Shown here: positions 1 through 64,000 of the stretch, in pieces
How positions within the stretch are numbered: position 1 is the stretch's first letter
Layout of the letters: each line of letters begins with the position of its first letter
Assembly: GCA_015661395.1 (NCBI GenBank)
Contig: JACWML010000004.1
Span: 4,910 to 68,909, forward strand
Length of the DNA stretch: 64,000 nucleotides
Direction: 5' to 3'
From: Methanomicrobia archaeon
GTDB lineage: Archaea > Halobacteriota > Bog-38 > Methanoflorentales > Methanoflorentaceae
Position numbers and translations under genes: made by a program
Notes under the pieces: model-generated
The model's input: only the letters and a program-made list of their open reading frames with translations
Told to the model about the DNA's origin: nothing
Database searches by the model: none

Positions 1-176
1 CAACGATCTTCACTAGAAAAGCAACTCCATCGTCACAGCTCGTTTGATAGATCTCTGCGGTTGTGCCAGCTAGTTCTCGGAACTCACGCGGAAGCCGGAT
101 GATCGGGTAGGCATGAGATGGCTTTGAGCTTTGGATGCTTATCGTGTGCGTGCAGATCGGTTGCATGGACAATAAT
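1..176 (-). CDS. partial CDS (5' end only, continues past the left edge); possible AbrB/SpoVT-like DNA-binding protein
   Basis: My own translation from the ATG at 176-174 stays open to position 1: MQPICTHTISIQSSKPSHAYPIIRLPREFRELAGTTAEIYQTSCDDGVAFLVKIV. It falls below the 60-aa cutoff of the ORF track. Confidence 0.35.
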
Positions 177-348
177 AAGAGACTGAACGGTTAATGATTT
201 GCATTTGCAATCATTCTCCGCTCTTAAAACATGTGGAAGCATTCAAAACGGCAGGATCGGTGAGTTGCGGCAGCGAAGGCACAATTTCCGCATTCGCCGA
301 CAGCGTATATCAAAGGAACGAATAACTCTTCTTGGTTTCGTGCGTTAT

Positions 349-1641
349 TTATGGCAGCAGAGCGCGTAGAGCAGTTACAGCTGATATAGCAGACGTTATC
401 AGAACAAGTCCGGGCTGCAGTGAAGTCCTGAAAGGACTAATTACATTGGCGTCGTATTTTTGCGTGAAAACAACATTTCTTGTCATATTCTTGGTAGCCG
501 GTTTCGCTTCTAGTTCACTCAATATCAGATTGATCGTGTGCGTTCCCGTGTTAGTAAAATGGCAGCTCCAGATTGCTTTCCCACTCGAAAAGTCGTAACT
601 GAAGTACTGTTGTTTCGCTTCATCGTCAAACTCCACGCCTGTAGCTTGAATCTCTGCTTGAAGTAACTCTTTTCGATGTTCAACGCGACTAGACTCATTA
701 AAAAAAAGGTAAAGCAAAAGACTGTGTGAATCACCGACGCGAACTTTTTTCGGCAAGACTGCGAAGATATAATCTACTGGAGATGTAGCAGATTCACGTT
801 CAAATATTGGTGTGAAACGAAATATCACTGTTAGCCGATAGCCTATATACCAAAATATTAGGTATGCGACGATAAAGGACAGGAGTCCAACAGAATTCAC
901 GACGTTAAATAAACCGCTGTACCAGAGAAGACAGAGCAGAACCGTAAAGATTATCAAAAAAAGTAGTAATGTCCCAACCGTCAATCGCCTTAAAATTCTT
1001 TCCAGCCTCATCTCATCGGCTGCCTTACCCAATTTCTTGCTAGTGCGAGCTGATAGCTCGTCTCTTGATTCCGGCGATGGTTCAAAATTTGCCACACCTG
1101 TTACAACAGTGTTAAAAAAGTCTTTTTCAAAATCATGTTGCTCTGTCAAAAGCTCTATTTTTTGCGCCTTTCCACCGATTAAAGGAAGTGCGGTCTGTTT
1201 GCGTTCGAGCGATTCGGATTCCCTTTTAAATTTGTTAAGCACATAGCTCTCAAAATCAAATTCAGAGATCTGTGGGAGGTCTAAAAAAAATGGCAGACCA
1301 CGCGCGTGAAAACTTAAAGCACAAACTTGGGTTTTGGTCAGCAAGTTTCCGAAATAAATGGCTAGTAGCGCAAAAATCACACTGAATACAATGACGAGAG
1401 AGCTTGCAATGTCCTTCAGAGCAATGCCAATCGCTGGTTTGAAAAAAACCATTATGGCTAACAGCACGGGTAACAAAACGGCTAAGATCGAGGCTTGCCA
1501 AAAAAGATGGCTAAGTCGCATTCTTAAGCGGTAATGTTCAGTCCTAATTGCTTCAAGTTCTTTAGCTATTTCTAATTCAGACTGATTACGGAAATTGTCG
1601 ACGTTGTCCTCATTAGGTCTTTGTGTCGGGTCTTTGGGCAT
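349..1641 (-). CDS. hypothetical multi-pass membrane protein (430 aa)
   Basis: Long ORF with a charged N-terminus. Two clusters of hydrophobic helices (ILAVLLPVLLAIMVFF, LVIVFSVIFALLAIYF; LLLFLIIFTVLLCLLWY, FIVAYLIFWYIGY) are separated by a charged soluble segment. A soluble C-terminal region of about 130 aa follows. No family recognised. Confidence 0.6.
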   Translation of the reverse strand: MPKDPTQRPNEDNVDNFRNQSELEIAKELEAIRTEHYRLRMRLSHLFWQASILAVLLPVLLAIMVFFKPAIGIALKDIASSLVIVFSVIFALLAIYFGNLLTKTQVCALSFHARGLPFFLDLPQISEFDFESYVLNKFKRESESLERKQTALPLIGGKAQKIELLTEQHDFEKDFFNTVVTGVANFEPSPESRDELSARTSKKLGKAADEMRLERILRRLTVGTLLLFLIIFTVLLCLLWYSGLFNVVNSVGLLSFIVAYLIFWYIGYRLTVIFRFTPIFERESATSPVDYIFAVLPKKVRVGDSHSLLLYLFFNESSRVEHRKELLQAEIQATGVEFDDEAKQQYFSYDFSSGKAIWSCHFTNTGTHTINLILSELEAKPATKNMTRNVVFTQKYDANVISPFRTSLQPGLVLITSAISAVTALRALLP

Positions 1642-1728
1642 TCGTTCCTTCCAAACGTTTTGAGTATGCGCCTTTCACTTAAATGCTTTCACCCTTTCTG
1701 TTCAATCTATATTGATTGAGAATACTAA

Positions 1729-1881
1729 TCGATTTTCCACATTCTCTACGTTGGGATTGGCGTTGCGGTCGCCTACGGGTACCGCATTCACGTGGAAGAG
1801 AAGCTTTTAACTGCAGAACTCGGCGAAGCATATGTGTCGTACGCGCGCAAGACGAAACGGCTTATTCCCTACGTGATCTGA
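1729..1881 (+). pseudogene. 3' remnant of an isoprenylcysteine carboxyl methyltransferase (ICMT/PEMT) family gene
   Basis: My own translation, SIFHILYVGIGVAVAYGYRIHVEEKLLTAELGEAYVSYARKTKRLIPYVI*, matches the typical C-terminus of this family (RIxxEExxLxxxxGxxYxxYxxxxxRLIP). The frame is closed upstream by TAA at 1726-1728. There is no start codon and only about 50 codons. Confidence 0.55.
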
Positions 1882-2083
1882 CGGAGTCTGAGCAATGAAC
1901 TACTTGTGAAAGCTATATCCTGCCAGTATCGTATTTATACGTAATATGCGTGCTCAGGCAGCGGATGCCAATAATTGCTCTATTCGACGCCCAGCCGGCT
2001 GACAGCCGTGGAGATCAAATCTAAACCCATATATAGCGTTACTTCTTAACGTTTAACGACTTAAGCAAAAGGGAGGTGACGCA

Positions 2084-2377
2084 ATGGGCGAAATAAAAAC
2101 GATCACAAAGGTTCCGGTTGGGGCCGTCGCCTTGATGGGTGCCGCAATTGAAGCCGTTTTAGGGCTTATCTTTGGAATCATTGCAGCTATAGGCATTGGA
2201 GTTGGCGTCTCGACGTTCTCTAGTTCAGTTGCTGGGGGAGCGGTCGGTGCAGTTGTCGCTATTGTCGGCGGCGTTGTCGGCGGCTTCATTGGCGGCTACA
2301 TTATAACAGCAATCATAGCACTGATCTACAATTGGTTAGCACCTAGAATTGGCGGCATTAAGCTTGAACTTGAGTGA
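2084..2377 (+). CDS. small glycine/alanine-rich membrane protein (97 aa)
   Basis: ORF preceded by a strong Shine-Dalgarno-like sequence, aagggaggtgacgcaATG. It has glycine-zipper-like hydrophobic stretches (GIGVGV, GGAVGAVVAIVGGVVGGFIGG). Confidence 0.65.
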   Translation: MGEIKTITKVPVGAVALMGAAIEAVLGLIFGIIAAIGIGVGVSTFSSSVAGGAVGAVVAIVGGVVGGFIGGYIITAIIALIYNWLAPRIGGIKLELE

Positions 2378-2420
2378 CGGCAAAGCATACGGAATCGCGT
2401 AAATCGTAGAGTTCTGACGT

Positions 2421-2457
2421 TAAACGCATAGCGTTTATCGTTACTTTTTTGTTTTTT
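2421..2457 (+). terminator. hairpin plus oligo-T terminator candidate
   Basis: Stem taaacgc-ata-gcgttta (2421-2437) is followed by ttactttttt gtttttt, downstream of the 2084-2377 ORF. Confidence 0.45.
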
Positions 2458-2901
2458 AAGACAACTGCCAGTAGCCGTGCCGGTTCGTTCTTTATAAAAC
2501 AAAAGCCACAGTGCTAAAGAACGTCTCGCGTTTCATTTTGACGAAAGGAGTGATTGGCGAAGCCAGTTCCCGAATTTCTCAAAATCCCTTAGTTAGGCCG
2601 TGAAAATGTCACTCGCTTAGTATCGCCTGCTCCTTCTTCACGAGAGACTCTAGACACCGCGCAGACCACCTTGCTTGCCGAAAAACGTGTCTGCTTAGAG
2701 TTTAAGCGTATGCCAGCAACGGGTTGAATCCTTACTCTAACAGGTCTCACTGTGAGGGTTCGATCCCTCCCTATATTGCATATAAACGTCAAAAACGTGC
2801 TCAGGCGGCTGGGCTTGAAGTCATGAAAAGAGCATGCAGCCCAGTGCAAAAAGCAGTTGCTCCTGCTGAGGTGTAGGTTGTTGTTGCTTATGATCGAAGC
2901 G

Positions 2902-3699
2902 TTAAGGAGTGGCTCCATTTATGGATACCCCTTTTTTCGCCCTTAAATAATTCTTTTGAATCACGCTTGTATTGCCTCTTAGCAACACGGGGTAGAGGCT
3001 GAAGTGCTTCGCACATCTGTCAACGTTTGCGTCAAAGTCTGGCTCATAGGAAAGACCTGTATCCACTTTGGCGATCTTCTTAAATCGTGCATGCTTCATT
3101 AACGTGAAGTCCTCGCTTAGATCTTGCCACTGAGCAGCAACCATGGGCGTCAAAAACAGCATGATGTTGTTGTTGGTGAGCCCGTTTGCATATGCCTGAT
3201 TCCCACCGAGCGCAAGGGCGATGCAGTCATCAACCGTTGCCCCATTGTCGTCAGCGAGGAAGAAAAGTTGACATGTACTGCCGTTGAAATCGTGCTCAAG
3301 AGTCCTAAGGGCGTCACAAATCCCATAGAGCACAAAGATCCCGTCTGAAAAGTCTGACATGCGCTCGATCTGGTGATATACCTCTTGCTTAAGGAGCTTG
3401 CTATCGATATGAAGCCTCAACGGAAGAGCGTAGACAACGACAGCAAGATCGTCTACGCTTCGACGGCGAAGCAGCTGCTGAAGAACGCCATGTCTTTTTG
3501 TCAAATGTCCGCCGGAATGCGCCCCCTGTCGATGCTTCTTAACGAGATTAAAGGCCCCTTCAAAATCCTTAATAAGAAAAGGGCGGTTCTGTGATCGTAG
3601 TTTTCGTGCTAGCTCCTGCTGTTCTGTGCTGTCAACGATAACAAGCTGCTTGACGTCGTCGTCATCGGCAAGAATAGAGGTAAGCTCATCTTCGAGCAT
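2902..3699 (-). CDS. hypothetical protein, possibly DUF1638-like
   Basis: 265-aa ORF. The segments DGIFVLYGICDAL and VDDCIALALGGNQAY resemble the YGxCG / DCIxxxLGSxxxY pattern I recall for DUF1638. This assignment is weak. Confidence 0.5.
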   Translation of the reverse strand: MLEDELTSILADDDDVKQLVIVDSTEQQELARKLRSQNRPFLIKDFEGAFNLVKKHRQGAHSGGHLTKRHGVLQQLLRRRSVDDLAVVVYALPLRLHIDSKLLKQEVYHQIERMSDFSDGIFVLYGICDALRTLEHDFNGSTCQLFFLADDNGATVDDCIALALGGNQAYANGLTNNNIMLFLTPMVAAQWQDLSEDFTLMKHARFKKIAKVDTGLSYEPDFDANVDRCAKHFSLYPVLLRGNTSVIQKNYLRAKKGVSINGATP

Positions 3700-3830
3700 T
3701 CTACATGAAATGATACTTAAGATGGGAATGTGGCGTCACCTTATGAACACTACTTTTTTTCCAATACTTCATATAAGCATCATACACGTTTTCAGGCAAG
3801 GGATGCTTGTAATGCTTCCAGTCGATTCCA

Positions 3831-4250
3831 CTATGGAAGAAGCTTCTCCCTGCTGATGAGTTTACTTGAAAAGACAAACAGCGCGATCGCCAGAGCGGCG
3901 ATGACGACGGCTTCAGCGAGATCTACCACGACTACTGCGATAAAAGGCAGAGTCCACGGGGTTAAGTACGCGGGCACCACCAGCAACCCCCCCAAGGCGA
4001 GGCCTAACGGCTGATTTGCCCCCGCTCTCGGCTTTTGCAATGAGCTGAACGTCATCATAGCCATCGTATCGAAAGACACGAGGGAGAGGGACAAAGCGGC
4101 GGCAATGGCCGATGCCTCGAGAGGGACGGTGAGGTCTCCTCTCAGAATTAGTCCTACCGCAACATTTGCAACGGCCACCGCTCTCACAAGGAGTGAGACG
4201 AGAATGACCCCCGCTTTAAGGTAGCGCTTGAAGATGTCTCCTTGATTCAT
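3831..4250 (-). CDS. hypothetical membrane protein (139 aa)
   Basis: ORF with 3-4 hydrophobic helices. No family recognised. It sits at the left edge of the GC-richer segment. Confidence 0.5.
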   Translation of the reverse strand: MNQGDIFKRYLKAGVILVSLLVRAVAVANVAVGLILRGDLTVPLEASAIAAALSLSLVSFDTMAMMTFSSLQKPRAGANQPLGLALGGLLVVPAYLTPWTLPFIAVVVVDLAEAVVIAALAIALFVFSSKLISREKLLP

Positions 4251-4579
4251 CCCGAGCGAGAGGAAATACTCAGCGCTGATGAGTGGAGCGCGCTGAAATC
4301 GCAGCTAGGGTTGCCGTGAGGTATCATACGCGCGTTGGCAGCACGACGGCTGCGTGAGTGAGCAGGAAATTGGCCGACGTAACTAGTGTTTGTCCGAGGT
4401 TGCCGACACTTAATGTTACATTATGCAATCCCTTCTCGTCACTCTAAGTGGGGTGGCTTTCCAACGTCTTGGCTCCGCTTTCATTATCCGTAGATTGCGC
4501 GGGAATCAACATAATGGGTACGGAGAATCCCTACCATCAGGTTATCAGTGGGGATGAGAAACACAGGCCAGGTGATGCA

Positions 4580-4918
4580 ATGAGTGAATACGAAACTATC
4601 CTCAAGGATATCGAAGAGACCTTTGGCATTGTTCCGGGCTTCATGAAAGCACTTCCTCAAGAGGTGCTTGTGCACGACTGGCCGTTGTGGAAGAAATACA
4701 CCTTAGAGCAAACGGCCATTCCCGGCAAGTATCGCGAGCTGGGCGGATTGGCAGTCGCGGCGAACATAAAGTGCCCGTATTGCCAGTTGATGCATACGGC
4801 AATGGCCCAGTTCCACGGCGCGACGCAGGAAGAGCTGGCTGAGGAGTACTACCTCGCAAGCCTTACCGCGCGGCAGATGCGCTGCTTTGCAATAGTTCGA
4901 TCAGCCTGCTTATGCTAG
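4580..4918 (+). CDS. carboxymuconolactone decarboxylase (AhpD-like) family protein
   Basis: MSEYETILKDIEETFGIVPGFMKALP...KCPYCQLMHTA shows the typical CMD-family N-terminus and CxxC motif. The start was moved from the track's 4448 to the internal ATG at 4580; an ATG at 4514 is also possible. Confidence 0.7.
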   Translation: MSEYETILKDIEETFGIVPGFMKALPQEVLVHDWPLWKKYTLEQTAIPGKYRELGGLAVAANIKCPYCQLMHTAMAQFHGATQEELAEEYYLASLTARQMRCFAIVRSACLC

Positions 4919-5414
4919 TCGACGTGTGCAGCCGTGCGTACGCCGTCGAGTAGCGGCGCCCCGTATAGACAAGGCCGATGGCATAGATCACAATTACGGC
5001 AATTGTTACCGGCCACAAGACATATGCGACAACCGCGACGAAGAAGGCGAGAATCAAGAGAGCGATTGCGGAGATGGCAGCGAGGAGGATGCCGCGATGA
5101 AACATGGCCGACAGCATGCGCTTCAGCGCACCCAACGGCCGACGCCACGCATCTCGCCGAGATTTCCGCTTGATGAACGTTTCAGCCTGCGCGAGTGTGT
5201 CAGCACGCGTGCCTTGCGTATTGTCTGTGCCGCCAAGCTGCGCACCGCATTTTCGACAGAACTTCGCACGAGAGTCTGATGGCGTTCCACACGTTGAGCA
5301 CGCAATATGCGAGGATGATGGAACTGCAGCGCTACTACTCTGCGTATTGCAAATAAGGCACGTGAGCGTATTGTTGTTGAGACGACCGCCGCAGTTGGGG
5401 CAAAACCGCTTCAT
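4863..5414 (-). CDS. double zinc-ribbon protein with C-terminal transmembrane helices
   Basis: Two zinc ribbons, CPNCGGRL...CLICNT and CSTCGT...CRKCGAQL, followed by the hydrophobic stretch ILLAAISAIALLILAFFVAVVAYVLWPVTIAVIVIYAIGLV. Confidence 0.6.
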   Translation of the reverse strand: MKRFCPNCGGRLNNNTLTCLICNTQSSSAAVPSSSHIACSTCGTPSDSRAKFCRKCGAQLGGTDNTQGTRADTLAQAETFIKRKSRRDAWRRPLGALKRMLSAMFHRGILLAAISAIALLILAFFVAVVAYVLWPVTIAVIVIYAIGLVYTGRRYSTAYARLHTSTSISRLIELLQSSASAAR

Positions 5415-5524
5415 GAAGCACGAGTTCCGCTTTTTCGAGTACAGGATTTATCAAGCTCAAAAATGAAAAAGCTTGCGATCTCAGATCTGCTCATGTTTGG
5501 TCGTTCCCTACAGCTTGAACACTC

Positions 5525-6206
5525 TCAAGACGCAGAACCTGCGCTCCACAGACCGAGGTGCTCTTGCTGCGCCTGTAATTGAGCGTCGTAAAACAGCCCC
5601 TCACAAGATACGTCGGGTTTATACGGCGTTGCCCTCGCGTACCCCTCTCGCACGAGTTCGTAGTTCACGAGCACGTTTTCCACAAACACGAAGCGCAGCA
5701 ATCGCCCGTAGCGGTCGGTTTCAGAGACGTCTTTGACAAGGGTCACTGGCTTGCCCGCGACGAGCTCCGTCCCGTGTGGTGGCTTCAGGGCCAAGCCACT
5801 CTTTCTTTGTTGTATCCTCAGGGGCGTTCATACCGATGTACCGCACCTTGTAATCCGTGCCGTTAATGAGCACGTGAATCGTGTCCCCATCAATGACCTT
5901 CGTGACCACCCCGACTGAAGTGCTCGCCGGCGTTTCGTGGATACACGGGAAGCTCGTTGCAGCGGTGAGCGGGACAGACGGCATCGGCGTGGCCGTGCTT
6001 CGAGGAGCTGTCGTCGGCGTGGGTGAAGGGTGCACGCTCGTGGCGCCCCCGTGTGCGCCACTCGCAACGGACGCTGTCGGAACCTCCGATGGTGCGTTTG
6101 TTGCCTGAATCGTGGTGTTACCCACTCGCTGATCGGTGCATCCGCAGACAGAAATAATGAGTGCTACTGCAATTATCGCGTAAAAAGCGGGCCTGATGCC
6201 CTTCAT
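5525..6206 (-). pseudogene. thermonuclease (staphylococcal nuclease/SNase-like) lipoprotein gene interrupted by a frameshift
   Basis: Two overlapping minus-strand ORFs in different frames. The 5' ORF has a signal peptide plus a Cys lipobox-like site (IISVCGCTD) and VVTKVIDGDTIHVLINGTDYKVRYIGMNAPE. The 3' ORF has ELVAGKPVTLVKDVSETDRYGRLLRFVFVENVLVNYELVREGYA...HLGLWS. Together they make one SNase domain. The frame switch is near 5765-5795. Confidence 0.7.
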
Positions 6207-6587
6207 GAATTTAAAGAGAGCGGGGGATGGCTTATAACGTTTTTCCTTTAGCTGCGACCCTTTTTGCTGGAGCCGGGTATCTAACAGAATCCGGAGCGCC
6301 TAATTTCGACGGTGCTTTTCTTGCGGCGAGTTATATCACTCCTGACGACTAGTATGCCAGATTATGCAGTGGCACGCGGCCAAGCAAGAGTTTTCAAGCA
6401 GCTGACCGCCTTAGTTGTGCGTGTCCCAAGTGCCTGTCGTACATAACCTCCCCCCTCACTTCAACCGCCGGCTGGTGATTGAAATCACCGCAACTTTTCT
6501 GAAGAGAACAAGCCGACCGTGTGGGCCTTTCGTGGCTTCGAGTTTGAAGCCGCTATTCCAGCGGGCAGCAGTTTTTTACAAAAAGCG

Positions 6588-6615
6588 GAGCCCAATTTGG
6601 CGAGCCCAATTTGGC
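6588..6615. repeat. perfect tandem direct repeat, 2 x 14 bp (gagcccaatttggc)
   Basis: Read directly: gagcccaatttggc at 6588-6601 and again at 6602-6615, in the non-coding region upstream of the terminase genes. Confidence 0.9.
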
Positions 6616-6831
6616 GTTATCGCGCAGTCTGGTTTATATAGGACGGTTAGATAGCGTTCTGTATTGATTCATAATAGGAGTAGCATGACACAAAATCTGA
6701 ATACGAGGTCGGTTACGATCGACAAACTTGTTGTTCCCTCGCGCTGGCCCACAGAGATCCAAGGGCTCGGTCTCGACGGAACGCGTTTCGAAAGAACAGG
6801 GGTGGACAGATTAAGGAGAGGCGGTTGGTAA

Positions 6832-7140
6832 ATGTCCCCCTACGCAGACCCCCAACAACGTCGCGAATACGACAAAGAACGCAAGCAGAAGCAGCGTTCC
6901 CAGGGGCGGACAAAAAAAAGGGAGGATACACGTCCAACCGAACTTGAAATCAAGAACGCTGAAGATCTGCGCGGCCTATTCAACGAGGTTGTCACCGACG
7001 CGCGAAACGCCGATGGCACTTCACTCCCGCTTGAGGCCAAGTTGCGAATCAAGTTACGCGCCGTGGAAATCGGCCTCCGGGTCATTGAGATCACGAATCA
7101 CGAGCAACGCATAGCCGCGCTCGAGGAGCAATCAAAATGA
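6832..7140 (+). CDS. small basic coiled-coil protein, candidate terminase small subunit / DNA-binding partner of TerL
   Basis: 102-aa ORF with a basic N-terminus (PYADPQQRREYDKERKQKQRSQGRTKKRED). Its stop overlaps the terminase large subunit start in ATGA (7137-7140). The function is inferred from position only. Confidence 0.4.
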   Translation: MSPYADPQQRREYDKERKQKQRSQGRTKKREDTRPTELEIKNAEDLRGLFNEVVTDARNADGTSLPLEAKLRIKLRAVEIGLRVIEITNHEQRIAALEEQSK

Positions 7141-8957
7141 GCCAACACGAATCGAGAATCAAGAACCTCGAAGCTGACCGTACGAGCAACGCCACGAGTG
7201 AGACGGAGATTCCGCGTGATTCCGTGGCGTTCGCCAGGTTGTTGCATATAGAGCCCGATCCCTGGCAGTGTGACCTCCTCACCTCGAACGAGCCGCGCGT
7301 TATCCTCAACTGCGGACGTCAGACGGGCAAATCGACGATCGTCGCTATCCTCGCGCTTCACCACGCGCTCACTAATCGCAACGCGGTAGTGCTCATCCTC
7401 GCGAAGTCGCAGCGGCAGTCAGAGGAGCTCTTGCGAAAGGTCGTTACCTTCTTTCACCAGCTTGGAGAGCCTGGTGGCAGCCGAGGCGAATCCGCCACTG
7501 CGCTCGAACTCAACAACGGCAGCCGGGTCTTAGCCCTGCCCGGCTCAGAAGAGACGACTCGGGGATACAGCGCGTCGCTGCTCCTTATTGACGAGGCCGC
7601 GCAGGTTTCCGATGCGCTATATCATTCGTCCACGCCCATGCTTGCGGCTTCAAACGGGCGGCTGATCCTTCTGAGCACGCCGCGCGGCAAGCAGGGCGTA
7701 TTCTACCGCACGTGGAACGAGGGCCAAGGGTGGAAGAAGATTACCGTGCCTGCTGAAGGGTGCCCCCGCATCACAAAGGAGTTTCTCGACGACGAACGGC
7801 GCACCATGGGCGAGTCGTGGTTCCGCCAGGAGTACTGCTGTGAGTTTACGCAGGAGCAGGGGGCGATCTTCAATGAAGCCTGGGTGCAGCTCTACGTTCC
7901 GGGGCAGCTTCCACCGATGGACGTGGTCATCCAGTCGTGGGACACCGCCCTTAAAGCGTCGGCGACGTCAGATTATGTCGTAGTGCAGGTGTGGGGCCGC
8001 TCAGGCGACGATTATTACCTCCTCGACCAGGTGCGCCGTAAAATGGACTTTGACCAAACAGTGGAGGCGATCAGACGTATGTCAGAGCTGTGGCCCCAAA
8101 CAACGGCGATCCTCGTGGAATCTCAGACGCTCGGGGACGCGATCGCGTCGCACGTTCAAGACGAGATCGAAGGCATCACCTCCGTTCCTGTGCGGGGGAA
8201 CAAGGAGCGCCGCGCCTGGAACTGTGTTCCATTATGGAGGCTGAATCGCGTGTGGCTTCCTACTCCGGATGGCGATCAGTACAAATGGATACACGAGTAT
8301 TTGCAAGAGCTCCTGAACTTCCCTGACGCGGCGTACGACGACCAGGTGGACGCCACGACCTTGGCCCTCAACCACCTGCGGGGGAAACTGTTTCCGAGCG
8401 CACAGCAACACGTCGCTCGCGTGCGCACCCAACCCATCGCGGGCCGTTACTACAATCTCGCATGGGTTCCCGCGCACCTCGACCAACACGGGGCTGTCTT
8501 GGCGCTCGATATGAAAACCTATGACGTCGTATTCCTTGAGACGCTTCTTCCGAGTGCCGTTCGGCACCAGCTCGCCACGGTTGCAGCGATTTCGCGCTCC
8601 TATAACGACGCGGTCGTGTTCGCGGTTCGCGGCTACGACGAGGGGATGTTGCGCGCCCTCGACGATGGGGGAACGTGGGTTGAACGAGTTACGTTCACCG
8701 CGGATATGTGGCAAGCGGCCTATGAGAACCTGGACTTGCTCCTCCGCAACGGGAAGGTCCGCTATCCCGCGTATTCGCAACTTATGGCCGAACTCGACGC
8801 GTTTGCATTCTCGAACTCCAGGAGCGGCAAGCCCGAATATCCGCGGCACCCGACCGTACAGGCGCTCTGTTTACTGACGTACGACTTGAGCCCACGCCCT
8901 GATTTTCTAGACAATGTTTACTCCAATCATGATCTTGATGATCTTGGCTTGTTTTAG
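7137..8957 (+). CDS. terL: phage/virus-type terminase large subunit (ATPase plus RNase H-like nuclease) with a C-terminal extension of about 190 aa
   Basis: Walker A is NCGRQTGKST and Walker B is SLLLIDEAAQV. The nuclease domain reads VIQSWDTALKASATSDYVVVQVWG...YYLLD...ILVESQTLG...FPDAAYDDQVDATTLALNHL, typical of Terminase_6-type TerL. Confidence 0.8.
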   Translation: MSQHESRIKNLEADRTSNATSETEIPRDSVAFARLLHIEPDPWQCDLLTSNEPRVILNCGRQTGKSTIVAILALHHALTNRNAVVLILAKSQRQSEELLRKVVTFFHQLGEPGGSRGESATALELNNGSRVLALPGSEETTRGYSASLLLIDEAAQVSDALYHSSTPMLAASNGRLILLSTPRGKQGVFYRTWNEGQGWKKITVPAEGCPRITKEFLDDERRTMGESWFRQEYCCEFTQEQGAIFNEAWVQLYVPGQLPPMDVVIQSWDTALKASATSDYVVVQVWGRSGDDYYLLDQVRRKMDFDQTVEAIRRMSELWPQTTAILVESQTLGDAIASHVQDEIEGITSVPVRGNKERRAWNCVPLWRLNRVWLPTPDGDQYKWIHEYLQELLNFPDAAYDDQVDATTLALNHLRGKLFPSAQQHVARVRTQPIAGRYYNLAWVPAHLDQHGAVLALDMKTYDVVFLETLLPSAVRHQLATVAAISRSYNDAVVFAVRGYDEGMLRALDDGGTWVERVTFTADMWQAAYENLDLLLRNGKVRYPAYSQLMAELDAFAFSNSRSGKPEYPRHPTVQALCLLTYDLSPRPDFLDNVYSNHDLDDLGLF

Positions 8958-9273
8958 TAAGCTCAAAGTCCTCACAGGCTCTCAGAAATCTGGCACGCAC
9001 ACCGGCCCGGTGCTGTGCAAAAGCACAGACCCGTTTCAACGAGTCCTCCGCAGTCGCATTGAGCTGTCACGCGCAGAGCACGCTTGCGTTGCCGAACGCA
9101 TGCTCGCGCCCACATCGGGTTACAAGCGCTCAAAAAGAATACGTGGTCGACCTGAGCCTGACAGCTCACGATGTGGGTGTCTCTTATAACTAAGAAGTCG
9201 GAGAGCCTCCCTCGCGCTACACAGGGACTCGTTGAAATGACGACAACGTTCTAATCAATGGCACTGAAAACAG

Positions 9274-9320
9274 TGGGCTCGGCCGGATTCGAACCGGCGA
9301 CCTCTGCCGTGCGAAGACGG
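9274..9320 (-). other. isolated tRNA 3' half (anticodon-loop region to discriminator) with no 5' half; att-site remnant candidate
   Basis: The minus strand reads ttcgcac-GGCAG-aggtc-GCCGG-TTCGAAT-CCGGC-CGAGCCC-A. The T-arm is perfect and the 3' acceptor strand is present. The matching 5' acceptor GGGCTCG and D-arm are absent from the adjacent 100 nt. Confidence 0.6.
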
Positions 9321-9324
9321 AGGA

Positions 9325-9369
9325 TTTGGTGCGTGGGGTGCGGTTTTGGTGCGGGTACGAGAGCGCACC
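9325..9369. repeat. cluster of GGTGCG repeats (3 direct, 1 inverted) next to the tRNA fragment
   Basis: GGTGCG occurs at 9328-9333, 9337-9342 and 9348-9353. TTTGGTGCG is repeated at 9325-9333 and 9345-9353, 20 nt apart. An inverted copy, gcgcacc, is at 9363-9369. Confidence 0.8.
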
Positions 9370-9445
9370 ATCAGTGATTCCGCAGACGCCGATAGATGCT
9401 TAGAAGTAATGTAAAGGCAATCAGCTAGCACGTTTAGAGATAACC

Positions 9446-10141
9446 ATGGTTAGTGCGAGGAAAGGGGAGCTTGTCGTGCAGCGACTCGAGTCGCTGTTCG
9501 GCAACGTCACCTTCGATGACGATTATTGGCGGGAACAAAACGAGCCGTTTTGGCTAATCGCAGAGACGATCCTGTCCCAAAATACCACCTCCGCGAATTC
9601 GAGGGCGGCCTTTCGGAGTCTTTTTTTATCATATCAAACCGTTGAGGCCGTTTCTTTGGCAGGCGTGCAAGACGTAGAGCGCGCAATCAAGCAGGCGGGG
9701 TTGTACGAGGCCAAGGCGAGAAGCATAAGCGCGGTGGCACGTGAGGTAATGGAGACCTACAACGGCGATACGTGGTCCTTCATCGGTGGCAGCTATCAGT
9801 CTGCGAGAGAACGGCTCCAGAACGTCACCGGCATTGGGCCGAAAACAGCAGATGTAGTCCTCGTTTTTGCCCGCGACTTTGACATCATCCCCGTCGACAC
9901 ACACGTGTTCAGAGTGTCGCGGCGCATCGGGCTGGCTCCGCTGAAAGGAGGTTATGATGCAGTTAAGATGGCTTTAGAAGACGAAATACCGCCTGGAAAA
10001 CGAAAGTTCGCCCATATCGCCCTGATCAGATTAGGCAGAGAAATATGCGTCGCGCGGGGGCCGCGGCACTGGAAGTGCCCGCTTACGGATTTGTGTGACT
10101 ACTACCAAGCGACGTCTTGCGACGCCAGTCACACTTGTTAA
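9446..10141 (+). CDS. nth: endonuclease III / HhH-GPD DNA glycosylase
   Basis: ILSQNTTSANS, a helix-hairpin-helix (GIGPKTADVVL) and a catalytic region (IPVDTHVFRVSRRIGL). A C-terminal Cys cluster (CVARGPRHWKCPLTDLC) fits a 4Fe-4S centre. Confidence 0.8.
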   Translation: MVSARKGELVVQRLESLFGNVTFDDDYWREQNEPFWLIAETILSQNTTSANSRAAFRSLFLSYQTVEAVSLAGVQDVERAIKQAGLYEAKARSISAVAREVMETYNGDTWSFIGGSYQSARERLQNVTGIGPKTADVVLVFARDFDIIPVDTHVFRVSRRIGLAPLKGGYDAVKMALEDEIPPGKRKFAHIALIRLGREICVARGPRHWKCPLTDLCDYYQATSCDASHTC

Positions 10142-10144
10142 GGT

Positions 10145-12049
10145 TTACAGAAATCGGACTGTTTCAAGATTCATTGGGCTTCTGGTTTCAATCTTGAATT
10201 TCTTGTATATGGTGCTCGCCAGATCGATGCATTTGTTTTCCTCGCCGTGGCTTGTGACGATCTTTTCCGGCCGGGGGTTTAGCCGCTTGACGTATTCAAT
10301 TAGCTGTTGTCGGTCTGAGTGCCCGGAGAATCCATCAACCGTCTCGACATTCATGTTCATTTGCATGGTGGCAGTTTTGCCGTTGTTTGACATCGGCAGC
10401 TCTTTCCACCCTTTCTGTATGCGCCGCCCGAGCGTCCCTTCTCCTTGATACCCTACAAAGACTAGGGTATTATTCGGCTGTGGCCCGAGCGCTTTCAGAT
10501 ATTCCATTACGGGGCCACTGTTGAGCATGCCTGAGGTGGCGAGAATTACACACGGTTCGCCCCGCACAATGTCGTCGCGCATGTTTTGCTCTACCTGCAC
10601 GAAACTGTCTGAGAGAAACGGATTCATGCCCTCGTGAAATATCATGTTTCTCAGGTCATTATTGAGGTACTCGGGATACGTCGTATGAATAGCAGTTGCC
10701 TCCCAGATCATGCCGTCGAGGTACACGGGTATCTCGTCAATTATCTTCTTGCGAATCCCCTCCTCGAGAACGATCATAACCTCTTGGCTTCGTCCCACCG
10801 CGAATGCCGGTATGAGTACTTTGCCGCCCTTTGACAGCGTTTGGCGTATGATAGAGTACAGCTTGTTTTCAGCCTCTCGTCTCGACGGCGTTTGGTCGTG
10901 CGGTCCCCCATAGGTCGCCTCCATTATCAACGCCTCGAGCCTTGGAAAGCTATTAACTGCTGCGTCAAACAGCCTGGTTTGTTCGTACTTGAAGTCTCCA
11001 GTGAAAGCGACGTTGTAGAGCCCCTCTCCCACGTGAAAGTGGGCTATCGATGACCCGAGGATGTGTCCCGCATTGTGGAACGTCAGTCGCACGTCGGGGG
11101 CTATATCGGTAACTCCGCCATAGTTCAATGCAATCGAGTGTTTTATGACTTCCCGTATCTTAGCTGAATCGTAGGGGATCTTACGGCCTTCGCGGGCCGC
11201 CACATCAATGTAGTCGAGTTGCAGAAGCGACATGAGGTCACGCGTTGGCGGCGTGCAGTATATCGGGCCTTCATATCCGTACTTGAATAGGAGCGGGACC
11301 AGGCCTGCGTGATCGAGGTGTGCGTGCGTGACGACAACTGCGTCAATCTGGTCGAGGGGGCTCACTTCAGGCGCGTAAAGATAGGGCGTCGCACTATCCT
11401 CTGATCCTACGTTAACACCGCAGTCGACGAGTATCCTCGATTCAGGCGTCGAGAGCACAAAAGAGGTTCTACCGACTTCACGACATCCGCCGAGAGTAGT
11501 CGCCCGTATCCATTGGTCTTTTGAGGTGATCTCCCGGTGAATCTTTCGGCCCATCGCTTTCAGAAGCTCCTTACGCTCGTCGCTGAAAGAGCGCAAGTAC
11601 TGGCGTATCTCCTTCACAGTAACCGATTCGATCGGAGGGGTTCGTACCACTCGTGGCGTCCACCCTATCTGCTTTGTAATCTCTCGGAGTGTGGCGCCGT
11701 GCCTTCCGATTACAAGTCCCGGTTTTTTGGCCTCAATAACGATCTCACCGGTGTCTAAGTCAAAATAGTGGTTTGTAATACCCGCCTCTTCGGGCACGAT
11801 ATCGCTTATTTCTTCTATTGACTTCTCGGGGTCTGCCAGAACACGAGGATCTGGCCTTACTACTATGCGCTTACGCAGTTCTCGGGCGAGTTTCTTAACT
11901 ATCTCTCCGTTGTCTGCGAACGCGCGAGGATCGTTAGTGTAGATCACGACTTCGGGCCCTTCAAACTCAAGTTCGGTAATCTTGATGTTAGAAGGCAAGC
12001 GTTCTTTGACACGCTGTGTCAACTCAGTAAGAGCTTCTTCAACCGGCAT
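10145..12049 (-). CDS. fttA: archaeal beta-CASP ribonuclease aCPSF1 (transcription termination factor FttA)
   Basis: 634 aa with N-terminal KH domains, a metallo-beta-lactamase HxHxDH motif ([12 protein letters not shown]) and a beta-CASP region. The length and architecture are typical of aCPSF1. Confidence 0.9.
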
Positions 12050-12060
12050 TGTGCGACTTC

Positions 12061-12080
12061 CACAAAAACAAAAAAAATAC
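12061..12080 (-). terminator. oligo-T tract downstream of psmB
   Basis: The minus strand reads gtattttttttgtttttgtg, between the psmB stop (12111) and the aCPSF1 start (12049). Confidence 0.4.
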
Positions 12081-12110
12081 GAGAATAAAAGTTGGCAAGA
12101 AATAGATTGT

Positions 12111-12746
12111 TTAGATTGCTAGAGCGGCTTTTCTTTTGTCTATCTCATCCTTGTTTACTTCGACATATCCCTTTGCAGTGATCTGCACGATCCGCATGCC
12201 GTTGCCTGAGGCCGAATCTCTCTTCATTGCGGACGAAAGCGCTCTAATAGCGAGGTCTACCCCCTCGTCGACGGAGATTTTTTCGCTGTATCGATCTTCT
12301 ATGACGCCAAAAGCTATTGGGGATCCTGATCCTTGCGCTGAAGCCAAGCGCTCTTCAATTTGACCTCCTACGGCGTCCAAAGAATACAGCGACGAGGCGT
12401 TCTTATCGAAGCCGCCTATCATAAGCTGCACAAAATACGGGTAGTAACGGTTGCTGTTCAGAATGTTTGACAACAAAGTTGATATTGCTCCGACGGTCAT
12501 CGGTTTGCCCTGTCTCATTTTATATAGTTTAGCCTCTACGGTTATGGTGCGCACAAGGCTCTGCGCATCGCCTACGCCGCCAGCGATCGTCATACCGACG
12601 AGATCATCAATCTGATAAATCTTCTTGCCTTCTTTGCTGGATATGAAGTTGCCCATAGTCACGCGGCTTTCTGATGCGAGCACAACACCGTCGTTACAGA
12701 CTATACCTATAGTAGTCGTGCCTTTATAGTGGTCGACATTAGTCAT
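12111..12746 (-). CDS. psmB: proteasome subunit beta
   Basis: A propeptide is followed by [19 protein letters not shown] (catalytic Thr motif). 211 aa. Confidence 0.92.
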
Positions 12747-12888
12747 TTTATGTCCTCAGCAAATAGTAAACAAAAACCAGTAAACACTCTCTAATTCTTT
12801 ACGTTTCTATTTAAACCTATCTATATGCTGGTAATCGGCAAAGATTCGCAGAATTGCACTAAATCCAAATTGCAACGCTCGATTGGTG

Positions 12889-13311
12889 CTATTCAAAATC
12901 AACTTCTACAATTATAGTTATGTTCTCAGACTTTTTCAACTTTTCGACAAAGCCGCGATCGAGATCCGCTGCTGCCTTGTCTGCACCGATCATAAGCGTG
13001 CGGCCTGAGGTGAACCCACTCGTTCTGACAACCATATCATTCGCATCGGAGTGCGCTAAATCAGCGCTTCCGAAACCTGTGATAACTTCGCTCGCGTGTC
13101 CCGTGTGCATCCTAAAGCGGACTTTCGCGGCGTTGGTCTTCAAGGCAGCTTTGACTTCGCTGGTCAGATCGTTTAAAGCTTTATCGGCTAACACTGCGAC
13201 AACGCAATCTGCCCGTTTTGAGATATGGGCGTCTTTGGTGATTTGAAGCGTCGTTTTGTGTCTCGCTGTAATATTGCAATGGCCTTTGGCTCGGATCGTG
13301 TCCCTTATCAT
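12889..13311 (-). CDS. DUF371 domain protein
   Basis: IRAKGHCNITARHKTTLQITKD...RADCVVAV matches the DUF371 pattern I recall. The start was moved to the internal ATG at 13311, which gives a typical length of about 140 aa. Confidence 0.6.
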   Translation of the reverse strand: MIRDTIRAKGHCNITARHKTTLQITKDAHISKRADCVVAVLADKALNDLTSEVKAALKTNAAKVRFRMHTGHASEVITGFGSADLAHSDANDMVVRTSGFTSGRTLMIGADKAAADLDRGFVEKLKKSENITIIVEVDFE

Positions 13312-13360
13312 CCTATATTCTATATTTATACTCCTCTGTGCAAGTACTGGTTGATGCGTA

Positions 13361-13999
13361 ATGAATCGAGAGATCAACCTTGAGTGTTACTCGTGCTCGC
13401 CAGATAAAAAAGTGCTGCACGAAGTCCTGCACAGCGGTAAGAAACTCGTGGTTCGCTGCACAAGCTGTCACGTAACGCATCAGGCTGAACCAGCGGATCG
13501 TACCCCGATGGTGAAACTCAAGGTCGTCGTGAGCGATTACGATCACTCATACGTGCGATGGTTTGAGGTAGGGGTGGGTGAGCGATTGCGCGTCCGAGAC
13601 GAGATGATCGTGGAAAATGGCTCGATTGACGCCGTGCGGATCACCGCTATCGAACTTAGTGACGGAGTGCGGGCAACCGAAGCTGGAGCCGAGACGATTA
13701 GGGTGGTTTGGGCGCAAAAGATCGATAAGCTAGTCGTTAAGATAGCAGTTCACACAGGCAATATCACACGATCGTATAAAGTGCCGTTTGACGGCGAAAA
13801 GGAATTTGTCGTTGGGCACGAAGAACAGCATGGAAAGATTGCCCGGGTTAAGGTCAGGCGGGGCCCCGTTCTTGAACGCGCAGGGCAAAGCGCAAAGGCA
13901 AAAGACGTTGCGAGAGTCTATGTCACAAGCCCCGTGAGGAGAAATGAACGATCCAGGTCAACCTACCGCGGGCCTCGCAAGTCGGCGATTAGACGGTAA
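13361..13999 (+). CDS. conserved archaeal zinc-ribbon protein (212 aa)
   Basis: N-terminal CxxC...CxxC (CYSCSP...CTSCHV) and a basic C-terminal tail. It lies immediately upstream of pcm. Exact family not recognised. Confidence 0.55.
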   Translation: MNREINLECYSCSPDKKVLHEVLHSGKKLVVRCTSCHVTHQAEPADRTPMVKLKVVVSDYDHSYVRWFEVGVGERLRVRDEMIVENGSIDAVRITAIELSDGVRATEAGAETIRVVWAQKIDKLVVKIAVHTGNITRSYKVPFDGEKEFVVGHEEQHGKIARVKVRRGPVLERAGQSAKAKDVARVYVTSPVRRNERSRSTYRGPRKSAIRR

Positions 14000-14006
14000 A
14001 CAAACG

Positions 14007-14666
14007 ATGTCCTTGGAGCCGGAACGAATATCACTGCTGCAGAGCTTAAAGCGCCGGGGTATAAGTGAGCGAGTACTGAGCGCGATGAACACGGTAAAGC
14101 GCGAAGATTATGTCCCTGACAAATGGCACGATTACGCGTACCACGATGAGCCGCTGCCAATTGGAAACGGACAGACGATTTCTGCCCCTCATATGGTTGC
14201 TATAATGTGTGACCTCCTTAGCGTTGAGCCGTCGTCAAACGTACTTGAGGTAGGAACCGGTTCGGGTTATCATGCTGCTGTGCTAGCGGAGCTTACGGGG
14301 GACGGAATTGTTTACACGATCGAGAGATTTGAGCGGTTAGCGCAGGAAGCTAGGAGACGCGTGCCTTCGAATGTGATCGTTACCACTGGCGACGGGTCTT
14401 TGGGGTTCGCTGAAAAAGCTCCGTTCGACAGGATTCTTGTGACTTGTTCGGCTCCTGACATTCCGCCTCCGTTGCTTGCACAGTTGAAAGGTGGAGGTCG
14501 AATGGTACTACCGTTGGGAAGGGGGCTCCAAGAACTATATTTAGTTTGCAAGAACCACGAGATAACAAAGGAGGCGCACGGGGCCGTCGCTTTCGTTTTG
14601 CTTGTCGGCAAATATGGGTTTAGTGAAGCGCGTGGCGGAGGGCGAGCGAATCGCTTCCGTTTCTAA
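14007..14666 (+). CDS. pcm: protein-L-isoaspartate O-methyltransferase
   Basis: GQTISAPHMVAIMCDLL and the SAM motif VLEVGTGSGYHAAVLAEL. The start was set at the ATG at 14007, just after the upstream stop at 13997-13999. Confidence 0.88.
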   Translation: MSLEPERISLLQSLKRRGISERVLSAMNTVKREDYVPDKWHDYAYHDEPLPIGNGQTISAPHMVAIMCDLLSVEPSSNVLEVGTGSGYHAAVLAELTGDGIVYTIERFERLAQEARRRVPSNVIVTTGDGSLGFAEKAPFDRILVTCSAPDIPPPLLAQLKGGGRMVLPLGRGLQELYLVCKNHEITKEAHGAVAFVLLVGKYGFSEARGGGRANRFRF

Positions 14667-14681
14667 GCCCACAGGCTGCCT

Positions 14682-15686
14682 TCACAGCCACTGGGTGAGT
14701 GACCTTTGATCTGCACCCTTTTGAGCGTTAGCGATCCTCTTTAAGGTGTTTTCGACCCTATCGCGCGAGAAATCGTGCTCGTCACAAAGGAAACTGAAAA
14801 GTTCTTGCTCTTTTGCCGGCGTCCACGCTAAATTATATTCGTCAGTGACGTCAGGGTCGAGGAAAAATTGTTTGATAGGGCCATAGTCAATGCTCGCTCC
14901 AAGATTATCCAGCGCTTCTGTAATGCCAAAGCGCTTAATCATTCTCAAGGCTTTTTTTGGTCCGATCCCTTTTACTCCTTTGTTGTAATCAGTGCCGACA
15001 AGGATGCCGACCTCAATGAGCTGCTCTCGAGTAATTTCCAAAGAGGAGAGAATGTCGTCGAGCTCGAATAATTCAGGACTGATACTCACGTAAACATTCT
15101 TGCCTGGCAGTTTGCGCCGTCCAGTTATCGTCAGGTTTCTGACTAGCCGAGGCGTGCCAAAAAGCAGTGCGTCTGCGTCTTGAGATCCGGTATATGAGAC
15201 GTCTCCTTTGATTGTCATATACGCCGCTTGTGCTTCTCCTTCGCTCGGAGCAAGGACTACCGGGATTCCTAGGTAACGTAGCAGGGCAACTGAGCTCTCA
15301 AGCACTTGATTATCAATTCGAGCCGACGCTTGTGCGTATTTAAAAGCGTCAACTCTTCCTTCTGCTCGAGCCTGCACCCATTCTTGCGTCGCACGCTCGC
15401 GCGTTTCCCTGCGCCTGATCACGGTGTCCTTTTTCATTTCTGGCGGTTCGCCGTCAAAAACGTAGACTGGCCTGACGCCTGCTTCTATGATGTTAGCGGT
15501 TCGATAAAACAGCCCGGAGAGGTGAGAAGTAACCCTCCCTGCACTATCCATTAAGGGCGTCCCGTCCCTCTGCCGAATGATGCTTAAGAACTGGTATATC
15601 GCATTGTACGCGTCAATGGCGACCGTGTCGATATGCTCAAGGTCTATCTTGCTCCGCGGAAGAAGATCTCCGATTGGAACCCCCAT
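14682..15686 (-). CDS. fen: flap endonuclease 1
   Basis: MGVPIGDLLP...AIDAYNAIYQFL and the XPG N and I domains (GEAQAAYM, DADALLFG). 334 aa. Confidence 0.92.
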   Translation of the reverse strand: MGVPIGDLLPRSKIDLEHIDTVAIDAYNAIYQFLSIIRQRDGTPLMDSAGRVTSHLSGLFYRTANIIEAGVRPVYVFDGEPPEMKKDTVIRRRETRERATQEWVQARAEGRVDAFKYAQASARIDNQVLESSVALLRYLGIPVVLAPSEGEAQAAYMTIKGDVSYTGSQDADALLFGTPRLVRNLTITGRRKLPGKNVYVSISPELFELDDILSSLEITREQLIEVGILVGTDYNKGVKGIGPKKALRMIKRFGITEALDNLGASIDYGPIKQFFLDPDVTDEYNLAWTPAKEQELFSFLCDEHDFSRDRVENTLKRIANAQKGADQRSLTQWL

Positions 15687-15972
15687 GTTATCAACTCAGA
15701 GCATTTATTGCTATGCGAAGAGCTACATTAAACCTACGCAAGGATAAACTTTGCCGGACCCGACTAGTGAAAGATGATGCATCACGTTAAGGAGCAATCT
15801 TCTCTATTTTGCGTTTATTAGTTTCCTCCTCGCACGGATCCTTTCATCGCGTTCTCAAGTTCTAAAACTGAGAGGCGCGGTGCGCGCAACTCTATATATC
15901 AGAAGCGCATACGGCCACGGTAGAAGTGGGGCCGGATTTTGCTGATTTTGTCGAACACGTTTGTAGCAGTCG

Positions 15973-16896
15973 GTGCTTAGGGGGTCTCTTTTCGTGAATG
16001 AGGTACTGAAGCGCATTTCGCCGTTTAGCATGATGCTCTTCATCATCGCAATCCAGTTGATCGCGCTTCTATTGGCTAACCCGTTTCAAGCATCGGACAT
16101 CAAAGCGTTCAATAATCCACAATCCGTGTTCAATCCGCTCTATTATTTTCTGCTTATTTTGGTTTTCACAGCATTTTTGCTGCTCATCATCAGGCTCGGC
16201 AAACGGTGGGTGATACAAGTTATCATCGGCCTCGTAATCATCTCAACACTTTACTTCGTTTATTCGTCAGTCCTACTCAGTCTTAACAGTGGGTGGCTCA
16301 TCGCGATAGCGGCAACAGCCGTGACCGCTTTTTTCCTGTTCTATTATCCAGAATGGTACGTGATCGATCTCGTTGGGATCTTAATAGGTGCTGGCGCGGC
16401 TGCAATATTTGGAATCTCTTTCGCCGTCCTACCTGCGCTGGTACTCCTAATAGCACTCGCCATCTACGACTTTATCTCAGTATACGAGACTAAACATATG
16501 GTTAGCCTCGCCGAGGGTGTCGTCGATTTAAACCTGCCGGTCTTGTTTGTTCTCCCCCGTAATAGAGGGTATTCTCACGTGAAATGGTCACGGGAAGCTT
16601 CTGAAGCGAGCGGCGAAGAAAAACTAGAGAAGCGCGAAGCGTTTTTTATGGGGCTGGGCGATGCAGTAATCCCGACCGTTTTGGTAATATCTGCAAATAC
16701 GTTCTTGAATGCCCCAATGTTTGGGCTCATTAACGTTCCTGCCTTAGGCGCGGCTATTGGCACACTCGCGGGTTATGTGGGGCTGATGTTGCTAGTTCTT
16801 AAAGGAAAACCGCAAGCGGGCTTGCCGTTCTTGAACTCAGGCGCAATCGTCGGATTGCTTATAGCAAGCTATCTCGTAGGAGTCAAGCCATTCTAG
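15973..16896 (+). CDS. presenilin/signal-peptide-peptidase-like intramembrane aspartyl protease (A22 family)
   Basis: Multi-pass membrane protein with YD (AIYDFISVY), GxGD (GLGDAVIP) and PAL (VPALGA) motifs. The start is uncertain: GTG at 15973, GTG at 15994 or ATG at 16030. Confidence 0.75.
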   Translation: MLRGSLFVNEVLKRISPFSMMLFIIAIQLIALLLANPFQASDIKAFNNPQSVFNPLYYFLLILVFTAFLLLIIRLGKRWVIQVIIGLVIISTLYFVYSSVLLSLNSGWLIAIAATAVTAFFLFYYPEWYVIDLVGILIGAGAAAIFGISFAVLPALVLLIALAIYDFISVYETKHMVSLAEGVVDLNLPVLFVLPRNRGYSHVKWSREASEASGEEKLEKREAFFMGLGDAVIPTVLVISANTFLNAPMFGLINVPALGAAIGTLAGYVGLMLLVLKGKPQAGLPFLNSGAIVGLLIASYLVGVKPF

Positions 16897-16899
16897 CCG

Positions 16900-17868
16900 T
16901 CACGATGTTTCGTCGACCTGCCTTGTCCGGGGAGCGTGGTGTGCGCGAGCTAGATCAATTGAAGCTTTAAGCACCGCTGCAATTCCTTCACCAGATAGTG
17001 TTGAGATCCCGAAAGCTTCGTTAACTGGTTCTGCCGGCCCGAGGTCCATTTTATTTGCTGCGACTATGACGGGAAGGCCGACCTGAGATTTCAGCTCGCG
17101 CAGAAGGTTTAGTTGATCGGACACTTCGTATCCAGAGGTGCCCGAAGGATCAACAATGAACAACACAGCGTCTCCGAGGTTTTTGAGAGCTGAAATCGCC
17201 TGAAGTTCTATGGTGTTTCTCTTCGACACGGGGCGGTCGAGCAGTCCGGGCAAATCGACAATCTGATAACGTCGATCGCAGTACTGTATGTGTCCGACGA
17301 TGATGCCCTTCGTGGTGAATGGGTAAAGTGCGATCTCGGGTTTGGCGCTAGTTACAAAAGCGACGAAACTCGACTTGCCAACATTCGGATATCCCGCAAC
17401 TAATATGGTTGGCTCATCGTCTAGCGCGGGAAGCGCGTTAATCGTGTTTCTGGCGCGATTCAAAAAATCGAGATCTGGCTGGATCTCCTTCATGATGGAA
17501 GCGGTTCGTCCAAACATCTGCTTCCTAACCGCTTTTGCGTCAGATACGCGAGCCATTTTCCCGATTGCGGCCCTAGACAGCTGATGGATTTTTGTCGATG
17601 CCCATGTGACTGAAGCAAGTGATATTCTAAGCTGATCTAGTCCAACGACGATGTCGATTGTCTCCGAGTAGAACGCGCCGATCTCATCGAAGTTCGGAAA
17701 TCGCCTCACGACAGCTCTAAGATTGTCCGCCAGGATGTTTGACGCTGTCAAGATCATCGTCTTCTCTGCCGTCCGCCCTGGCGATTTTCCTGCTCTTGCC
17801 CGGACACTCTTTCTGAATGCTTTGCCCAATAACTCTTCTGCAGTCGGGACAGTCGGAATATTGAACAT
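16900..17868 (-). CDS. NOG1-family GTP-binding protein
   Basis: G1 is GYPNVGKSSF, G3 is DLPGLLDRP and G4 is ANKMD. The N-terminal NOG1-like region and the 322-aa length fit this family. Confidence 0.8.
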   Translation of the reverse strand: MFNIPTVPTAEELLGKAFRKSVRARAGKSPGRTAEKTMILTASNILADNLRAVVRRFPNFDEIGAFYSETIDIVVGLDQLRISLASVTWASTKIHQLSRAAIGKMARVSDAKAVRKQMFGRTASIMKEIQPDLDFLNRARNTINALPALDDEPTILVAGYPNVGKSSFVAFVTSAKPEIALYPFTTKGIIVGHIQYCDRRYQIVDLPGLLDRPVSKRNTIELQAISALKNLGDAVLFIVDPSGTSGYEVSDQLNLLRELKSQVGLPVIVAANKMDLGPAEPVNEAFGISTLSGEGIAAVLKASIDLARAHHAPRTRQVDETS

Positions 17869-17935
17869 TTCGTACTCCTAGACATCGCGAGCTAATAAAA
17901 CTTATATCTCATAATTAATCATACTAATTACAGTA

Positions 17936-18820
17936 ATGGAACTCACGTCCGTGCAAAAGGAGATCTTAAGCACTCTTATCAGCTTATATCGTCGCAAACC
18001 GCGCTCAATCAGAGGAGAAGAGATAGCCGAGATTCTTGGCCGAAATCCAGGCACAATAAGAAATCAAATGCAATCGCTAAAAGCCCTTCAGCTTGTGGAG
18101 GGTGTTCCAGGGCCCAAAGGCGGATACAAAGCCACTAGCGCCGCATACCGGGAACTGGAACTGGACACGATGGCGGAAGAAGCGCACGTTGTTTTGATTA
18201 AAAATAGCGCTGAAGTACGCGATGTTCTCATCGAGGAAATCGACTTTACGACAGTTGCACATCCAGACGTGTGCAGTGCAGCGATCAAGATAATTGGAAA
18301 CATTCGGGAGTTCGACATTGGCGACACTCTTAAGCTCGGTCCGACTCCCGTGAATAATCTAACCATAAAAGGCACGGTTTGCGGCAGAAACGACGCGGAG
18401 AACAAACTCATCGTTTTGGTCTCTGAGATGATATCTCTTCCGAAAGCGCCGGTGAGTGAGTATGCCTCGAACGATTTAGTCACGATCGATATCGACGCGC
18501 CGCTTCAAGAAGTTGCCAGGACCCTTATCGAGCACAATATTCAAGGAGCTCCGGTAAAACAGGGCAAAAAACTCGTGGGCGTAGTCACGCTAGAGGATTT
18601 AGGAAGAGCCGTTGCAGTTGGAAACCGCGGCTCCGCAGGAGATATTATGAGTCGAGACTTGCTGTCAGTTGAAGACGATAGGCCCGTTTACGAGGCCATC
18701 CGTCTCCTCCAGGAACATCACGTCGGCCGACTGCTGGTAACGAACAACGGTTCTCCAACGGGAGTCATCACGCGAACCGACGTGCTGCGCGAGATTCTCA
18801 ATTCTGTGATGCTTGCGTGA
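17936..18820 (+). CDS. winged-helix plus CBS-pair domain protein (putative regulator)
   Basis: N-terminal wHTH-like segment (EEIAEILGRNPGTIRNQMQSLKALQLVEGVPGPKGGY) and C-terminal tandem CBS motifs (GAPV...LVGVVTLEDL; GRLLV...GVITRTDVL). Confidence 0.7.
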   Translation: MELTSVQKEILSTLISLYRRKPRSIRGEEIAEILGRNPGTIRNQMQSLKALQLVEGVPGPKGGYKATSAAYRELELDTMAEEAHVVLIKNSAEVRDVLIEEIDFTTVAHPDVCSAAIKIIGNIREFDIGDTLKLGPTPVNNLTIKGTVCGRNDAENKLIVLVSEMISLPKAPVSEYASNDLVTIDIDAPLQEVARTLIEHNIQGAPVKQGKKLVGVVTLEDLGRAVAVGNRGSAGDIMSRDLLSVEDDRPVYEAIRLLQEHHVGRLLVTNNGSPTGVITRTDVLREILNSVMLA

Positions 18821-18823
18821 AGC

Positions 18824-19612
18824 TCACACATTTCGCGAGCCGCTTCGTTTCGTAATTTCGATAAGGGGGTGACTGTCACTCTCTAGGATTTGAATATCCG
18901 CTAGCGATTTCAGTCCCACGTTCTGGGCCGTTCGCTCCATACCCAAAAAAACGTCTCGATCCATCGTAATGATATAAGCGTCGGCCTCTTTCAGTTTTAA
19001 GCGCTTAGCTGCGACTGCCCGGTGATGGCCGTCTACCAGCAAGATCTTGTCACGCTTCTGAATAACGATTAATGGTTCAGCCAGACCCTTCTCAAGCTCA
19101 TATTTTCTGCCTTCAAGCTCGTCCGCAAATATCTTTGACTGCGTTGGGACTAGGTCGACAATCCTCACTCGGCCAAAGTGCTCTTCGACTTGGACTTTGT
19201 GAATCGTTCGTAGCGTGCGCATAAGCTTCCACACCTTGTCAGGTGTGGCCCGTTCAATCTGCGATCTAATGACGTCTGTGTTTGATATTATGCCAATTAC
19301 GTGGCTCTTATCATCGATTACGGGCAGCTTCTTGATGTCCGATCTAAACAACACGCGCGCAGCGTCAAACAAGTCCATGTCGCGACGAGCAACGACTAAA
19401 TCGACTGACATGATATCGGCGACTTTGACCGAAGGATCACACAACAAGATGTCGAGTGATGAGACGTATCCAAGTATCTTCTGGTCTTTGACCACCGGAA
19501 ACCCGTCGTGTTTTGTGTTTTTTATAAGACTTATGACGTCTATGACCGTGTCTGAGGCTGAGACGGTAACTACCTCGCGCGTCATGTAATCTTCGACTTT
19601 GAGAGAACTCAT
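18824..19612 (-). CDS. CBS-pair plus ParB/sulfiredoxin-like nuclease domain protein
   Basis: N-terminal CBS pair (DGFPVV...ILGYVSSLDIL; LPVID...IGIISNTDVI). The C-terminal ParB-like motif is LVPTQS...PLIVIQKRDKILLVDGHHRAVAAK. Confidence 0.7.
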   Translation of the reverse strand: MSSLKVEDYMTREVVTVSASDTVIDVISLIKNTKHDGFPVVKDQKILGYVSSLDILLCDPSVKVADIMSVDLVVARRDMDLFDAARVLFRSDIKKLPVIDDKSHVIGIISNTDVIRSQIERATPDKVWKLMRTLRTIHKVQVEEHFGRVRIVDLVPTQSKIFADELEGRKYELEKGLAEPLIVIQKRDKILLVDGHHRAVAAKRLKLKEADAYIITMDRDVFLGMERTAQNVGLKSLADIQILESDSHPLIEITKRSGSRNV

Positions 19613-19734
19613 TTTCTACCCATTACTGCGGTTTACAAGTAAATTAACCTAACTGCGGACCGATAACAGGCATCGTCAGCTTCTGCGACAGTCGTTCGAT
19701 AACGTTAATAAGCTTACGGAGCCATTCTATCTTT

Positions 19735-20763
19735 ATGCCAACAGGCGCGATCGTGTACGATCCTGCATACAGAGACCACGACACAGGGGATCATATCGAA
19801 TCCAAAAGCCGAATAGATGCAATTATGGGACGTATACGAGAAGATGAACAGGCAAGACGTGTTCAGATACTTAAGCCGTTTAAAGCGGCCCCCGACCAAG
19901 TCGGAACCAATCATGACGTCAAATATATCGCGCGCGTGCGCCGACTTGCTGAAGCAGGGGGCGGCTGGCTCGATTTGGATACGTATTGTTCCTCGAGAAG
20001 CTATGAAGTGTCGCTCCTCGCCGTCGGAGGGGTCATTTGTGCTGTTGATGCCGTTATGGCGGACGTGCACAACGTGATGGCGGTTGTCAGGCCTCCTGGC
20101 CATCACGCAGTTTGGAACAAAGCAATGGGATTTTGCATCTTTAACAATGTTGCCTGCGCGGCGAAGTACGCCATCGCAAGTAAAGATATCGAACGGGTCC
20201 TAATCATCGACTGGGATGTGCATCACGGCAACGGAACGCAAGCATCCTTCTACGGTGATTCGCGTGTGTTGTATATGTCGACGCACCAACGACCTTTTTT
20301 TCCAGGAACTGGCGATTTTGAGGAGGCAGGATCGGGAGAAGGCGAGGGTTTCACGGTGAATCTGCCGCTTCCTCCAAGCGTCAATAATGACGGCTTCTTC
20401 TACGCATATGACCGCCTCTTCATTCCAATTGCACAACAGTTCGAACCTCAACTCACCTTCGTGTCGGCTGGACAGGATATACACTACGCGGACCCAATCG
20501 GCGGCATGCTTGCCACCTCGAATGCATTTAGAGGATTGACTGAACGGGTGAAATCTGTGACCCCGCAGGGGCAGGTCATCGCCTGCCTGGAAGGAGGATA
20601 TGATCTCCACGCCCTAGCTGATTCTACGCTCGCAATATGTGGGTCGTTATTTGATTTCCCGACGCAAGTGGAAGAAGACGACGTCAACGGCGGAATATCG
20701 AAGCACGTCAGCGATCGGGTTGAGAGGGCGATCAAGGTACAATCAAAATATTGGGAACTGTGA
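19735..20763 (+). CDS. histone deacetylase family protein (AcuC/HDAC class)
   Basis: RPPGHHA, FCIFNNVA, DWDVHHGNGTQ and the EGGY signature. Confidence 0.88.
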   Translation: MPTGAIVYDPAYRDHDTGDHIESKSRIDAIMGRIREDEQARRVQILKPFKAAPDQVGTNHDVKYIARVRRLAEAGGGWLDLDTYCSSRSYEVSLLAVGGVICAVDAVMADVHNVMAVVRPPGHHAVWNKAMGFCIFNNVACAAKYAIASKDIERVLIIDWDVHHGNGTQASFYGDSRVLYMSTHQRPFFPGTGDFEEAGSGEGEGFTVNLPLPPSVNNDGFFYAYDRLFIPIAQQFEPQLTFVSAGQDIHYADPIGGMLATSNAFRGLTERVKSVTPQGQVIACLEGGYDLHALADSTLAICGSLFDFPTQVEEDDVNGGISKHVSDRVERAIKVQSKYWEL

Positions 20764-20765
20764 TT

Positions 20766-22148
20766 CTAGTCGCAATTGTTGAGCGTCCTGTCAAAGTAAC
20801 GGGCTAGAAAAAGCCGCATCCCGTCGCTATCTAGAAGCTCTTCGTCTTTGAGGATCTGAAACTCCTGTTCCATCGCTCGCAAGATTGCCTTGCTCGAGCG
20901 CACGTTCTTGAACTCGGCTGCTACGTATTCGGGCAGCGTGAGATACTTGCGTCGAAGCTCAACGACGTAGCGGCCACCGTCTATGTATGGTCCTGACAAC
21001 ACGAGAGGGTTGTTGGCGTATTTCTTTTTGAACTTGTTGGCGTGTCGCTTGGAGTCGACAGGCGGGCCCTCGTGTCTTTCCACGGCAGGGAGTTGCGAAA
21101 CTAGCATTTCAAAGAGCAAGACGGCCTCCCCTCTCTCGTAATAAATGTCGCCTCGCAGGGCCGAAAAGCCGTGTCGCACCAGCGCGATCAGCATTCCCTT
21201 GTGAGCTCGCTCGAGCTGCGGGTAAGCGATATCGTCAACGAGATCTGGCAAGTCAAACTTCACGCCAAATACGGTTGTTTTTCGTTTCTTGACAATGGCT
21301 TGGAAGGCGCTAGCGTCGAGGGGCGGAATCTGCTGGGGAAAAAAACACTCTATGCACGGGCTTTCTAGGAAGCTCCTTGCAGAATCAATGAAAACAGAAA
21401 AACTATCTAGCGAGACTGCAGCAGCTACGTTTCGATTTGTGTCTACTGGGTCGATAACCGCCAAAGGGCTGGCGAAACTGTTGCGAGCGTCTTCACTAGT
21501 CAAGCTGATGCAGGTCCCTACTTTCCAATCCTGGACGCTTTTTAGTACATTTACAAAGGAGCCAAATTTGATAACGAGGAGCTCACAGAGGTATCCAGAG
21601 AATCCTTTGGTTCGTAACTCTGCGCCGTATATGCCCGCTCCCTTTAAGAACTGTTTTAACAGCCTGACGTCATCTTGTCTCCCGTCGAGGTGCTCGGCTA
21701 TGAATTGCTGATGAAATGGGGTCCTATCGACTGCTGAGAGTATTTGGCGCGTATTCTTGATTCGGTAGTGCGGCACGACATCAATAGCGAAACCGCCGCA
21801 ACGAGCTTTTACATAAGGATGCTCGGCAAAACCTATGATATAGCCTTCGACCGCAATTTCTTTTCCTATTTCCAATCCGTAGCGTTCAAGGTCTTCGCGC
21901 GAAGTGCTCGCGTCAAATCCGATGAATATGTCGATATCTTGATCGCCCTCTTCGTCGCCCGAAATCCAGGTGTCTCGTGCAGCAGAACCAATTACTTCCA
22001 CGGTCGCACTCAGATTTCTGCTTGCGAGCGCGCTTTCTGCAGCGGTAATCACCTGTTGGGTAACTCGGTGCAGACGCTCACGTTCGCTTCGTGAAGGTCG
22101 TATTCGTTTTAGCACGTTCATTTGCACTCGGGTTAACTCGTTTTTCAT
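20766..22148 (-). CDS. cca: CCA-adding enzyme (archaeal class I tRNA nucleotidyltransferase)
   Basis: 460 aa with the nucleotidyltransferase motif IGSAARDTWISGD...DIDIFIGF. The length and architecture are typical. Confidence 0.9.
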   Translation of the reverse strand: MKNELTRVQMNVLKRIRPSRSERERLHRVTQQVITAAESALASRNLSATVEVIGSAARDTWISGDEEGDQDIDIFIGFDASTSREDLERYGLEIGKEIAVEGYIIGFAEHPYVKARCGGFAIDVVPHYRIKNTRQILSAVDRTPFHQQFIAEHLDGRQDDVRLLKQFLKGAGIYGAELRTKGFSGYLCELLVIKFGSFVNVLKSVQDWKVGTCISLTSEDARNSFASPLAVIDPVDTNRNVAAAVSLDSFSVFIDSARSFLESPCIECFFPQQIPPLDASAFQAIVKKRKTTVFGVKFDLPDLVDDIAYPQLERAHKGMLIALVRHGFSALRGDIYYERGEAVLLFEMLVSQLPAVERHEGPPVDSKRHANKFKKKYANNPLVLSGPYIDGGRYVVELRRKYLTLPEYVAAEFKNVRSSKAILRAMEQEFQILKDEELLDSDGMRLFLARYFDRTLNNCD

Positions 22149-22705
22149 AATTTGAATTCCTCGAGCGTATCATATATGGGGCCGTTAGGAGTCAAGGTGC
22201 TTTTTTTTAGTTGAAAAGAGGAAACGTTGAGACGCCCAACGACAAGTGTTGAGAGGGGGGCCATAAGGGTAGCCAAGTCCTTCATTTCTGAAGGAATTGC
22301 CCGTTTAACTCTTCCTATGGTGATGTGCGGATCAAATCTCTTCTCTGCTGCGCGTACTCCTGTCAGTGATTCGACGATAAGCTGGTGTAATCTTTTTAGA
22401 TCTGCAGAATCGCTCAGGCCTACGTGGATAACTCTCATTTTTCTTATGTTCGGAAAGGCACCGATACCGTTGAGTGTTACACAAAACGGGTGAAATGAGA
22501 CAGACCTTAATGCATCGCGGATAGTTGAGAGTTCAGGAGGCGTGATATTTCCGAGGAAGCTTAAGGTTATGTGCGTCGCAGGTGGATGGACTACTTTCAC
22601 TGATGTGAACTGGTGCATCTCTAGGGTCTCACGCTGAATAGTGAGAAGTCTTTGTCGTATCTCGTTATCGGGGTCAATCGCAATAAATGCTCTAACGCTC
22701 TGCAT
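22145..22705 (-). CDS. thpR: RNA 2',3'-cyclic phosphodiesterase (2H family, ThpR/LigT)
   Basis: Two HxTx motifs (THITLSFLG and PHITIGRV). Its stop overlaps the cca start in ATGA (22145-22148). Confidence 0.82.
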   Translation of the reverse strand: MQSVRAFIAIDPDNEIRQRLLTIQRETLEMHQFTSVKVVHPPATHITLSFLGNITPPELSTIRDALRSVSFHPFCVTLNGIGAFPNIRKMRVIHVGLSDSADLKRLHQLIVESLTGVRAAEKRFDPHITIGRVKRAIPSEMKDLATLMAPLSTLVVGRLNVSSFQLKKSTLTPNGPIYDTLEEFKL

Positions 22706-22764
22706 GCAGCATCATAAATGATTTAATCCTTGACTCTAATAGTGATTCACTCAACAGAGAAAAA

Positions 22765-23826
22765 ATGAACGCCTCGCCTATTAAAAACCCCACGACTGCT
22801 GCCAAGTTCATCGTACTTAAGCCTGCAGGCTACCCCATGAAAAGCGAATTTGAATACCCGGAGGTAAGTGAACCGAGAGTATTCGATTATTACGCAAAAG
22901 AGCAATGGTTTGGCGCTTCGGTAAAGAAGGGGGACTATTTGTTTGATCGCCGGATGTATCCAGATTTTGCTTTTGAAATCATCAACGTCGAGCCTAAGCA
23001 CGCGACGATCGGAAAATCAACCGTAGTTGTCGTAGAAGATGCAGACAATAGCATCCCTCAGGTGGCTGCAGGCATCCTATTTGACGACATCGTCGGACAA
23101 TACGGGGCAAAGAAGAAATGCAAGCTTATCGAAAAATACTTGAACGACCCTGAAAGCTTTGGCAGCTGGGCTCCCAAGAACATTTTGTTCTTTGGGCCGT
23201 CTGGAACTGGAAAAACAATGACGGCGAAGGCGTTATCCAGTCTGACAGATGCGCCGATACTTACCGTTAAATCGACTCAGCTGATAGGCGAGCACGTAGG
23301 TGAAGGGGCCGCGAGGATACATCTCCTTTATGCGCGAGCCAAAGATCTCGCACCGTGTATCTTGTTTTTCGACGAGCTTGACGCAATAGCGCTGGATCGA
23401 AGCTACCAAGAACTCCGGGGTGACGTCCTAGAAATAGTGAATGCCCTACTGACGGAGATGGACGGAATTGAGGATAGGTCCGGAATCTGCACCATAGGGG
23501 CTACCAACCGGTATAGTGCTCTTGATGGTTCTGTGAGAAGTAGATTTGAAGAAGAGATTGAATTCACGCTCCCTAACACAGATGAGCGACTGCAGATTCT
23601 CGTGAACTTCGCAAAAACGTTCCCAATCAAACTGCACGCAACGGTTGATCTTGCAAAAATAGCAAGCAAGACGCAGGGCTTTTCAGGCAGGGATCTAGTT
23701 GAGAAGGTTTTGAAGATTGCACTGCACCAAGCGATAATTGATGAAACTGTAGTAGGGCCGAAGCATTTCGACTACGCTCTTAGCAAGATTCGAGCAGAAT
23801 CTCCTCCGAGCGTACTATTTGGCTGA
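22765..23826 (+). CDS. AAA-family ATPase (single AAA module with an N-terminal substrate-domain-like region)
   Basis: Walker A is GPSGTGKTMTAKAL and Walker B is ILFFDELDA. The second region of homology is GATNRYSALDGSVRSRF. Confidence 0.82.
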   Translation: MNASPIKNPTTAAKFIVLKPAGYPMKSEFEYPEVSEPRVFDYYAKEQWFGASVKKGDYLFDRRMYPDFAFEIINVEPKHATIGKSTVVVVEDADNSIPQVAAGILFDDIVGQYGAKKKCKLIEKYLNDPESFGSWAPKNILFFGPSGTGKTMTAKALSSLTDAPILTVKSTQLIGEHVGEGAARIHLLYARAKDLAPCILFFDELDAIALDRSYQELRGDVLEIVNALLTEMDGIEDRSGICTIGATNRYSALDGSVRSRFEEEIEFTLPNTDERLQILVNFAKTFPIKLHATVDLAKIASKTQGFSGRDLVEKVLKIALHQAIIDETVVGPKHFDYALSKIRAESPPSVLFG

Positions 23827-23872
23827 CATTGAGCAAGTATATTACATATATTTTGGTTGAAGTTGGTGTTCT

Positions 23873-24616
23873 GTGCAACTGAACCTAGATAACTTCGATA
23901 AGTCCATAGTAGTGCCGTTCTCGACTATTGATTGGCCTGGAAAAGCCTCAATGGTAGTGTTTCTCCGCGGCTGCAATTTTAGATGTTGTTACTGCCAAAA
24001 CTACAAGATTTGGGGCGCCGCGCCACCAATTGATGTGGACGGGTTGCTACGTGAAATTCGGCGAAATAGAGATTATATAAGCGCACTAATCTTTTCGGGT
24101 GGCGAACCGACGATGCGTCCGAACTTACTTCAGTCGTTAGCTGAAGAGGCAAAAAAAGAAGGTCTTCTGATAGGAATCGAGACAAATGGTGCATTTCCCG
24201 AGGTCTTGGATACGCTGATCGACGCTCAGTTGCTCGACGCGCTTTTTATTGATCTCAAGGCGCCTCTCTCCGATCCACAAAAATATGCACGAATCATCGG
24301 AATAGGAAACGCGAATGCATATGTCGAGAAGATTACGAAGGCCATTAACATAGGCTGCGCAGCCTTAGCTGCTCACAAGATTCTCGAGTTTGAATTGAGA
24401 ACCACGCTTTTCAAAGGGTTGCTTAGCCAAAACGAAATCACTGAAATGGTCAACCAGTTTGGGGTCCGTTATGCACTTCAGCAGGGCAGAGCTGAGATGT
24501 GCGTTCAAAGAGATCTGACCACCTTAACGCGCGACGAGATCGTTGAACTGGCAGCTCAGTGTGGGCGCCCGCTTAGAATTCGAACGCGTGAGAAAGGCGA
24601 CGAGGACATATGTTGA
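23873..24616 (+). CDS. radical SAM activating enzyme (anaerobic RNR / PFL activase-like)
   Basis: DWPGKASMVVFLRGCNFRCCYCQN (CxxxCxxC) and SGGEPT. GTG start at 23873. Confidence 0.72.
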   Translation: MQLNLDNFDKSIVVPFSTIDWPGKASMVVFLRGCNFRCCYCQNYKIWGAAPPIDVDGLLREIRRNRDYISALIFSGGEPTMRPNLLQSLAEEAKKEGLLIGIETNGAFPEVLDTLIDAQLLDALFIDLKAPLSDPQKYARIIGIGNANAYVEKITKAINIGCAALAAHKILEFELRTTLFKGLLSQNEITEMVNQFGVRYALQQGRAEMCVQRDLTTLTRDEIVELAAQCGRPLRIRTREKGDEDIC

Positions 24617-24644
24617 GCTACCGTTCGAACCTCGAGGGGGCGGT

Positions 24645-25568
24645 TTGTTAATCATCGGGTTCGTAGGATTTCCAGGGTCGGGCAAATCCGAAGCAACAGC
24701 TGTAGCGCAGGCCCACGGGTTTGTGGTCGTCGCTATGGGCGATGCAGTACGATCTTACATGCGCGAGCGGGGAATCAAGTTGAGTGAAAAAAACGTCGGC
24801 GCAATTGCAAACGAACTGCGTGCTCGACATGGGATGGACGCAATAGCTCAAATGTGCATTCCGGCAGTCCGTGCGCCCCCATCTCATAAGGTCGTGATAG
24901 ATGGTCTTAGGGGAGTCGCAGAGGTGGATGCATACAGGAGAGAATTCAATAACAATTTCAAACTGATCGCTATAGCTGCGAGCCCAGAAGTTAGATTCGA
25001 GCGGGTCAAGAGCAGAAGCCGCCCTGATGACGCACTCAGTTTTCAAGGCTTTGAGGAAAAAGACGAACGCGAGTTAGCTTGGGGGCTCGAAGAAGCATTA
25101 AGCACGGCTGACTGCCACATATCGAATGAAGGGAGCCTTGACGAGCTTAAGTTTTCTGTATCTAAGGTGATTGAACGACTCTCGTCGCTTGTCCCAGCGA
25201 CTGGTATCGAGATAAGCGTGCGAACGCCAATCCACGAAACAGAGGTTCAAGATAAAGTCGAACGTGCCATCCGGAACATATTTCCAGACGCAGCCTTGGA
25301 GCGCTCAAACAACTTAATAAGTGGGACCAGTCACACGCTGGAGACATTTGCGAACCTTCTGCGAGCACAGCGAATTCGATCCGCGGCAAACGTAGAGCTC
25401 ATGAAACGAGTGTCATCCAACTCTTTTGAGTTCACGTTAAATAAGCAAGCGGCGCTAGTCGGAAAGGTAAACTTTTGGCGGGATCCGCTTGGCCCGATCT
25501 TCGTGCGCGTCGTCGCGCCTTCGCCTGACAAGGTGATAGAAGCGATCACAGACGAGCGCAATAAATGA
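24645..25568 (+). CDS. fusion of a P-loop nucleotide kinase-like domain (UPF0200/dephospho-CoA-kinase-like) with a COG1931/UPF0201-like RNA-binding domain
   Basis: The P-loop is IIGFVGFPGSGKSE, immediately after an in-frame TTG at 24645. The C-terminal half (IEISVRTPIHETE...FEFTLNKQAALVGKVNF...PLGPIFVRV) resembles the small archaeal UPF0201 proteins. The track's ATG at 24543 would overlap the upstream gene by 74 nt. Confidence 0.6.
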   Translation: MLIIGFVGFPGSGKSEATAVAQAHGFVVVAMGDAVRSYMRERGIKLSEKNVGAIANELRARHGMDAIAQMCIPAVRAPPSHKVVIDGLRGVAEVDAYRREFNNNFKLIAIAASPEVRFERVKSRSRPDDALSFQGFEEKDERELAWGLEEALSTADCHISNEGSLDELKFSVSKVIERLSSLVPATGIEISVRTPIHETEVQDKVERAIRNIFPDAALERSNNLISGTSHTLETFANLLRAQRIRSAANVELMKRVSSNSFEFTLNKQAALVGKVNFWRDPLGPIFVRVVAPSPDKVIEAITDERNK

Positions 25569-26305
25569 AGATCTATTTTTCGTCCGCCCACGTCGATCTT
25601 GAGCAGCTCGAAGATCTTAAGGATATCGGCTTCCAAGGCTGGGAAGTAATCGCGGAGGGGCCGCAGAAGCTGGATGACGACATGATCTCTTTGATTGATC
25701 ACCTCAGGTCCTCGTATGACCTTGAGATTAGCGTTCACGCTCCATTTTCTGACTTGAACATCGCGAGCCTCAATGAGCCTATTTGGGGTGAAACTCTTAG
25801 GCAGATCAAGGCGGCGATAGAGGCGGTGGCAAGCTATGCACGTGTTTTTGTAATCCACCCCGGTTATGTATCGCCCCTCGCGGCGTTCTGCCCGGATAAG
25901 GCGTTGCGCAAGAACAAAGAGGCACTGTTCCAGCTCACGCGTTGTGCGAGAGAGCATGGCGTCACTGTGACCATCGAAAACATGGTCAATGTGGAATTTC
26001 TGCTCGGTCGGTTTCCCGATGAAATAGCAGACATGCGCGTTGATGGTCTAGGCTTCACTTTTGACGTTGGCCACGCAAACACAGCTGACGCAATAGACTC
26101 CTTCTTACGAATGTCTGTAGACCACGTTCATCTGCACGACAACAACGGCCAAACCGATGAGCACTTAGTCCTCGGCTTAGGAAACATCAACTGGAGCCAC
26201 GTAATGCGCGGACTGAGGCGGTATAAGGGTGTTTTCGTTTTGGAATCAAGGACACTCGATGAAGGCGTTCGAAGCTTGACGTATTTACAACGCATTACCC
26301 TTTGA
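25565..26305 (+). CDS. sugar phosphate isomerase/epimerase (xylose isomerase-like TIM barrel)
   Basis: 246 aa with HAPF, VIHPG, IENM, FDVGHAN and VHLHDN motifs typical of the AP endonuclease 2 / TIM-barrel family. Confidence 0.7.
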   Translation: MKIYFSSAHVDLEQLEDLKDIGFQGWEVIAEGPQKLDDDMISLIDHLRSSYDLEISVHAPFSDLNIASLNEPIWGETLRQIKAAIEAVASYARVFVIHPGYVSPLAAFCPDKALRKNKEALFQLTRCAREHGVTVTIENMVNVEFLLGRFPDEIADMRVDGLGFTFDVGHANTADAIDSFLRMSVDHVHLHDNNGQTDEHLVLGLGNINWSHVMRGLRRYKGVFVLESRTLDEGVRSLTYLQRITL

Positions 26306-26334
26306 GGTGTTCGCCAATTGCATCGAGTCGTCTC

Positions 26335-27240
26335 TTAGTCGAGCCGATCTCTGTACGGCACCTCTATTTCAAGCAGATCATCCGCGACAAATGTGTTGTG
26401 GAAGATGAGTCGCGCTTCTTCCAGCAACGGCGACGCATTTGCGTACCGAGAGCTTATGTGAGTTAGAATTAGCTTAACCACGCCCGCTTTGCGTGCTATG
26501 TAAGCTGCTTCGGATGCCGTCGAATGGCCGACAGCTTTTGCGTATCCGGCTAGGTCTCCAGCTAGCGTTGCTTCGTGAATAAGTAAGTCGGCGTTTCTTG
26601 CAGCTTGCACAACCTCATCAGAAGGACGCGTATCTCCTGCATAGACGATTTTCCTGCCTGGACGCTTTGGTCCAATCACTTGTTCTGGCATTACGACGCG
26701 ATCTCCGATAGCCACTGATTCGCCGTTTTGGAGGGTTTGGTACAATGGTCCGGGCTTCAGTCCAAGCTCTTCTGCTTTTCTTCTGTCAAACTTGCCAGGC
26801 CGTTCGTGCTCTTCAAAAACATAACCGCATGCGCCTATCCCGTGATCCACAGCGAAAACTCGCACGGAGAACGAGCCTAGTTCTATCATATCTCCTGGCG
26901 AGACTTCCACAAAATCTACCTGAAACTGGGGATTAATAAGTGCAAAAAAGTTTGGAACACCCGCCCACCGAGGTCCATATACGTTTAGCTTGTCGTTCCG
27001 GTTCAGAAAGGACATAGTGTGAATCAGTCCTGGCAAGCCGAGGAAATGGTCAGCGTGCCAGTGACTTATAAATACAGAGGACAGGTTGATTCCGGTACGG
27101 CAACGCATCATCTGGCGTTGCGTCCCTTCGCCACAGTCAAAGAGGATGGCGTCGCCATCGCGTTTTATCAGTATGGAAGGAAGACTTCTAGCGACCGTTG
27201 GCATTGAGCCGCTCGTACCGAGAAAGAGTACCTTCAGCAT
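26335..27240 (-). CDS. rnz: ribonuclease Z
   Basis: MLKVLFLGTSGSMPT and the metallo-beta-lactamase motif ISHWHADHFLGLPGL. 301 aa. Confidence 0.9.
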   Translation of the reverse strand: MLKVLFLGTSGSMPTVARSLPSILIKRDGDAILFDCGEGTQRQMMRCRTGINLSSVFISHWHADHFLGLPGLIHTMSFLNRNDKLNVYGPRWAGVPNFFALINPQFQVDFVEVSPGDMIELGSFSVRVFAVDHGIGACGYVFEEHERPGKFDRRKAEELGLKPGPLYQTLQNGESVAIGDRVVMPEQVIGPKRPGRKIVYAGDTRPSDEVVQAARNADLLIHEATLAGDLAGYAKAVGHSTASEAAYIARKAGVVKLILTHISSRYANASPLLEEARLIFHNTFVADDLLEIEVPYRDRLD

Positions 27241-27355
27241 AGTGCGGTAGTTAACAACTAGTCTGTAATCGAAGTTTTGCTCTAGTCAGAGAAATTTACG
27301 TCTTTGCTTCTAATTCGGTCGACGTGATGACGTGAGTTTTTTATGGCTACATTCG

Positions 27356-27625
27356 CTACGACATTACTTTTCTAACATATTTTCTGACCAAAGGTTCGGG
27401 CACGGTGATGTTTCCTTGCATTCCGTTAATGGCGATCCACGTATTGATTGCCGTACAGACCTGCAGTGCTTGGTTCTTGTTTTTGACGTTTGCAATCATT
27501 ATCCTAGCGATGCTTGTCAGATTTGTAATGGTCAGGTCGTGCGATACTTCTATCATCCGCAACTGCGATGCGATCTGTTCCTGCAAATCATCTCCGGAAT
27601 CACTTTCTTTTACGTTTGGCGACAT
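27356..27625 (-). CDS. hypothetical protein (89 aa), weak call
   Basis: This is the most protein-like of several overlapping ORFs in 27332-27697. No family recognised and the strand is uncertain. Confidence 0.3.
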   Translation of the reverse strand: MSPNVKESDSGDDLQEQIASQLRMIEVSHDLTITNLTSIARIMIANVKNKNQALQVCTAINTWIAINGMQGNITVPEPLVRKYVRKVMS

Positions 27626-27784
27626 AGCTTGGCTCCGAGTTCAACAATAAAATGCAGCCAATACTTTAAGCTTTCCGAAGAAAGGCTTCGATGTTAAAAA
27701 TAGCTATGAAACGCCTGATATCCTCCTGTGCGGCTCCACCTGTGGAGGACAAGCTGTTTATATCAAAACGCGTGACCATTCCCC

Positions 27785-27913
27785 ATGGATTCGACGCAAT
27801 CTGAGGAACAGCTGACCCCTGAAGAGTGGAAGAAGAAGATGGAAAGAAAGAGAAAAAAACAAAAAGAGATCCTACCAAATGAGTCAGAAATCTACGAAAT
27901 GAACAGCAAATAA
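27785..27913 (+). CDS. lysine/glutamate-rich micro-ORF (42 aa), probably leaderless
   Basis: My own translation is MDSTQSEEQLTPEEWKKKMERKRKKQKEILPNESEIYEMNSK*. The TATA-like gtttatatca (27756-27765) is centred about 24 nt upstream of the ATG. Confidence 0.35.
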   Translation: MDSTQSEEQLTPEEWKKKMERKRKKQKEILPNESEIYEMNSK

Positions 27914-28364
27914 CGAACGATACTCTAGGGTCCAGGTGTTCTAACTCGTAATTCGGTTCAGGAATAATGTTTCGCGAAGTTCGTCAGGTATTGATATGAA
28001 TCTTCTTTCGTTTGAATAACTACTTCGTAACTCGCGTTGAAGTTGCTTGTCCGCAATCTACTCAGCTTTTGTTTCAGTAGCATTTAGGTCCAAAAAGATA
28101 GATCTGAGAGCCGATTCAGCGCGCGTCCTGTGTTTCGCGTCTGCTTGTTTCGCAGCCTGTAGATCTCAGTGCCTTTCCGCCCGGCTGCAGCGTAGCATAT
28201 GTGACGAAGACGCGCTCGCGGAGATCAAATATTAAGCCTTGATTGCGCTTCATTCTTTTCGTCAAAGTCTTGCGCTATCTAAAACGCGTTTAGCGTGCAA
28301 TTTTATTGGTGCATTTTATAAAAAACTTGGAGAAGTCAAGTAGGTAGCCTCAAGCGCCTTTTCC

Positions 28365-29279
28365 GTGCTCAGCCTCCTATGCTCAGAAAGAGCACTTTTT
28401 TGGCACATGACGTTAGAGATTAATGGTGTGAGAGAGCTCGACTACGTCTGTGAGGTCGGCAAGAACCCCTTGTTGGCTTACACCATGCTGCATACTATTG
28501 ACAAGTTCCAACGTAAGCCGTGTGTCCCGCCCCAGATACTAGCGAAGTTGGAAGGTGTAGCGCCAAAACACGAGGAGGCGCCTTACGCACTGACGCCATC
28601 ACGATTTTACAGAATTCTGTTCCAAATTCATAAAGATTGCGAAAAAAGAGGGCTTGAACTGCGGCTCCCCTATTACTGGTACAAGACGGGCCCTGTCGTA
28701 TACGGGCGGGGTGCCCCCCGAATCTTTGATGTGACGCGCGTAAAAAAAACCCAGCAAGTCACAGCTTCATTTGACCAATGGAAGGATACGATATTGATAT
28801 TCGACGGTTACGAGTCGTCTTTCAGCGATGCCATCTTGCTTACTTTAAACGTTGATATCCTAGCGCGATACACAAAACTTGACATTATTTATGAGTACTC
28901 GCCGAGCCAAATGCACAAGGTTCTGGTCACGATACTTAATCAAGTGCAGAACATGGCAAAAAAGGAGGTCGCAGATGAAGCAGACCTAGACAGTCTCTTT
29001 AAGTTGCTGGCTCGTGTCGTCGGTGAGGACTTTGACGATAGATACAGCGAACTATACGCTCCCTTTGAGCGTGCAGTCGATATGATTCAAACAAAATTGG
29101 CGCCCAGGCCTAACATCGGATACGTTCGTCGTATCGCTGAAGACGCGTGGAACGTTTTTGCGTTAGGCCTAAGAGCGAAAGAAAACGCAAACGTAGATCA
29201 GAAAGAGGTAAAAAAATGGAAAAACAAGTACAGACAAGCGCTGTCAACTTTTGAACTGCAACTTTCTAGTGCGTGCTAA
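28365..29279 (+). CDS. hypothetical protein (about 290-304 aa)
   Basis: Long ORF with an alternative start at MTLEING (28407). No family recognised. The segment FYRILFQIHKDCEKRGLELRLPYYWYKTGPVVY is discussed in the findings. Confidence 0.55.
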   Translation: MLSLLCSERALFWHMTLEINGVRELDYVCEVGKNPLLAYTMLHTIDKFQRKPCVPPQILAKLEGVAPKHEEAPYALTPSRFYRILFQIHKDCEKRGLELRLPYYWYKTGPVVYGRGAPRIFDVTRVKKTQQVTASFDQWKDTILIFDGYESSFSDAILLTLNVDILARYTKLDIIYEYSPSQMHKVLVTILNQVQNMAKKEVADEADLDSLFKLLARVVGEDFDDRYSELYAPFERAVDMIQTKLAPRPNIGYVRRIAEDAWNVFALGLRAKENANVDQKEVKKWKNKYRQALSTFELQLSSAC

Positions 29280-29559
29280 GCCTCACCCATGTTCTCTTTT
29301 TTTGCCAGCGTGGACTCGTGATCCAGCCCAGCCGCTTGCTGCCACGCCGTGACAAGTGAGCAGATTTTGTGTTGCATCGGAAACGGCTACTTCTCTTGGG
29401 ATTTGGATGACACGAGGTTCGGAAGCCTATAGTTTTGGGAGGCCCAATAGCGTGCTCAAAGCGCTTTTCAGGCATTCTAGCAGGCCCTCAGGTCTTAATA
29501 AGTGCAAAATGGGTGTCATCTTTTTATAGTTGAAAAATGTCATTTTACTCGGTGCATGC

Positions 29560-29673
29560 ATGAACGGCAAAGAAGAAAAGAAAGAGGAGTACTACAAAGG
29601 TAAAGAAGTCAAGGGCAAGACGGAAAAGAAGAAGGAGTACTATAAAGGCGAGGAAGTGAAAGGCGAGAAGTAA
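29560..29673 (+). CDS. 37-aa lysine-rich micro-ORF with an internal tandem repeat
   Basis: My own translation is MNGKEEKKEEYYKGKEVKGKTEKKKEYYKGEEVKGEK*. The unit K-E-E/K-Y-Y-K-G-x-E-V-K-G occurs twice. The TATA-like tttttatag (29521-29529) lies about 30 nt upstream of the ATG. Confidence 0.4.
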   Translation: MNGKEEKKEEYYKGKEVKGKTEKKKEYYKGEEVKGEK

Positions 29674-29713
29674 TCTTGCGAGGTGTAAGAACACATGCCC
29701 GTCGCTTGAATTG

Positions 29714-30523
29714 TTAGTTTCGTTCAAACGTCAAGAAACGAGGTATGGCTGGCTGGTAGTTGACTGGGTCAAAGAACTCCAGTTTATGGGGCTCTATCGG
29801 GACGCAGATTCTTGATATCATCCCGTGCAGAGAGTAAGGAAGTCGTATTAGTTTGATGTTTCCGGCAGTGACCCATTCGTCAATTGGGAACCTTCGTGCA
29901 TACGCGTTCGCTAATGAATTTCGTTCTGCACGCGTTAAGTACGTAGCATCGCGGTCTAGCACGTGGATGTGAAAGCCGCGTCCCGAATAGACAATGCGCA
30001 GTTTGGAATACGTTTGTTTAAGCTCGCGATACATCAACGCTGTTTGCTTTCTCAAGATCTTGAACTCTATCAAACATAGCATGCGGCCCTGATGTGCCTT
30101 CATCTTCTGATTCAGGTCGCCGTGGATCGGACAATACACGTTTTCGGGGTCCAAATCGAATACAAGTTCTTGTCCGACATGATGCTTGCAGGGAAGACAC
30201 TTGTCGACCTCGTAGCAGTCTGGGCAGCCTCTGCATATGTCAAGATCTTCATAGTGATTCGTGTCATAGTAGACCCCTTCGGGAAGATATTTCAAGAGGT
30301 ACTCTCGCATACCTCGAAGGTTGCAGTAATCATCAATCACGACCACGTCGTCTCTAATGTCCTCAAATTGTTTGAGGTAGATTTGGGTATACTTGCCAAC
30401 CAAGAATGAGATTACTGTGTTTTTTCGGAAAGGCTGCCAACGACTTAGCGCTTCCGCATTGAACTCGTTGCAGTAGAATTGGGCTCTTTCGGCCAGTGTG
30501 GAGTATCGCATGCCTCTTGGCAT
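29714..30523 (-). CDS. priS: archaeo-eukaryotic primase (AEP) catalytic subunit, PriS-like, compact (about 270 aa)
   Basis: Motif I is ELVFDLDP, motif II is YSGRGFHIHV and motif III is IDEWVT...IKLIRLPYSLHG. There is a Cys-rich cluster, CRGCPDCYEVDKCLPCKHH...CPIHG. The start was set at MPRGMRY (ATG 30523) rather than the track's 30652. Confidence 0.7.
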   Translation of the reverse strand: MPRGMRYSTLAERAQFYCNEFNAEALSRWQPFRKNTVISFLVGKYTQIYLKQFEDIRDDVVVIDDYCNLRGMREYLLKYLPEGVYYDTNHYEDLDICRGCPDCYEVDKCLPCKHHVGQELVFDLDPENVYCPIHGDLNQKMKAHQGRMLCLIEFKILRKQTALMYRELKQTYSKLRIVYSGRGFHIHVLDRDATYLTRAERNSLANAYARRFPIDEWVTAGNIKLIRLPYSLHGMISRICVPIEPHKLEFFDPVNYQPAIPRFLTFERN

Positions 30524-30672
30524 TTTGTACTTGTGCTTCTTCACGTGGTTAGGCTCCGTTAGAACAACTAGTACACGGATCAATGCTGCCGCGCTAGGCC
30601 TTAGCGAGACACATCTAAAAAACGGTTGCGCAGCGCCCCTGCGACTATGCAAAAAAAAAGTGATCGGCGTTC

Positions 30673-31146
30673 TTACTGGAGTTTGAGCGGCCCCCCCTCT
30701 TTGAGCGATTTCATGATAATATCTATTTGAATTATCTCAAGCGGGAGATCAGCTATCTGGGTGTTGATCACACTTTTGAGCTGAGAGTAGTCGTTAGCCG
30801 CAACAGTGAACCGCAAATTATGGTCGCCGCTGACGTGGTCTATTTGAAAAACATTCTCGAATTCTGCTAGTTTTTTCGACAAAGAGTCGAGCTCTTCCAA
30901 ATGGGCCTTTGCAAAGAGGCGGGCACAACAATGCAATCCTACTTTTCCTCGGTCAACAATTGCTGAATATCCCTTTATTACGCCTTCATCTTCCATTATA
31001 GATATCCTGTCGCGTACGGTTGATTCTGACCTGTTTATCGCTTTGGCGATGTCTTTGTACGTCATCCTTCCATCTTGCTGCAAGAGATACAGTATTTTTT
31101 TATTCATTTCATCTATGCGCATTAAGGACACCTCTGCGAAGAACAA
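30673..31146 (-). CDS. Lrp/AsnC family transcriptional regulator
   Basis: HTH segment MNKKILYLLQQDGRMTYKDIAKAINRSESTVRDRISIMEDEGVIKGYSAIVD plus a C-terminal RAM-like domain. The true start is probably an internal ATG at 31125 or 31110. Confidence 0.85.
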   Translation of the reverse strand: MFFAEVSLMRIDEMNKKILYLLQQDGRMTYKDIAKAINRSESTVRDRISIMEDEGVIKGYSAIVDRGKVGLHCCARLFAKAHLEELDSLSKKLAEFENVFQIDHVSGDHNLRFTVAANDYSQLKSVINTQIADLPLEIIQIDIIMKSLKEGGPLKLQ

Positions 31147-31366
31147 AGTGAACTCTCAAAGAGTTGATAAATACCTATGTAGTGAAATTTTTTTGTTACG
31201 CTATCCCAGGACGAAAACATCTGCACAATAACAAATTGTTGGGGCTAAGACGTGCGCGCCGCACATCGCTTTGCCGTGTCTGTCGGGCGAGAAACTTAGG
31301 TGGCCTTCACCAGGGGAATTTCAAGAAGAAAAACGCCAAAAAACGTATGTAGTGACAGAGTTTAAT

Positions 31367-31774
31367 ATGGCAAGCATGTCTGAATTCAGCGCTTCGAAAG
31401 CAGAGGCCCTTCACGACGAAGTAGTTAGAGAAGCAGGCACGAGCATATTTAAAAAATACAAAGTTGTCATGAACATAATGGGGAAAAACGTTGCTAGCAT
31501 CGAAAATGTGTACCCAGACCTCCTCGCCTACGACGTCTATAGTGTCAAACCATTTCTAGCAAGCGATACACCGACACTAATTTCGGAAGTAGAGGTCGGG
31601 GAAGAGATAACGGACGAGCTCGTTGCGAAATGGCTTCAGCTGAAGGGCTTAGACGTTGACCGAATCGTTTTGATCTTGCCGGAAAAAACGAGAAGCAGCG
31701 CGGAAGATGCGCTTACGAAACTTGGCCCAAAATTCGAACTTCACTTCTTTGACAAGGATTTACGTATTAGTTAG
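31367..31774 (+). CDS. hypothetical protein (135 aa)
   Basis: ORF taken from the internal ATG at 31367 (MASMSEFSASK). No family recognised. It has a weak PD...E-x-E pattern (YPDLLAYD...ISEVEVGEE). Confidence 0.5.
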   Translation: MASMSEFSASKAEALHDEVVREAGTSIFKKYKVVMNIMGKNVASIENVYPDLLAYDVYSVKPFLASDTPTLISEVEVGEEITDELVAKWLQLKGLDVDRIVLILPEKTRSSAEDALTKLGPKFELHFFDKDLRIS

Positions 31775-31915
31775 CGTGAGCGGAACCAATTCGAAGGCGC
31801 TGTGTCGGGGCCTACTTTGGACTCAATTCTTTCGCATTTGGTGGCCTTTCATTGAGATTGTTATAAATATGTGAGCGCAATATTGTGAGCGTGTGGGGTC
31901 GTAGTAGAGGGCATT

Positions 31916-32260
31916 ATGTTGATGGGTAAAGTGCGTTATCGCTGTGACAAAGATTCTACAATTATAGTAATACCTGCAAAATGCATAGAGACGTTTTGCA
32001 TAGGAAGCGCATTTCCACTAAACAAATCATCCGGGAGCGTCTCTACGAGCATCAAAGAAGAGACGATAAGGCTGGTCGAAACTACAGGAGCGGTAGAAGC
32101 AACGCGTAGAGGCGTTGTCGGAACCTATACCAGAGATGAGGACAACATAGAAGTCTTTTTGCCCATTCGTGTGTGCGAGACTGTTTTTAAGACAGAGAGT
32201 TACGAGGGAGAACTAAGAATCGAGGTCGTCGACGATGCGGTTCTCGTTACCCCGGTATGA
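31916..32260 (+). CDS. hypothetical protein (114 aa), possibly an internally duplicated AbrB/SpoVT-like fold
   Basis: Two similar halves (KVRYRCDKDSTIIVIPAKCIETF and VVGTYTRDEDNIEVFLPIRVCETVF), each resembling a swapped-hairpin beta-strand motif. This assignment is weak. Confidence 0.45.
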   Translation: MLMGKVRYRCDKDSTIIVIPAKCIETFCIGSAFPLNKSSGSVSTSIKEETIRLVETTGAVEATRRGVVGTYTRDEDNIEVFLPIRVCETVFKTESYEGELRIEVVDDAVLVTPV

Positions 32261-32263
32261 GCG

Positions 32264-33088
32264 TCAACTAGTGAACTTGTATGCATATACTTCGGTTCTC
32301 GCCACTTCCGCTAACGAAATTGAAAAATTGCGCGGTATATAGATTTGAAATGGCGCCGTCTTTTCTGGAGCCAACTCTCCTTGCGGCTTGCCCACGAAAA
32401 CGCCGAGGACATTTCCGTCTTTTCTATAGAGTGCGACCGCTACAACCGAAGAGTTGACGTTCTCCGTGCCCCCGTTGTAAACCTCTCCGCTCACGCTGAT
32501 CGTCCTGTTGAAGAAAGTGGTTTTGTCGTTCACGATCGCCAGCGGATACGGGTTTTCGTTTGAGAGCTTATAGTCGGGCAGCAGTATCCTGTAGCTTAAA
32601 TTATATTTTTTGGCTGGTTGCGTACTAGTTTGAGTTTTTGAATTGTTTGAGGTGACATTTCGCGTAGAGGCCGCTGTTTTAAAGTTCGCTGATGTAACTT
32701 GTGTTTGATTTGGGGCGGTGGTGCTAGCACCGCCAAATGCCACTGGCAACATTTTGATCATAAACGGTGTGGTCTCTCCAGGGAGGAGGGTTGAATTGAC
32801 TCCTGTTTCCGGACCTGCGTAGCCTCGCTCGTACGTTGTGTTGTTCGCGTATCCCTCAGCTTGAAGGCTAACGTCCACGAGGTTCTGTGTTCCCACGTTT
32901 TTGATGATACCTGTGAGATACGACGTGCCGTTGTAAGTGTAATAATAGGTATGCGTGATGTTGACCGCGTTGACTGTAGAGTGAGTCGTTTCATTGTTGG
33001 GTTGCTCGGTCAGACATCCGGCGAAGCTAACCGCTAATAAGACGAGAATCAAGAGTGCGCAAGAGCGTGTCACGGTTGGAGGCGCCAT
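32264..33088 (-). CDS. secreted or lipid-anchored protein rich in N-glycosylation sequons
   Basis: Signal peptide plus a lipobox-like site (LLAVSFAGCLTEQ). There are at least 12 N-x-S/T sequons (NET, NIT, NGT, NTT, NST, NQT, NVT, NNS, NLS, NRT, NSS, NFS). Confidence 0.6.
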   Translation of the reverse strand: MAPPTVTRSCALLILVLLAVSFAGCLTEQPNNETTHSTVNAVNITHTYYYTYNGTSYLTGIIKNVGTQNLVDVSLQAEGYANNTTYERGYAGPETGVNSTLLPGETTPFMIKMLPVAFGGASTTAPNQTQVTSANFKTAASTRNVTSNNSKTQTSTQPAKKYNLSYRILLPDYKLSNENPYPLAIVNDKTTFFNRTISVSGEVYNGGTENVNSSVVAVALYRKDGNVLGVFVGKPQGELAPEKTAPFQIYIPRNFSISLAEVARTEVYAYKFTS

Positions 33089-33120
33089 TGTAGTCTTATT
33101 GATTCGCGGAACGGTGTTAT

Positions 33121-33999
33121 CTAGTCTACGATCTTGCTAATTGATAACTCTAAAATATCTTCTGCTCCGTGCTGCTTCAGCTTCGGAATCAGCTCGTTGA
33201 TTTGTCCTTTCGCTACCACTGATTCCACGGCGTAGTAGTCTGCGCTATATAATTTGGCGACGCTGGGGGCCTTCATCGTGGGCAAGATCCTAATGATTTC
33301 TTCGAGCTTGTTTTCAGGGACGTTCATCTTAATCAAAACCCTGTTCTGGGCGTCGATGGCACCTAGAATGAGCGTCTTTATGTCATCAATGGAGCGCCGC
33401 TTTGCCTCGTAGCTTGCTTCGTTGGCAATGAGCACAGTTGATGATTCAAGAATAACGTCGATCACCTTGAGACCACTCCTCCGAAGGGTCTCGCCGGTCT
33501 CGGTTAACTCTACTATACCATCCATGATATCGGGGACTTTAGCTTCTGTGGCGCCGTACGACAAGAATATGTCAACGGAAATTCCCTTCTGCTCGAAATA
33601 TTGCTTTGCTAGACGTGGATATTCTGTCGAAATCCTACTGCCTTGCCTCAAATCAAACGGAGAATTTGCCGTCGATTGTTCGTGGACTGCGAGCACGATC
33701 TTGACCTTTTCGGACGCGGTTTTGCTGTATGGCAGCTCCGCGATGATACGTACGTCACTGCCGGTCTCGCGTACCCAATCCAATCCAGTTATGCCGAGAT
33801 CAAAATAGGCTGCCGCAACATATTGAGGGATCTCTTGAGGCCTCAGTACTTTTACGCTACTTATTCTGAAATCTTTAATCTTCGGATTGTAGTCCCTCGG
33901 GCTTTTTCGAATAACTTCTAGGTCTGCCAGCTTCAAGAACTTGATCGTTTGTTCCTCCAGGCTGCCTTTGGGTATTACAAACTTAATTTCATCACTCAT
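33121..33999 (-). CDS. hisG: ATP phosphoribosyltransferase (long form)
   Basis: IKFVIPKGSLEEQT...LRPQEIPQYVAAAYFDLGITGLDWV, with a C-terminal regulatory domain. 292 aa. Confidence 0.9.
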   Translation of the reverse strand: MSDEIKFVIPKGSLEEQTIKFLKLADLEVIRKSPRDYNPKIKDFRISSVKVLRPQEIPQYVAAAYFDLGITGLDWVRETGSDVRIIAELPYSKTASEKVKIVLAVHEQSTANSPFDLRQGSRISTEYPRLAKQYFEQKGISVDIFLSYGATEAKVPDIMDGIVELTETGETLRRSGLKVIDVILESSTVLIANEASYEAKRRSIDDIKTLILGAIDAQNRVLIKMNVPENKLEEIIRILPTMKAPSVAKLYSADYYAVESVVAKGQINELIPKLKQHGAEDILELSISKIVD

Positions 34000-34296
34000 T
34001 TGAATTAACTATGAATCTTTGGTATTTAAAATTCATTGGGTATCCTCGCAACCTATGCCGCTGTTTGGGTTTAGCTAGGGCCTCGCTGGTGATTCGACGC
34101 TAAGGAAAGTGCTTTGCGGACTCGGTGGCTTTTTGGTTGAGGGTGGCAACTCACACTTCAGCAGTGTGCACAATGAGGCAAATGGGCCGTTCTGGCTCTT
34201 TGCACGTTTTAGGTGCCCGGTTTCTCGCGCAATCGAGAAGAACATTTTTAAAGGCTGAATGTGGTGGTAAGTACACAGACTTGCTAGGCTACAATC

Positions 34297-34575
34297 ATGT
34301 TGTTGCGCAGAGCCAAGTCGGCGAAAGAGAAACCACCAGTAAAGTACCACATTTCTGACGACGATTACTATTGGCTCGCCTCGCGCTTTTGTCAGAATAT
34401 GATGGCATTCGTTCTTGCGGCTACCAGGTTTGATGAGGATAAATCCGCTTACTTCGAGCACTTTTTCATTGATTTCCTCGACAGGCGAGGTATAAGTTAC
34501 TCGATCGTTAACGTCGATGAAACGAACAAGCAGCTGTGCATCATTAAGCCGTGGGAAAAACACATTACAAAATAG
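34297..34575 (+). CDS. hypothetical protein (92 aa), weak call
   Basis: It overlaps a longer antisense ORF (34075-34563) that looks less protein-like. No family recognised for either. Confidence 0.3.
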   Translation: MLLRRAKSAKEKPPVKYHISDDDYYWLASRFCQNMMAFVLAATRFDEDKSAYFEHFFIDFLDRRGISYSIVNVDETNKQLCIIKPWEKHITK

Positions 34576-34578
34576 GAG

Positions 34579-34686
34579 CGCCGAGGAAGGGATTTGAACC
34601 CCTGCGAGGCGAAAGCCTCACCAGCTCTCATTGAACCTAAGAGGAACGCTCAAGGCTGGCGCCGTAGTCCACTTGGCTACCTCGGC
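34579..34686 (-). tRNA. tRNA-Ser (anticodon UGA) with a 22-nt intron after position 37
   Basis: Hand-folded: acceptor GCCGAGG/CCTCGGC, anticodon stem CCAGC/GCTGG with loop CTTGAG[intron]A, long variable arm GAGGC-TTTC-GCCTC, T-arm AGGGG-TTCAAAT-CCCTT, discriminator G. Confidence 0.88.
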
Positions 34687-34757
34687 CGTCAACTCGTTCA
34701 TCACAAGCTTTGGCTTGCGCGTTTTTCAAGCAAAATCATCCTGAATGGGCGAGACCG

Positions 34758-35066
34758 TCAGCCTTCCAGTACTATTTCGATGTTGATATCTTTCGGGACT
34801 TGTATTCTCATGAGCTGCCGAAGCGCCCGCTCATCAGCATCAAGATCGATAAGTCGTTTGTGGACGCGCATTTCCCAGTGCTCCCACGTGGCAGTCCCTT
34901 CGCCGTCGGGACTTTTTCGCGTCGGTACTCTAAGCCTTTTCGTGGGAAGAGGGACTGGCCCGGACAGGTTGACTCCTGTCCTGTCGGCTATGCTCTTAAC
35001 TTGTTCACAAACGTGATCAAGCATTTCCGGGCTCGTTCCCGAAAGCCTTATTCTTGCTTTTTGCAT
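34758..35066 (-). CDS. rps10: 30S ribosomal protein S10 (uS10)
   Basis: [17 protein letters not shown]...[23 protein letters not shown]. Confidence 0.95.
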
Positions 35067-35080
35067 TCAATCACGTGACG

Positions 35081-36346
35081 TTACCGGGGGACTATGTCGA
35101 TGCACATGCCCGCTGCGATAGTTTGTCCCATGTCCCGAATGGCAAAGCGACCCAATTGCGGTATCTCTTTTACTTTCTCTATTACCAAGGGCTTTGTCGG
35201 CCGGACTTGGATGATGGCTGCATCCCCTGTTTTGATGAAGTCTGGGTTGGCCTCTTTTACTTGACCGGTTCTGGGATCAAGCTTTGCCTTGATTTCCGTG
35301 AAGGTGCATGCCACCTGCGCTGTGTGCGCATGGAACACGGGCGTGTAGCCCGCAGTTATCGCACTTGGATGCTGCAAAACGACGATCTGGGCCGTAAATT
35401 CCTTTGCGACACTTGGTGGCGTGTCTTGATGACCGGTAACATCGCCGCGCTTAATATCCTTCTTAGCAACGCCACGGACGTTGAAACCAACGTTATCACC
35501 TGGAACGGCCTCTGGAATTTCTTCGTGATGCATTTCTATTGATTTGATTTCCCCTCGGATATTTGCGGGCTCGAATATTACCTTGTCTCCCCGCTTCATT
35601 ATGCCCGTTTCGACTCTGCCAACCGGCACCGTTCCGATACCTGAAATCGTGTATACGTCCTGTATGGGTAATCTGAGAGGCAACTTCACTGGTTTTTCAG
35701 GAACTTTGAACTTGTTGATCTCCTGTAACAGTGTCTCACCGCTGTACCACGACATGTTGTCACTAAGTTTGGTTACGTTATCACCTTTAAACGCCGAAAC
35801 TGGGACATATTGAACGTCCTCTTCTTTGTACCCGACTGTTTTCAGTAGCTTTCCTACTTCGTCTTTGACCTCATTGAACCGCTTCTCGCTATAATTTGAA
35901 GCATCCATCTTGTTGATCGCTACGATTAGCTGATTGATTCCGAGCGTCCGTGCGAGAAAGACGTGCTCTTTTGTTTGAGCCATTACACTGTCAGGCGCTG
36001 CAACCACCAATATTGCAGCATCAGCCTGCGATGCTCCGGTGATCATATTCTTTACGAAGTCGCGGTGACCTGGACAGTCGACGATAGTGAAGTAGTAGTT
36101 TTCCGTATCGAATCGTTGGTGTGCTATGTCGATCGTGACGCCGCGTTCGCGTTCTTCCTTTAGTGAGTCCATTACCCAGGCAAACTCAAAGGATCCTTTG
36201 CCCTTTGCCTCTGCTTCTTTCTTGTATGACTCAATTATGTGCGCACCTACATTGCCAGTCTCGAACAACAGCCTTCCAACTAACGTGCTCTTGCCGTGGT
36301 CAACGTGACCTATCATTGCTAAATTCAAATGGGGCTTTACAGCCAT
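35081..36346 (-). CDS. tuf: translation elongation factor EF-1 alpha
   Basis: [17 protein letters not shown] and NKMD. 421 aa. Confidence 0.97.
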
Positions 36347-36364
36347 TTTTGTTCTTTCCTCCTT

Positions 36365-38554
36365 TCAGCCTATGAAGTCGTGTGGTTTTGGCAGCTCGGC
36401 TTTTAGGCCTTTTCTCTGCCTTATCTGTTTTACTATCTCTGGTTGTAAGCTTTGCGTCAACACCTCAAATCCTAGGAATTCCGTGCTCCATATCGCGCGT
36501 CCTTCTGTCGCGGATCGTAAATCTCCGGCAAAACCGAACATTTCGGCGACTGGGGTTTTACCAACTACAACTACTGTGTCGCCTTCGGAGTCGATATCCA
36601 GTATTTGACCGCGCCTTCCTTGTATTTGTTGCGTCGCGCTTCCCATTAGGCTTTGGGGGACGCTGATAAAAACCTTCTGCATCGGTTCAAGTACCACGTC
36701 CTTGGCCATCAAGATGGCCGCGAATATCGCCTGTCTAACGGCAGGTATGACTTGCGCAGGACCTCGATGGACTGCGTCTTCGTGTAGGGTGACATCGACC
36801 AGTTTCACTTTTATGCCTTCGCAGGGTTCTCTTGTTAATGGCCCGGTCTTCATTGCTTCCTGGAATCCTTCTATGATCAGTTCCATCGTTTCACGCAGAT
36901 ATTGGATGCCTTTGGTCAGGTCTAGGAGAAGGTTTGATTCGAAGACAGCGGCGATGTTTCGCGCTTCATCTTTTTCGAGGCCAGCTTCCATTAAGATCGC
37001 TCGCCGTTCAGTTTCCGGGGCGTTCATGTTGATGGCGCCCTCCTTTAGTAAAACAATCACATCGCGCGGTAACGCTTCCACTTCGAAGTAGAACCGGTTA
37101 TGGCGGTTCGGAGACTTGCCCTCGACGGGTCCTGCACGGCCTTGAACTGTCTCTCTATACACCACAATCGGTTCTGACGTGGTGATTTGCACGTTTTTAT
37201 CTCTCTCGATTTTGTGGGCAATTATCTCGAGGTGCAGTTCGCCCATGCCAGATATCAAGTGTTCTCCAGTCTCTTCATTGATCGTCACCCGCAGCGTCGG
37301 ATCCTCCTTAGAGACTTGTCGCAGGACTTCAACGAGCTTAGGCAGGTCTTTCATGTTCTTGGCTTCGACCGCAACAGTAACTACTGGCTCACTTGCGTGT
37401 TTAATGCTTTCAAAAGGAGCGACTCCTTTTAGAGAAGAAACGGTCGAGCCCACTATCGCGTCTCGCAGTCCGGTGACGGCCGCGATGTTACCTGCCGGAA
37501 TTCGCTCAACTTCGATCCGCTCTGCGCCCATAAATATGCCTACCTGTTGAATTCGATTTTTGTTTGGCATGCCTGAAATTGAAAGCTCTTGTCCGCGTTC
37601 TAGCGACCCCGAGAAAAGTCGTCCTGTCGCAACTTCGCCTGCGTGAGGGTCGATAGATATGTCGGTAACCATAAGCTCTACGGGACCGTGTTGGTCGCAA
37701 CTCAGCATCGCTTTGCCCTCATCCGAGTTCTTGTCTCCGTGCCATATCACAGGAACGCGTTGCTTTTGCGCTTGCAGCGGATTCGGGAGGTGCGTGATAA
37801 CCATATTTAGCACTATTTCATGAAGCGGGCTGCGGTCTGCAAGATCTTTTTGCTTGTTATTTGCACAGTATTCATATACATCTTTGAATGTGATCTTCGT
37901 TTTTTCCATTTGAGGGACGCTTAAGGCCCAGTTGTACAGCGCGGATCCGAACGCAACAGAACCATCATCGACCTTAACTTTCCAGCCCTCATTGAACTTC
38001 TTCTCGCTCATCCCCTTGATCAGCTTGTTAACGTGATTGATTAAATTGACGAACTTGCCCATCATAGCCTGTGGATCTAATTTGAGCTCGTTAACAAGTC
38101 TGTCGACTTTGTTAATGAAGAGAATTGGTTTGACATTTTCCTTGAGCGCTTGTCGCAAGACTGTTTCTGTTTGAGGCATCGTCCCTTCAACGGCATCGAC
38201 TACGACGACTGCTCCGTCAACCGCTCGCATGGCCCGTGTGACGTCTCCCCCGAAATCGACGTGCCCCGGCGTATCGATGAGGTTGATTAAGTACTCATTG
38301 CCAAGAAACTCGTGAACCATCGATACGTTCGCTGAGTTGATTGTGATACCTCTTGCTTGTTCTTCTTCGTCAAAGTCCATGAATAGTTGTGTGCCAGCCA
38401 GCTCCTTTGAAATCATGCCTGCTCCGGCGAGCAGATTGTCAGAAAGCGTAGTCTTGCCGTGATCTATATGCGCTACAATCCCTATGTTGCGTATATTTTC
38501 TGGTCGGTCCATGAGCGTCGTGACACGCTCAACCATTTTTTGCCTGCTTACCAT
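36365..38554 (-). CDS. fusA: translation elongation factor EF-2
   Basis: [20 protein letters not shown] and NKVDR. 729 aa. Confidence 0.97.
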
Positions 38555-38576
38555 GTGCTTCGCCGAAAATACTGCG

Positions 38577-39149
38577 TTATCGCGCTGCCTTAGCCACTCG
38601 TTCTTTTTCTTCTTTCTTGCTTATCGAGAAGCTACGGACGTCATTCTTTGCGGCAGCTATAATCTCTGAGGCAAGGCAATCGTCAAAAGTGCGTTTACTT
38701 TTAAATGCAGTCTTTTTTGCGCCTTGCGCGATGTACATTAGCGCTAAATCGACACGCCGCTGAGACGCAGTGTCGACAGCTTTTGGGACCGATATACCGC
38801 CGTATTTCAACCGTACTGTCTCTTCCCGAGGTCCTGCGTTTTCGACGGCTTGAATGAGCAACTTCACCGGGTTTTCCTTTGTGCGCTTGTTTATTGTTTC
38901 GAATGACTTTTTTATAGTGCCATACGCCTTGATTTTCTTTCCCGTGTTACCTTCTCCGCGCATGAGTTTGTTGGTTAGCCGCTCGACGATAGATAAGTTT
39001 GACTTGTTGAATTGCTGGCGCGCGTGTCTTCCGCCGGTGAGAATTGCTGGTGATTCAAAGTGAACGTAGCGCCTTACACCCGGGTCTTCAACGTGAATGT
39101 CGGCAATCTCCCACTTGCCGAAGAGTAAGCTATTGTTATCTGTTGGCAT
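38577..39149 (-). CDS. rps7: 30S ribosomal protein S7 (uS7)
   Basis: The 190-aa length, its position between S12 and EF-2, and the conserved LTNKLMR...GKK and RVDLA segments. Confidence 0.93.
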
Positions 39150-39154
39150 GTTCT

Positions 39155-39583
39155 CTACCTTACTGGTTTTTCTTTTCTGCCGCGGACCATTTCTTCAAGA
39201 GAAACGTTATTCACCTTTATAACCTTGAACCGCACGCCTGGGATATCTCCCATTGAGCCACCCATTCTGCCGCCAATCCCTTCCACGGTTACCTCGTCGT
39301 GCTCGTCGATGAAGTTCACAGCTGCTACCCCGGGACAGAAGGCGGTTACCTGTCGTCCGTTTTTGATCAGTTGGATTCTGACGCACTTGCGTATAGCTGA
39401 ATTTGGCTGCTTTGCTTCTACGCCTACTTTTTCAAGCACTATTCCTCGTGCTTGCGGTGCGCCTTCTAACGGGTCCGCTTTTTCGTCCAGATGGAGTACG
39501 CGACGGCTGAAGTTTTTGTCGCTCCATCGAAACGCTTTATGGTCCTTTTTCAGTTTACGTGCCGAATATATGCCCCTTCCCAT
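39155..39583 (-). CDS. rps12: 30S ribosomal protein S12 (uS12)
   Basis: [36 protein letters not shown]. Confidence 0.95.
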
Positions 39584-39606
39584 GATGACTCCTCGTTTGA
39601 AGGATA

Positions 39607-40038
39607 TTACTGAATAATCACGTCTTCTAGGCCGTAGTGCCTTTGCGCAAGCACTTTTGCTTTTTGAATGTTTCTGCCGTTTTTTCCAATCGCTATTCCA
39701 CGATCCTTGGACATGACTTCAACGTAGGCAAGTTTCCTGTTCTCTTTTACAACGACTTGTACTCTCTTAACGAAAACTGGTTGAAGTGCATTGGCAACAA
39801 ACTCGTCGACTTCATCGGAGTACTCGACTATTTCGATGTGCTTCCCGATTGATTTTTTCACTCTGTTTATGTTGTTGCCATTCTTGCCGATCGCAAGGCC
39901 CATATCTCCTTTCTTGACGACGAATATCACGCGATCGTTCTCGTCGTCGACATAGCAATCACGGGCGATTGCTCCGGTTAAACTCTCAAACAAGGCTATG
40001 TAGCGTATCCCTTCTGTTGTGAGCTTAACTTCTGTCAT
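39607..40038 (-). CDS. nusA: archaeal NusA-like protein (two KH domains)
   Basis: Two GxxG KH motifs (AIGKNGNNI and AIGKNGRNI). 143 aa, in the conserved position. Confidence 0.9.
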
Positions 40039-40339
40039 TATTTATCTCCTTTTCCCTTAGAGACATAATGTCTGAAGATCCTGGATCTACGATCGAAAGG
40101 GCGGATATCGTGAACGGCTTTCCACAAACTGATCCTAATTCTACGCTGTTGACCTCGAGACTCGCCGTAGACACACTGCTTGATAATATTATATCGCGAA
40201 ACCTTTGCGGACAGTTAGAGGCCAGGATAACCAACTGGGCGTCGCCTTTCTTGATTGATTTAAGAGTATTTTTTGCGCCTACCGAGACCGTTCCGTCTCT
40301 GATTGCCGTTCTTAAGGATTTAGCGATATCTAGCTCCAT
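40025..40339 (-). CDS. rpl30e: 50S ribosomal protein L30e
   Basis: 104 aa with the AQLVILASNCP...ELGSVCGKPF pattern. Conserved position downstream of rpoA''. Confidence 0.9.
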   Translation of the reverse strand: MELDIAKSLRTAIRDGTVSVGAKNTLKSIKKGDAQLVILASNCPQRFRDIILSSSVSTASLEVNSVELGSVCGKPFTISALSIVDPGSSDIMSLREKEINNDRS

Positions 40340-40353
40340 TTTTGCCTCAGAAT

Positions 40354-41493
40354 TTATACTTTGCTCGTTCTTGCGACTAACCGAACGTCGCCAGTTCCGA
40401 GTCGAATAGGTTGGCCCACAATCACGTTCTCGGTGACGCCTTCAAGCTCGTCTATCTCGCCGCGGACGGCGGCATCGAGCAAGTGATTTACGGTGACTTC
40501 AAAAGCAGCTCGCGACAGCACACTCGTTTTTTCTCCTGCAATACCGTGCCGCCCAATCTGTTTCACTTCGCCATCAATTGTCATCATATCTGCCACAAGC
40601 ATTATATGCCTAACATCAACTGTCAGTCCTTGCTCACGCAACGTGCTCATTGCCTCGTCAATGATGGAGTTCCGGGCTGCTTCGATACCGAAAACCTCAG
40701 CCATCTCGTTGATGTTATTTGTCTTCGTTCGGGTCGCGTCAATGTGTGCTAGCGGTATGACCTTTTTCAAAGACGAACCCTCTGTGTAGAGAACGTACTC
40801 CTCGCGTTCTTTTCGTACGACGACCCGCTTAATATCGTCGATGCCTTTAATGACCATTGTCCTGACTTTTTCTACGATTTGAAGCAAGGCCCTGTAGCGC
40901 TTGACTGAAGGGCTCAATACTACGTTAGATCCATCTACGCGAACATCGACATCCTGAAGCGCCTGAAGTTTAGTCACAACGTCGTCCAAATCGACCCGCC
41001 GCTGTTGCAGAACCCGGTCATCAAATTCTAAATAGATCTGCATCTCATCCGTATCAGTAAGGATATCTGCAATGTCGCTTACTCGCGTCGCTTCAATCTC
41101 CCAGCCAAGTTCCAAGGCTTTGTCTCTGTCATTCGCGTTCTCGGCATCGAGATATATAGTCATCATCGGTGTATCAGGTACTTTTCGGGCGTCGACTATT
41201 TCTATGAGCCTCGGAAGTCCAAGCGTAACATTGATGTCAGCTACCCCTGCGTAGTGAAAAGTCCTCATTGTCATTTGCGTTCCGGGTTCTCCGATTGACT
41301 GGGCTGCGATCGTTCCAACGGCCTCGCACGGTTCCACTTTCGATCTTGCGTACACGTCTTGCGTCGTCTGAAGTATCTCAGTGATTTCGTTTTCGGACAG
41401 CTGCAAGCTATTTAATTCTGCAAATAGATCGTTCTTTACGTTTAAAGGCAACTTAAGTCCACTTACTGCTTCTTGAAGATCCATGGAACTCAC
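40354..41493 (-). CDS. rpoA2: DNA-directed RNA polymerase subunit A''
   Basis: [27 protein letters not shown]. 379 aa. Confidence 0.96.
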
Positions 41494-44147
41494 CCGCTTC
41501 TGTGTTTTTCAATGACGCTCTGTACGATTTTCTGCACGTTGACAGACTTACCATAGTCACTTTTGGTAGGGTCAATGCCGTCTTCCCCGTAAACGAACTG
41601 AACGACTTTCTCTCCGGATCGCACTGTCCCGTCATATTGCACTTCCAAGTCTTGGAGCGCGTTTATGAGCCGTCTTTGGAGGTATCCAGACTGAGACGTC
41701 CTAACAGCCGTGTCGACAAGCCCCTCTCTTCCTCCAATAGCGTGAAAGAAGAACTCTGTCGGCGTCAGGCCCTTCTTGTAGCTCGACCTGACGAAGCCGC
41801 GCGCATCAGCGCCAAGATCGCCTTTTCTAAAATGAGGCAGCGTCCTATCGTAGTATCCTCGGCTGATCCGCTCACCTCTCACTGACTGTTGGCCTACGCT
41901 GCCGGCCATCTGCGTAAGGTTCAACATTGACCCGCGCGCTCCGGAAACAGCCATCACGACAGCCGAATTGTCAAGTGCTAGCTCGCCTGCAAATCCGAGG
42001 TTCTTCCCCGCAATTTCTCCTGCCTTATCTCTTGCGCGACCGAGTTCTTGCATTATTTTCATCTCTAGAGTTTCGTTGAGCGTCCGACCAGGCATGGATT
42101 CAAGCTCTCCGAATTCATAAGCATTTATTAGCGCCTCGACGCGCTCTTCCGCTTTTTCTATGATCTCTTCTATTTCCAGTTGTGCCTGCTGAGAAACGTC
42201 TTCGTCATCAATTCCGAAGCTGAACCCGAACTTCATGATGCTTCTTATCGCAAGTTTAGTCGCGTTATCCAGAAATCGCGACGCCTCTGTAAAACCAGTA
42301 TCATGGTATTCCCTGATTATGCCATCCAGTATTGCGCCGCTAAAGGCCCCAATTGATTTTTCATCAATTATGCCACAAATCAAGTTGCCTGCTTCAATCT
42401 TGACGTATGCATCTATTTCACACTCAGTTTTGAGGCATACTCCATGCATGACGCATTTCTTGGCTTTTAGTGTCAGATTCAGCTGCTCTGGGAGTATTTG
42501 ACTGAACACCTGCTTGCCGCTGTAAAAGGCTACGTCTTCTTCTATGATTGCAGGTTCAGGGAGCGGTTTTTCAACGGTGCACTTCTTAAGAAGCTCGTAG
42601 ACTTCGCTTTTTGTAAATTTAGAACCTTTTTGGGTAAGCAAAAAGAGCCCGGAGATATGGTCGTGTATCCCGCCAATAATCGGGCCGCCGAACCTTGGGG
42701 AGAGGATGTTTTGCTCCACTTGCATAAGGATGCGCGCTTCGGCGCGCGCTTCTTCGGTTTGCGGCACGTGCAGGTTCATTTCGTCTCCATCGAAATCGGC
42801 GTTGTACGGTGGGCATACGGCGGGGTTTAGCCGAAAAGTCTTGAAAGGCATCACTTTGACTCTATGAGCCATGATGCTCATTCGATGGAGTGATGGCTGT
42901 CGGTTGAAAAGGACAATATCCCCGTCCTTTAGCTGTCTTTCGACGACCCATGCGTTTTCAACTGTCTCCGCGATCTCGTCTCCGTTCTTGTCTGTAATCT
43001 TCACGCGTCTCCCGTCAGGTCGTTTTATATAGTTCGCTCCGGGGTGGTTAAGCGGGCCGCGCTTAATATACTCCTGCAACGCCCCCATATTCCGCGGGGT
43101 CACAATAATAGGCACGGTCATCTCACGGGCGATAGCTTCAGGAACGCCCACTTCATTCACACTGAGGTTGGGGTCAGGGGAAATGACGGTTCGTGCCGAG
43201 AAGTTCACCCTTTTACCCGAGAGACTCCCTCTGAATCGCCCGTCTTTGCCTTTGAGTCTTTGCGAGAGCGTTTTCAAAGGCCTCCCGCTGCGATGTCTTG
43301 CAGGGGGCACTCCTGACACTTCGTTGTCAAGGAATGTGGTGATGTGATACTGCAAGAGTTCCCACAGGTCTTCGATAATAAGTTGCGGTGCGCCTGCCTC
43401 ACGATTTTCTTGAAATCTCTGGTTTATTCTGATGATGTCTACGAGCTTGTGCGTTAGGTCATCTTCGGATCTTTGGCCGTTTTCAAGCGTGATCGAGGGT
43501 CGTGTAGTTACAGGCGGGACAGGCAAGACTGTTAGTATCATCCATTCCGGACGTACGTTAGTGGCGTCGAGACCGAGCAGCTCAATGTCGCTATCTGGTA
43601 TCCGTTCAAATCTATCACGGATATCTGCCGGCATCAATTTGTGACTATCTTCAACGTAGCGAGTCGGCTTTTCGTACTTTATCTCCTTCTGCTGCTCTGC
43701 ACAGTAGGGGCACGTGATTGCTTTTCGCGCTTCTTTGATGACGTTTTTGACAATCTCTTCAGTGGAGTAACTCTTGTCCTTCAGTTCGTGCATTTTGAGA
43801 AGGAATTCGTGCTGCTGCATCTCATCGAGCAACAGGTGTCCGCAGCGGCGACATGTGGCTCTAAGTATTTTCCGTATAAGCTTTGCAAATCCAACGTGGA
43901 CTACGGGAGCGGCAAGTTCGATATGGCCGAAGTGGCCAGGGCATTCGCCCGCACGCTGTGCACAGGTCTTGCATCGAAGGCCTGGGTCTATAACTCCCAG
44001 CCGCGGATCCATAAGACCCATTTCAATGGGGAAACCGTCGTCATCATAAGTGTCAGCAGTAATAACTTTCGTTACACTCATCTTCCGATATTCTTTTGGT
44101 GAAAGCAATCCAAATTTGATTTTTCCGATTCGCTTAGGGCTGCTCAT
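41490..44147 (-). CDS. rpoA1: DNA-directed RNA polymerase subunit A'
   Basis: Zinc motifs ([20 protein letters not shown]) and the catalytic [10 protein letters not shown]. The start was set at the ATG at 44147, preceded by ggaggat. The track ORF start at 44201 overlaps the end of rpoB'. Confidence 0.96.
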
Positions 44148-44160
44148 GTGATCCTCCCGA

Positions 44161-45978
44161 TTAGACCGCGTCTTCCAATTCAATGCGGGGGGCAATACCA
44201 AGAGCCTTCATCTCATCTAGCAACAATTTGAAAGCGTAGCTCATTTCAACTTTGTAGATATCGGTATCTGCTCCGCAATTAGGGCAATAGACTACGTTAC
44301 GACGTTTATCAAAAGTGGCTATCATCCCGCACGCAGTACATACATACTCTTCAACTTTGTCTGATTCGTCGACGAGTCGTTCTTTCAACGCCAAAGCCGC
44401 GCCGTGGCCAATCATCACATCACGCTCCATCTCGCCGAATCGTAATCCTCCTTCGCGCGCTCGACCTTCGGTCGGTTGATGCGTTAGCACTTGGACGGGT
44501 CCACGCGATCGCGCGTGCAGTTTCTCTGACACCATGTGGTGCAGCTTTTGGTAAAGGATCACCCCGACAAACATGTCGGCGGCCAGCATTTCGCCCGCGA
44601 TCCCGTCGTACAGTACCTCCTTCCCTGTATGCGAGAAGCCGTTTCTTTTCAGCGCGGCCCTCAAAGTGACTTCAGGTTCGCCAGAAAATGCAGTACCGTC
44701 TATCCGCCTTCCTTCGAGACTTCCGACTTTTCCGCCTATCATCTCCAAAACGTGGCCGACGGTCATTCGCGATGGGATCGCATGAGGATTGATGATCAAA
44801 TCAGGAACGATCCCGTCTTCGGTAAATGGCATGTCTTCTTGCGGCACGATGAGTCCGATTACACCTTTCTGCCCGTGTCTCGAAGCGAACTTGTCTCCTA
44901 GTTCCGGTACTCTTTGATCCCTAGTTCTGACTTTGACTAATCTGGATCCGTTCTCACCTTCCGTAATGATGACTGCGTCCACAACGCCACTCTCATTCGA
45001 ACGCATCGTCACGGAAGTTTCACGCCTTTTTTGGGTGCTGATGCCACCGAGCTCCGTGGGCTCTTCGAGAAATCTTGGCGGGCTAGTCTTTCCTACCAGC
45101 ACATCATTGGGTTGCACTTCGGCCTCTGGATTGACGAAACCGTCTTCGTCTAGGTTTGCATAAACTTCCGGGCCCCGTGCGCCGCGAACTTCCGCGTCAG
45201 GTATTTCAAACTTATCTTCTTGCCCCCCCGGGTATCGGCGTTCTTCAGCTTCGTAGGTGCGGAAAAAGTGGCTTCTGCCCAGTCCTCGTTCGATCGAGTT
45301 CTTATTGATAATGAGAGCATCTTCAATGTTGTAGCCCTCGTAGGATTGGACGGCGACAACGAAGTTCTGTCCCGAGAGCCTGTCGTCAAAGCCTACCGCT
45401 TCCATTGCGTTCGTTTTTACGAGTCCGAGCTGCGGATAATGCAAATAGTGCGAACGAGTATCGGGTCTCAGCTTCCAGTTGGCGCACGAAGCGCCTAACG
45501 ACTGCTTTACCATACCCGCCCCCATTGTGTTGCGCGGCGAGGCATTATGCTCCGGGTATGGGACCAACCCCGTAGCTATCCCCAAAATGAGCGATGGATC
45601 GATCTCGAGGTGTGTATGTTCACTAGTAAGATCTTCAGGCGCGACAGCAACGTAGATATTCTCTTCCTCTTCGGCATCGATGTACTCAATGAGTCCGTTT
45701 TCTACAAAATCGTCAAAAGAGAGCTCTCCTTGTTTGAGCTTCAGGATGTGCTCTTCGGAAATGAGCGGTGCCCCCCCCTCAATAATTATAAGCGGCCTAC
45801 GAGCTCTTCCGGAATCCGTGTTGATATTGATTTCGTTCGTGTCTTCGTGATAAGCAATATTTATCAGATGCGGAAGCTCGCCGCGTCTTCGTTTTGTTCG
45901 AAATTGGTCAACAAATTGCTTTGGATTGCTGTGCGTTCCCTTTAGGGCGCCATCAAGGTAGATCCTAGCTTCAGTCAT
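44161..45978 (-). CDS. rpoB1: DNA-directed RNA polymerase subunit B' (C-terminal part of split RpoB)
   Basis: [24 protein letters not shown] and the C-terminal zinc ribbon CTACG...CPNCG. The start was set at ATG 45978, which overlaps the rpoB'' stop (ATGACTGA). Confidence 0.95.
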
Positions 45979-47536
45979 CAGCTTCAACCTCCGACACGAC
46001 TTCGCGTCCGATGGGCGTATAGCCAAGTTCTTCAAGTGCCGACAGGACAGTAGTTTCGTCTTCTAGAGCGGTTGAAAGTTCGACCTGCTGAGCAAAGTTC
46101 TTTACGAGGCCACAGTTTGGGCCTTCTGGTGTCTCACTCGGACAGATGCGGCCCCATTGAGTCGGGTGCAGGTCACGGGCCTCAAAGTGAGGCTGCGCTC
46201 GAGACAGCGGTGAAATTACCCTTCTCAAGTGCGACAACATCGCCATGTAGTCGGTTCGGTCAAGGAGCTGCGACACGCCTGTTCGCCCTCCGACCCAGTT
46301 CCCAGTGGCAAGGGGGTGGGTGAGCCTCTCTGTTAGGACATCTGCCCTCACCGCAGTCAACACATTAAGCTCGCGATTTCTCATGTCCGCTCGCTCAAGC
46401 TGGTACTTGATGTCTCTTGTAAGTCGACTAAACGAGACGCGAAAGAGATCTTCCATCAGATCGCCAGCGAGTTTCAAACGCTTGTTAGCGTAGTGGTCTT
46501 TATCATCTTCTCCGCGTTTGCGCAGAGCAAGTTTGAAGCAGGCTTCCGCCATTCTCCCGAGAAAGTGCGCTTTGACGAGTCGCGTTTCTTCCTCGGAGAG
46601 AAGCGGATCATTTAAGTGGGGCAGGAGATAGCGATCGACAACATAATTAGACCGTTTCGCCTGATATTCGGTCGCTTGGCCAGCAGCAACTTTCTCGCCG
46701 AGTCTTTTCATGGATGATTCCTGAATTCTTAGGTGGTATGGTTCAAGCGACTCCTCTGCGTCTTGGGGAAAGTCTTCTGCCTCCTCGATATTCTCTAACA
46801 TGAATTTGATGATTTCCGGATCATCGGATACTGATTGGACAATGTCTTGATCAGTCACCAGACCAAGCGCTCTGACAAGCATTATGTAGTTGATTCGCCC
46901 GGAAACCGAGGGGAATGAGACCTCCAGAATCGAGTCACGCCCCCTTTCTACCATGACCAGCGCTTTGTACCCTCTGCGCTGTGAAAAAACTTTGGCGACC
47001 TCTATTCGTCCGCCATAGCGTTCATCATACTCAGCAAAGATCTTGTTTGGTGCGAGATCCTCGAGGGTTATTATTACCCGCTCTGATCCGCTGACAATGA
47101 AGTATCCGCCGGGATCCGCCGGATCTTCGCCCAGCTTGACCATCTGACCGTCGGAGAGTTTTGAGAGGTTGCACGCCTTCGAACCCACCATTATCGGCAT
47201 TAGGCCGACTTCGACTTCCTCAGGTTCTTTTTCGATGTCTCCTTGTATGAGGGTCATTTCGAGAAAAATTGGTGCGGCATACGTAATGTTTCGAAGTCGC
47301 GCTTCCGTAGGGTAAAGCTCCTCGAGCGAGCCGTCTGCTTCGCGCACTTTTGGCGTATCAACCCGAATACGGCCAAGCTTCACGAGAAGGCCGGGGACGT
47401 CTGTATCGATTACGGTCTGCTCATCAATGATCTTCTGTAACCCTAGCTCGATAAAATCGTCAAAAGAGTTGATGTGATGCTGCGCAATCTTGTCTCTTGT
47501 GAAATAGCTTCTGGATATTGCCTGCCTGTCTATCAA
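45971..47536 (-). CDS. rpoB2: DNA-directed RNA polymerase subunit B'' (N-terminal part of split RpoB)
   Basis: 521 aa with [10 protein letters not shown] and the end ...[17 protein letters not shown], characteristic of the N-terminal half of RpoB. Confidence 0.95.
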
Positions 47537-47540
47537 ATTC

Positions 47541-47789
47541 TCACCCCATTTTTGTGTCGATCACGAGACGGTAGGATACGGCTTCGTCCGCCGTCAGACT
47601 CCGGCGTTTTATTCGTATTACGTTATCTTTTTTCGCTGCAATTTCTTTGCACGCGGGATCTGTTACCGATATTTTAGGCAGTTGCTTGAGCTCGATGCTG
47701 TATCGCGCTAGCAACTCGTGCACTTCTTCGTCAGACATGATGAAGTGCTCAGGTACCATTTCATGCTTTATAACATTCAGGTTTTTCAT
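47541..47789 (-). CDS. rpoH: DNA-directed RNA polymerase subunit H
   Basis: MKNLNVIKHEMVPEHFIMSDEEVHELL...LPKISVTDPA. The start was set at ATG 47789 (82 aa). Confidence 0.9.
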   Translation of the reverse strand: MKNLNVIKHEMVPEHFIMSDEEVHELLARYSIELKQLPKISVTDPACKEIAAKKDNVIRIKRRSLTADEAVSYRLVIDTKMG

Positions 47790-47941
47790 GCGCACCACCA
47801 AACTGCATCCGAGAGGGACAAAAGATGAGTGGATTCGAAATTCTACAAAGCAGATCTTTATTCTCCGAGCGTCGTTCAATCTGTTCTGTTATTGGCTACT
47901 TCGAGATTTGTTGCGTTTATCGTTTAGCCGGCAATTGAAGG

Positions 47942-48033
47942 CGGGCTCGAAGGGAGTTGAACCCTTGACCGCCTGGTATCTCTCCTTCTCCGGGTTAAAA
48001 GCCAGGTGCTCTGCCTAACTGAGCTACGAGCCC
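47942..48033 (-). tRNA. tRNA-Lys (anticodon UUU) with an 18-nt intron after position 37
   Basis: Hand-folded: GGGCTCG-TA-GCTC...GAGC-A-CCTGG-CTTTTA[ACCCGGAGAAGGAGAGAT]A-CCAGG-CGGTC-AAGGG-TTCAACT-CCCTT-CGAGCCC-G. Confidence 0.88.
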
Positions 48034-48262
48034 TCTATATACTTCGATACTGTACTCTAACAGGTCAACTACCATTCCACAATTAGCGATAGGAAAACCT
48101 CACCGCTCTTAATATAGGCTCGCTCAATTTAAACCTTTCCTCATCGGCGAACAGGCGCTTGGGGAGAATAACAGACTGTTTGTTTTCGCGAATGTTAAAT
48201 ATGCGGGACGTATATTAAAGTTTGGCTGACGACATTTTTCAAATCAGCATCGGTGGTCAATT

Positions 48263-49378
48263 ATGACTAAGGTAACAATAAGCTTGATAAAAGCGGACGT
48301 TGGAGGGTTTCCAGGACACGCGACCGTTCACCCACACCTCTGCCAAAAGGCAGAGGAGATTCTTAGAGAAGCTGTGCAAACAGGCATGATTTTGGATTTC
48401 AGGGTTATGGGTGTGGGCGATGACCTTGAGCTTCTTATGGGACACTCCAAAGGCGAAAATCATGCAGATGTGCACGAACTCGCCTGGAAGATTTTTACTA
48501 CCTGCACAGACGTTGCAAAAGTCCTGAAGCTGTATGGGGCCGGCCAGGACATGTTGAAAGACTCTTTTTCGGGGAACATACGCGGAATGGGCCCAGGTGC
48601 TACTGAAATGGAGTTCACAGAACGAACGGGCGAGCCTCTGATCGCCTTCATGATGGATAAGACCGAGCCTGGTGCTTTCAACCTTCCGGTTTATAAGATG
48701 TTTGCCGATCCATTCAACACTGCAGGACTTGTGATCGATCCTAGTATGCATCAGGGCTTCAGATTCGAGATATGGGATATTAAGGATCACACGCGCGTTT
48801 TCATGGATTGTCCGGCTGAGATGTATGATATGCTCGCACTAATCGGCGCAAAAAGCCGCTACGTCATAAAGCGGGTCTTCCCAAAAGAAGGGGGCAAATT
48901 GCCATCCGACGAACCGGTCGCAGCTGTGAGCACCGAAAAGCTGTTTGAAATCGCGGGCGAATACGTGGGTAAAGACGATCCAGTGGCGCTCGTGCGGTCT
49001 CAGTCTGGATTGCCAGCCCTCGGCGAGGTGCTGGAACCCTGGACGTTCCCACATCTCGTCAGTGGCTGGATGCGAGGCAGTCATAATGGCCCTGTCATGC
49101 CGGTCGCTTTTGAAAACGCAAAGTGCACTCGCTTTGATGGCCCTCCACGTGCTGTCGCCGCGGGATTTCAAATAGCTAACGGCAAGTTTGTTGGACCTGT
49201 CGATCTTTTCAATGATCCTGCGTACGATGCCGCGCGCGACGAAGCAAATCTGATAGCCAATTATATGAGGCGACATGGGCCCTTTGAGCCCCATAGGCTG
49301 CCACTTCAGGAGATGGAGTATACGACTCTCCCCAAAGTGCTCAGAAAGCTTGAGGGCAGGTTTGAGACCGTGGAATAA
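48263..49378 (+). CDS. fbp: fructose-1,6-bisphosphate aldolase/phosphatase (class V FBPase)
   Basis: MTKVTISLIKADVGGFPGHATVHP... is the characteristic N-terminus. 371 aa. Confidence 0.93.
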   Translation: MTKVTISLIKADVGGFPGHATVHPHLCQKAEEILREAVQTGMILDFRVMGVGDDLELLMGHSKGENHADVHELAWKIFTTCTDVAKVLKLYGAGQDMLKDSFSGNIRGMGPGATEMEFTERTGEPLIAFMMDKTEPGAFNLPVYKMFADPFNTAGLVIDPSMHQGFRFEIWDIKDHTRVFMDCPAEMYDMLALIGAKSRYVIKRVFPKEGGKLPSDEPVAAVSTEKLFEIAGEYVGKDDPVALVRSQSGLPALGEVLEPWTFPHLVSGWMRGSHNGPVMPVAFENAKCTRFDGPPRAVAAGFQIANGKFVGPVDLFNDPAYDAARDEANLIANYMRRHGPFEPHRLPLQEMEYTTLPKVLRKLEGRFETVE

Positions 49379-49642
49379 CGTGAACACGAATCGCCAGAAA
49401 CGACTATGGCGAACGTAGTTGAACGAACATCAGAGACGATGACGCCCAGATAGATCTGCGAGCGGCTGAAACTGTCGGCTCGGAGCAAAGCCGTCTTCTG
49501 CAGACGTTTCATAAGCTTTGCGTCGCCCGCTTAGAGGACGGAAGTCATTAAGTGTGTCGCATAGCTTAGTAGCAGAAGAACAAAGCGCAAATCGTCAATT
49601 ATCAGCCAACTGCGTTATTGCGCAGTGGCTGTGAGCAAATAA

Positions 49643-50632
49643 ATAGACTCGGGGGCGATCGATATCGAAGAAATATGGATTGAGAAATACCGTCCGCGCA
49701 AGCTAAGCCAAGTTGTTGGACAAGATCAAGTCGTAAAGAGACTTCAATCCTATGTCAAATTAGAGAACATGCCGCATCTGATGTTTGCAGGAGCAGCCGG
49801 CACGGGAAAAACCAGTGCGGCAATCGCCCTGGCACACGAACTCTACGGAGATGATTGGAGGAGCAACTTCACCGAGCTCAATGCTTCCGATGAACGTGGC
49901 ATTGAAGTTGTTCGCAACAAGATCAAGAACTTTGCCCGAACCGCTCCTGTTAGTGCGCCTTTCAAGATTATTTTTTTGGATGAGGCTGATTCGCTGACAC
50001 CTGACGCGCAATCGGCTTTGCGGAGGACTATGGAGAGCTTCAGCATGTCCTGTCGATTCATTTTGTCGTGTAACTATTCGAGCAAAATAATTGAACCAAT
50101 ACAATCCAGATGCGCTGTTTATCGTTTCAAACCACTTGGGGAAACCGAGCTGTCGGCACAGTTGAGATACATTGCCACGAAAGAGCAGTTAGAAATAAGC
50201 GACGAAGCTTTGGGCGCCATTAGTTATGTGGCCGCGGGAGATCTGCGTCGAGCCATTAACACACTGCAGTCGGCAGCGTCGATAAAAACAGAGATTGATC
50301 AGGAAACAATCTATCAAATTACAGCGACCCCCGACCCGCAAGCAATTGAGGAGCTTGTATGCGCTTCCATCGGAGGCAAGCTTAAACTTGCGCTGTCGTC
50401 GCTGGACGCTCTTCTTCTGGAACAAGGTTTTTCTGGAAGCGAAATTGTAGTACAAATCCACAAAGCGCTCTTAAACCTTGATATCTCTGACCAGACAAAA
50501 GTGCAGCTCATTAACAGTGTTGGAGAGATTGATTTTCGACTCAGTGAAGGGGCCGACGAAAGGATACAACTAGAGGCCCTCATAGCAGAATTCGTGCTTC
50601 TGAGTCAAAGAAATCAGCGTACCTCCACGTAG
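49643..50632 (+). CDS. rfcS: replication factor C small subunit (start codon unresolved)
   Basis: Walker A is GAAGTGKTS, the DEAD-like box is FLDEADSLT and the sensor region is SCNYSSKIIEPIQSRC. The conserved N-terminal EEIWIEKYRPRKLSQVVGQ lies upstream of the first ATG (49769). The frame is open only back to 49643 and contains no ATG, GTG or TTG. Confidence 0.85.
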   Translation: MDSGAIDIEEIWIEKYRPRKLSQVVGQDQVVKRLQSYVKLENMPHLMFAGAAGTGKTSAAIALAHELYGDDWRSNFTELNASDERGIEVVRNKIKNFARTAPVSAPFKIIFLDEADSLTPDAQSALRRTMESFSMSCRFILSCNYSSKIIEPIQSRCAVYRFKPLGETELSAQLRYIATKEQLEISDEALGAISYVAAGDLRRAINTLQSAASIKTEIDQETIYQITATPDPQAIEELVCASIGGKLKLALSSLDALLLEQGFSGSEIVVQIHKALLNLDISDQTKVQLINSVGEIDFRLSEGADERIQLEALIAEFVLLSQRNQRTST

Positions 50633-50641
50633 CACGAAGTG

Positions 50642-50684
50642 CTTGTGAAGCTGCTGCCCCGACAAGCGGTGCAAGTCTTTTTTG
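50642..50684 (+). terminator. hairpin plus T6 terminator candidate downstream of rfcS
   Basis: The stem cttgt...acaag is followed by gcaagtcttttttgcgg. Confidence 0.4.
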
Positions 50685-50938
50685 CGGAAGAGGGATAGTC
50701 AATTCGATTCTCACGGGATCTCCGCACTGGCGACGTTTAATTCGCCTGCGTTAGCGAGGCTTGAATGCTCGACGTGTTGAATGCCAGAGCGTCATCCAGC
50801 GTGGCGGTAGGTCAACTCTTTCTCGCGTAGATAAGCAAAACTTTCAGACGCAGTGACGCGGAAATCAGCCATACGAAAGCTTGAAATAAGGAATCTGCTA
50901 TAACAGCCCCTATCAAACATTAAGCAACGGGCTAACAC

Positions 50939-51322
50939 ATGAAGTGGCAAGGAAAATCTGTGCGCCGCAGCACCGGAGGCAGAGTCAAACACTCTGCCGG
51001 CAAGAGGAAACATGAGATGGGAAGAGAGTCGACGCTTACGCAGCTTGGAGAGACCAGAAAGAAGCAAGTTTCGGGATTCGGCGGCAACTTAAAGATACGG
51101 CTTCTCATGGGCGCTCATGTGAATGTGACTGATGCTTCGACAGGCAAGACGAGCAAAGCGGATATTCAGACGGTCGAACTTAACGCTGCAAATAGGAACT
51201 ACGTCCGGCGTAACATAATCACGAAAGGTGCAGTTGTTCAAACAACCTTAGGCAAAGCGAAAGTTACCAACCGACCTGGCCAGGACGGATCAATCAACGC
51301 GATTCTCCTTGCAGAACAATAG
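50939..51322 (+). CDS. rps8e: 30S ribosomal protein S8e
   Basis: MKWQGKSVRRSTGGRVKHSAGKRKHEMGRE. 127 aa. Confidence 0.93.
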   Translation: MKWQGKSVRRSTGGRVKHSAGKRKHEMGRESTLTQLGETRKKQVSGFGGNLKIRLLMGAHVNVTDASTGKTSKADIQTVELNAANRNYVRRNIITKGAVVQTTLGKAKVTNRPGQDGSINAILLAEQ

Positions 51323-51344
51323 TCATCCGAAACGACAAGAAATA

Positions 51345-51995
51345 CTAGTAGTTCAGAAGATCGTCGACAAGCTGACTTATCCCCTCACCCGTTCTTACGC
51401 TCATTGAGATTTGTTTGACCTGTGGGGCAATTCGCTTCATATCATTCTTCATACGTGCTACGCTCGCTCCGACTGCCTCCGCTAAGTCGATTTTGTTGAT
51501 AATCCCAATATCGCTGACCCTGAAGATCATGGGGTGTTTGTTCACGACGTCATCCCCCTCAGTGACACTTACAACTACAATTCTCGCATCAGTCCCAAGT
51601 TCAAAGTCCGTCGGACACACCATGTTTCCAACGTTTTCGATAAACAGAATGTCCAACTTTTTGAGAGGCAGTCTTTCAATGGCGTGGCTAACAAGATGTG
51701 CATCGAGGTGACATTCTGTTCCGGTGTTTAGGTTAACAACCGGGATATTGAGCGCCTTCATTCGAACAAAATCATCCTCGCCAGCAACGTCGCCTGCAAT
51801 CGCTCCGATTTGTAATCCTCGGCGCTCCAAGATTGGGGCAACCTTCTCGATAATTGACGTCTTTCCTGAGCCGATTGACCCCAGTATGTCGAACGCCCGG
51901 ATGTTATATCGTTTGAGCGCAGTTAAGTTCTGATTTGCCTCCTCCTTATTCTTTTTAAGAATATCCCTGCCTACCTCGATCTCCAGCTTGTGCAT
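51345..51995 (-). CDS. hypB: hydrogenase nickel-incorporation GTPase HypB
   Basis: GSIGSGKTS, ENVGNMVCP and NKIDL. The start was set at ATG 51995 (MHKLEIEVG). Confidence 0.85.
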   Translation of the reverse strand: MHKLEIEVGRDILKKNKEEANQNLTALKRYNIRAFDILGSIGSGKTSIIEKVAPILERRGLQIGAIAGDVAGEDDFVRMKALNIPVVNLNTGTECHLDAHLVSHAIERLPLKKLDILFIENVGNMVCPTDFELGTDARIVVVSVTEGDDVVNKHPMIFRVSDIGIINKIDLAEAVGASVARMKNDMKRIAPQVKQISMSVRTGEGISQLVDDLLNY

Positions 51996-52055
51996 AGTCT
52001 TTAATGTCTGTTTTGACAATATTAAAATATCTGTAACGCGGGATGCTATCAAACA

Positions 52056-52352
52056 ATGGCGAAGACTGCAAAAAGGGTCGTTTGGCCGGTCTACATCGAC
52101 GCGCATAAAACGCGAAAAGAAGGTCGAATCTTAGCCAAGGGAGATTCGGTAGGGGCGCCAGATATCAAGGAAATCGTTCGCGCGGCGCAGGAACTAGGAT
52201 TGAGTCCCACCTATGAAGATGAGAAAGCATATCCACGGCTTTGGTGGGAACACAAAGGGCGGTTGCTCATAGACGTCAATGGCGCAAAGCGAGAGGCGAT
52301 ACGGCAAATTGCGCGCGCGATAAAAGCATCGCGAGCTCCGCACGATTCTTGA
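52056..52352 (+). CDS. srp19: signal recognition particle protein SRP19
   Basis: VVWPVYIDAHKTRKEGRILAK...KAYPRLWWEHKGRL. 98 aa. Confidence 0.88.
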   Translation: MAKTAKRVVWPVYIDAHKTRKEGRILAKGDSVGAPDIKEIVRAAQELGLSPTYEDEKAYPRLWWEHKGRLLIDVNGAKREAIRQIARAIKASRAPHDS

Positions 52353-52358
52353 AGATAA

Positions 52359-52997
52359 ATGAACAAGCGAATAGAATTTCACACGCACACTATTCTGAGC
52401 GACGGTGCGCTTCTGCCGAGTGAACTCATAAGACGGGCGTATGTGGCAGATCACGAGGCCATTGCGCTAACAGATCACGTAGACTTCTCTAACATCGATT
52501 CAGTGATACGCGCAACAAAGCGAGCGGCGGAGGGATCCAGCGGGATCGAAGTTCTCGTTGGAGCTGAGATTACTCACGTCGTACCAGAAAAAATTCCCAA
52601 GCTTGTTGGGAAAGCGAAAGCGTTAGGTGCACAACTAGTAATCGTACACGGTGAGACCATCGCTGAGCCGGTGGCGCAAGGAACAAACAAGGCGGCTGCA
52701 GCTGTTAGCGATGTCAACATCATTGCACATCCAGGCCTCGTGAGCCAGGAAGATGTAGAGCTTGCGAATCAGAATGGAATCTATCTGGAGCTTACAGCCC
52801 GATGCGGCCACAACGTCACTAACGGCCACGTGGCTAAAATTGCCTCGAACCTCCTCGTAAACTCAGACTGCCACGGCACTGAGTTGCTGACGAATGCTGA
52901 GGCCGAACAGATCGCACGCGGGGCTGGTTTGAACGAAGACCACGCGCTGCGCTTAATTCGTCGAAATGCTACGTCCCTTCTCAACAAAATTTTATAA
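52359..52997 (+). CDS. PHP-domain (histidinol-phosphatase-like) metal-dependent phosphoesterase
   Basis: RIEFHTHTILSDGALLPSELIRRA...IALTDH and VHGE motifs. Confidence 0.7.
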   Translation: MNKRIEFHTHTILSDGALLPSELIRRAYVADHEAIALTDHVDFSNIDSVIRATKRAAEGSSGIEVLVGAEITHVVPEKIPKLVGKAKALGAQLVIVHGETIAEPVAQGTNKAAAAVSDVNIIAHPGLVSQEDVELANQNGIYLELTARCGHNVTNGHVAKIASNLLVNSDCHGTELLTNAEAEQIARGAGLNEDHALRLIRRNATSLLNKIL

Positions 52998-53060
52998 ATT
53001 TTCCCCAAACTTTAAATAGTTTGATATATCATATATATATGTAACGTTTGGGGTCAGGAT

Positions 53061-53291
53061 TTGAGAAGGGTAGGTACTGTAGTTCACGTATCGAGTCACG
53101 GCTATATTATTCTTAAAGCTGAATTCTTCCCAACGATTGATTCTCCGGTAGTAACGAAGCGAATGAAAAGAATTGGCACGGTGCATGACGTGTTTGGTCC
53201 AGTAACGTCGCCATATGTTTCTGTGAAGCCGTTTAAGAACCTTGCTCTCGCTAACTTGCGAGAACTCCGTGGCGAGAAGGTCTACATCTGA
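53061..53291 (+). CDS. gar1: H/ACA RNP component Gar1
   Basis: (M)[19 protein letters not shown]...[23 protein letters not shown] start. It lies directly upstream of tfb. Confidence 0.85.
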
Positions 53292-53307
53292 GCTCAAAGG
53301 TGAATAT

Positions 53308-54306
53308 ATGGTTGAAGTAGAAAAAGAGCGGATAATAGAGCGCGCAAAAGCGCGAGAAGTTACAAAAGAGCGCCAGAAAGAGCTTGGAGAGTACGAGGAA
53401 TCGAAAGCTGTTTGCCCCGAATGCGGTTCGCGACAGCTAGTCCAAGACTACGAAAGAGCGGAGCTTGTATGCGACAAATGCGGTTTGGTTATTGATGAAG
53501 ATTTCATGGACATGGGTCCTGAATGGCGGGCATTTGATCACGATCAACGCATGAAAAGGAGCCGTGTGGGCGCCCCTATGACGTATACCATCCACGACAA
53601 GGGATTGTCCACGATGATAGACTGGCGAAACCGGGATTCGTACGGCCGATCTATCTCTTCCAAGAACAGGGCGCAACTCTATCGATTACGCAAATGGCAG
53701 CGACGAATTCGCGTGTCAAATGCTACAGAAAGAAACTTAGCGTTTGCCTTGTCTGAGCTTGACAGAATGGCGTCAGCGCTTGGGTTATCAAGAAATGTGA
53801 GGGAAACGGCTGCTGTCGTGTATCGAAAAGCAGTCGACAAGAATCTTATTCGAGGAAGAAGCATCGAAGGCGTTGCGGCTGCGGCTCTATACGCTGCGTG
53901 CCGTCAGTGCTCAGTTCCACGAACTCTCGACGAAATTGCAGAGGTTTCGCGGGTGAGTCGAAAAGAGATCGGAAGGACTTATAGATTCATTTCACGGGAA
54001 CTTGATCTGAAACTGACCCCGACATCGCCGATAGACTATGTACCGAGATTCTGTTCCGGCCTAAAGCTCAAGGGTGAAGTTCAATCCAAGGCGGTCGAAA
54101 TACTGAGACAAGCAGCGGAAAAAGAACTAACGAGCGGGCGAGGCCCGACAGGGGTCGCCGCCGCAGCTATCTATATAGCTTCGGTTATCTGCGGTGACAG
54201 GCGTACACAACGAGAGGTGGCTGACGTTGCCGGTGTAACCGAAGTAACAATTAGAAATCGTTACAAAGAACTGGCGGAGGAGCTGGATATTGAGATCCTA
54301 TTCTGA
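53308..54306 (+). CDS. tfb: transcription initiation factor IIB (TFB)
   Basis: Zinc ribbon CPECGS...CDKCGLVI, a B-finger/linker and two cyclin repeats. The start was set at ATG 53308, preceded by aaaggtga. Confidence 0.95.
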
Positions 54307-54387
54307 GCCCGCTCCTTCTCTATATTTTTTCCGCTGACATCACCGGAGACTTCGATCAAGCACGAACATCCGCTTGAAGTTGGCAAG

Positions 54388-54397
54388 TTATTTAAAG
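54388..54397 (+). promoter_or_regulatory. TATA box candidate for tRNA-Ala
   Basis: ttatttaaag is centred about 27 nt upstream of the mature tRNA 5' end. Confidence 0.5.
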
Positions 54398-54418
54398 CCC
54401 GGCATCATTTAGCGTTCG

Positions 54419-54503
54419 GGGCTCGTAACTCAGGGGTAGAGTGCCACGTTCGCATCTCAGGAGAAAGACGTGGATGCCACGGGTTCGATTCCCGTCGAGT
54501 CCA
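54419..54503 (+). tRNA. tRNA-Ala (anticodon CGC) with a 13-nt intron after position 37
   Basis: Hand-folded: GGGCTCG...CGAGTCC-A with the G3:U70 alanine identity pair. The anticodon arm is CCACG-TTCGCA[TCTCAGGAGAAAG]A-CGTGG and the T-arm is ACGGG-TTCGATT-CCCGT. Confidence 0.88.
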
Positions 54504-54563
54504 TAGTTTCTGAGTGCTGTGCTCTCTTTTCCTATTTTTTGAGTCAGATGGACGCTTAAGAGG

Positions 54564-55457
54564 TTACGTCATGTGCTTTTTCACTATTGCTTTTGCTCGA
54601 GCTTCATCGACCCCGCAACAGATAAGATACTTTTCGAATTTTTCGTACAAGGAGAGACCCGAGTCATAGAAACGCACCACGAATTCCTCGTTTTCTAAGA
54701 GCTTGGCTGCTGAAGACTTTTCGTTCTCGCCGCTAAACTTCAAGCTTTCTAGGAAGTTTCGTACGTATCTTTTTTCGAGAGCTTTTATGTGTTCGATAAC
54801 GTAAAGCACGTCCTTCATTTCTTCCTGCAAAGCGTCGACCTGACTTTGAATGTTCTCTCTCATTATGATGTACGGACTCATCGCTCTCAGCGAGTTCAAG
54901 AGTAGCTCTTCTTCTTTGATTCTATCCTGAATGCCCTTGATAAGTTCGCTGATGTTTTTCTTGTATTTGTCTTTGTTATCGATCAATTGTCTCGAAGCTA
55001 ACTCGTTGTACAATTCCGGGTCTGGGCGGTCGAGCAGGTCGTTCAGTCGGTGCTTAATCGCGAGTTCCCTGACACCGGTGTAAACATAGCGTGCTCCGTC
55101 CCTCCTCACCTTCAGGAGTTCGAACCTCTCTCTGTTGAGATTTGCAACGGACCGATCCACGCGCTGAAAAAGGTCCTCAAAATCGCTGAGTGCAGCTTGT
55201 GCGTAATCATCGTCAATCAATTTGGAAAGAGCCTTTTGGTCGATGATGTGGACCTTTTGTTCAAGATTGGCCAAAGCTGTATCCAGCTTGTCGTACTTAT
55301 AAATGAGTCTCTCCATCTCGCTTTTCGGAACCTGCTCAAAAAGTTGATCGTTCACGGCATCGAGCAAAATCTCACGTGCCCGAATGCTGCCCAGTTGTTT
55401 CAGCTTGGCATAGTCATCTTCTGAGACTCTAATGTTGAAAATCTTGTCCTTGGCCAT
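54564..55457 (-). CDS. hypothetical coiled-coil protein (297 aa)
   Basis: Long ORF rich in charged and heptad-like segments. No family recognised. Confidence 0.6.
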   Translation of the reverse strand: MAKDKIFNIRVSEDDYAKLKQLGSIRAREILLDAVNDQLFEQVPKSEMERLIYKYDKLDTALANLEQKVHIIDQKALSKLIDDDYAQAALSDFEDLFQRVDRSVANLNRERFELLKVRRDGARYVYTGVRELAIKHRLNDLLDRPDPELYNELASRQLIDNKDKYKKNISELIKGIQDRIKEEELLLNSLRAMSPYIIMRENIQSQVDALQEEMKDVLYVIEHIKALEKRYVRNFLESLKFSGENEKSSAAKLLENEEFVVRFYDSGLSLYEKFEKYLICCGVDEARAKAIVKKHMT

Positions 55458-55747
55458 TATGTAAAACGTAAAACATTTTGGGCTAAATACCTATCGATTT
55501 CATCGATTGCTACGTTCAAATGTATGATATTGCCAGTGAGTCACAGTTTTTGCTCAGCTCAAACGTTCGCATTGCCTCCGATTCTTTTATATCGTAAGCC
55601 TTATGCTACTCATTACAGAGTTTCTTGCGAACGTGTGCAGTTGCTGCAACAGATCTTTTCGTCGTCGTTGTATTATAAGCCATAGACAAAATGGTTGCAG
55701 TGGGCGTTTTTGGCACAGCATGCGACAAGTCATGAAGGAATCAGTCA

Positions 55748-56326
55748 ATGTTAACTATCGGCGTAGTTGCTATTCAGGGTGCTGTTTCAGAGCATATAAC
55801 GGCTTTAGAAAAGTCCTCGAAGGATTTGGACTGCAAAATAGTGACGATAAAGCGGGCAGGCATTGTTCCACACTGTGACGGTTTGATAATTCCCGGCGGC
55901 GAAAGCACCACAATTTCAAGGATATTGCATTTTGAAGGGATTGATAAGGAGATACTTGAGAACAAGGGCATCCCTATGATGGGGACTTGCGCCGGCTTAA
56001 TTATCATGTCTGACTACAAAGATGAGCATGTGGAAGGTTTGGGACTTATAGACATGCAGGTCAAAAGAAACGCGTTTGGGAGACAAGCGGAGTCTTTTCA
56101 GGCCCCATTGACGGTGACAGTTTTCAATTCTCCGTTTGATGGTATATTCATTCGAGCTCCTGCGATTACGCAGGTCGGAGACGCAACTGACGTATTAGCT
56201 CGTTTCGAGAAGTACGGCGTTGCTGCGCAACAAGGAAACAAGCTCGCACTGGCGTTTCATCCAGAATTAGGCAATGATTTGAGATTTCACGAGTATTTTT
56301 TGAGGCTCCTTGATCTTCATAGGTGA
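55748..56326 (+). CDS. pdxT: pyridoxal 5'-phosphate synthase glutaminase subunit PdxT
   Basis: IGVVAIQGAVSEH, IIPGGESTT, GTCAGLI, RNAFGRQ and FHPEL. Confidence 0.92.
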   Translation: MLTIGVVAIQGAVSEHITALEKSSKDLDCKIVTIKRAGIVPHCDGLIIPGGESTTISRILHFEGIDKEILENKGIPMMGTCAGLIIMSDYKDEHVEGLGLIDMQVKRNAFGRQAESFQAPLTVTVFNSPFDGIFIRAPAITQVGDATDVLARFEKYGVAAQQGNKLALAFHPELGNDLRFHEYFLRLLDLHR

Positions 56327-56463
56327 GGAACTAAGCCAGCAATCTCGTGCGCATGAAAATACGGCCTGAAGACGCGCACGACCTCAATGAACAGACTAAG
56401 CTATTCCTGTAACTTGAAGGTCAAGGTAGGTCCGAAACGCTATTACTACCGTTTGCGAGGATT

Positions 56464-57158
56464 CTAGCGCGCGGCGCTTTGGGCGATCCTTCTTTTCACT
56501 CTTTCAAATGCCAGAATAGCTTTAGCTCTCACGTAAAGTTCATCGTCGTGGAAAGCTTCCATCAGGGGTTTTATACTCGTCGCGTCACCTACTTTGCCGA
56601 GAACTTCGGCTGCGCGCTCACGAACAAGTCCGTTTCGATCCTTCAGAGCTGCAATCAGCGGGTCAATCGCGGGCTCTCCGATCTTGCTCAACGCTTCGGC
56701 TGCGCGCTCACGAAGTCAATCGCGGGCTCTCCGATCTTGCTCAACGCTTCGGCTGCGCGCTCACGAACGAACCAGTCTTTGTCGCTCAAGACACTTATAA
56801 GGCTTTTGACGGCTCGCGGATCCTTGATTTGGCCGAGTGCCTTCACTGCAGTTGCTCGCACGAACCAATCTTGATCGGTCATTGCCTGTTGGAATACGTG
56901 TGTTGCGGGCTGTCCTATCTTCTCAAGCGCCAAAATAACGTTACTGCGCACTTCCCATCTTTCTTCCGTTAGCGCTGAGGCCAGAGGCTTAATCGCTGGC
57001 TCTCCAATTTTGCCTAGTGCTTCCGCCGCCCTCATCCTTGTTTGTGGGTTCTGTACTTCTGATAAAACAGCCATCAGTTGCTCGATCTCTTCTTCAGTCG
57101 GTGACAGGTTTTTGGCTTTCTTGATCCCCGCATTTTTACGGTTACTATGAGATGACAT
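56464..57158 (-). pseudogene. HEAT-like (PBS-lyase type) repeat protein gene frameshifted by a 53-bp tandem duplication
   Basis: Two ORFs (56688-57158 and 56464-56691) both carry VRxxAAxALGKIGEPAI repeat units. They join in frame (642 nt, 213 aa) if one 53-bp copy is removed: ...RAAEALSKIGEPAIDPLIAALKD... Confidence 0.75.
56662..56767. repeat. perfect tandem duplication, 2 x 53 bp
   Basis: gtcaatcgcgggctctccgatcttgctcaacgcttcggctgcgcgctcacgaa occurs at 56662-56714 and again, identically, at 56715-56767. I compared the two copies base by base. Confidence 0.95.
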
Positions 57159-57263
57159 GGCTCCGGAAACTTCTAATCAAAGACCATATGCAGCGCAGGT
57201 TTGCTGCGACCTATTTCGCTCGCTTAGGAGCGCTGATATCGCAGCTGGCCCCTACTTAAAGTC

Positions 57264-57722
57264 TCAATCTTTATCTTGTTCTCGCTCAATCTGGCGAATT
57301 CTATCTTTTACCCAATCGGAGACTCTATCCTCGCTCATTTGGTTTGCTTCTTGCTGCTCTCTAATTTTTTCTGACACCAGCTCAAGCAATTCCTTGGAAT
57401 TTACGGGTTTCATAATGTACGCGTCCGCTCCGAGATTAAGGGACTTTACCGCATTCTCGAAACTCGGGAACCCGGTGATGATTATCTTTATCATTTGTGG
57501 ATTAGTCTTGTGCAGTTCAGTGATAAGCTCAGTGCCCTCCATGTCGGGTAGCTTGATGTCTAACAGGCATAAGTTGAAAAAGGCAGCATCCGACCTCTCA
57601 AGAGCTTCTTTGCCGGTAGAAGCTGTTTCTACTACGTAGCCGTCTAGCCGTAAAATCTCTTTCAAGACTGCTAGGATTGTCTCATCGTCGTCGACGATCA
57701 AAATGCTTTTAGTTTCGACCAT
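57264..57722 (-). CDS. response regulator, receiver domain only (CheY-like)
   Basis: ILIVDDDETILAVL...LLDIKLPDMEGTELI...IIITG. 152 aa. Confidence 0.88.
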   Translation of the reverse strand: MVETKSILIVDDDETILAVLKEILRLDGYVVETASTGKEALERSDAAFFNLCLLDIKLPDMEGTELITELHKTNPQMIKIIITGFPSFENAVKSLNLGADAYIMKPVNSKELLELVSEKIREQQEANQMSEDRVSDWVKDRIRQIEREQDKD

Positions 57723-58045
57723 AGGATCCCTCTAGGCATTGCGCGTTTAACTAGTAGAAAGTACGCTTCACATAAAAAAGCTCACCTGTGAAAGGCACCG
57801 AGACTGGCGCGGGTCGAGCGGCCAACCCGTTTAAGCCAGCGCTCGGTCATGCGTACCGTTAGTCTGCAAGTGCGAGCGGCCTCAAAAACCCTGCAGTCTT
57901 CCGCTGTCTATGTTGCAAGCGAGAGAATGGAAAGATGTCCCGCTTGCTTTTGCTTATTCAGATTCTTGTGGTAAAGTAAGTCTTTTTTGGGGGTACTCAA
58001 CTGTCGTCTTCGGCGCGGCACACAAAAATTATATTTCACAATAGG

Positions 58046-58054
58046 TATATATAT
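58046..58054 (+). promoter_or_regulatory. TATA box candidate (distal promoter upstream of the glutamate synthase cluster)
   Basis: The run tatatatat is in an AT-rich context. A second A/T element, aaaaattatattt, is at 58025-58037. Confidence 0.45.
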
Positions 58055-58062
58055 GAATAATA

Positions 58063-58076
58063 GGAACCGTGTTTCC
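58063..58076. promoter_or_regulatory. GGAA-N6-TTCC inverted repeat, NrpR-type nitrogen operator candidate
   Basis: GGAAccgtgtTTCC starts 8 nt downstream of the TATA run. It matches the operator consensus described for NrpR in Methanococcus maripaludis nif/glnA promoters. Confidence 0.5.
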
Positions 58077-58210
58077 AAAAGCCCTATTCTCCGTTGGCAG
58101 GGCTGAAAGAGAACGGAGGCGCTCCTAAAACAATTTTGCAGGTCAAATAAATTGCACTAGTGGTGAAAGTCTATCTCTGTGTTCTTATAACAGACGTTGG
58201 AAGCACAAAA

Positions 58211-58220
58211 ATTTTATAAA
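58211..58220 (+). promoter_or_regulatory. proximal TATA box candidate for the glutamate synthase cluster
   Basis: attttataaa is centred about 40 nt upstream of the TTG start at 58256. Confidence 0.4.
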
Positions 58221-58255
58221 AATGAAAAGATAAAAAAAATAGGGCGGTAGTAAAC

Positions 58256-59323
58256 TTGTGTAGCATATTAGGCATCGTAAACGAAAACGGCAAGCTTTTT
58301 TCTGCAAAATACATTATTGAGGGAATTACCCTAATGAATGAACGATGCAATGGGCTGGGAGGAGGATTCGCAGCTTATGGGCTGTATCCCGAATACAAAG
58401 ACTACTACGCCCTACATATCCTTCTGAAGGATGTTGAACTGAAAGATCAAGTAGCTGAGATGCTGAAGGACTATGTCAATATTTATAAAGACGAAGAAAT
58501 TGAAACGCGCAACGTGGAACGTATACCACAAGATTACACCCCTTGGCGCTTCTTTGTCGACGTGCCTGAACGGTACACAAACGACGCAGACAACTATATC
58601 ATTGATCTTGCGATGAAGATCAACAATACAGGCGGCGCCTTAGTCATCTCGAGTGGCAAGAACATGGGCGTTTTCAAAGCCATTGGCTACCCGGACGAAG
58701 TAGCAAAGCTGTATAAGCTTGAGAATTACAAGGCGTATATGTGGTTAGCTCACGGGAGATACCCTACAAACACGCGCGGTTGGTGGGGCGGGGCACATCC
58801 ATTCAGCATCTTAGATAATAGCATTGTGCATAACGGAGAGATTACTAGTTACGGAACTAACAAACGGTTCCTTGAGTCGTACGGGTATAAGTGCAGCTAT
58901 TTTACCGATTCCGAAGTTTTGGCTTATCTGTGGGATCTTTTGGTTAGACGACACAAGCTGCCCATCGAAGTTGCATCCGAGGTACTAGCTCCTCCGTTCT
59001 GGGAACAGATCGAGCGAATGCCGCCTGAGAAGAGGCGGATCGTAGAGGCGCTGAGAATGACCTACGGTCCTGCAATGGTCAACGGGCCGTTTAGCATTGT
59101 TATTGCAAATGGTTCAGGGCTCACCGGAGTTGCGGGCAATGGTACCATGGTGGGGCTTTCGGACCGAATCAAGTTGCGGCCACTCATCTGCGCTCGAAAA
59201 GATGAAACGACGTTTATGGCGAGCGAGGAGAGTGCGATTAAGGCTGTTTGCAGGAATCCAGACAACGTGTGGGCGCCACGCGCGGGAGAGCCGACAGTCG
59301 CGATGGTGAATGGAGATGTATAG
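58256..59323 (+). CDS. glutamate synthase, class II glutamine amidotransferase domain protein
   Basis: TTG start followed by CSILGIV (N-terminal Cys nucleophile). The Ntn-type GATase pattern includes HGRYPTN and VHNGEI. Confidence 0.8.
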   Translation: MCSILGIVNENGKLFSAKYIIEGITLMNERCNGLGGGFAAYGLYPEYKDYYALHILLKDVELKDQVAEMLKDYVNIYKDEEIETRNVERIPQDYTPWRFFVDVPERYTNDADNYIIDLAMKINNTGGALVISSGKNMGVFKAIGYPDEVAKLYKLENYKAYMWLAHGRYPTNTRGWWGGAHPFSILDNSIVHNGEITSYGTNKRFLESYGYKCSYFTDSEVLAYLWDLLVRRHKLPIEVASEVLAPPFWEQIERMPPEKRRIVEALRMTYGPAMVNGPFSIVIANGSGLTGVAGNGTMVGLSDRIKLRPLICARKDETTFMASEESAIKAVCRNPDNVWAPRAGEPTVAMVNGDV

Positions 59324-60818
59324 TTCCGTTCCTGAGTTCAGGGTTATCATTGACAGGCAAGCGTGCAGGCTGTGCAAAAGGTGCATCGAGAATTGCTCGT
59401 TCGGCGCACTAGAATGGCGAGATAACAAAGTCAAGGCGTTTGACGATCGATGCGTTGCGTGCCAGAGATGCGTTAGTATGTGCCCAGAAGATGCCATAGC
59501 GCTTCGTCGAACGCCCTCGGCTATGAGTGCCCACCCAATTTGGACTGAGAACGCTCGGAGGGACGTATTCACGCAGTCGAGAACAGGCGCCATACTCCTA
59601 GCGAGCACTGGAAACGAACTGCACGAACGTGTCATCTTCGACAATCTGCTTCTTGATGCTTGTCAGGTAACAAACCCAGCAATCGACCCTTTGCGGGAGC
59701 CAATCGAACTTCGAACTTATATCGGTCGAAAGCCCCGATTCGTCGAGCTTGAAGAGCTAGACGACAGTCTTAAGCTTAAGACCGAGCTTTCGCCAGCGCT
59801 TAGGCTTGAGATTCCAATTATGATAGCTCAAATGTCCTACGGAGCTATTAGTCTTGAAGCACATGAGGCGCTGGCACGTGCTGCGGTGATGCGCGGTACA
59901 ACTATGGGCTCTGGGGAGGGGGGCCTCCACAAGAAGCTCTACCCGTATGCAGACCACATTATTGTGCAAGTTGCTAGCGGAAGGTTTGGCGTTCACCCGG
60001 CCTACCTGGAAGCCGGGGCCGCCGTTGAGATTAAGATCGGTCAAGGGGCGAAACCGGGGATTGGAGGTCACTTACCGGGAACTAAGATAACCGAAGAAAT
60101 ATCCGAAGCGCGAATGATCCCGGTAGGGGCCGATGCCATAAGTCCGGCCCCGCACCACGACATCTATTCGATCGAGGACCTCGCCCAACTCGTAAACTCA
60201 CTAAAGGAAGCCACGCGATACAAAAAACCCGTCTTGGTTAAGATAGCTGCCGTTCATAACGTTGCTGCAATCTCCAGTGGTATTTGTCGCGCAGGCGCGG
60301 ATGCGATCGTAATCGACGGATTTCGAGCGGGCACGGGTGCCACTCCTAAGGTAATTCGAGATAACGTTGGCATTCCCATCGAACTGGCACTTGCGAGTGT
60401 AGATCAGCGATTACGCGAAGAAGGTATACGGAATGAAACGAGCATAATTGCCAGTGGCACTATACGGAATAGCGGCGACGTCGCAAAGGCGATAGCGCTT
60501 GGCGCTGACGCCGTGAAGATAGGCACTGCCGCCCTCATCGCGCTCGGCTGCACCGTGTGTAAGCGATGCTATACCGGTAAATGTGCTTGGGGGATAGCTA
60601 CGCAAGATCCGAGACTAAGGTCGCGACTCGATCCCGTTGAAGGTGCGCAGCATGTGTCGAACTTGCTATTGGCTTGGTCGATTGAGCTGAAAGAGATCCT
60701 CGGCGCAGCAGGAATAAACTCAATCGAAAGTTTGAGAGGAAATCGTGACAGGCTCAGGGGCTATGGTCTGGATCACACCATGTTGGAAATACTCGGTGTC
60801 CAACCGGCAGGCAGCTAG
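59310..60818 (+). CDS. glutamate synthase FMN/Fe-S (GltS central) domain protein with an N-terminal 2x[4Fe-4S] ferredoxin module
   Basis: CRLCKRCIENC and CVACQRCVSMCP, then MSYGAIS, GEGG, QGAKPGIGGHLPG, SPAPHHDIYSIEDL and IDGFRAGTGA. Confidence 0.85.
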   Translation: MEMYSSVPEFRVIIDRQACRLCKRCIENCSFGALEWRDNKVKAFDDRCVACQRCVSMCPEDAIALRRTPSAMSAHPIWTENARRDVFTQSRTGAILLASTGNELHERVIFDNLLLDACQVTNPAIDPLREPIELRTYIGRKPRFVELEELDDSLKLKTELSPALRLEIPIMIAQMSYGAISLEAHEALARAAVMRGTTMGSGEGGLHKKLYPYADHIIVQVASGRFGVHPAYLEAGAAVEIKIGQGAKPGIGGHLPGTKITEEISEARMIPVGADAISPAPHHDIYSIEDLAQLVNSLKEATRYKKPVLVKIAAVHNVAAISSGICRAGADAIVIDGFRAGTGATPKVIRDNVGIPIELALASVDQRLREEGIRNETSIIASGTIRNSGDVAKAIALGADAVKIGTAALIALGCTVCKRCYTGKCAWGIATQDPRLRSRLDPVEGAQHVSNLLLAWSIELKEILGAAGINSIESLRGNRDRLRGYGLDHTMLEILGVQPAGS

Positions 60819-60826
60819 GTAAGCGC

Positions 60827-61567
60827 ATGCGCATAGTAGCTAATTATAAGCATTACAAGGAGCTCAATGAGGAGATCTTTCAGGCGGTTCAGGCTGGCGT
60901 AGCTGAGTTGACGCTTGAGGACGTAAACGGCCAAAGGTTTATTGCTGACTGCCTCAAAGGCAAGCTCAATATCGATATCTATGGCACCCCTGGAAACGAT
61001 TTGGGAATGTTTATGGATGGTCCAACGGTAACCGTCTTTGGTAACGCCCAAGACGGCGTCGGAAACACCATGAGTTCCGGGAAAATAATCATACACGGGG
61101 ACGGGCGCGACATCTTGGGTCACAGTATGAGGGGGGGCAAAATCTTTGTCCGCGGCGACGTCGGCTACAGAGTCGGCATACATATGAAGACTTACAAGTC
61201 CAACGTTCCGATAATAGTTGCCGGTGGACGGGCTGGAGATTTCCTCGGAGAGTACATGGCTGGTGGGATGATCATTGTTTTGGGAATTCATAACAGGGCC
61301 AAAAAAGCCGAGATTTTAGGCGATTGGATAGCTACAGGACAACACGGCGGCGCTATTTACGTCAGGGGCAACGTCGACGACAGCAAGCTAGGCAACGGCG
61401 CGTCGCAATTTCCACTGACTTCAGACGACGAAATCGCTGTTAAAAAAGTTCTTAAGGAGTACTGCCATGTTTTTGGCCTTGACCTTGAGAGCCTACTTGA
61501 CTCCGAATTCACAAAGATCGCGCCACTCTCTCATAGGCCATATGCTGCATTATATACCTGTGAATAA
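60827..61567 (+). CDS. glutamate synthase GXGXG (C-terminal alpha-subunit-like) domain protein
   Basis: Repeated beta-helix G-x-x-G-x-x-G pattern: IYGTPGNDLG, VFGNAQDGVGN, IHGDGRDILG, VRGDVGYRVG, VAGGRAGDFLG. Confidence 0.8.
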   Translation: MRIVANYKHYKELNEEIFQAVQAGVAELTLEDVNGQRFIADCLKGKLNIDIYGTPGNDLGMFMDGPTVTVFGNAQDGVGNTMSSGKIIIHGDGRDILGHSMRGGKIFVRGDVGYRVGIHMKTYKSNVPIIVAGGRAGDFLGEYMAGGMIIVLGIHNRAKKAEILGDWIATGQHGGAIYVRGNVDDSKLGNGASQFPLTSDDEIAVKKVLKEYCHVFGLDLESLLDSEFTKIAPLSHRPYAALYTCE

Positions 61568-61581
61568 GTTGTGGAGGCGAC

Positions 61582-62649
61582 ATGGACCTTCTCTCATACA
61601 AAGACCTGAAACGGAAAGTCTGGGATACGGAAAAATGCTGCGGATGTGGGGCGTGTGTTGGCGTATGCCCGACAGAAGCCCTTTATTTTGACGAGGAGCC
61701 TCGCCATCCCAAGTCCAACGATTATTGTAAGGTGACGCGTGATGAGGTTCCTTGCGCGGCTTGTTACTATGCTTGTCCGAGAGCTGATGAAACCTGCTCT
61801 GACGGTTTTGGTACTATCCTATCGATATACGAATCAAAATCCAAGATTCGCGTTTCTGACGCCCAATCTGGCGGAGTTGTCAGCTCCGTACTCGCAGCCG
61901 CTTTCGAATCGAACGCGATTGACGGCGCGATCGTGATGGGCGTAGATAAATGGAGCCAAGCAGCTCAGCCTGCATTCGTTCAAACGTCTGACGCGGTTCT
62001 TGGGGCAGCAGGATCGAGATACGTGTGGGCGCCTATTTTGAAGGCACTCAGAGAAGCCATAGCAGACAGAGAGCTGCACAAGATTGCTATAGTTGGGACG
62101 CCTTGCGTGACTAGTGCGGTCAAAAGGATTCGGCAATCGAACGTCGACGTCTTGTCAATATACAAAAACGCAATTCGAGTTTCGCTCGGGCTGTTTTGCA
62201 CAGAAATATTTACGGATAGTCTCCTCGAAGAGTTGCGAACAGGCCACGGGATTAAGCCGTGGGAGATAAGCGGTTTCGACGTGAAGGGAAAGTTCATCGT
62301 AAAACTGAGAGATAAAGCCGCGCTCGAGTTGCCTCTAAAAGACTTGCGCACGTCAAAGAGAACTGGATGCGAGCACTGCGTGGACTTTACAAGTGAAGAT
62401 GCTGATTTGTCGTTCGGAAGCGTTGGCGCCTCACCTGGACACACGGTTGTAATCGTGCGAACCGATGTCGGTGAAGGTTTTTTGAAACAAGCACAGCGCT
62501 TGGGATATATAGAACTCAGTTCAGGCGTCGATCTTGCCTCTATAGCGAAAATTGGGGCGAAAAAGAAAGGTATACCCTTCGAAACCGCAATGTCACTGCT
62601 CAAAGAACCCGGTTATGACGCGCCATCATCTAGCAGAAAGACTGAATGA
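61582..62649 (+). CDS. coenzyme F420 hydrogenase/dehydrogenase beta subunit (FrhB/FdhB) family protein
   Basis: N-terminal CCGCGACVGVCP ferredoxin motif, then SGGVVS..., VGTPC and LGLFC motifs typical of FrhB-like proteins. Confidence 0.75.
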   Translation: MDLLSYKDLKRKVWDTEKCCGCGACVGVCPTEALYFDEEPRHPKSNDYCKVTRDEVPCAACYYACPRADETCSDGFGTILSIYESKSKIRVSDAQSGGVVSSVLAAAFESNAIDGAIVMGVDKWSQAAQPAFVQTSDAVLGAAGSRYVWAPILKALREAIADRELHKIAIVGTPCVTSAVKRIRQSNVDVLSIYKNAIRVSLGLFCTEIFTDSLLEELRTGHGIKPWEISGFDVKGKFIVKLRDKAALELPLKDLRTSKRTGCEHCVDFTSEDADLSFGSVGASPGHTVVIVRTDVGEGFLKQAQRLGYIELSSGVDLASIAKIGAKKKGIPFETAMSLLKEPGYDAPSSSRKTE

Positions 62650-63430
62650 TTGGTTCCAGATAATCTCTTCCGCGCTTTTGTCCTTCAATCGTCCGATGTT
62701 CGTCTATTAGGAGCCCGTCATATCCTATTTTGTTTAATGCCTCAATGACAGCTCGCCACGGAACTGATCCTTGCCCAACAACCGAGTGCGTTTCTCGAAA
62801 CCCGTCGTTATCGTGGATGTGCACGTGCTTGATTCGCGCGCCGAACTTATGAATCATTTGTGGTACTGGAATGTCGGTGGTGTTGCAGTGGCCCACGTCT
62901 AGGGCCACCTGCAAGAACCTTGATCTCAGTTCGTCGACGATTTCTACGAGAGCGTCGCCAGTCCAAGCTTCTTTAAAAGCGGGCGGGAACCGCGGCATAT
63001 TTTCTATGCAGACGAGAATTTTTTCGTTCTCTGCTTTTTCACATATGCGCAAAAAAGAGTCATCTTCATTTTCCTTTGCGATCCGCTCGAATTTTTGCAA
63101 GCTTCTCGGAAAGCTGACGATACCAGGGTGAACCACGACTAATTCGCAGCCGAGTTCGCTTGCGTACGTGATCGAGTTGAGTATTTCGTAAAGGGACGCG
63201 TTACGAAGCTTGGGATTAATGCTAGCAAGATTCACGCTGCAGAAAGGTGCGTGCATCGTGTACGTGAGATCGTAGCTCCGCTTAAGCTCAGAGAGCAGGC
63301 TCACGTTGGGGGTGCTATAGTGGACGTGGGGAAACTCAGAAACTAGCTCGATAGCAGTAAAGGTCGCAGCGGCGCTTACGATAAATTCTTTAACGTCAAG
63401 CTCAATCGCTGAAGAGACACCATACAGCAT
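62630..63430 (-). CDS. sugar phosphate isomerase/epimerase (xylose isomerase-like TIM barrel)
   Basis: HAPF, VVHPG, IENM, LDVGHCN and VHIHDN motifs. 266 aa. Confidence 0.7.
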   Translation of the reverse strand: MLYGVSSAIELDVKEFIVSAAATFTAIELVSEFPHVHYSTPNVSLLSELKRSYDLTYTMHAPFCSVNLASINPKLRNASLYEILNSITYASELGCELVVVHPGIVSFPRSLQKFERIAKENEDDSFLRICEKAENEKILVCIENMPRFPPAFKEAWTGDALVEIVDELRSRFLQVALDVGHCNTTDIPVPQMIHKFGARIKHVHIHDNDGFRETHSVVGQGSVPWRAVIEALNKIGYDGLLIDEHRTIEGQKRGRDYLEPIIQSFC

Positions 63431-63490
63431 TGTTAAACTCCGATTGGAGGTGGGATGACGTCGACTTCTGACCGATTCGGCCGACTGTGC

Positions 63491-64000
63491 TCACGTCTCG
63501 TACTCTTTCTTAAGTGCTTTAAGAGCTTCGATAACGATCTCCACGTAAAGGCGTGTATCGATGCCATAGTGATCGCGGACTTTTGCCGCATCTTCGTTAT
63601 CGAGTTGCAACCGTTCAATCCGTTCGAGGGTTTTCTCGGCAGTTTCTAATACCCATCTGTTTCGTGTTTCGGAATCGACAACGTTGATGAATTCAGGCCG
63701 TATGGATACCTTGACCGGACCGTCGTTAGTGCGAAATACGTTCAGCTTGCCTACGACAGCCACGAACGCAGGTACTTCTATTGCACTCAACTGGGTGACT
63801 GCCTGTTGCTGATACTGTCCAGCGTATATGGGAAAAACGCCTGTCGGATCGGCCAGTCGAGCGCGCCAGTAGTCAGAATCGACGCCAACGTTTTCCTTTT
63901 CCGTAAGTGTACCGACGACAAACACACGATTGCATTTGGCGCCTGTTGGGGTCAAGAGATACTGTGGCGCGTAGGTATCTTCGTGTTCCTTGTAGACGAG
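63491..64000 (-). CDS. RPA-associated OB-fold protein (COG3390-like), partial; the 5' end lies beyond the right edge
   Basis: TPTGAKCNRVFVVGTLTEKENVG...WRARLADPTGVFPIYAGQYQ matches the pattern I recall for archaeal Rpa-associated proteins. The frame stays open from 63955 to the window end (LVYKEHEDTYAPQYL...). Confidence 0.6.
   Translation of the reverse strand, partial: LVYKEHEDTYAPQYLLTPTGAKCNRVFVVGTLTEKENVGVDSDYWRARLADPTGVFPIYAGQYQQQAVTQLSAIEVPAFVAVVGKLNVFRTNDGPVKVSIRPEFINVVDSETRNRWVLETAEKTLERIERLQLDNEDAAKVRDHYGIDTRLYVEIVIEALKALKKEYET

Follow-up and report, generated by a model that had tools for sequence, protein, structure and literature searches.

The interval bounded by comDE, a fused sulfopyruvate decarboxylase gene, and an endonuclease III-like glycosylase gene serves as an integration hot spot in this uncultured genus of Halobacteriota, and it is anchored by att#1, an orphan copy of the 3'-terminal 47 nt of tRNA-Val(CAC). 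In the present genome the interval is occupied by a same-orientation stack of leftovers. Part of it, positions 3831-9320 of the window (the whole 64,000-nt stretch of DNA that was analysed), had been described in a sequence-only reading as a GC-richer accessory island of about 5.5 kb, possibly a decayed virus-derived insertion. The explanation that fits best overall, and that we hold to be probable with a good deal of doubt remaining, is a composite hot-spot island with a maintained terminase-only cassette, in which 3831-9320 forms part of a patchwork of mobile-element leftovers at a tRNA-Val-derived attachment site.

The hot spot and its attachment sites

att#1 (9274-9320, minus strand) extends from the anticodon arm to the discriminator and was not called as a tRNA by ARAGORN or Rfam. 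A search for the intact parent tRNA located tRNA-Val(CAC) genes on contigs C62 and C53 of the same assembly. att#1 is conserved beside the endonuclease III-like gene in the relatives G009, G010, G012, and G017, and upon alignment the sequences of these genomes part ways directly past the att core. The right boundary that had been placed at the tRNA fragment is therefore a genuine integration junction, and 3831-9320 is accessory DNA, as proposed. Two substitutions in att#1, CAC to CGC in the anticodon and G to A in the stem, are private to this genome and absent from the relatives' copies at the same locus. The remnant of an older small element-end ORF (9321..9431, minus strand), namely its degenerate 3' end, reads into att#1 and is conserved together with it in relatives. 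Beyond it, the conserved chromosome starts on the right with the gene for the endonuclease III-like glycosylase (9446..10141, plus strand), with 82-89% amino acid identity in same-genus relatives and 71% in G007.

At the opposite end, the N-terminal part of a second small element-end ORF (2..172, minus strand) was identified by alignment with copies on contigs C58 and C27; it appears AbrB-like by eye and had no Pfam match. This ORF extends approximately 140 nt to the left of the window start into att#2, which is truncated to the anticodon arm (att homology ends after ...GGCGGAGGT) and is located about 20 nt from the stop codon of comDE, just left of the window. Approximately 15 copies of the att core are present in the assembly, mostly with a small ORF before them and sometimes with a recombinase gene after them; on contigs C91 and C20 this recombinase is full-length. 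The top 24 PDB fold matches of the recombinase, obtained with an AlphaFold model of moderate quality, were all tyrosine recombinases. In G009, a 3.4-kb VIT1/TMEM175 cargo element is located between two att copies, which indicates that an att#1-type site serves as a target.

The tRNA fragment could instead be read as one half of a split, trans-spliced tRNA gene, in a region of ordinary chromosome with a local rise in G+C. Split tRNA genes are present in some archaea and many tRNAs of this genome carry introns, both of which are in keeping with such a reading. It is already contradicted, however, by the intact tRNA-Val(CAC), the mutated anticodon, and the number of fragment copies with their adjoining small ORFs and recombinase genes; furthermore, there is no 5' half or leader, the stem is broken, and the tRNA-Ala(CGC) gene is intact at 54419-54503. 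We consider it extremely improbable.

Composition and contents of the interval

The G+C content of 3831-9320 was 56.2%, compared to 45.4% for positions 1-3830 and 49-50% for the remaining window, so the region is indeed richer in G+C than its flanks. Genome-wide, it ranked at the 91st percentile of same-size windows for G+C (mean 52.2%, sd 3.1%) and at the 74th percentile for tetranucleotide distance, and the rise is thus local and does not mark an outlier. All of the gene content listed previously was present (membrane protein, CMD/AhpD-like protein, zinc-ribbon protein, split SNase, small protein, and TerL), but the region is a mosaic and not one insertion, and the accessory interval comprises the whole 9.5 kb from comDE to the endonuclease III-like gene. 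Homology falls into distinct blocks: 6219-9326 corresponds to the G009 locus, and 3831-4271, 4478-4872, and 5529-6218 each correspond to different loci elsewhere. The same interval measures 4.5 kb in G007, 14 kb in G005, and 17 kb in G010, and its contents differ among genomes (ApeA-HEPN, Mrr, nucleotidyltransferase, PD-(D/E)XK, integrases).

Read from right to left, the stack begins with att#1 and the terminase cassette, continues through an SNase pseudogene, three cargo genes, and three integrase stubs with cargo behind each, and ends in the element-end ORF and att#2 beside comDE. The secreted SNase pseudogene (5525..6206, minus strand) is split over two frames, having lost 2 nt in comparison with a G009 copy of 88% identity; terminase cassettes are also accompanied by an SNase gene in G009:C9 and by a fragment of one in G010. 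Next to it are a zinc-ribbon membrane protein (4863..5414, minus strand), a CMD/AhpD-like cargo gene (4448..4918, plus strand) with homologs at other loci in G014, G003, and G010, and a 139-aa membrane protein (3831..4250, minus strand). The last of these is a copy of a gene on contig C55 (91% nucleotide and 89% amino acid identity) that has no mobile-element neighbours there, and a 441-bp unit carrying it occurs in one or two copies in most genomes of the genus. [quoted passage not shown] Position 3831, where an integrase stub meets a duplicated chromosomal gene, is a junction inside the interval and not the end of an element. Further left are a DUF1638 cargo gene (2902..3699, minus strand), with 82% nucleotide identity to contig C11 of the same assembly and, in the relatives' loci examined, a sole protein match of 46-47% at the G017 nth locus (L014); two further integrase 3'-end stubs (2766..2809 and 1919..1962, both minus strand) that are direct repeats of each other; and a cargo gene for a 430-aa membrane protein (349..1641, minus strand) without a counterpart within the same interval of six relatives.

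The statement that integrase and second att copy are missing needs amendment, as integrase remnants and att#2 exist just outside 3831-9320, although none is intact. No intact integrase and no perfect direct repeat bounding any unit was found in the window, which makes mobility here historical. A viral origin applies to 6219-9273 and not to the genes in 3831-6218, homologs of which are scattered elsewhere in relatives.

The terminase cassette

The terminase cassette (6219..9273, plus strand) is 3.1 kb in length and consists of a 48-aa ORF, a small basic protein, and TerL; together with the following att it shares 88% identity over 3.1 kb with the cassette that G009 has at this locus. Its first part, about 600 bp previously taken as non-coding, has no long ORF but does contain a promoter-like region (6588..6640, plus strand) conserved in related cassettes and the conserved 48-aa ORF (6685..6831, plus strand). 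A 2 x 14 bp tandem repeat is located at 6588-6615; the motif GAGCCCAATTTGGC is doubled only in this genome and single in seven related cassettes, and is followed by TTTATATA at 6633-6640. The 48-aa ORF is open in all eight cassettes of the subgroup, and it ends in a TAA directly joined to the start codon of the following gene (TAAATG). That gene, in the TerS position, encodes a small basic three-helix protein (6832..7140, plus strand) with 156 homolog clusters, all of about 100 aa and 62-94% identical, and without any Pfam, NCBIfam, or PADLOC match. Its fold is not specifically TerS-like, and it is not demonstrably a TerS.

The large terminase subunit, TerL (7137..8957, plus strand, 606 aa), matched Pfam Terminase_6N/6C, PHROG 7579 (E 3e-61), and TIGR01630, and Walker A (GRQTGKS), Walker B (LLLIDEA), and nuclease acidic motifs could be read from its sequence; its assignment to the tailed-virus type holds. 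The spacer between TerL and att (8958..9273) is 93% identical to that of G009 and contains nested inverted repeats (9035-9050/9224-9238 and 9060-9076/9152-9168).

Selection was measured on one orthologous pair, namely this genome and its sister species G009, for which dS in the cassette was 0.23 (TerL) and 0.25 (small protein), in line with the host-gene values of 0.24 (endonuclease III-like gene) and 0.21 (aCPSF1). The omega (dN/dS) of TerL was 0.33 (bootstrap 95% interval 0.25-0.43), with a single, in-frame indel of 3 nt across 1.8 kb. The cassette has been vertically inherited since the G009 split under purifying selection; instead of decaying, the terminase pair has co-diverged with host genes.

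The terminase family across the genus

Terminase_6N was detected in 15 of 18 genomes of the genus, in one to six copies each. About half of some 44 copies across the genus retain open frames of 590-650 aa; some others are broken by truncation or frameshift (C68, G009:C8, and frames of ~260-320 aa). The HK97 major capsid protein and two portal families were found in none of the 18 genomes, a result based on four Pfam models, one without a working control, that divergent archaeal capsid proteins could escape. The neighbourhoods of ~19 related terminase loci contain no portal or capsid gene. The 3' end of TerL faces a tRNA-Val att or a real tRNA-Val gene in 8 of the 16 loci examined, and in the complete genome G017 the true tRNA-Val gene is followed 75 nt downstream by a TerL cassette. 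The TerLs found at the endonuclease III locus do not form one clade (the G012 TerL groups with G009:C9, SH-aLRT 97), and the TerL tree indicates that cassettes have been exchanged among att sites.

These data bear on three further explanations. One decayed provirus at a tRNA gene, with integrase, capsid, portal, and second att eroded, would account for the tailed-virus type of TerL, the tRNA fragment at the right end, and the SNase pseudogene. This is very unlikely: it is already contradicted by the block structure, the left edge is the integrase stub of a neighbouring remnant, purifying selection acts on both genes of the terminase pair, whose dS matches that of host genes, and random erosion would not always yield loci without virion genes.

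The cassette may also be an inert relic that hitch-hikes beside a conserved att, its frames intact because little time has passed. Partner virion genes were not found, some family members are broken, and NitKor-E1 has been read as a likely relic (Krupovic et al. 2019, PMC6563490). Nevertheless, the upper bootstrap bound of omega at a dS of 0.23, the one in-frame indel, the promoter-like region and 48-aa ORF conserved in eight cassettes, and the proportion of open frames among the genus-wide copies argue against it, and we give it a small chance.

About equally doubtful is host domestication of the cassette, whether for vesicle or gene-transfer-agent-like packaging or as a decoy terminase that aborts tailed-virus packaging. 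The vertical co-divergence with host genes and the purifying selection seen at this chromosomal locus, and the defence genes that the island carries in relatives, would agree with it; PADLOC returned no matches, however, there is no capsid gene cluster to form a gene-transfer agent, and three of the 18 genomes lack the cassette. Variable copy number (0 to 6) and exchange among att sites are better suited to a selfish element than to a fixed host function.

Proposed mechanism

For the composite island with a maintained cassette, we infer that elements with the same 47 nt as attP insert via a divergent tyrosine recombinase into tRNA-Val or into orphan att copies from earlier insertions. Newer insertions would displace older ones inward, and integrases would be lost by deletions. 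The cassette, without an integrase of its own, may be moved in trans by resident integrases or by homologous exchange, the latter presumably anchored on the conserved small-protein gene and att. Speculatively, the terminase may be kept for packaging DNA into the capsids of a putative tailed virus, in the manner of a satellite. Counted against the composite-island explanation as a whole were the mutated att#1 and truncated att#2 of this genome, and the fact that neither a helper virus nor an excised circle or an empty site was seen.

Comparison with known systems

The nuclease domain of TerL scored 61.7 bits against TIGR01630 (psiM2_ORF9), above the cut-off of 41.65, and in this respect resembles the large terminase of methanogen tailed viruses. 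In psiM2-type viruses TerL is part of a complete virion module, whereas here it stands alone, outside any such module. Phage satellites (PICI and relatives) are similar in being small integrated units with packaging genes but without a full virion module. Such satellites rely on a helper virus and carry their own integrase, replication, and regulatory genes, usually with TerS rather than TerL; the cassette has no integrase, replication or regulatory genes, recognisable TerS, or known helper. We know of no archaeal satellite of the PICI-like kind.

The SSV-type 'suicidal' integrase elements of Sulfolobales and Thermococcales target tRNA genes, have an ORF through att, occur in arrays, and give rise to rearrangements (Badel et al. 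2021, PMC8371274). Targeting, read-through ORF, and arrays are shared with the present locus, but the small ORF was never fused to a recombinase in 153 representative homologs, and Phage_integr_3, which is typical of suicidal integrases, had no match. Tycheposons of Prochlorococcus are flanked by partial tRNAs, serial integrations at one tRNA drive earlier arrivals deeper into the island, degenerate remains, among them broken integrases and additional partial tRNAs, are strewn across the islands, and some members are satellite-like with a packaging gene (Hackl et al., bioRxiv 10.1101/2020.12.28.424599). Partial-tRNA flanks, stacked integrations, and leftovers of integrase and att are common to both; tycheposons, however, are bacterial, use different recombinases, and in their satellite-like forms carry TerS or capsid protein and not TerL.

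The closest precedent of the orphan terminase is NitKor-E1 of Thaumarchaeota, an integrated element of Ca. Nitrosopumilus koreensis AR1 in which TerS and TerL are the only virus-like genes, the others being a typical mobile-element set (PD-(D/E)XK nuclease, toxin-antitoxin, tyrosine integrase), and the terminase of which was considered enigmatic, a probable relic (Krupovic et al. 2019, PMC6563490). Both have terminase genes without other virus-like genes in a mobile-element setting. The cassette described here differs in being multi-copy, in abutting a tRNA-Val att without its own integrase, in having an upstream protein unrecognisable as TerS, and in its measured purifying selection and site exchange.

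Genomic setting and base composition

The window occupies bases 4910-68909 of contig C26, in an assembly of 2.16 Mb comprising 102 contigs with 52.0% G+C. The closest public genomes are MAGs, most of them from the Microflora Danica soil survey, which carry the NCBI labels 'Euryarchaeota archaeon' or 'Halobacteriota archaeon'. Immediately beyond the left end of the window is comDE, a fused sulfopyruvate decarboxylase gene whose product scored above the cut-offs of both TIGR03845 and TIGR03846, and right of the island are a gene for an endonuclease III-like glycosylase (nth, 9446-10141) and aCPSF1. The sequence-only reading had described 3831-9320 as a GC-richer island, which was borne out locally, with 56.2% G+C versus 45.4% in positions 1-3830 and 49-50% in the remaining window, but proved modest genome-wide, at the 91st percentile of all same-size genome windows for G+C and the 74th percentile, on the same basis, for tetranucleotide distance. 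The rise in G+C is real locally and insufficient by itself to mark the region out, and at these percentiles composition is weak proof of foreign origin. The gene list given for the island was correct, including the frameshift in the secreted nuclease (SNase), which has lost 2 nt in comparison with a copy in a sister species that is 88% identical to it. PADLOC returned no matches for the island proteins, and their interpretation as a defence system was rejected.

A tRNA-Val fragment as attachment site

Read on the minus strand, 9320-9274 (att#1) contains the anticodon arm, variable loop, T-arm, 3' acceptor strand, and discriminator of tRNA-Val(CAC). The fragment was not called by ARAGORN or Rfam, and Rfam over 3500-9700 yielded a single sub-threshold chance match, due to the T-arm. 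A search of the genome for an intact tRNA containing the fragment identified tRNA-Val(CAC) genes on contigs C62 and C53 of the same assembly. Substitutions absent from the same-locus copies of relatives change the anticodon of att#1 from CAC to CGC and, by a G to A replacement, break its anticodon stem; the intact genes and the mutated fragment together rule out a split or permuted tRNA gene. About 15 copies of the tRNA-Val 3' part are present in the assembly, most of them preceded by an ORF of about 100 aa that reads into the fragment; the copies on contigs C91 and C20 have a 430-aa ORF after them. Elsewhere in the window, ARAGORN assigned a four-base anticodon to 54419-54503, which by eye is a tRNA-Ala(CGC) with G3:U70 and an intron 3' of the anticodon loop.

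A truncated second copy, att#2, lies left of the window in the same orientation as att#1 (minus). It breaks off after the anticodon arm, at a distance of about 20 nt from the stop codon of comDE, and is entered by a small minus-strand ORF (2-172) within which the window starts. The attachment site is the 3' part of a tRNA gene, directly repeated at element ends, and its occupancy differs among related genomes, as in an array of tRNA-targeting elements.

The right boundary of the island at the tRNA fragment is a genuine junction, as had been proposed. In four related genomes (G009, G010, G012, and G017) the fragment and the same degenerate upstream remnant adjoin the endonuclease III-like gene, and divergence among these sequences sets in directly past the att core. 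What remains of the last ORF of an older element makes up the 110 nt right of att#1 (9321-9431). Integration into the 3' part of a tRNA gene gives, in the direction of the tRNA, the order tRNA or att, element, att. The 3' end of att#1 points leftward into the island, so that whatever lies left of 9274 occupies the place of an inserted element. G009 shows that the orphan fragment serves as a target: there, a 3.4-kb element with VIT1 and TMEM175-like genes sits between two att copies, with the small ORF at its far end.

The interval between comDE and nth measures 4.5 kb in G007, 9.5 kb in this genome, 14 kb in G005, and 17 kb in G010. Its flanking genes share 82-99% protein identity with those of same-genus relatives, G007 being the most distant with 71% for nth, and its contents vary by genome, including ApeA-HEPN, Mrr, nucleotidyltransferase, PD-(D/E)XK, HD and ICMT proteins, and integrases. 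The locus shows an orphan tRNA fragment persisting across species as an attachment site, one that gathers defence and cargo genes in an uncultured soil Halobacteriota lineage.

Mosaic structure and integrase remnants

The island is a mosaic that reaches further left than 3831, and the sequence-only proposal of a single insertion at 3831-9320 had to be abandoned; integrase remnants and a second att copy, which that reading did not see, lie just outside its coordinates. Three integrase 3'-end stubs, all on the minus strand, are located at 3744-3832, 2766-2809, and 1919-1962. [quoted passage not shown] They are the only recombinase sequences in the window; full-length genes follow att on C91, on C20, and in G010. 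The left edge at 3831 is the junction of the 3744-3832 stub with a 441-bp unit that is 91% identical to a gene on contig C55 of the same assembly, which has no mobile-element neighbours. The closest relatives of the genes in 3831-6218 are found at differing loci in other genomes, and the genes of 349-3699 are missing from the corresponding intervals of relatives.

Such stubs (50-90 nt) recur often: the assembly has at least 12 (including on contigs C46, C70, C76, C81, and C93), and another lies at positions 6090-6142 of locus L015. Their breakpoints are concentrated in a stretch of about 5 codons immediately upstream of the putative catalytic tyrosine, and four stubs have the same upstream junction sequence (agcctaatacaggctcc...), which suggests a recurrent, possibly site-specific event. 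A T-arm-like motif at 2745-2770 (GAGGGTTCGATCCCTCC) abuts the 2766-2809 stub and may be the remnant of another tRNA-derived att. At the tRNA-Val locus of G017 (L020, approximately 2842-3174 and 11986-12059), a small element-end ORF with a partial att on the plus strand is inverted relative to the tRNA-Val gene. Between that gene and the inverted att are the terminase cassette, the Pfam-confirmed herA-nurA genes, and two ORFs adjoining herA-nurA that are mre11- and rad50-like by eye; the arrangement could be the product of an att-mediated inversion.

The putative recombinase

The 430-aa protein had no Pfam match, and a profile search against PDB sequences was empty. A model of moderate quality (36 homologs, mean pLDDT 60) gave tyrosine recombinases as all of its top 24 fold matches, at E values of about 1e-3, including the Tn1549 and lambda integrases, archaeal XerA, and Cre, and several homologs are annotated as integrase by JGI. 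The insertions would have been catalysed by this protein.

Archaeal recombinases with att inside the gene have been reviewed by Badel et al. 2021 (PMC8371274). An SSV-type suicidal integrase splits at att into int(N) and int(C) on integration; this reading was rejected here, no fusion of the small ORF to the recombinase having been found. An exhaustive HMMER search for a protein joining the two, with the small ORF as int(N), gave none: among 153 representative small-ORF homologs no fusion to a recombinase was found, and all were 50-254 aa in length except one of 1141 aa, in which the match covered only query residues 2-24 and was not a recombinase fusion. Reading frames through att differ among copies. 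For proteins P0123 and P0172 and the G010 integrase, gene callers place the start at an ATG inside the tRNA sequence (MTSPSHGGGRRF...), and the ORF is thus open through att, which leaves the rejection of the split-integrase reading unchanged.

The terminase cassette

The right part of the island is a terminase cassette (6219-9273, plus strand), and the G009 cassette at the corresponding locus matches 6219-9326 with 88% identity across 3.1 kb. The call of a large terminase (TerL, 7137-8957) was confirmed by Terminase_6N and 6C domains, PHROG 7579 (E 3e-61), and a TIGR01630 score above cut-off, and the Walker A, Walker B, and acidic nuclease motifs are readable directly in the sequence. Its proposed TerS-like partner, a small basic protein (6832-7140), has as its sole TerS-like feature a position upstream of TerL with an overlapping start. 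It belongs to no Pfam, PHROG, or NCBIfam family, and its model (pLDDT 77) consists of three helices with fold matches to generic helical hairpins at E >0.2, so that a TerS assignment by fold is unsupported.

The cassette also contains a GAGCCCAATTTGGC motif, a TATA-like box (6633-6640), and a 316-nt spacer between TerL and att (8958-9273). The tandem repeat in the 6588-6640 region is a duplication of 14 bp private to this genome; the duplicated motif is single and conserved about 25 nt upstream of the TATA-like box in seven related cassettes. Although the GAGCCCA of this 2 x 14 bp repeat resembles the att 3' end, a role as second att copy was rejected because the motif is single-copy and conserved in related cassettes. 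An ORF of 48 aa (6685-6831) is open in eight of eight cassettes, and its stop codon directly joins the ATG of the following gene (TAAATG). The spacer is 93% identical to that of G009, above the conservation of the surrounding coding DNA; it contains nested inverted repeats, and its folding is stabler than that of shuffled sequences (z -3.1 on the plus strand).

Selection and exchange

Relative to G009, dS was 0.23 for TerL and 0.25 for the small protein, and 0.24 and 0.21 for the host genes nth and aCPSF1; the cassette dS matches the host-gene dS, and the cassette therefore diverged together with the host. Omega was 0.33 for TerL (bootstrap 95% interval 0.25-0.43), 0.31 for the small protein, and 0.23 for nth, and TerL has a single indel, an in-frame one of 3 nt. 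Judged by these substitution patterns, the cassette lacks the signature of a decaying pseudogene, which argues against the earlier view of a decayed insertion as far as the cassette is concerned.

TerL phylogeny does not unite the genes of the endonuclease III locus in one clade. G012 pairs with a second G009 copy, on contig C9 (SH-aLRT 97), G010 falls within that well-supported group, and this genome and G009 form a separate long branch. Of 16 loci examined, 8 have an opposite-strand att within 75-600 nt that the 3' end of TerL faces; among these att sites is the genuine tRNA-Val(CAC) gene of G017, a complete genome. The cassette may have moved in trans or via homologous exchange.

The terminase family and virion genes

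About 19 terminase loci of the genus were compared, together with one IMG/VR contig and two JGI contigs. They have just two genes in common, those for the small basic protein (71-93% identity) and for TerL (42-85%); a subgroup of cassettes also has the 48-aa ORF and the promoter-like region with the TATA-like box. Terminase_6N is present in 15 of 18 genomes in 1-6 copies each, about half of which are open frames of 590-650 aa. TerL genes at loci L068 (G017:C1:888000-904000) and L077 (G014:C125) are divergent (34-40% identity), with a different upstream gene of about 160 aa, HTH/zinc-type by eye, and no portal or capsid neighbours; this organisation therefore represents a second type of orphan terminase pair in the genus. 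The best non-archaeal TerL relatives are in soil bacteria (L021, L024, and L036, from Gemmataceae, Planctomycetota, and Nevskia soli; 45-51% identity over the ATPase domain). These few inspected loci are small contexts without obvious virion genes, and at some soil-bacterial TerL loci an ORF with a P-loop-like motif precedes the gene and a conserved ORF follows it.

The proposed absence of capsid and portal genes from the island held more widely, none of either type being found in the window or at the approximately 19 related loci. The portal families PF04860 and PF05133 were absent from all 18 genomes, with controls working (PF06074 was uninformative), as was the HK97-fold capsid family PF05065, a single Pfam model that divergent capsid proteins could escape. 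Of the genes that identify a Caudoviricetes provirus, the large terminase is present, and the portal and HK97-fold capsid were not found. Chromosomal head and tail genes accompanying the terminase, as in a gene transfer agent, were likewise not found, and the gene set of a PICI-like satellite (integrase, replication, and regulator genes plus packaging redirection) is not represented in the cassette, which consists of packaging genes only. IMG/VR yielded no complete virus; att and two TerL genes are present together on a contig of 7.8 kb, and in one related contig TerL is paired with a primase-polymerase.

Interpretation and comparison with known systems

The cassette could be a new archaeal mobile unit, a terminase-only satellite at a tRNA-Val att without integrase or capsid, moved by resident recombinases or flank homology and spreading by packaging itself into the capsids of an unseen tailed virus; we put this forward as a speculative and rather unlikely reading. 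Under it, the terminase would package DNA into the capsids of a helper. Tailed proviruses are customarily called from TerL as the marker, which in this genus would yield dozens of false calls. A terminase-only family under purifying selection makes the role of an orphan terminase directly testable.

Orphan terminase pairs occur elsewhere, as two further types in the genus and in NitKor-E1 of Thaumarchaeota, and TerL homologs of Planctomycetota and Acidobacteriota lie in small contexts without capsid genes, which hints that the class is widespread. NitKor-E1 was described as an integrated thaumarchaeal element with only TerS and TerL, its terminase being considered enigmatic and probably a relic, and a terminase complex was stated to be so far unidentified in non-viral mobile elements (Krupovic et al. 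2019, PMC6563490). Islands built by repeated integration at tRNA genes leave partial tRNAs and fragmented integrases (Hackl et al., bioRxiv 10.1101/2020.12.28.424599). The locus analysed here combines this island-building pattern with a terminase-only cassette and adds evidence for maintenance by selection: whereas the lone terminase of NitKor-E1 was read as a relic, the present cassettes form a family that appears to be under purifying selection during chromosomal residence.

Follow-up and report, generated by a model that had tools for sequence, protein, structure and literature searches.

The terminase is generally regarded as a hallmark found only inside the genomes of head-tailed viruses. 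The closest precedent for the locus described here comes from Ca. Nitrosopumilus koreensis AR1, in which the function of the cryptic integrated element NitKor-E1 has been called enigmatic (Krupovic et al. 2019, PMC6563490). The only Caudoviricetes-like genes of NitKor-E1 are those for TerS and, directly downstream, TerL, without portal or capsid genes; the element also encodes a tyrosine integrase and a nuclease, both typical of mobile elements (PMC6563490). Phage satellites of bacteria are the other relevant group. PICIs, cf-PICIs, tycheposons and VEIMEs are small integrated elements, often located at tRNA genes and in tandem arrays, and the packaging genes of bacterial phage satellites divert helper capsids to satellite DNA. 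Proposals of satellites in archaea have been limited to those of spindle viruses, which derive from plasmids, and to one putative Asgard satellite.

The window (the whole 64-kb stretch of archaeal DNA analyzed here) contains a cassette that, like NitKor-E1, is an archaeal integrated element with an orphan terminase pair; its only Caudoviricetes hallmarks are TerL and, by position, TerS, and the likeness is drawn from the published description of NitKor-E1 (PMC6563490). NitKor-E1, however, is a single case from another phylum with a recognizable TerS, whereas the cassette is present at ~75 loci, in multiple copies and under purifying selection. Furthermore, unlike NitKor-E1, the cassette contains no internal integrase, its small partner protein is unrelated to known TerS, and its TerL carries an added, dead domain. 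The comparison with satellites is similarly mixed: the cassette has packaging genes without the full virion set, but has neither an integrase nor a replication module of its own. Classical PICIs, tycheposons and VEIMEs encode TerS only, along with an integrase and replication genes, whereas the cassette consists of TerL and the protein in the TerS position alone; cf-PICIs combine TerS and TerL with capsid, portal and connector genes, all three of which are missing from the cassette. The one archaeal exception described before was dismissed as probably being a relic; the terminase-only cassette reported here is recurrent, conserved, multi-copy and mobile.

A preliminary description of this DNA had claimed a TerL gene coupled by an ATGA overlap to an open reading frame (ORF) for a 102-aa basic protein, and both the coordinates (Table 1) and the overlap (AAATGAGCC, 7137-7140), in which the TGA stop codon of the small gene shares bases with the TerL ATG, were confirmed. 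The neighbors of the cassette encode DUF1638, a membrane protein, CMD, a Zn-ribbon protein, a broken SNase, EndoIII, aCPSF1 and proteasome beta, and the remainder of the window is occupied by housekeeping genes (CCA enzyme, EF1A, EF2, RNA polymerase, RFC, TFIIB). No virion genes (portal, protease/scaffold, major capsid protein) were found anywhere in the 64-kb window, and the claim that the terminase is an orphan held when longer contigs and ~75 related loci were examined, where portal and capsid genes were absent as well. The cassette sits in a GC-shifted island beside a tRNA fragment, and the same island holds the frameshifted SNase gene. The combination of ORFs, motifs, domain matches and absence of virion genes at this locus could not have arisen by chance.

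Table 1. Features of the terminase cassette and its borders (positions in the window)
Feature	Position	Strand	Description	Evidence
T-rich palindrome	6572..6584	+	TTTTTTACAAAAA; left edge of the conserved cassette	
Tandem repeat	6588..6615	+	two tandem copies of GAGCCCAATTTGGC; candidate protein-binding site	
TATA-like box	6633..6640	+	archaeal type, TTTATATA; conserved in the same subgroup	
Micro-ORF	6685..6831	+	48 aa, basic (MTQNLNTRSVTIDKLVVPSRWPTEIQGLGLDGTRFERTGVDRLRRGGW); TAA stop abuts the ATG of the 102-aa gene	
Small gene	6832..7140	+	102-aa basic three-helix protein in the TerS position, ATGA-coupled to TerL	ORF list
TerL gene, whole	7137..8957	+	large terminase, 606 aa	ORF list; Pfam, PHROG, TIGR01630, AlphaFold/structure matches
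TerL ATPase domain	7254..7901	+	aa ~40-255; Walker A GRQTGKST, Walker B LLLIDEAA, coupling LLSTPRG	
TerL nuclease domain 1	7902..8426	+	aa ~256-430; RNase H-like, Terminase_6C / psiM2_ORF9 type	
TerL extra domain	8427..8906	+	aa ~431-590; second RNase H-like, terminase-nuclease-like, without catalytic residues	
tRNA-Val-like 3' part	9274..9319	-	T-arm and acceptor strand; att-like right end of the cassette, integration hot spot	

The TerL protein matches Pfam families (Terminase_6N at aa 57-251, E = 2e-13; Terminase_6C at aa 267-413, E = 4e-16), PHROG TerL families (E = 3e-61 and 5e-57) and TIGR01630 (E = 1e-16), and its AlphaFold model (pLDDT 82) matches the TerL structures of T4 (gp17), D6E, Sf6 and P74-26, with the fold of the ATPase domain agreeing with the ATPase domains of T4 gp17 and P74-26. 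The motifs GRQTGKST (aa 60-67), LLLIDEAA (148-155) and QSWDTA (266-271) are followed by the nuclease motifs DYVVVQVWG (279-287), LVESQ (326-330) and YDDQVDA (400-406). The Walker A, Walker B and nuclease motifs had been described as intact, and indeed all are present, with the residues G64, K65, D152, T181, D269, E328, D401, D402 and D405 invariant across 34 TerLs of the family; the last five of these are the acidic residues of nuclease domain 1. The ATPase domain shows dN/dS of 0.14-0.19. Among cultured viruses, the best match is the TerL of Thermus phage Riverbug, at 41.5% identity over aa 38-336, that is, half of the protein. Canonical TerLs (T4 gp17, Riverbug, P74-26/G20c and the psiM2 ORF9 type) have the same succession of an ATPase domain and an RNase H-like nuclease with an acidic triad; the Riverbug TerL gene, however, lies beside portal and capsid genes, and the cassette gene does not. 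The window protein is a TerL homolog, and there is no support for it serving a virus of its own.

Canonical TerLs lack the additional C-terminal domain (~160 aa) that is present in the cassette TerL and from which all catalytic residues are gone. In the AlphaFold model, aa 439-581 adopt a beta-beta-beta-alpha-beta-alpha-beta-alpha fold, and the profile of the domain matches the TerL nuclease domains of P74-26 and G20c (E = 1e-12); in the comparison with P74-26, 'IGADFG' pairs with 'IGWIPA', and 'VVAD' with a gap. In ordinary TerLs of 400-480 aa, the homologous domain is the canonical nuclease, in which vDLar, iDatG and hDDcV are kept; the cassette family has GWIPAR, a gap and AQQS or RHPT at these positions. 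The extra domain is terminase-nuclease-like and catalytically dead. An origin by recent duplication within the gene was considered and rejected: the hhalign probability of domain 1 against domain 2 is only 0.4%, and the two nuclease domains come from different TerL lineages. The relic nuclease of locus L181, considered as a potential ancestor of the dead domain, shows no similarity to it. The closest ordinary TerL (P0281) sits on a mere 2-kb contig, the context of which is uninformative. In phi29 gp16, the nuclease domain is vestigial yet retains DNA binding (PMC13595956); there, the vestigial domain replaces the active nuclease, whereas in the cassette TerL, the dead domain is added to an active one.

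The 102-aa protein has a pI of 9.3 and three predicted helices (7-23, 37-59 and 67-101), and in its monomer model (pLDDT 75), a basic N-terminal helix is combined with a helical hairpin that includes a long C-terminal helix; this predicted fold is compatible with TerS and not specific to it. At least 24 loci encode a homolog (46-84% identity) immediately before TerL, and the family comprises 156 proteins, all of ~100 aa, with identities of at least 61% for the 120 of the 156 that were listed. The preliminary description had made its orphan interpretation depend in part on conservation of the 102-aa protein alongside TerL; the small protein is kept alongside TerL and is even better conserved than TerL. 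No match to it was detected in Pfam, PHROG, NCBIfam, PADLOC, PDB or BFVD. As a known TerS, it was rejected on several grounds: the best Foldseek hit in BFVD had an E of 0.5, the PDB profile search was negative, and the hhalign probability against the genuine TerS of a sister type of the cassette was 0.1%. Thus, the TerS-TerL pair proposed earlier stands with respect to gene position and coupling and fails with respect to homology, the 102-aa protein being unlike any known TerS; in the absence of detectable homology, the TerS label derives from position only. The sister type, which is equally orphan, has a different ATPase domain and, as the partner of its TerL, a bona fide TerS (phrog_4102, E = 5e-12). 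It thereby lends support to a TerS-like function of whichever gene occupies that position, and we infer such a role for the 102-aa protein.

Upstream of the small gene, the cassette includes several short elements (Table 1). A motif resembling the T-rich palindrome, TTTTTTATAAAAAA, precedes most of the copies for which upstream regions were read, and homology with diverged copies starts at 6526 (L013) or at 6602 (L008, L026 and L030). The palindrome could be a regulatory, packaging or replication site. The tandem-repeat unit is present as a single copy in other cassettes (CGGAGCCCAATTTGGCGTTAT), and the predicted DNA fold of the upstream repeat region does not differ from that of shuffled sequences (z = -1.5). 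The TATA-like box is presumed to be the promoter of a three-gene operon. The frame of the micro-ORF is open and its motif, SVTIDxL..P...EI.G.GLEG.R.ER..DR.RRG, is kept in 8 loci (the window, L011, L008, L013, L021, L026, L030 and L181); the micro-ORF product matches no family, and the micro-ORF is absent from other cassette subgroups.

The same unit was traced at ~75 loci in genomes of Halobacteriota/Methanomicrobia from peat and fen; its recurrence without virion genes was seen in 29 genome-derived loci, in 51 from metagenomes and in several individual look-ups. It recurs alone at many unrelated chromosomal sites, with up to 3 diverged copies per genome, and extends over ~2.4-3.5 kb, from the promoter region through the 48-aa micro-ORF, the 102-aa protein and the 606-aa TerL to the tRNA-Val-derived att-like end. 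In the complete chromosome OY970393.1, one cassette sits in a ~3.1 kb gap between the NurA-HerA-Mre11-Rad50 operon and tRNA-Val; the insert in L013 totals ~3.1 kb. When the 1,073 flanking ORFs from 75 TerL loci were clustered, only TerL and the small gene turned out to be widely shared; the next most common clusters were EndoIII (15 loci) and an integrase (8 loci), and the remaining recurrent ones were host metabolic genes. No portal or capsid genes were seen in the flanks of the ~75 loci, and none appeared in a PHROG scan of the flanking ORFs among the 25 listed of the 92 matched families, although a weak portal or capsid match may lie among the others; PHROG matches labeled 'terminase' among these ORFs proved to be HerA-like ATPases. 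In 10 of the 11 type-1 loci measured, the exception being L028, the GC content of the cassette is 1-10 points above that of its flanks. About one-fifth of the copies are frameshifted or truncated (among them L023, L029, L030, L031, L032 and L034).

Family-specific scans of IMG/VR detected no C-terminal domain and found the small protein only in L181, a 7.8-kb fragment, and no complete virus with a TerL of the cassette family was found in either IMG/VR or INPHARED. L181 contains the relic of a second TerL, with a prim-pol nearby (phrog_1829, E = 1.5e-52); apart from this prim-pol near L181, no replication module (primase/helicase, ori) was found, and the window cassette contains none. The 7 CRISPR spacers from one array yielded no match. 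Cassettes of the sister type adjoin CRISPR-Cas I-B, or EVE, MTase-Mrr and GmrSD/HNH genes; PADLOC-DB 2.0 models matched neither TerL nor the small protein nor the sister-type proteins.

Many of the genome-derived loci checked have the tRNA-Val sequence past the TerL stop codon (L006, L007, L011, L008-L010, L013, L025, L027, L030 and L031), at a distance of 75-555 nt overall and of 75-320 nt in most of these copies. In L013, it is an intact tRNA-Val(CAC); in the window, neither ARAGORN nor Rfam (E up to 1) detected a full tRNA at this position, so we regard the sequence as a fragment and not a functional tRNA. In L030, direct repeats of the tRNA fragment flank the cassette (47 nt, 83%); the repeat that does so in L013 is weaker (30 nt, 77%) and short enough that it could have arisen by chance. 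In L029 and L030, an integrase (phrog_1, E = 3e-8) is encoded immediately beyond the left repeat, and L181 also contains it. Although a tyrosine-type integrase often adjoins cassettes, none is located inside the unit, including the repeat-bounded units of L013 and L030. The att sequence was also used as a probe for helper viruses in IMG/VR and produced two matches, L181 and L182, the latter of which was dismissed because its high-GC contig apparently belongs to a bacterial virus and the tRNA match is coincidental. Neither a second copy of the tRNA fragment nor terminal inverted repeats were found in the window. The window cassette is fixed in its population, with 24 of the 24 contigs read carrying it and no empty site; given the single att-like fragment and the lack of an empty site, the window copy may no longer move.

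Comparison of the window with its ortholog L011 gave a TerL dS of 0.23, matching the flanking host genes (0.12-0.24), and dN/dS of 0.33 for TerL and 0.31 for the small gene. The window TerL is intact and under purifying selection. Copies at the hot spot upstream of EndoIII-aCPSF1 are demonstrably not orthologous: at this site, host genes are 95-99% identical and the resident TerLs are 43-54% identical to that of the window. The TerLs from the EndoIII site are nearer to copies at other sites (L016-L018, 76%; L027-L025, 75%; L014-L013, 67%; the TerL tree is a neighbor-joining sketch without support values). On the best explanation, the cassette is not what remains of one decayed provirus, nor is it a host gene passed on by vertical descent.

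Our preferred reading, to which we give somewhat less than an even chance, is that the cassette is a compact, integrase-less, horizontally moving satellite-like element that loads DNA into the capsids of helper viruses. It would bring the packaging motor and no capsid: a head-tailed helper virus, the existence of which we infer, would supply procapsids; an integrase of a neighboring or co-resident element would move the cassette in trans; the small protein would be a TerS-like DNA-recognition or assembly factor; TerL would cut cassette-linked DNA (concatemers or adjacent chromosomal DNA) and pump it into the borrowed capsids; and the dead nuclease domain might serve as a DNA-holding or portal-docking adaptor. 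Against this reading, neither a helper virus nor an excised form nor cassette DNA inside capsids has turned up, and an element of ~3 kb could fill a capsid only with concatemers or with DNA from its flanks. A bolder and rather doubtful extension is that these cassettes form a new class of minimal hitchers; no satellites would be known earlier from head-tailed viruses of archaea, nor any from elsewhere that carry the packaging motor only. Such hitchers would be mobilized in trans by neighboring integrases and could package their own DNA, and perhaps that of the chromosome next to them, in stolen capsids, with the fossil nuclease domain re-used for docking on the helper portal or for holding DNA. 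Another function, in which a domesticated, anti-viral decoy terminase blocks portals or procapsids or cuts viral concatemers, aborting virion assembly, appears unlikely to us. The dead domain and the small protein would then recognize the virus, and an arms race would account for the allele diversity at a fixed locus, in line with the fixation and purifying selection of the window cassette, the strongly diverged alleles sharing a hot spot that borders a variable island and the defense-related surroundings of the sister type. The presence of several diverged copies per genome, which is usual for defense genes, fits as well, and the packaging genes of satellites are known to hinder helper phages. 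Nevertheless, neither protein matches any PADLOC model, and we know of no described defense system built on TerL; the att-like repeats, adjoining integrases and pseudogenized copies rather resemble a selfish element, and defense and satellite roles can coexist.

Less probable still is that the cassettes are functionless leftovers of integrated head-tailed viruses, the explanation that Krupovic et al. (2019, PMC6563490) preferred for the single earlier case. The tRNA fragment, the GC-shifted island and the frameshifted SNase gene beside the window cassette, the frameshifted or truncated copies and the second-TerL remnant in L181 all agree with decay; random decay, however, would be expected to leave varied leftovers, whereas the same genes, with no other viral ones, are retained at ~75 loci. 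The invariant catalytic residues, the dN/dS of 0.33 with dS equal to that of host genes, the 46-84% identity of the small gene among copies, the preserved translational coupling, the total size of the L013 insert and the lack of a complete virus with this TerL family in IMG/VR or INPHARED also speak against it. Given that the cassette recurs, moves and is conserved without capsid genes, a capsid-borrowing mobile element is more likely than a dead virus; among the three origins offered in the preliminary description, the satellite-like one fits best and the plain provirus remnant is the least supported. We consider it improbable that the cassettes belong to a host system akin to gene transfer agents (GTAs), serving capsid and tail genes elsewhere in the genome and packaging host DNA. 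The partner of TerL, at only ~100 aa and without a recognizable DNA-binding domain, is similar to the TerS of the Rhodobacter GTA, which is also short, the window cassette is fixed and under purifying selection, and chromosomal packaging from it would result in transfer resembling lateral transduction. In known GTAs, however, the terminase lies inside a head-tail cluster, whereas no structural genes were found in the 64-kb window or in the flanks of the 75 loci, and the diverged multiple copies and non-orthologous replacement are unlike a single domesticated system. Highly improbable, finally, is self-mobilization, with the RNase H-fold nuclease and ATPase of TerL acting as a recombinase or transposase that inserts the cassette next to tRNA-like sequences: L013 and L030 are repeat-bounded units without an integrase, and TerL occupies the att-proximal place usual for an integrase, but neither terminal inverted repeats nor target-site duplications were found, a tyrosine-type integrase adjoins several loci, tRNA 3'-end repeats are a hallmark of tyrosine integrases, and to our knowledge, there is no precedent for TerL-mediated integration.

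Capsid piracy, gene transfer or anti-viral interference may take place by an unrecognized route in uncultured archaea of peat and fen. The combination of an active nuclease with an appended dead one is a natural experiment on the parts of TerL that bind DNA and the portal. In genomes of this kind, the presence of TerL is an unsafe marker of a provirus; one cassette-bearing fragment is already filed as viral in IMG/VR.

By all tests run, the 606-aa protein of the window is a large terminase (TerL). It matches Pfam Terminase_6N (aa 57–251, E 2e-13) and Terminase_6C (aa 267–413, E 4e-16), PHROG TerL families (E 3e-61 and 5e-57), and NCBIfam TIGR01630 (the psiM2_ORF9 terminase domain, E 1e-16); its AlphaFold2 model (mean pLDDT 82) matches terminase structures in the PDB, the top ones being T4 gp17, D6E, Sf6, HK97, and P74-26. 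The preliminary description placed this gene and the preceding 102-aa gene correctly, and all the TerL motifs it quoted are found in the protein. The Walker and nuclease motifs that it considered intact are so indeed: G64, K65, D152, D269, E328, D401, D402, and D405 are invariant among 34 aligned relatives. Likewise, the TerL ATG overlaps the TGA stop of the small gene (AAATGAGCC) as described, and the 102-aa protein is basic (pI 9.3; 12 K+R within residues 1–40), with three predicted helices (7–23, 37–59, and a long one, 67–101).

The window is archaeal chromosome. EndoIII, aCPSF1, proteasome beta, PCMT, and FEN1 lie to the right of the cassette; DUF1638, membrane proteins, CMD, and a frameshifted SNase lie to the left; and the CCA-adding enzyme, EF1A, EF2, RNA polymerase subunits, RFC, and TFIIB are farther away. 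The absence of virion genes, initially noted for the vicinity of TerL, holds across the 64 kb. The cassette is located within a segment whose GC content is raised (0.52–0.59 vs about 0.48–0.50).

Coordinates of features in the window and in related loci (L-numbers); nucleotides unless aa is given
Feature	Location	Strand	Remark
Micro-ORF, 48 aa	6685-6831		TAA stop abuts small-gene ATG
Small gene, 102 aa	6832-7140	+	
TerL, 606 aa	7137-8957	+	
Walker A GRQTGKST	aa 60-67		TerL
Walker B LLLIDEAA	aa 148-155		TerL
QSWDTA	aa 266-271		TerL
DYVVVQVWG	aa 279-287		TerL
LVESQ	aa 326-330		TerL
YDDQVDA	aa 400-406		TerL
Similar helices of small protein and TerL	7095-7187		
tRNA 3' part	9274-9319	-	T-arm GGTTCGAATCC and acceptor strand
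SNase gene	5525-6206	-	Halves 5721-6206 and 5525-5794; frameshift near 5780-5794
Possibly unusual tRNA	54419-54503	+	85 nt
Partial 5' duplicate of small gene	L030 9392-9440; L008 9403-9422; L026 about 6110-6170		
Alternative leader	L014 about 4020-4180; L015, L016, L018		~150 nt 5' of small gene
Cargo segments	L006 11873-15409; L011 12122-15658; L007 2235-8485		
HD-domain protein	L015, L022, L027, L029, L195, L216		e.g. L022 6317-7552
HerA/FtsK-like ATPase	L022 12043-13665	-	
aCPSF1-like genes	L011 16460-18364 and 19858-21777	-	
Sister-type modules	L091 9529-11896; L092 9532-11872; L033 9412-11701		
tRNA-Val, integrase fragment, second TerL, prim-pol	L181 577-3807		All upstream of normal cassette

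Terminase models stop near aa 430, and all members of the family run ~170 conserved residues further. In the AlphaFold2 model, aa 439–581 form a second RNase H-like domain, and the family profile matches the nuclease domains of P74-26 and G20c (Thermus phages) through this C-terminal region (E 1e-12). When searched alone against 1.84 billion representative proteins, the profile of this region retrieves its own family first (24 matches <1e-30) and then ordinary 400–480-aa terminases, aligned on their canonical nuclease domain. In the alignment, vDLar, iDatG, and hDDcV.ALaLA, the catalytic motifs retained by the ordinary terminases, correspond in the family to GWIPAR, a gap, and AQQSgIhALCL, the last reading RHPTVQALCL in the window. 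Because the catalytic motifs are replaced, the appended domain is predicted to be catalytically dead. The protein is thus a complete TerL extended by a dead nuclease domain from another terminase lineage; recent duplication of one nuclease-like domain from the other was considered and rejected. The ATPase and first nuclease are nearest to TerL of Thermus phage Riverbug (41.5% identity over aa 38–336), the gene of which belongs to a normal TerL-TerS-portal-protease-capsid module. Given that the vestigial nuclease domain of phi29 gp16 still binds DNA (PMC13595956), it is plausible, by analogy, that the dead domain holds DNA or serves for docking. In the literature searchable, we found no published TerL that carries an additional dead nuclease domain, an absence that is weak evidence.

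The window TerL recurs with identical sequence, always in the same context, in 55 metagenome-collection blocks, and the cassette is present on all 24 contigs of the window population that read through EndoIII. Full-length homologs (~600 aa) come from MAGs labeled Halobacteriota, Methanomicrobia, Methanobacteriota, or Euryarchaeota, and one labeled Bathyarchaeia; isolates bog_38 and fen_29 are among the sources, as are SPRUCE bins. The small gene lies directly 5' of TerL in at least 24 loci and, at 46–84% identity, is better conserved than TerL (about 50%). Each of the 156 proteins retrieved in a database search with the small protein is about 100 aa long; the 120 matches listed are at least 61% identical, with no distant relatives among them. 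A third gene, encoding the 48-aa basic micro-ORF product, has an open and conserved frame in eight loci and is preceded by a TATA-like box, one or two copies of GAGCCCAATTTGGC, and a T-rich palindrome that is also found 5' of most copies with the upstream region read. Cassettes lacking the micro-ORF have in common another conserved leader that contains an inverted repeat (CAGAAACAAGA ... TCTTGTTTCT) and might act as a structured 5' UTR. Two conserved segments, the C-terminus of the small protein (TNHEQRIAALEEQSK) and the N-terminal helix of TerL (MSQHESRIKNLEADR), are similar to each other and predicted to be helical; a heteromeric coiled-coil contact between them is possible. In three loci, the 5' end of the small gene is partly duplicated (encoding ..NPEQRREYDETYEHRQR) ~320 nt upstream of the true start, directly before the T-rich palindrome, and may mark recombination between cassettes. 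In one of these loci (L030), the small gene is window-like (84% aa identity) and the TerL is distant (45%).

Some relatives, forming a sister type (P0088, P0091, P0092, P0096), have the same nuclease and dead-nuclease half joined to a different ATPase domain and are preceded by a genuine 149–160-aa TerS (phrog_4102, E 5e-12). These modules are likewise orphans; one adjoins EVE, MTase-Mrr, and GmrSD/HNH genes (L091), and another a type I-B CRISPR-Cas locus with two mini-arrays (L092). The genuine TerS at this position supports a TerS part for the gene ahead of the window-type TerLs. The 102-aa protein, by the position of its gene a putative TerS as suggested originally, shows no similarity to the sister-type or any other TerS.

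We clustered the flanking ORFs, first of 29 genome-derived loci and then of 75 TerL loci (1,073 ORFs). No gene other than TerL and the small gene is widespread among the 75 loci; EndoIII (15 loci) and an integrase (8 loci) come next, and the other recurrent neighbors are host enzymes (TPP enzyme, AIR-synthase-like, acetyl-CoA synthetase, NrdD, LarA, malic enzyme, TrmB). Several lines of evidence point to movement of the cassette. Diverged cassettes can coexist in a genome: L013, L022, and sister-type L033 in OY970393.1; L011, L025, and L029 in CAWDSY01; L017, L018, and L028 in JBAULJ01. In at least nine genomes, a cassette occupies the same position upstream of EndoIII-aCPSF1-PsmB. The host genes at this site are 95–99% identical (dS 0.1–0.4); the TerLs are 43–54% identical to the window TerL, with saturated dS, and are closer to copies elsewhere than to one another (L016–L018 76%, L027–L025 75%, L014–L013 67%). 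True orthologs of the window copy are limited to L011, L006, and L007, whose TerL dS (0.22–0.23) is at the host-gene level.

Most type-1 copies (those with the window kind of TerL), including ones at unrelated sites, share a tRNA-fragment sequence 75–555 nt (mostly 75–320 nt) 3' of the TerL stop. In the window it is the 3' part only, a complete tRNA having been rejected; L008–L010 retain 25 nt, and in L013 it is a real tRNA-Val. The genomic context is clearest for L013, in the complete 2.31-Mb chromosome OY970393.1: the cassette fills a ~3.1-kb gap that separates the NurA-HerA-Mre11-Rad50 operon from an intact tRNA-Val(CAC), and a 30-nt repeat, weaker than that of L030, encloses 2.6 kb. In L030, two tRNA-fragment copies (47 nt, 83%) bound a 3.5-kb unit consisting of the cassette alone. 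Between TerL and EndoIII, L006/L011 and L007 carry additional integrase-less cargo (3.4–6 kb) between two direct tRNA-Val fragment copies, one version encoding TMEM175- and VIT1-type transporters and the other an HTH regulator, a P-type ATPase, CMD, and a radical-SAM protein. In its behavior, the site resembles a hot spot at which att-flanked cassettes accrete. An integrase-like protein (PHROG phrog_1, E 3e-8) recurs in 8 loci; in L029 and L030, its gene adjoins the left repeat on the outer side. Of the 11 type-1 loci in which GC content was measured, 10 have a cassette richer in GC than its flanks, and L028 does not. Frameshifts or truncations affect roughly one fifth of the copies, which also fits a mobile element.

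A family-specific scan of IMG/VR detected no dead domain and only one fragment with the small protein (L181, IMGVR_UViG_3300009646_000237; 7.8 kb). It carries a whole tRNA-Val, an integrase N-terminal fragment, a second TerL (split between an ATPase ORF and a truncated nuclease ORF that has the active-type motifs VGVDLG and LDATGVG), a prim-pol (phrog_1829, E 1.5e-52), and a micro-small-TerL cassette running off the contig end. This fragment is a mobile-element mosaic, not a virion module, and possibly represents the element in a more complete or ancestral state.

The picture that fits the data is of a compact, att-bounded cassette that lacks an integrase and has been exchanged between genomes and between sites. 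We tentatively favor, at somewhat below even odds, a satellite-like lifestyle, in which the cassette would be moved in trans by the integrases of its neighbors and its own terminase motor would put cassette-linked DNA into the capsids of a helper head-tailed virus. The sequence data establish the anatomy, distribution, selection, and non-orthology of the cassettes; the TerS role, the helper, the movement in trans, and the role of the dead domain are inferences. Self-insertion driven by TerL itself is highly improbable. The closest precedent is NitKor-E1 of Ca. Nitrosopumilus koreensis, an integrated element with TerS and TerL as its only Caudovirales genes; its authors stated that terminase had not previously been identified in non-viral mobile elements and regarded NitKor-E1 as a probable relic (PMC6563490). 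With this precedent, the terminase cassette belongs to a known, poorly understood kind. Bacterial satellites carry either TerS alone or, as in cf-PICIs, terminase plus capsid genes. The archaeal satellites proposed to date are plasmid-derived and spindle-virus-associated, plus one Asgard candidate.

That the cassettes are inert provirus relics is unlikely. In the window copy, frames, translational coupling, and catalytic residues are undamaged, and comparison with L011 gives dN/dS of 0.33 for TerL (ATPase 0.19, nuclease 0.48, C-terminal domain 0.40), the check for purifying selection proposed at the start, and 0.31 for the small gene (at the same dS, aCPSF1 0.04 and EndoIII 0.23). These findings suggest that the window copy is functional and fit a cassette whose function has been retained in some lineages at least. 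The reading as an anti-viral decoy or domesticated module, compatible with the satellite reading, has a modest chance of being correct. A GTA-like system with structural genes elsewhere is quite improbable: in a PHROG scan of 112 distinct flanking ORFs, the best 25 of 92 matched families included methyltransferases, primases, transposases, and SbcC and no portal or capsid match, a weak one being possible. Two flanking 'terminase' matches in PHROG are HerA-like ATPases and were dismissed.

A HerA/FtsK-like ATPase with a phrog_2666 match labeled terminase lies directly 3' of the cassette in L022. A 411-aa HD-domain protein with dNTPase- or 5'-deoxynucleotidase-like motifs (phrog_30941, E 9e-80), found in six loci, may be a frequent passenger. 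The frameshifted SNase of the window is of the secreted or lipoprotein type; L025 has a homologous region (88% nt identity) 5' of another cassette, and L030 has part of that region. SNase may be an occasional passenger. Where the window has a single aCPSF1 gene, L011 has two aCPSF1-like ones, which are separated by a few kb and encode 634 and 639 aa. Finally, ARAGORN predicts in the window a tRNA of uncalled identity with a four-base anticodon (cgca), which may contain an intron or be otherwise unusual.
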